The notes under the pieces: model-generated
Told to the model about the DNA's origin: nothing
Seen by the model: the letters and a program-made list of their open reading frames with translations, nothing else
Database searches by the model: none
Shown here: positions 1-13,344 of the stretch, piece by piece
Layout of the letters: each line of letters begins with the position of its first letter
How positions within the stretch are numbered: position 1 is the first letter of the stretch
From: a virus
Taxonomy: Duplodnaviria > Heunggongvirae > Uroviricota > Caudoviricetes
Length of the DNA stretch: 13,344 bases
Virus record (IMG/VR): IMGVR_UViG_2537561689_000011
Direction: 5' to 3' (one strand)
Translations under genes and position numbers: made by a program

Positions 1-1117
1 TTTTTTGCTGCTGATGTATACATCGTGGATTTTTTCTCCGGGCATGAGCCCAGCACGCAACTTCTGTCAGCGCACTACCTTCACGTTCTGCACTGAACAG
101 CCTGTCATAACCTGTGAACGCATCCGCCTGCAGGATACCCCGGAAGGGGCGGAGGTGTTGCTCCGGGTGTTTCCCCTGCCGGTTCGATGAGTACGCGAAC
201 CAGACCGCCGGAGGAGATGACGAACCCGCATTGCGATCATCCCGGACATACGTCCAGATGCGCCCTGTTTTCGTCTTTTTCAGGCCCGGTGCCAGTACCT
301 TTACCGGTGTGTCGTCAGTGTGAAGCTTGCGGGTATTCATCACATAACGGTACAGGGCATCATTCAGCGGCGTCATTAACTGGCAGCACGCGTCAACCCA
401 GTTGGAGAGTAATGCACGGCTCAGTTCGACACCCTGTCGGGCAAAGATTTCACTCTGACGATACAGTGGCAGGTGTTCGCAGTATTTTCCCGTTAACACG
501 CGGGCAAGTAATCCGGGGCCCGCGATACCACGCTCTATCGGGCGGGACGGCGCCGGTGCTTCAACGATGCAGTCACATTTTGTACAGGCTTTTTTTACCC
601 GTTCTGTGCGGATCACTTTCAGGGCGCTGCTCACCAGTTCCAGTTGTTCTGCGCTGACTTCCCCCAGATAATCCAGCTCACCGCCACACTCCGGGCAACA
701 GCTTTCTTCAGGCTCCAGGCGGTATATTTCACGGGGGAGATGTGCCGGTAACGGACGACGATGGCGCGACTGTCGCAACTGGCGGGGAACCAGTGGGTCA
801 TCCTCACGCCCACTGTAACGATCGCTTTCCTGCTCGCGTTGTTTCAGCAGGGCTTCAGCCTGTTCAACCTCACGACGCAGTTTTTCAGAACGGGTTCCGA
901 ACAGCATCCGGCGCAGTTTTTCTATCTGAGCCCGCAGATGCTCTATTTCTCGCTCATCTTCTTCGATCTTTTCTTCGGCACGTGCCAGTGCAGAGCGCAG
1001 GAAGGCCTCCGTCTCTTCAACCAGACTCAGTTGCTGGTCTTTCTGACGGAGGGCTTCAGCCTGCTCAGAGAGCAGCCTTTCCAGCTCAGCGATGCGAATG
1101 AGGTATTTCTGACTCAT
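1..1117 (-). CDS. tnpC: IS66-family transposase TnpC, N-terminal 372 codons (3' end beyond window edge); possible +1 frameshift in a homopolymer at 30-35
   Basis: Reverse-strand ATG at 1115-1117 opens a frame with no stop down to position 2; my hand translation starts MSQKYLIRIAELERLL... and includes a CxxC...CxxC zinc-finger-like segment and ...ACWAHARRK. The ORF track omits it because it has no stop in the window. At 30-35 six T (A6 on coding strand) sit where the other frame, also open to the edge, reads KIHDVYISSKK. Confidence 0.85.
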   Translation of the reverse strand, partial: MSQKYLIRIAELERLLSEQAEALRQKDQQLSLVEETEAFLRSALARAEEKIEEDEREIEHLRAQIEKLRRMLFGTRSEKLRREVEQAEALLKQREQESDRYSGREDDPLVPRQLRQSRHRRPLPAHLPREIYRLEPEESCCPECGGELDYLGEVSAEQLELVSSALKVIRTERVKKACTKCDCIVEAPAPSRPIERGIAGPGLLARVLTGKYCEHLPLYRQSEIFARQGVELSRALLSNWVDACCQLMTPLNDALYRYVMNTRKLHTDDTPVKVLAPGLKKTKTGRIWTYVRDDRNAGSSSPPAVWFAYSSNRQGKHPEQHLRPFRGILQADAFTGYDRLFSAEREGSALTEVACWAHARRKNPRCIHQQQK

Positions 1118-1147
1118 GGCCGTTTTTATAATCCGGCCCGGCGTTTT

Positions 1148-1498
1148 TTACAACATTGTCAGTGCGTTAAGGCGGGATGTTTTTGGCTGACGCCAGTCCA
1201 GCTTATCGAGGAGCATTGCCAGTTGCGAGCGGGTAATGGATATCTTACCGTCACGCACCGCAGGCCAGATAAACTGACCTTCCTCAAGGCGTTTGGTGAA
1301 CAGGCACAGACCATCAGCATCAGCCCACAGGATTTTAATCGTGTCTCCCCGTCGGCCACGGAAGATAAACAGGTGACCGGAGAAGGGGTTATCATCCAGC
1401 ACATGCTGTATCTGCTCCCCCAGACCGTTGAAGGATTTACGCATATCAGTAACGCCGGCAACGAGCCAGATACGGGTACCTGATGGGAGTGAAATCAT
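1148..1498 (-). CDS. tnpB: IS66-family accessory protein TnpB (orf2)
   Basis: 116-aa ORF MISLPSGTRIWLVAGVTDMRKSFNGL... recognised as IS66 orf2; its start overlaps the tnpA stop (1495-1498), the usual IS66 arrangement. Confidence 0.85.
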   Translation of the reverse strand: MISLPSGTRIWLVAGVTDMRKSFNGLGEQIQHVLDDNPFSGHLFIFRGRRGDTIKILWADADGLCLFTKRLEEGQFIWPAVRDGKISITRSQLAMLLDKLDWRQPKTSRLNALTML

Positions 1499-1932
1499 CG
1501 TCCCCTCCCGGTCAGCTCACGGATCAACACCGTGAGCAGCTCTGGTGAAGGATTTTCCAGCATCATTTTACCGTAATGGAATTCCACATGGCAGGAAGCT
1601 GCACAAGCAACTGATAATGCCTCCGGAGCAGGAGCATCTGTAGCACAGCGCGGGGGGTCGATAAGTTCCACTGGAACCAGAGTCGGAGAGGCCGGAAAAG
1701 ATTGTGATACTGTAGGGCCTACAATAGTTGGAGGCATTCTACGAGAAATACGTCCTTCTCTTTGCCAGAGGCGTAGCCATTTAAAAATCAGGTTGTTATC
1801 AACGCCATGTTCCCGGGCCAGTTGTGCAACATTGGCATTTGGTTTCGAAGCCAGTTCAACCATATGAAGTTTAAATTCATTAGAAAATATCCGGCGGGTT
1901 CCGGAGCGCCAGTCTGTAGGTTTATCCATCAA
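1495..1932 (-). CDS. tnpA: IS66-family TnpA (orf1), helix-turn-helix protein
   Basis: 145-aa ORF with ...RRIFSNEFKLHMVELASKPNANVAQLAREHGVDNNLIFKWLRLWQ..., typical of IS66 orf1; first gene of the tnpA-tnpB-tnpC operon. Confidence 0.8.
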   Translation of the reverse strand: MMDKPTDWRSGTRRIFSNEFKLHMVELASKPNANVAQLAREHGVDNNLIFKWLRLWQREGRISRRMPPTIVGPTVSQSFPASPTLVPVELIDPPRCATDAPAPEALSVACAASCHVEFHYGKMMLENPSPELLTVLIRELTGRGR

Positions 1933-2014
1933 TAGAACTCCGTCTAATTTAGAAGGAGCTCTAATTTAGTCTGCAAGGAGCAGGTGTTACAGACGGCATT
2001 GGCTTTACGCTTAC

Positions 2015-2382
2015 AATGCTTTCGCATGGTGCTTAAACCGTGGTGCGAGAGACGCAGTCTTTCCCAGAATGCACTCAGCCACATGTGGTACAGCGAAATC
2101 AGTGAATACCTCATCAGCAGGGGTAAAACGTTCGCCACTCCAGCTTGGGTAAAAGATGCTCTCAAACACACATATCTCGGTTATGAAACCAAAGACCTGG
2201 TTGATGTCGTAACCGGTGATATCACCACTATCCAGTCGTTACGCCATACCTCCGATCTTGATACCGGAGAGATGTATGTCTTCCTGTGTAAGGTTGAAGC
2301 CTGGGCGATGAATATTGGTTGCCACCTGACTATTCCACAGAGCTGCGAGTTCCAGCTGCTGCGCGACAAGCAGGAGGCGTAA
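2015..2382 (+). pseudogene. NinB/YbcN-family phage recombination protein, 5'-truncated by the IS66 insertion
   Basis: Frame continues from the IS junction: ...RSLSQNALSHMWYSEISEYLISRGKTFATPAWVKDALK..., resembling the NinB signature (RSLDQNRKLWACLGDVS in lambda NinB) but missing about 30 N-terminal residues. The track ORF 1984..2382 starts at an ATG inside the IS terminus, giving an IS-phage hybrid reading frame. Lies directly upstream of ninE as in DLP12. Confidence 0.5.
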
Positions 2383-2552
2383 TGGCTACACCGCTTATTC
2401 GTGTCATGAACGGACACATCTACAGAGTACCAAATCGTCGTAAGCGTAAACCTGAGCTGAAGCCATCCGAAATACCAACACTGCTCGGATATACCGCCAG
2501 CCTGGTTGATAAAAAATGGTTGCGACTGGCAGCAAGGAGGAGTCATGGCTGA
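2382..2552 (+). CDS. ninE: NinE-family protein (56 aa)
   Basis: [56 protein letters not shown]; position and basic KRK-rich pattern match lambdoid NinE. ATG at 2382 sits one base after the stop of the preceding gene. Confidence 0.7.
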   Translation: MATPLIRVMNGHIYRVPNRRKRKPELKPSEIPTLLGYTASLVDKKWLRLAARRSHG

Positions 2553-2835
2553 TTTGAGAAAAGCAGCGCGTGGTCGGGAATGCCAGGTAAGAATCCCTGG
2601 CGTATGTAATGGCAACCCTGAAACGTCTGTACTGGCACATATCCGGCTGACTGGATTGTGCGGCACCGGTACGAAACCGCCAGACCTGATTGCCACCATT
2701 GCATGTTCTGCCTGCCACGACGAAATCGACCGCCGCACTCATTTTGTCGATGCTGCATATGCAAAAGAATGCGCGCTGGAAGGTATGGCGAGAACACAGG
2801 TTATCTGGCTGAAAGAGGGGGTTATTAAGGCGTGA
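2545..2835 (+). CDS. ybcO: YbcO-like DUF1364 protein (putative nuclease, 96 aa)
   Basis: [35 protein letters not shown]..., Cys-rich, recognised as DLP12 YbcO; overlaps ninE by 8 nt and rusA by 4 nt (operon-style coupling). Confidence 0.7.
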
Positions 2836-3194
2836 ATACCTACAGCATCACATTACCCTGGCCTCCGAGCAATAATCGCTATTACCGCCATAATCGCGGG
2901 CGCACGCACGTCAGCGCAGAGGGGCAGGCATACCGCGATAACGTCGCCCGAATCATTAAAAACGCAATGCTGGATATCGGCCTGGCTATGCCTGTGAAAA
3001 TCCGCATTGAGTGCCACATGCCGGATCGCCGTCGCCGTGACCTGGATAATCTGCAAAAAGCCGCTTTTGACGCACTCACTAAAGCAGGTTTCTGGCTGGA
3101 TGATGCTCAGGTCGTTGATTACCGCGTTGTGAAGATGCCTGTTACCAAAGGTGGGAGGCTGGAACTGACCATCACCGAAATGGGGAATGAATGA
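2832..3194 (+). CDS. rusA: RusA Holliday-junction resolvase (120 aa), GTG start
   Basis: [46 protein letters not shown]...TITEMGNE matches E. coli RusA from recall; start codon GTG at 2832 overlaps the ybcO stop. Confidence 0.9.
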
Positions 3195-3331
3195 TGTTTG
3201 AGTTTTATATGGCAGAACGTCTTCGCCACCGCTGGGGGCGTCTGCGCTTATATCGTTTCCCCGGTTCTGTTTTGACCGATTACCGAATACTGAAGAATTA
3301 CGCCAAAACCCTGACAGGAGCAGGAGTATGA
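3191..3331 (+). CDS. ylcG: YlcG-like small protein (46 aa)
   Basis: ATG at 3191 overlaps the rusA TGA (ATGA); translation [46 protein letters not shown]. Below the ORF-track size cutoff; found by hand. Confidence 0.5.
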
Positions 3332-3416
3332 AGTCAGAGATAACAATCAACTAATACTGTTTTGTTGATTTTTGCTTGTAATTGGCGTTCTGGTCTGATT
3401 TTTGTGGAGTAAGTTG

Positions 3417-3800
3417 ATGCGTGATATTCAGATGGTTCTTGAGCGTTGGGGAGCGTGGGCGGCTAATAATCATGAAGATGTGACCTGGTCGTCCATTGCC
3501 GCCGGTTTTAAGGGATTAATTACTTCAAAAGTAAAATCTCGCCCGCAATGTTGTGACGATGACGCGATGATCATTTGCGGGTGCATGGCCCGTCTGAAAA
3601 AGAACAACAGCGATTTGCACGATTTATTAGTAGATTATTATGTAGTCGGTATGACATTCATGTCACTGGCAGGTAAGCATTGCTGCTCTGATGGTTATAT
3701 CGGGAAAAGGTTACAGAAGGCTGAGGGCATAATTGAAGGGATGTTAATGGCATTAGATATCCGGTTAGAGATGGATATCGTTGTTAATAACTCTAATTAA
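3417..3800 (+). CDS. quuD: Late-gene antiterminator Q (DLP12 QuuD-like, 127 aa)
   Basis: [24 protein letters not shown]...[37 protein letters not shown]... recognised as the lambdoid Q family of the phage 21/82/DLP12 type; lies downstream of the nin/rusA genes as expected. Confidence 0.85.
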
Positions 3801-3820
3801 TACGCCAATTATTTACTAAA

Positions 3821-3852
3821 AGTTATTAAAAATGGGGCGTTGAAACGCCCCC
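3821..3852 (-). terminator. Intrinsic terminator of the porin transcript (minus strand)
   Basis: Stem GGGGCG (3834-3839) / CGCCCC (3847-3852) with loop TTGAAA; on the minus strand it is followed by a U-rich tract (reverse complement of AGTTATTAAAAAT). About 140-170 nt downstream of the porin stop. Confidence 0.5.
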
Positions 3853-3940
3853 AAAAATAAAGGGTAATATATAACAGAAGGTTTGTATAGTTAGAAGCAA
3901 GGTTGTGCTTCTAAAGGAAGTGGCTTGAGGGAGCCACTTA

Positions 3941-3978
3941 TATGTTGGGGAGGCAAAGCCTCCCACAACATATCTTTT
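3941..3978 (+). terminator. Plus-strand hairpin plus U-run (candidate terminator downstream of Q)
   Basis: Arms ATGTTGGGGAGGC / GCCTCCCACAACAT (one bulged base) followed by TCTTTT; overlaps the ipeX-like region on the other strand. Confidence 0.3.
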
Positions 3979-3988
3979 AGTAATCAAA

Positions 3989-5071
3989 TTAGAACTGGTA
4001 AACCATACCTACAGCAACGATATCATCGGTAGCAACGCCAGATGCTTTCGTGAAATCGCTCTTATCAATCAGGTTGATTTTGTAGTCAACAAAAGTGGAC
4101 ATATTTTTGTTGAAGTAATAGGTTGCACCTACATCAACATATTCAACCAGGTCCTGATCACCCCAAACACCCAAGTCTTTTCCTTTAGAATGCAGGTAAG
4201 CAACGGATGGACGCAGGCCGAAGTCGAACTGATATTGTGCAACAGCTTCGAAGTTTTGTGCTTTGTTGGCAATATGGTTATTACCAAAAACAGTCATGTT
4301 CTGGGTTTCAGAATAGGTGGTAGCCAGATAGATGTTGTTCGCATCATATTTCAGACCAGCTGCCCATACTTCAGCATTTTGACCAGATGCATTCAGGCTG
4401 TTGTTACCGTAGATAACCTGATTATTAGTGCGGTCAGATTTAGCATAGGTTGCACCTACACCGAATCCTTCATACTCATAAGTAGTGGAGAAACCGAAAC
4501 CATCACCATTAGCTTCAGTTACGTCAGTGCGGTCATTTTTACCCTGATACTGAGCAGCAAAGTTCAGACCATCAACCAGACCAAAGAAGTCATTGTTACG
4601 ATAAGTTGCAACACCTGTGGTGCGACCAGTCATGAATACATCTGTTTGGGTCCAGGTATCGCCACCGAATTCTGGCAGAACGTCGGTCCATGCACCAATA
4701 TCGTATGCTACACCGTAGTTACGGCCATAATCGATGGAGCCGTAGTCACCGAATTTCAGGCCAGCGAAGGCAAGACGGGTTTTATCTTTGGAGGAACCTT
4801 GAGATTCAGCGCGGTTGCCTTTGAATTCATATTCCCACTGACCGAAACCAGTCAGTTGATCGTTGATTTGGGTTTCACCTTTGAAGCCAAGACGGGCATA
4901 AGTAGTATCACCATCATCTGCATCATTAGAGGAGAAGTAGTGCTTAGCATTAACTTTCCCGTACAGATCCAGCTTGTTACTGTCTTTATTATAAATTTCA
5001 GCTGCCTGAGCAGACATCGCCATCAGTACTGATGCAGCTACAGCAGAAATTGCCACTGTTAATTTTTTCAT
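3989..5071 (-). CDS. nmpC: Outer-membrane porin, OmpC/OmpF/PhoE family (NmpC/Lc-like), apparently intact, 360 aa
   Basis: Signal peptide [23 protein letters not shown], then [16 protein letters not shown]..., conserved ...[12 protein letters not shown]..., ...PEFGGD..., ...[10 protein letters not shown]... and C-terminal ...VGMVYQF with terminal Phe. Start set at the MKK Met (5071), not the upstream ATG at 5131 used by the ORF track. Sits between Q and the holin, as nmpC does in DLP12 and lc in PA-2. Confidence 0.9.
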
Positions 5072-5438
5072 CGTGAGCCCTTTTTTTGAACTATTATTAA
5101 AAAATGATGTCACTGCGCGATAAATATTCATCTAATCAATGTGATTATTTCAAGATGTAAGTTTTGGTTTCTCATTTGATTTGTGAAGTAGATCTCTATT
5201 TTTATCTGAACTTTTTCTATCGAATCCTATTCATGGCTCTTGGCTGAATAAAAATAAATCTATTAGCCAATTTATATTAATGGCTGTTATTTATAAGTGC
5301 TCTATAATTTGAAGATTCAATTTAAACCAGCTAAAAATAACGCTGGAAATTATTTGTTGGTTATTTGTTGAGATTTGCTTATGTATTTGTAGTGGTGTTT
5401 TCAATACTCGGTAGCATTCTCGCAAATATCATTTAGTG

Positions 5439-5467
5439 GTTTACGTACGTAAAAAATTGGTTATGCT
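5439..5467 (+). promoter_or_regulatory. Candidate sigma70-like late promoter upstream of the lysis cassette
   Basis: TTTACG (5439-5444) - 17 bp - TATGCT (5462-5467), about 30 nt upstream of a strong plus-strand terminator hairpin; the layout resembles lambdoid pR'-tR'. By-eye hexamer match only. Confidence 0.25.
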
Positions 5468-5497
5468 GTTAAGAGTGGTTACTTCGTCACACAGCTT

Positions 5498-5530
5498 AAA
5501 CCCGCCGTCGAGCGGGTTTTTCCATTTTTT
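5498..5530 (+). terminator. Intrinsic terminator (tR'-like) upstream of the holin
   Basis: 8-bp stem AAACCCGC / GCGGGTTT with loop CGTCGA, followed by TTTTCCATTTTTT; about 130 nt upstream of the holin start. Confidence 0.45.
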
Positions 5531-5658
5531 GAGTCTCGATATTAGCTGATAACCCAATACCTGAGTTATTCACTGACTCCGAGTCTGTTACGTTTCTGCT
5601 TTTTTGCGATACGTTGTATTCCCTCAATTTACACCCGCTTTGTCTGCGAGGTGGGGTT

Positions 5659-5874
5659 ATGAAATCCATGGATAAGTTAACAACGGGTGTCGCCTATGGC
5701 ACCTCAGCAGGTAGTGCCGGTTACTGGTTTTTACAGCTGCTCGATAAAGTCACGCCCTCACAGTGGGCAGCAATAGGTGTGCTGGGTAGCCTGGTATTTG
5801 GCCTGCTGACGTACCTGACAAACCTTTATTTCAAGATTAAAGAAGATAAGCGCAAGGCTGCGAGAGGTGAATAA
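5659..5874 (+). CDS. essD: Class II holin / pinholin of the S21 type (71 aa) with dual-start motif
   Basis: [71 protein letters not shown]; two predicted transmembrane segments and Met1/Met4 dual start (MKSM), characteristic of the S21 pinholin. Start moved to 5659 from the track's upstream ATG. Confidence 0.85.
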
Positions 5875-6371
5875 TGCCTCCATCATTACGAAAAGCCGTT
5901 GCTGCTGCTATTGGTGGCGGAGCAATTGCTATAGCATCAGTGTTAATTACTGGCCCAAGTGGTAACGATGGTCTGGAAGGTGTCAGCTACATACCATACA
6001 AAGATATTGTTGGTGTATGGACTGTATGTCACGGGCATACAGGAAAAGACATCATGCTCGGTAAAACGTATACCAAAGCAGAATGCAAAGCCCTCCTGAA
6101 TAAAGACCTTGCCACGGTCGCCAGACAAATTAACCCGTACATCAAAGTCGATATACCGGAAACAATGCGCGGCGCTCTTTACTCATTCGTTTACAACGTG
6201 GGTGCTGGCAATTTCAGAACATCGACGCTTCTTCGCAAAATAAACCAGGGCGATATCAAAGGCGCATGTGATCAGCTACGTCGCTGGACATATGCTGGCG
6301 GTAAGCAATGGAAAGGTCTCATGACTCGTCGTGAGATTGAGCGTGAAATCTGTTTGTGGGGTCAGCAATGA
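5874..6371 (+). CDS. rrrD: SAR endolysin (T4-lysozyme-type muramidase with N-terminal signal-anchor-release domain, 165 aa)
   Basis: N-terminal Gly/Ala-rich weakly hydrophobic segment [18 protein letters not shown] (SAR domain), followed by the catalytic triad pattern E-x8-D-x5-T in [20 protein letters not shown] overlaps the holin stop (TAATG). Confidence 0.9.
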
Positions 6372-6835
6372 ACAGAGTAACCGCGATTATCTCCGCTCTG
6401 GTTATCTGCATCATCGTCTGCCTGTCATGGGCTGTTAATCATTACCGTGATAACGCCATTACCTACAAAGCCCAGCGCGACAAAAATGTCAGAGAACTGA
6501 AGCTGGCGAACGCGGCAATTACTGACATGCAGATGCGTCAGCGTGATGTTGCTGCGCTCGATGCAAAATACACGAAGGAGTTAGCTGATGCGAAAGCTGA
6601 AAATGATGCTCTTCTGCGGAAGCTTGATAATGGTGGCAGGGTGCTCGTCAAAGGAAAATGCCCTGTGCCATCCTCTGCCGAAACCTCCAGCGCCTCCGGC
6701 ATGGGCAATGATGCCACCGTCGAACTCTCTCCAGTTGCTGGACGAAACGTTCTCGATATCCGGGACGGAATTATCCGCGACCAAACAGCACTGAGAACGC
6801 TTCAGGAATACATTAGGACGCAATGCCTTCGATGA
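6368..6835 (+). CDS. rzpD: Rz i-spanin (inner-membrane spanin subunit, 155 aa)
   Basis: N-terminal transmembrane segment [21 protein letters not shown] followed by a charged, coiled-coil-like periplasmic domain; ATG at 6368 overlaps the endolysin stop (ATGA). Confidence 0.8.
6588..6794 (+). CDS. rzoD: Rz1 o-spanin (outer-membrane lipoprotein), embedded in the +1 frame of Rz
   Basis: [21 protein letters not shown]... with lipobox MVAG-C and proline-rich mature region ([16 protein letters not shown]), entirely inside Rz in another frame, the classic Rz/Rz1 architecture. Confidence 0.75.
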
Positions 6836-6931
6836 TAGCGATAATTTTACTCATCATCCTTCACATCTGGCTCTGTAGACAGGGTGGTGATCACTTCTGG
6901 AGTAAATCCAGATTAAACATCTCATTGCTGA

Positions 6932-9006
<2,075 letters not shown>

Positions 9007-9135
9007 ATTGACACTCACGCGCATATTAACGAGAGCCTTTCAGTAAGCGAGCCTGAGAAATGCCGTTATAGGTGGCGACCTCTCTCGGGCGGCTTTTCTG
9101 TGAGACAGGCTCACTTTCTAAAAGGTAAAGACGCT

Positions 9136-9660
9136 ATGAATAATCATTCAGTTATTCCAGCCTTCGACTTCCGAGAAATGGTGCAAGCCAAAAACGGAGA
9201 GGTCGTTACCACATCCAGAAAAATTGCCAAGTACTTCGGCAAGCGACACGGTGATGTTCTCAGGAAAATCGAGCAGGTTAAGGCTGATTGCTCGCGTGAG
9301 TTTAGCCAACGCAATTTTGCGTCGGCTGATTATATCGATGAGCAGGGCAAGGTTCGCCCGATGTACAGCCTGACGAAAGATGGCTGGATCATGGTTGTGA
9401 TGGGGTTCACCGGGAAAGCTGCTGCGGCAATCAAGGAGAGCTATATCGCAGCATTCAACTGGATGGCAGAACAACTGAGCCGCCGCATGGCAATTGGCGA
9501 AGAAATGCAGCACCGCTACGCCATCAAAGAAACACGCTCAAAGCTGAAAGGTACGATCGGCAGTCGGTTAATGAACGAACGGAAGAAAGAGAAGCGTGTC
9601 CTGGCTGTCGAGCATGAATACATCTTGCAGGTGACACAGCCTGAACTGCTGATTAATTGA
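9136..9660 (+). CDS. rha: Rha-family phage regulatory protein (174 aa)
   Basis: MNNHSVIPAFDFREMVQAKNGEVVTTSRKIAKYFGKRHGDVLRKIEQ... matches the N-terminal Phage_pRha signature as I recall it. Start chosen at 9136 because the track's upstream extension (from 8986) begins inside the IS100 end. Confidence 0.7.
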   Translation: MNNHSVIPAFDFREMVQAKNGEVVTTSRKIAKYFGKRHGDVLRKIEQVKADCSREFSQRNFASADYIDEQGKVRPMYSLTKDGWIMVVMGFTGKAAAAIKESYIAAFNWMAEQLSRRMAIGEEMQHRYAIKETRSKLKGTIGSRLMNERKKEKRVLAVEHEYILQVTQPELLIN

Positions 9661-9962
9661 AGATGTCATTACAAAGCCTATCTACGGGGGGCTTGATAAT
9701 GGCTTATACCCTGCACGGGATAACTTAACTGATATCCCTTTTAACGGATAAAGGTATTCAAGCCTGACACATCATGCGCTGTATCGTCGCCGTATTCCCG
9801 CATTAACCATGACCGTAGCCCGACGGGGAATTCCTTCTGCGTGAGTGTGCGGGAATAATCAAAAACGATGCACACCGGGTTATTAACGCGTCAACTGAAC
9901 GCGGGGTTGCTCTTCATGTCAGCCAGTCCGGTGCAGGGGTAGAAGAAACCGGACGTTATGGT

Positions 9963-10373
9963 TTAGTGTGGAAACATTTGTGATGTGCTCTGTATGTTTT
10001 CAGTAAAGAGTAATGAATTATCAAAGGCATAGTAATATCTTTTTTGTTCGTGGATATTTGTAACCCACCGAAAAACTCCTGCTTTAGCAAGGTTTCTTCT
10101 GTATTCCTGAAATGTGATCTCTCTGGATTTCAGCTTATTAGAGGTCGTTTCTATAAGATGCCTATCCTTTGAAAATTTGACAGACACAATGTTTTTTAGG
10201 CCCTTTAATAACACTGTATTATCATTTTTTAATACAATATGAACATTCTCTGTGGCTAAATAGTAAATGTAATGTGAGACATTATGACGTTTTAGCTCAG
10301 AATAAAACCATTGATAGTTTAAATCGTTTCGAACTTTATCAAATATTTGTTTAAAAATGACTACCTGATCCAT
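9963..10373 (-). CDS. ybcV: YbcV-like DUF1398 protein (136 aa), AT-rich moron gene
   Basis: [49 protein letters not shown]...; start placed at the Met preceded by GGAAGG (the track's ORF begins 14 codons upstream at 10415). GC content is visibly lower than the surrounding phage genes. Identity to DLP12 ybcV is from recall. Confidence 0.55.
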
Positions 10374-10431
10374 AGATAAACCTTCCATGTGATATGAGGG
10401 GGGCGTAGTCTGCACGATTATCTAAATTGCT

Positions 10432-10665
10432 TCAATCTGGTCTGATCTGTTTTCTGAGCAATTCAGTAATGTCACTCTTTTCTTTGTTTGCTTCAGGAGA
10501 AACTCTTTTTTCTGAGCACAGTCTCCGGCGGCAGGCTTCAATGACCCAGGCTGAGAAATTCCCGGACCCTTTTTGATCAAGAGCGATGTTAATTTGTTCA
10601 ATCATTTGGTTAGGAAAGCGGATGTTGCGGGTTGTTGTTCTGCGGGTTCTGTTCTTCGTTGACAT
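10432..10665 (-). CDS. ylcI: YlcI-like small protein (DUF3950) with ribbon-helix-helix-like N-terminus (77 aa)
   Basis: MSTKNRTRRTTTRNIRFPNQMIEQINIALDQKGSGNFSAWVIEACRRRL...: basic N-terminus, predicted beta-strand (RNIRFP) then helices, as in CopG/Arc-type DNA-binding proteins; AGGG ribosome-binding site upstream; directly upstream of and co-oriented with the ybcV-like gene. Confidence 0.5.
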   Translation of the reverse strand: MSTKNRTRRTTTRNIRFPNQMIEQINIALDQKGSGNFSAWVIEACRRRLCSEKRVSPEANKEKSDITELLRKQIRPD

Positions 10666-10830
10666 GAGGTTGCCCTGTATTCAGTGTCACTGATTTGTAT
10701 TGTCTGAAGTTGTTTTTACGTTAAGTTGATGCAGATCAATTAATACGATACCTGCGTCATAATTGATTATTTGACGTGGTTTGATGGCGTAGATGCACGT
10801 TGTGACATGCAGATGATAATTATTATCATT

Positions 10831-11053
10831 TTGCGGATCCTTTCCGGCGATCCGACAGGTTACGGGGCGGCGACCTCGCGGGTTTTCGCTATTTATGAAA
10901 ATTTTCCGGTTTAAGGCGTTTCCGTTCTTCTTCGTCGTAACTTAATGTTTTTATTTAAAACACCCCCTGAAAAGAAAGGAAACGACAGGTGCTGAAAACG
11001 GGCTTTTTGGCCTCTGTCGTTTCCTTTCTCTGTTTTTGTCCGTGGAATGAACA
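10831..11053 (+). other. Lambda-type cos site (cosQ - cosN - cosB), cosN GGGCGGCGACCT at 10865-10876
   Basis: The 12-nt lambda cohesive-end sequence GGGCGGCGACCT is present at 10865-10876, preceded by ...CCGACAGGTTACG (lambda right-end sequence) and followed by the Nu1-binding region leading into nu1; matches the phage lambda cos region from recall. Confidence 0.8.
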
Positions 11054-11599
11054 ATGGAAGTCAACAAAAAGCAGCTGGCTGACATTTTCGGCGCGAGTAT
11101 CCGTACCATTCAGAACTGGCAGGAACAGGGAATGCCCGTTCTGCGAGGCGGTGGCAAGGGTAATGAGGTGCTTTATGACTCTGCCGCCGTCATAAAATGG
11201 TATGCCGAAAGGGATGCTGAAATTGAGAACGAAAAGCTGCGCCGGGAGGTTGAAGAACTGCGGCAGGCCAGCGAGGCAGATCTCCAGCCAGGGACTATTG
11301 AGTACGAACGCCATCGACTTACGCGTGCGCAGGCCGACGCACAGGAACTGAAGAATGCCAGAGACTCCGCTGAAGTGGTGGAAACCGCATTCTGTACTTT
11401 CGTGTTGTCGCGGATCGCAGGTGAAATTGCCAGTATTCTCGACGGGATCCCCCTGTCGGTGCAGCGGCGTTTTCCGGAACTGGAAAACCGACATGTTGAT
11501 TTCCTGAAACGGGATATCATCAAAGCCATGAACAAAGCAGCCGCGCTGGATGAACTGATACCGGGGTTGCTGAGTGAATATATCGAACAGTCAGGTTAA
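11054..11599 (+). CDS. nu1: Terminase small subunit Nu1 (181 aa)
   Basis: MEVNKKQLADIFGASIRTIQNWQEQGMPVLRGGGKGNEVLYDSAAVIKWYAERDAEIENEKLRREVEELRQ..., essentially lambda Nu1 (N-terminal winged-HTH cosB-binding domain). Confidence 0.9.
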   Translation: MEVNKKQLADIFGASIRTIQNWQEQGMPVLRGGGKGNEVLYDSAAVIKWYAERDAEIENEKLRREVEELRQASEADLQPGTIEYERHRLTRAQADAQELKNARDSAEVVETAFCTFVLSRIAGEIASILDGIPLSVQRRFPELENRHVDFLKRDIIKAMNKAAALDELIPGLLSEYIEQSG

Positions 11600-12878
11600 C
11601 AGGCTGCGGCATTTTGTCCGCGCCGGGCTTCGCTCACTGTTCAGGCCGGAGCCACAGACCGCCGTTGAATGGGCGGATGCTAATTACTATCTCCCGAAAG
11701 AATCCGCATACCAGGAAGGGTGCTGGGAAACACTGCCCTTTCAGCGGGCCATCATGAATGCGATGGGCAGCGACTACATCCGTGAGGTGAATGTGGTGAA
11801 GTCTGCCCGTGTCGGTTATTCCAAAATGCTGCTGGGTGTTTATGCCTACTTTATAGAGCATAAGCAGCGCAACACCCTTATCTGGTTGCCGACGGATGGT
11901 GATGCCGAGAACTTTATGAAAACCCACGTTGAGCCGACCATCCGCGATATTCCGTCGCTGCTGGCGCTGGCTCCGTGGTATGGCAAAAAGCACCGGATAA
12001 CACGCTCACTATGAAGCGTTTTTCCAATGGTCGTGGCTTCTGGTGCCTGGGCGGTAAAGCGGCAAAAAACTACCGTGAAAAGTCAGTGGATGTGGCGGGT
12101 TATGATGAACTTGCTGCCTTTGATGAGGATATTGAACAGGAAGGCTCTCCGACGTTCCTTGGCGACAAACGTATTGAAGGCTCGGTCTGGCCAAAGTCCA
12201 TCCGTGGCTCCACGCCCAAAGTGAGAGGCACCTGTCAGATTGAGCGTGCAGCCAGTGAATCCCCGCATTTTATGCGTTTTCATGTTGCCTGCCCGCACTG
12301 CGGGGAGGAGCAGTACCTTAAATTTGGCGATAAAGAGACGCCGTTTGGCCTCAAATGGACGCCGGATGACCCCTCCAGCGTGTTTTATCTCTGCGAGCAT
12401 AATGCCTGCGTCATCCGCCAGCAGGAGCTGGACTTTACTGATGCCCGTTATATCTGCGAAAAGACCGGGATCTGGACCCGTGATGGCATTCTCTGGTTTT
12501 CGTCATCCGGTGAAGAGATTGAACCGCCTGACAGTGTGACCTTTCACATCTGGACAGCGTACAGCCCGTTCACCACCTGGGTGCAGATTGTCAAAGACTG
12601 GATGAAGACGAAAGGGGATACGGGAAAACGTAAAACCTTCGTGAACACCACGCTCGGTGAGACGTGGGAAGCGAAAATCGGCGAACGTCCGGATGCTGAA
12701 GTGATGGCAGAGCGGAAAGAGCATTATTCAGCGCCCGTTCCTGATCGTGTTGCTTACCTGACCGCCGGTATCGACTCCCAGCTGGACCGCTACGAAATGC
12801 GCGTATGGGGATGGGGGCCGGGTGAGGAAAGCTGGCTGATTGACCGGCAGATTATTATGGGCCGCCACGACGATGAAC
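11574..12878 (+). pseudogene. A: Terminase large subunit (lambda gpA-like), inactivated by a 1-nt frameshift near 11994 and 3'-truncated by the IS66 insertion at 12879
   Basis: Track ORF 11574..12014 (MNISNSQVNRLRHFVRAGL...WYGKKHR then ITRSL-stop) and track ORF 11975..12988 in another frame (...DNTLTMKRFSNGRGFWCLGGKAAKNYREK...GIDSQLDRYEMRVWGWGP...) are consecutive parts of one gpA-like protein. The frame switches at CACCGGATAAC (11991-12001), where a CGG-GAT reading needs one more G. Terminase-like sequence stops at ...GRHDDE, the IS terminus starts at 12879, and only about half of a roughly 640-aa large subunit is present. Confidence 0.85.
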
Positions 12879-13344
12879 GTAAGCGACTCGTCAGAACCGT
12901 ATTGATATTTACTGAGAGCTCAGATCAACTTTCCAGGGCAACAGATCGCGTACCCGGTTTGCCGGCCAGTCCTGGATATGTTCAATGACGTAACGCAGCC
13001 ACTTTTCTGGCTCCACATTGTTCAGACGGCATGTGCCGATCAGCGAGTACAACACCGCCGCATGTTCACCACCGCTGTCGGAACCCGCGAACATCCAGTT
13101 TTTCCGGCCTACGGCCACTCCCCGTAAGGCGTTCTCTGCGATGTTGTTGTCGATTTCCACCCAGCCATTACTGCAGTACACGTTCAGTGCATCCCACTGT
13201 TTCAGCAGGTATGCGAACGCTTTTGCCGTATCTGAGTGACGCGACAGTGTTTTCATCTGTTGCTGTATCCAGTCATACAGTGACTGCATCAGTGGCGCGG
13301 CTCTGGCTTTTCTTGCCGCCAGACGCTGTTCTGCTGACAGCCCC
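12879..13344 (-). mobile_element. IS66-family insertion sequence, partial (runs off the right window edge); same orientation as the copy at 1-2014
   Basis: Terminus GTAAGCGACTCG... at 12879 (reverse-complement counterpart of ...CGCTTAC at 2014), followed by the 3' end of tnpC on the minus strand. Confidence 0.8.
12909..13344 (-). CDS. tnpC: IS66-family transposase TnpC, C-terminal ~145 codons (5' part beyond window edge)
   Basis: Frame is open from the right edge ([18 protein letters not shown] then [29 protein letters not shown]...) to ...[64 protein letters not shown], the conserved IS66 transposase C-terminus; stop at 12909-12911. Confidence 0.85.

Follow-up and report, generated by a model that had tools for sequence, protein, structure and literature searches.

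How does an RNA that forms the tail of a phage porin transcript lower the major porins of its host, and can the same activity be expected of the porin gene studied here? IpeX of the prophage DLP12 and of phage PA-2 was reportedly described by Castillo-Keller, Vuong and Misra in 2006, and in the abstract of that work OmpA is said to be unaffected and Hfq to be needed for the effect on ompF only. In the literature, ipeX RNA is the tail end of the porin mRNA and lowers OmpC and OmpF after transcription. A lysogen would therefore swap the porins of the host for that of the phage, an exchange that alters phage-receptor availability and small-molecule permeability. According to a review, ipeX is transcribed from the porin promoter, has to be processed from the longer transcript, and is then stable; it is also described as Hfq-independent. 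It has also been stated that IpeX has no complementarity to its targets, and that regulation is indirect or pairing-free (PMC3617542; PMC10690425), a statement that was still repeated in 2023.

The window analyzed here, i.e., the whole stretch of 13,344 nucleotides of the IMG/VR virus record IMGVR_UViG_2537561689_000011 (Caudoviricetes), contains such a gene. A first-pass annotation of the sequence had pointed out an intact porin with an ipeX-like tail. This core observation was confirmed, while the broader interpretation attached to it is only partly supported.

The porin gene and its prophage

The porin gene is located on the minus strand (3989-5071, stop codon at 3989-3991) and encodes 360 amino acids. 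It starts with a signal peptide of 23 amino acids (5003-5071), which has the length of the lc sig_peptide annotated in PA-2 (J02580), the mature protein begins with AEIYNK, and the C-terminus MVYQF ends with the aromatic residue Phe. The protein covers positions 1-337 of the 337 positions of the Pfam profile Porin_1 (PF00267, E = 1e-152), scores 515.3 bits with the NCBIfam OmpC subfamily (cut-off 484), and aligns end to end with solved chains of OmpC, OmpK36, and OmpF, the mature chains corresponding to residues 24 to 360. Judged from its full-length domain, signal peptide, and terminal Phe, it belongs to the general bacterial porins of the OmpC/OmpF/PhoE/NmpC group. The ORF, the profiles, and the structure alignments thus bear out the annotation of a full-length porin, unlike the nmpC gene of K-12, which is split by IS5.

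Lc of PA-2 and NmpC of DLP12 are 16-strand porins of the same OmpC family and have the same signal peptide, but they comprise 365 instead of 360 amino acids. The identity is 90.7% to Lc and 91% to the reconstructed K-12 NmpC (331 of 365 positions), and the substitutions and indels fall into three or four clusters that presumably correspond to surface loops. The annotation of the gene in strain 120899, which is 100% identical, reads "porin OmpC." The best 80 porin relatives in IMG/VR are all 99-100% identical and offer little diversity; a broader sample of copies was taken by a pattern scan. A match to a Salmonella "phage" porin turned out to be the chromosomal ompN region and is irrelevant to the module.

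The gene is convergent with quuD, the Q antiterminator gene (3417-3800, plus strand; Pfam Phage_antitermQ, E = 3.5e-53), which is 100% identical to quuD of K-12 and the stop codon of which, at 3800, is 28 nt away from the U-run of the porin terminator. The upstream region of the porin gene is 97% identical to that of PA-2, including the CRP site, which is placed at 5179-5199 (minus strand) by homology to the site annotated in PA-2 (J02580 misc_binding 1363-1383). Porin gene and 3' UTR are flanked by the Q gene on one side and the late promoter PR' on the other, antiparallel to both, and thus lie between Q and the lysis genes, as at the lc and nmpC loci. The surrounding prophage has decayed through insertions of IS66-family elements and IS100. 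This is almost certainly the lc/nmpC-ipeX cargo module of a lambdoid prophage of the DLP12/PA-2 type, a module made up of an OmpC-family porin gene that is intact and an ipeX allele as its 3' UTR. The combination of porin and ipeX is already known, and the module of porin gene and UTR is present in about 46% of the complete E. coli genomes.

The 3' UTR is an allele of ipeX

The 3' UTR, on the minus strand, begins at the first base past the stop codon and closes with the U-run of the terminator (3826-3988); the published ipeX has 167 nt and corresponds to about 3822-3988. The alignment with ipeX and the lc 3' UTR that the first-pass annotation had proposed gave 160 of 168 identical positions (95-96%) with the K-12 DLP12 segment between the nmpC stop codon and quuD, and the sequence downstream of lc in PA-2 (J02580) is identical to that of K-12. 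The eight differences from K-12 (seven substitutions and one indel of 1 nt) are found in the 5' leader, the bulge and the loop of hairpin 1, the linker 5' of the pairing segment discussed below, and the terminator loop, and none is in a stem.

The minimum-free-energy fold consists of hairpin 1 (3940-3973, 8 + 7 bp with one bulged U), hairpin 2 (3918-3939, 8 bp, loop CCCUCA at 3926-3931), hairpin 3 (3891-3914, 9 bp), an accessible linker with the sequence AACCUUCUGUUAUAUAUUACCCUUUAUUU (3855-3883), and the intrinsic terminator of the porin transcript (3828-3851; stem 3851-3834, U-run 3832-3828). Its free energy is -58.5 kcal/mol, compared to -28.9 +/- 3.3 kcal/mol for 200 dinucleotide shuffles, none of which was as low (z = -9.0). 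The several stable hairpins that had been noted from the sequence are thus real and number three, but the distance of about 168 nt given for the region between stop codon and terminator has to be corrected. Only 137 nt separate the stop codon from the terminator stem, and therefore that value must refer to the whole UTR, which has about 161-167 nt including the terminator.

By its location next to Q, its homology, and its multi-hairpin fold ending in a terminator, the UTR is an ipeX element. It occupies the same site as IpeX of DLP12 and PA-2: it follows the nmpC/lc stop codon directly on the 3' side and extends as far as the porin terminator, shortly before quuD. It also has the same three hairpins, linker, and terminator, and the porin gene to which it is joined is uninterrupted, like that of PA-2. 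Because it is nearly identical to the K-12 sequence and does not differ in any stem, the allele can be expected to yield a stable RNA and to lower OmpC and OmpF.

Searches for ipeX with blastn and with single-sequence and profile nhmmer yielded matches in E. coli and E. albertii only; chromosomal porins of the OmpD type in Salmonella, Citrobacter, Enterobacter, and others were not found to be followed by the element. A search of Rfam 15 with the UTR returned nothing at the gathering thresholds and only chance-level matches at E values up to 10. A family is apparently absent from Rfam 15, since an allele with 96% identity to K-12 would match it.

Predicted pairing of the linker with ompC and ompF

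A prediction of pairing between ipeX and the ompC and ompF mRNAs had also been suggested, and it was positive. Pairing was scored by cofolding together with accessibility terms; plain duplex prediction with full-length RNAs was dropped because it produced unrealistic duplexes with long loops. The linker is predicted to form 15 + 9 bp (24 bp) with the ompC mRNA at -31 to -7, a stretch that includes the Shine-Dalgarno sequence and overlaps with the site of MicC, and a weaker duplex with the start region of ompF (-23 to +9), the MicF site. The cofolding energies (ddG) are -24.0 kcal/mol for ipeX-ompC and -19.8 kcal/mol for ipeX-ompF, compared to -26.7 for MicC-ompC and -23.0 for MicF-ompF, which are validated pairs. 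The values for ompA (-10.0) and for the leader of the porin itself (-6.4) are both at background level. After correction for accessibility the total for ipeX-ompC is -18.2, compared to -15.6 for MicC-ompC.

When only the linker was shuffled, the real score was reached in none of 400 cases for ompC (z = -6.7), in 3 of 400 for ompF, and in 99 of 400 for ompA. The ompC start region, with a score of -24.5, lay below every one of the 83 K-12 start regions and of the 2852 genomic windows of 140 nt. The ompF start region (-15.2) was equaled or surpassed by one of the 83 start regions and 10 of the 2852 windows. The matches to ompC and ompF are not independent, because the two genes are paralogs with similar start regions. 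With shuffles of the whole RNA, the ompF score of the K-12 allele was weak (z = -1.3). The linker (ipeX nt 106-134) has a computed probability of being unpaired of about 0.5-0.9, whether or not 300 nt of the coding sequence upstream are included, and a computed opening energy of 1.6 kcal/mol. In these models the linker thus has two properties of antisense sRNAs that occlude ribosome-binding sites, namely an accessible segment and a complementarity beyond chance at the translation-initiation region. An inverted porin leader could be the origin of this complementarity, which would then be a relic.

We regard it as probable that the ipeX linker pairs with the mRNAs of ompC and ompF and that this lowers OmpC and OmpF. 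The active part would be the single-stranded linker of about 29 nt between hairpin 3 and the terminator, which would bind to the ompC leader and more weakly to that of ompF, and the duplex would block the ribosome-binding site in the manner of MicC and MicF. Stabilization or processing would be the task of the three hairpins upstream and of the terminator, and the leader of the phage porin would escape repression, as it does not contain a complementary sequence. An unaffected OmpA and a requirement for Hfq that is restricted to ompF, as reportedly observed, would fit a strong duplex with ompC and a weaker one with ompF.

Such a mechanism would resemble those of known sRNAs. The linker shares GUUAUAU...CCUUUAUU, the GUUAUAU of which is located at 3868-3874, with the 5' end of MicC and AUUACC with the core of MicF, and its predicted sites on both mRNAs overlap theirs, with comparable predicted energies. 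However, MicC and MicF are Hfq-dependent, come from free-standing genes, and carry their seeds at the 5' end, whereas ipeX is the tail of an mRNA in which an internal segment, following three hairpins, is predicted to pair with both porin mRNAs. With sRNAs derived from 3' UTRs, of the CpxQ, DapZ, and SroC type, ipeX has in common that it shares the terminator with the parent mRNA, that a predicted unpaired target-binding stretch is located just upstream of the terminator, and that processing is reported to be required; the three hairpins 5' of the pairing segment are an addition. An exposed stretch in the UTR with predicted complementarity to the ribosome-binding sites of ompC and ompF would be new, against the statement in the literature that there is none. 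The proposal offers a concrete and cheaply testable mechanism for a regulator that has been deemed indirect or non-pairing since 2006.

A sister UTR in P7 and P1-like phage-plasmids

The linker is the least polymorphic segment of the UTR: among 199 copies, 4 of its 29 sites are variable, compared to 50 of 135 elsewhere. On the target side, the ompC region from -60 to +20 is at least 99% identical in 5345 of 5426 E. coli genomes. Hairpin 1 shows one compensatory change, from C-G to U-A in E. albertii; with this single pair, the lambdoid ipeX family taken by itself shows no significant covariation (86 of 500 shuffles did as well).

The nmpC 3' UTR of phage P7 and P1-like phage-plasmids is a sister UTR, which was missed by blastn with ipeX because the overall identity is only 54%; in accessible sources it is not described as ipeX. 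The parts follow one another in the same order (hairpins 1 to 3, linker, terminator), hairpin 2 has an identical loop, and the core of the linker is conserved, whereas the linker is about 20 nt longer. The outer stem of hairpin 1 has other bases and is still paired. Between the two types, both partners of a pair have changed at two positions in hairpin 2 and three in hairpin 3 (5 of 17 in total). With the P7-type homologs included, 97% of the cells are paired in hairpins 2 and 3 and the covariation score was reached by none of 500 shuffles, while the compensatory changes against P7 represent essentially one phylogenetic split.

The best conserved unpaired block of the P7-type UTR is its linker, GUUAUUUAUUACC, with 74% identity to that of ipeX. 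It is predicted to pair with ompF (-18.3) and ompC (-14.6), each unmatched by 200 shuffles, and no pairing is predicted with ompA or its own porin leader. It thus matches ompF better than ompC, in contrast to the ipeX linker, which matches ompC better, and 12 of 13 positions match the core of micF. A sister UTR with the same architecture, compensatory changes in the stems, and a micF-like linker has apparently not been recognized before, and provides a natural comparison for the pairing proposal.

On balance, we lean toward a wider interpretation: IpeX would exert ordinary antisense control, its linker would mimic the seeds of MicC and MicF, the P7/P1-like sister would do likewise with its micF-like linker, and two unrelated types of temperate phages would carry a cassette of "porin plus anti-host-porin RNA." If true, IpeX would join the ordinary RNAs that occlude ribosome-binding sites and would be a clear example of a phage that imitates the seeds of host sRNAs.

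Alternatives to pairing

IpeX might instead lower OmpC and OmpF without pairing to the mRNAs, via a protein ligand of the ProQ, CsrA, or RNase type that the hairpins titrate or recruit or via an envelope-stress route, and the complementarity would then be incidental. Action without pairing is the conclusion attributed to the original authors of IpeX, and the absence of complementarity and the Hfq-independence given in reviews speak for it. The terminator tail A-UUUUU-AAU, which has only five U followed by A and is preceded by UUUAUUUUU just upstream of the terminator, is probably a poor Hfq 3' end. In addition, the loop CCCUCA of hairpin 2 is invariant while the stem covaries, which implies a sequence-specific role beyond the linker. 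Nevertheless, we consider this explanation unlikely, because the 24-bp duplex with ompC outscores that of MicC after accessibility correction and is unmatched in the linker shuffles and genomic windows, the predicted site falls exactly on the ribosome-binding site, and the target pattern, ompC and ompF but neither ompA nor the own leader, recurs in the divergent P7-type element.

Antisense pairing by the linker also has to be weighed against a role at the transcript end only, in which the hairpins guard the porin mRNA from 3' exonucleases and transcription is stopped before Q, and this allele has no role in trans. Strong hairpins followed by a canonical terminator are what such a module would look like, one survey groups ipeX with sRNAs that contain REP-like palindromes, and no clear relation of the ipeX level to OmpC was seen in clinical isolates. 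However, repression of OmpC and OmpF is reported upon expression of the nearly identical K-12/PA-2 sequence, the eight differences from K-12 all spare the stems and the pairing segment, and a stabilizing function would leave a conserved unpaired linker of 29 nt in homologs of 54% identity unexplained. A purely terminal role is thus very improbable.

That the conserved DNA acts on the plus strand, as a Q-dependent late promoter/qut/tR' region or a site of antisense interference, is suggested by its start 1 nt past the stop codon of Q, the place of PR' in lambda and 933W, and by a plus strand that also folds well (z = -8.1), but it is largely refuted, since neither a promoter nor, in a terminator scan, a terminator was found on the plus strand in 3801-3990, the G-U variants that occur naturally in hairpins 2 and 3 retain pairing only in the RNA of the porin-sense, minus strand, and an identical architecture is seen in the P7-type element, which is a neighbor of ssb in a P1-type genome and has no Q gene in its vicinity. 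The convergent plus-strand hairpin that the first-pass annotation had seen to overlap the UTR is only the mirror image of the palindromic minus-strand hairpins. The 933W homologs are located elsewhere, upstream of essD (start at 5659), so that 3801-3990 does not qualify as the lambdoid PR'/qut/tR' region, and a PR' just past Q is ruled out as the cause of linker conservation. They comprise a PR'-like late promoter on the plus strand (5440-5467; TTTACG, 16 nt, TATGCT), which is homologous to the pR' annotated in 933W, and a tR'-like terminator ahead of the lysis genes (5498-5529, plus strand), found by the terminator scan and by homology to the annotated 933W tR'. With PR' and tR' at 5440-5529 and no hairpin feature of its own, plus-strand transcription across ipeX would therefore be only read-through of the early transcript beyond Q.

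The porin gene and its 3' UTR

The porin gene (3989-5071, minus strand) and its 3' UTR almost certainly represent the nmpC/lc-ipeX module. On the minus strand, the stop codon (3989-3991) is followed by hairpin 1 (3973-3940), hairpin 2 (3939-3918), hairpin 3 (3914-3891), an unpaired linker of 39 nt (3890-3852), a terminator stem-loop (3851-3834), and a U-run (3832-3828). The UTR folds with -58.5 kcal/mol versus -28.9 +/- 3.3 for shuffled sequence (z = -9), and its identity to the nmpC-quuD interval of the K-12 prophage DLP12 is 95-96%; the corresponding sequence of phage PA-2 is identical to that of K-12. ipeX has been described as an RNA of 167 nt that is produced as the tail of the porin transcript and decreases OmpC and OmpF. 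The first-pass annotation had proposed a structured, ipeX-like UTR, and both its observation and its main reading are correct, the object being already known. An Rfam search with the UTR matched no family. The RefSeq entry of MG1655 (NC_000913.3; region 9341-9529 of our K-12 sequence L002) lists micF and micC as ncRNAs, but ipeX is not annotated in the region from quuD to nmpC. Of 5426 complete E. coli genomes, 2510 contain the UTR, in almost all cases with at least 90% identity, and it is also found in 36 phage records.

The porin had been described as intact, unlike its K-12 counterpart, and this holds on both sides: nmpC of K-12 is interrupted by IS5, while the window encodes an uninterrupted protein of 360 aa that starts with a signal peptide of 23 residues and ends in Phe. 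Its match to Pfam Porin_1 extends over the full length of the profile, its score is above the NCBIfam cut-off for the OmpC subfamily, and its residues 24-360 align with the mature chains of OmpC, OmpK36, and OmpF. When K-12 NmpC was reconstructed by removal of the IS and the 4-bp target duplication (365 aa), 331 of 365 positions were identical and the differences were confined to a few blocks. These blocks carry indels (RTD---VTEANG versus RSDFDNYTEGNG, another block versus DTQVNAGKVLPEVFASGK) in an otherwise nearly identical sequence (window 3989-5071 versus K-12), a pattern suggestive of surface loops that were exchanged or diversified. At the DNA level, the identity to K-12 is 87.6% for the porin coding sequence, 95.2% for the 3' UTR, and 100% for the Q gene. 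The window protein and Lc of phage PA-2 share 90.7% identity, and the upstream regions of both genes are 97% identical, including the CRP site annotated in the PA-2 lc record J02580. In the phage 434 record OL657227.1 the nmpC porin is annotated as interrupted by IS5 after codon 346, which seems to be a disruption of the same kind as in K-12 DLP12.

Predicted pairing with ompC and ompF

It has been stated in reviews and papers that ipeX does not pair with ompC or ompF and has no complementarity to them (PMC3617542, PMC10690425). The first-pass annotation had suggested a check of this pairing, and cofolding of the UTR with the start regions of K-12 ompC, ompF, and ompA does predict it, with ddG values of -24.0 kcal/mol for ompC and -19.8 kcal/mol for ompF versus -10.0 kcal/mol for ompA; the leader of the phage's own porin yielded -6.4 kcal/mol. 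The validated pairs of the host antisense sRNAs, MicC-ompC and MicF-ompF, reached -26.7 and -23.0 kcal/mol, respectively. For ompC two helices are predicted, one of 15 bp with one G-U (ipeX 5'-AACCUUCUGUUAUAU-3' and ompC 5'-AUAUAACAGAGGGUU-3') and one of 9 bp (ipeX 5'-CCUUUAUUU-3' and ompC 5'-AAAUAAAGG-3'), which together lie at -31 to -7 of ompC, cover the Shine-Dalgarno sequence, and overlap the MicC site. The predicted ompF duplex spans -23 to +9, and its centre, AUUACCCUU with GAGGGUAAU, is the MicF site.

When only the linker was shuffled and the hairpins were kept, the observed value was reached in 0 of 400 cases for ompC (z = -6.7), 3 of 400 for ompF, and 99 of 400 for ompA. The ompC score of -24.5 is below that of any of the 83 annotated K-12 start regions and any of the 2852 genomic windows of 140 nt that were scored, the ompF score of -15.2 is reached by one start region and 10 windows of these sets, and the scores of ompA and the own porin leader are ordinary against this background. 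With opening energies included, the totals are -18.2 kcal/mol for ipeX-ompC versus -15.6 for MicC-ompC, and -13.2 for ipeX-ompF versus -18.5 for MicF-ompF. The linker is computed to be mostly single-stranded, whether or not 300 nt of the preceding coding sequence are included. Of 5426 E. coli genomes, 5345 carry the ompC target region with at least 99% identity; that of ompF varies slightly more. Every difference between the UTR and K-12 falls into the leader, a bulge, loops, or the linker portion 5' of the pairing segment (3883-3855). The window, K-12, and PA-2 do not differ in this segment, so the published phenotypes should also apply to the window allele.

In the reading that we favour, and that we regard as reasonably probable, the exposed linker would act by ordinary antisense: it would pair with the ribosome-binding sites of ompC and ompF and thereby occlude them, and the hairpins would contribute to stability or processing. 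Several points are in line with this reading: the reported targets are OmpC and OmpF, OmpA is reportedly unaffected (abstract of the original ipeX study), a 24-bp duplex suits the reported Hfq-independence of ipeX, and the phage's own porin would escape. Occlusion by the linker, as modelled here, conflicts with the published statements that complementarity is lacking.

Conservation and a sister UTR in P7 and P1-like phages

In a set of 199 ipeX copies taken from viral contigs and genomes, 36 of them distinct, the pairing segment varies least, with 4 of 29 variable sites versus 50 of 135 elsewhere. Covariation is negligible inside this close lambdoid family; where pairs of hairpins 2 and 3 have changed on one side only, the result is always G-U, which can pair only in the RNA of porin sense.

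With the porin as tblastn query, nmpC was also found in phage P7 and P1-like phages. Its 3' UTR (2617-2799 of L293, phage P7, AF503408; also in the P1-like phage-plasmid sequences L295-L298) is missed by blastn with ipeX. The order of its parts is the same as in the window UTR, but the overall identity is 54%, rising to 74% for the pairing segment and 82% for hairpin 2. Across ten aligned sequences the longest invariant runs are those of the pairing segment (GUUAU-N-UAUUACC). In hairpins 2 and 3, 5 of 17 pairs are changed on both sides, 97% of the cells are still paired, and the covariation score was reached by 0 of 500 shuffles, although these compensatory changes essentially amount to one phylogenetic split. 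The hairpin 2 loop CCCUCA (3926-3931, minus strand), complementary to the Shine-Dalgarno sequence (U)GAGGG of ompF/ompC, is the same in both UTR types, while in the stem below it two pairs are changed on both sides. The loop may represent an additional contact or a site for a protein.

The P7 linker GUUAUUUAUUACC matches the core of micF, and in many genera micF, with the same motif, was located upstream of the ompC orthologue. For the P7 UTR, pairing is predicted with ompF (-18.3) and the start codon region of ompC (-14.6), each value being reached by 0 of 200 shuffles, and none is predicted with ompA or its own porin leader. P7-type UTRs occur in 116 PLSDB plasmids, some from E. fergusonii, Klebsiella, and Salmonella; behind the chromosomal OmpD-type porins of other genera, neither UTR type was detected. 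This divergent sister element and the specific, testable pairing model are the new aspects of the present analysis.

Transcription and prophage context

A convergent hairpin had also been proposed for the plus strand, but a scan of 3801-3990 yielded the minus-strand terminator alone. The plus strand of the UTR folds about equally well, because any set of palindromes must do so. That the UTR DNA, directly after Q, is the plus-strand late promoter region is very unlikely. QuuD shares about 78-81% identity with Q of Stx phages such as 933W, in the record of which pR' and tR' are annotated directly after Q, and their homologue lies at 5440-5529 (plus strand), between the porin promoter region and essD. 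The porin-ipeX cassette is thus inserted between Q and its target promoter PR'. Judged from this arrangement, ipeX is not crossed by late transcription, and only early-transcript read-through past Q could be antisense to it. A weak terminator-like hairpin (GATATCCGG...GGATATC then GTTGTTAATA), a consensus-scan prediction only, is situated at 3756-3779 (plus strand) within the 3' end of quuD.

Window 2015-12297 matches the chromosome of ETEC strain 120899 with 99.9% identity; the DNA is E. coli. The genes are arranged as in a DLP12-type lambdoid prophage, with nin genes and rusA to the left of quuD (3417-3800, plus strand), the lysis genes essD, rrrD, and Rz (plus strand) to the right of the porin gene, and then an IS100 insertion, Rha, and packaging genes. 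The left 2 kb (1-2014) are an IS66-family element (TnpB_IS66 ORF 1148-1498 and HTH_Tnp_1 ORF 1495-1932, both minus strand), which stands in place of strain 120899 sequence and cuts a NinB/ybcN-like ORF at about 2015, so that the prophage is truncated on its left side. The IS100 (IS21-family) genes istA/istB are located at 7147-8947, between Rz and the Rha regulator. One base is missing at about 8053 compared to NZ_CP025916.1, and the istA ORF ends at 8100 (317 aa instead of 340); either the gene is frameshifted or this is an error of sequencing.
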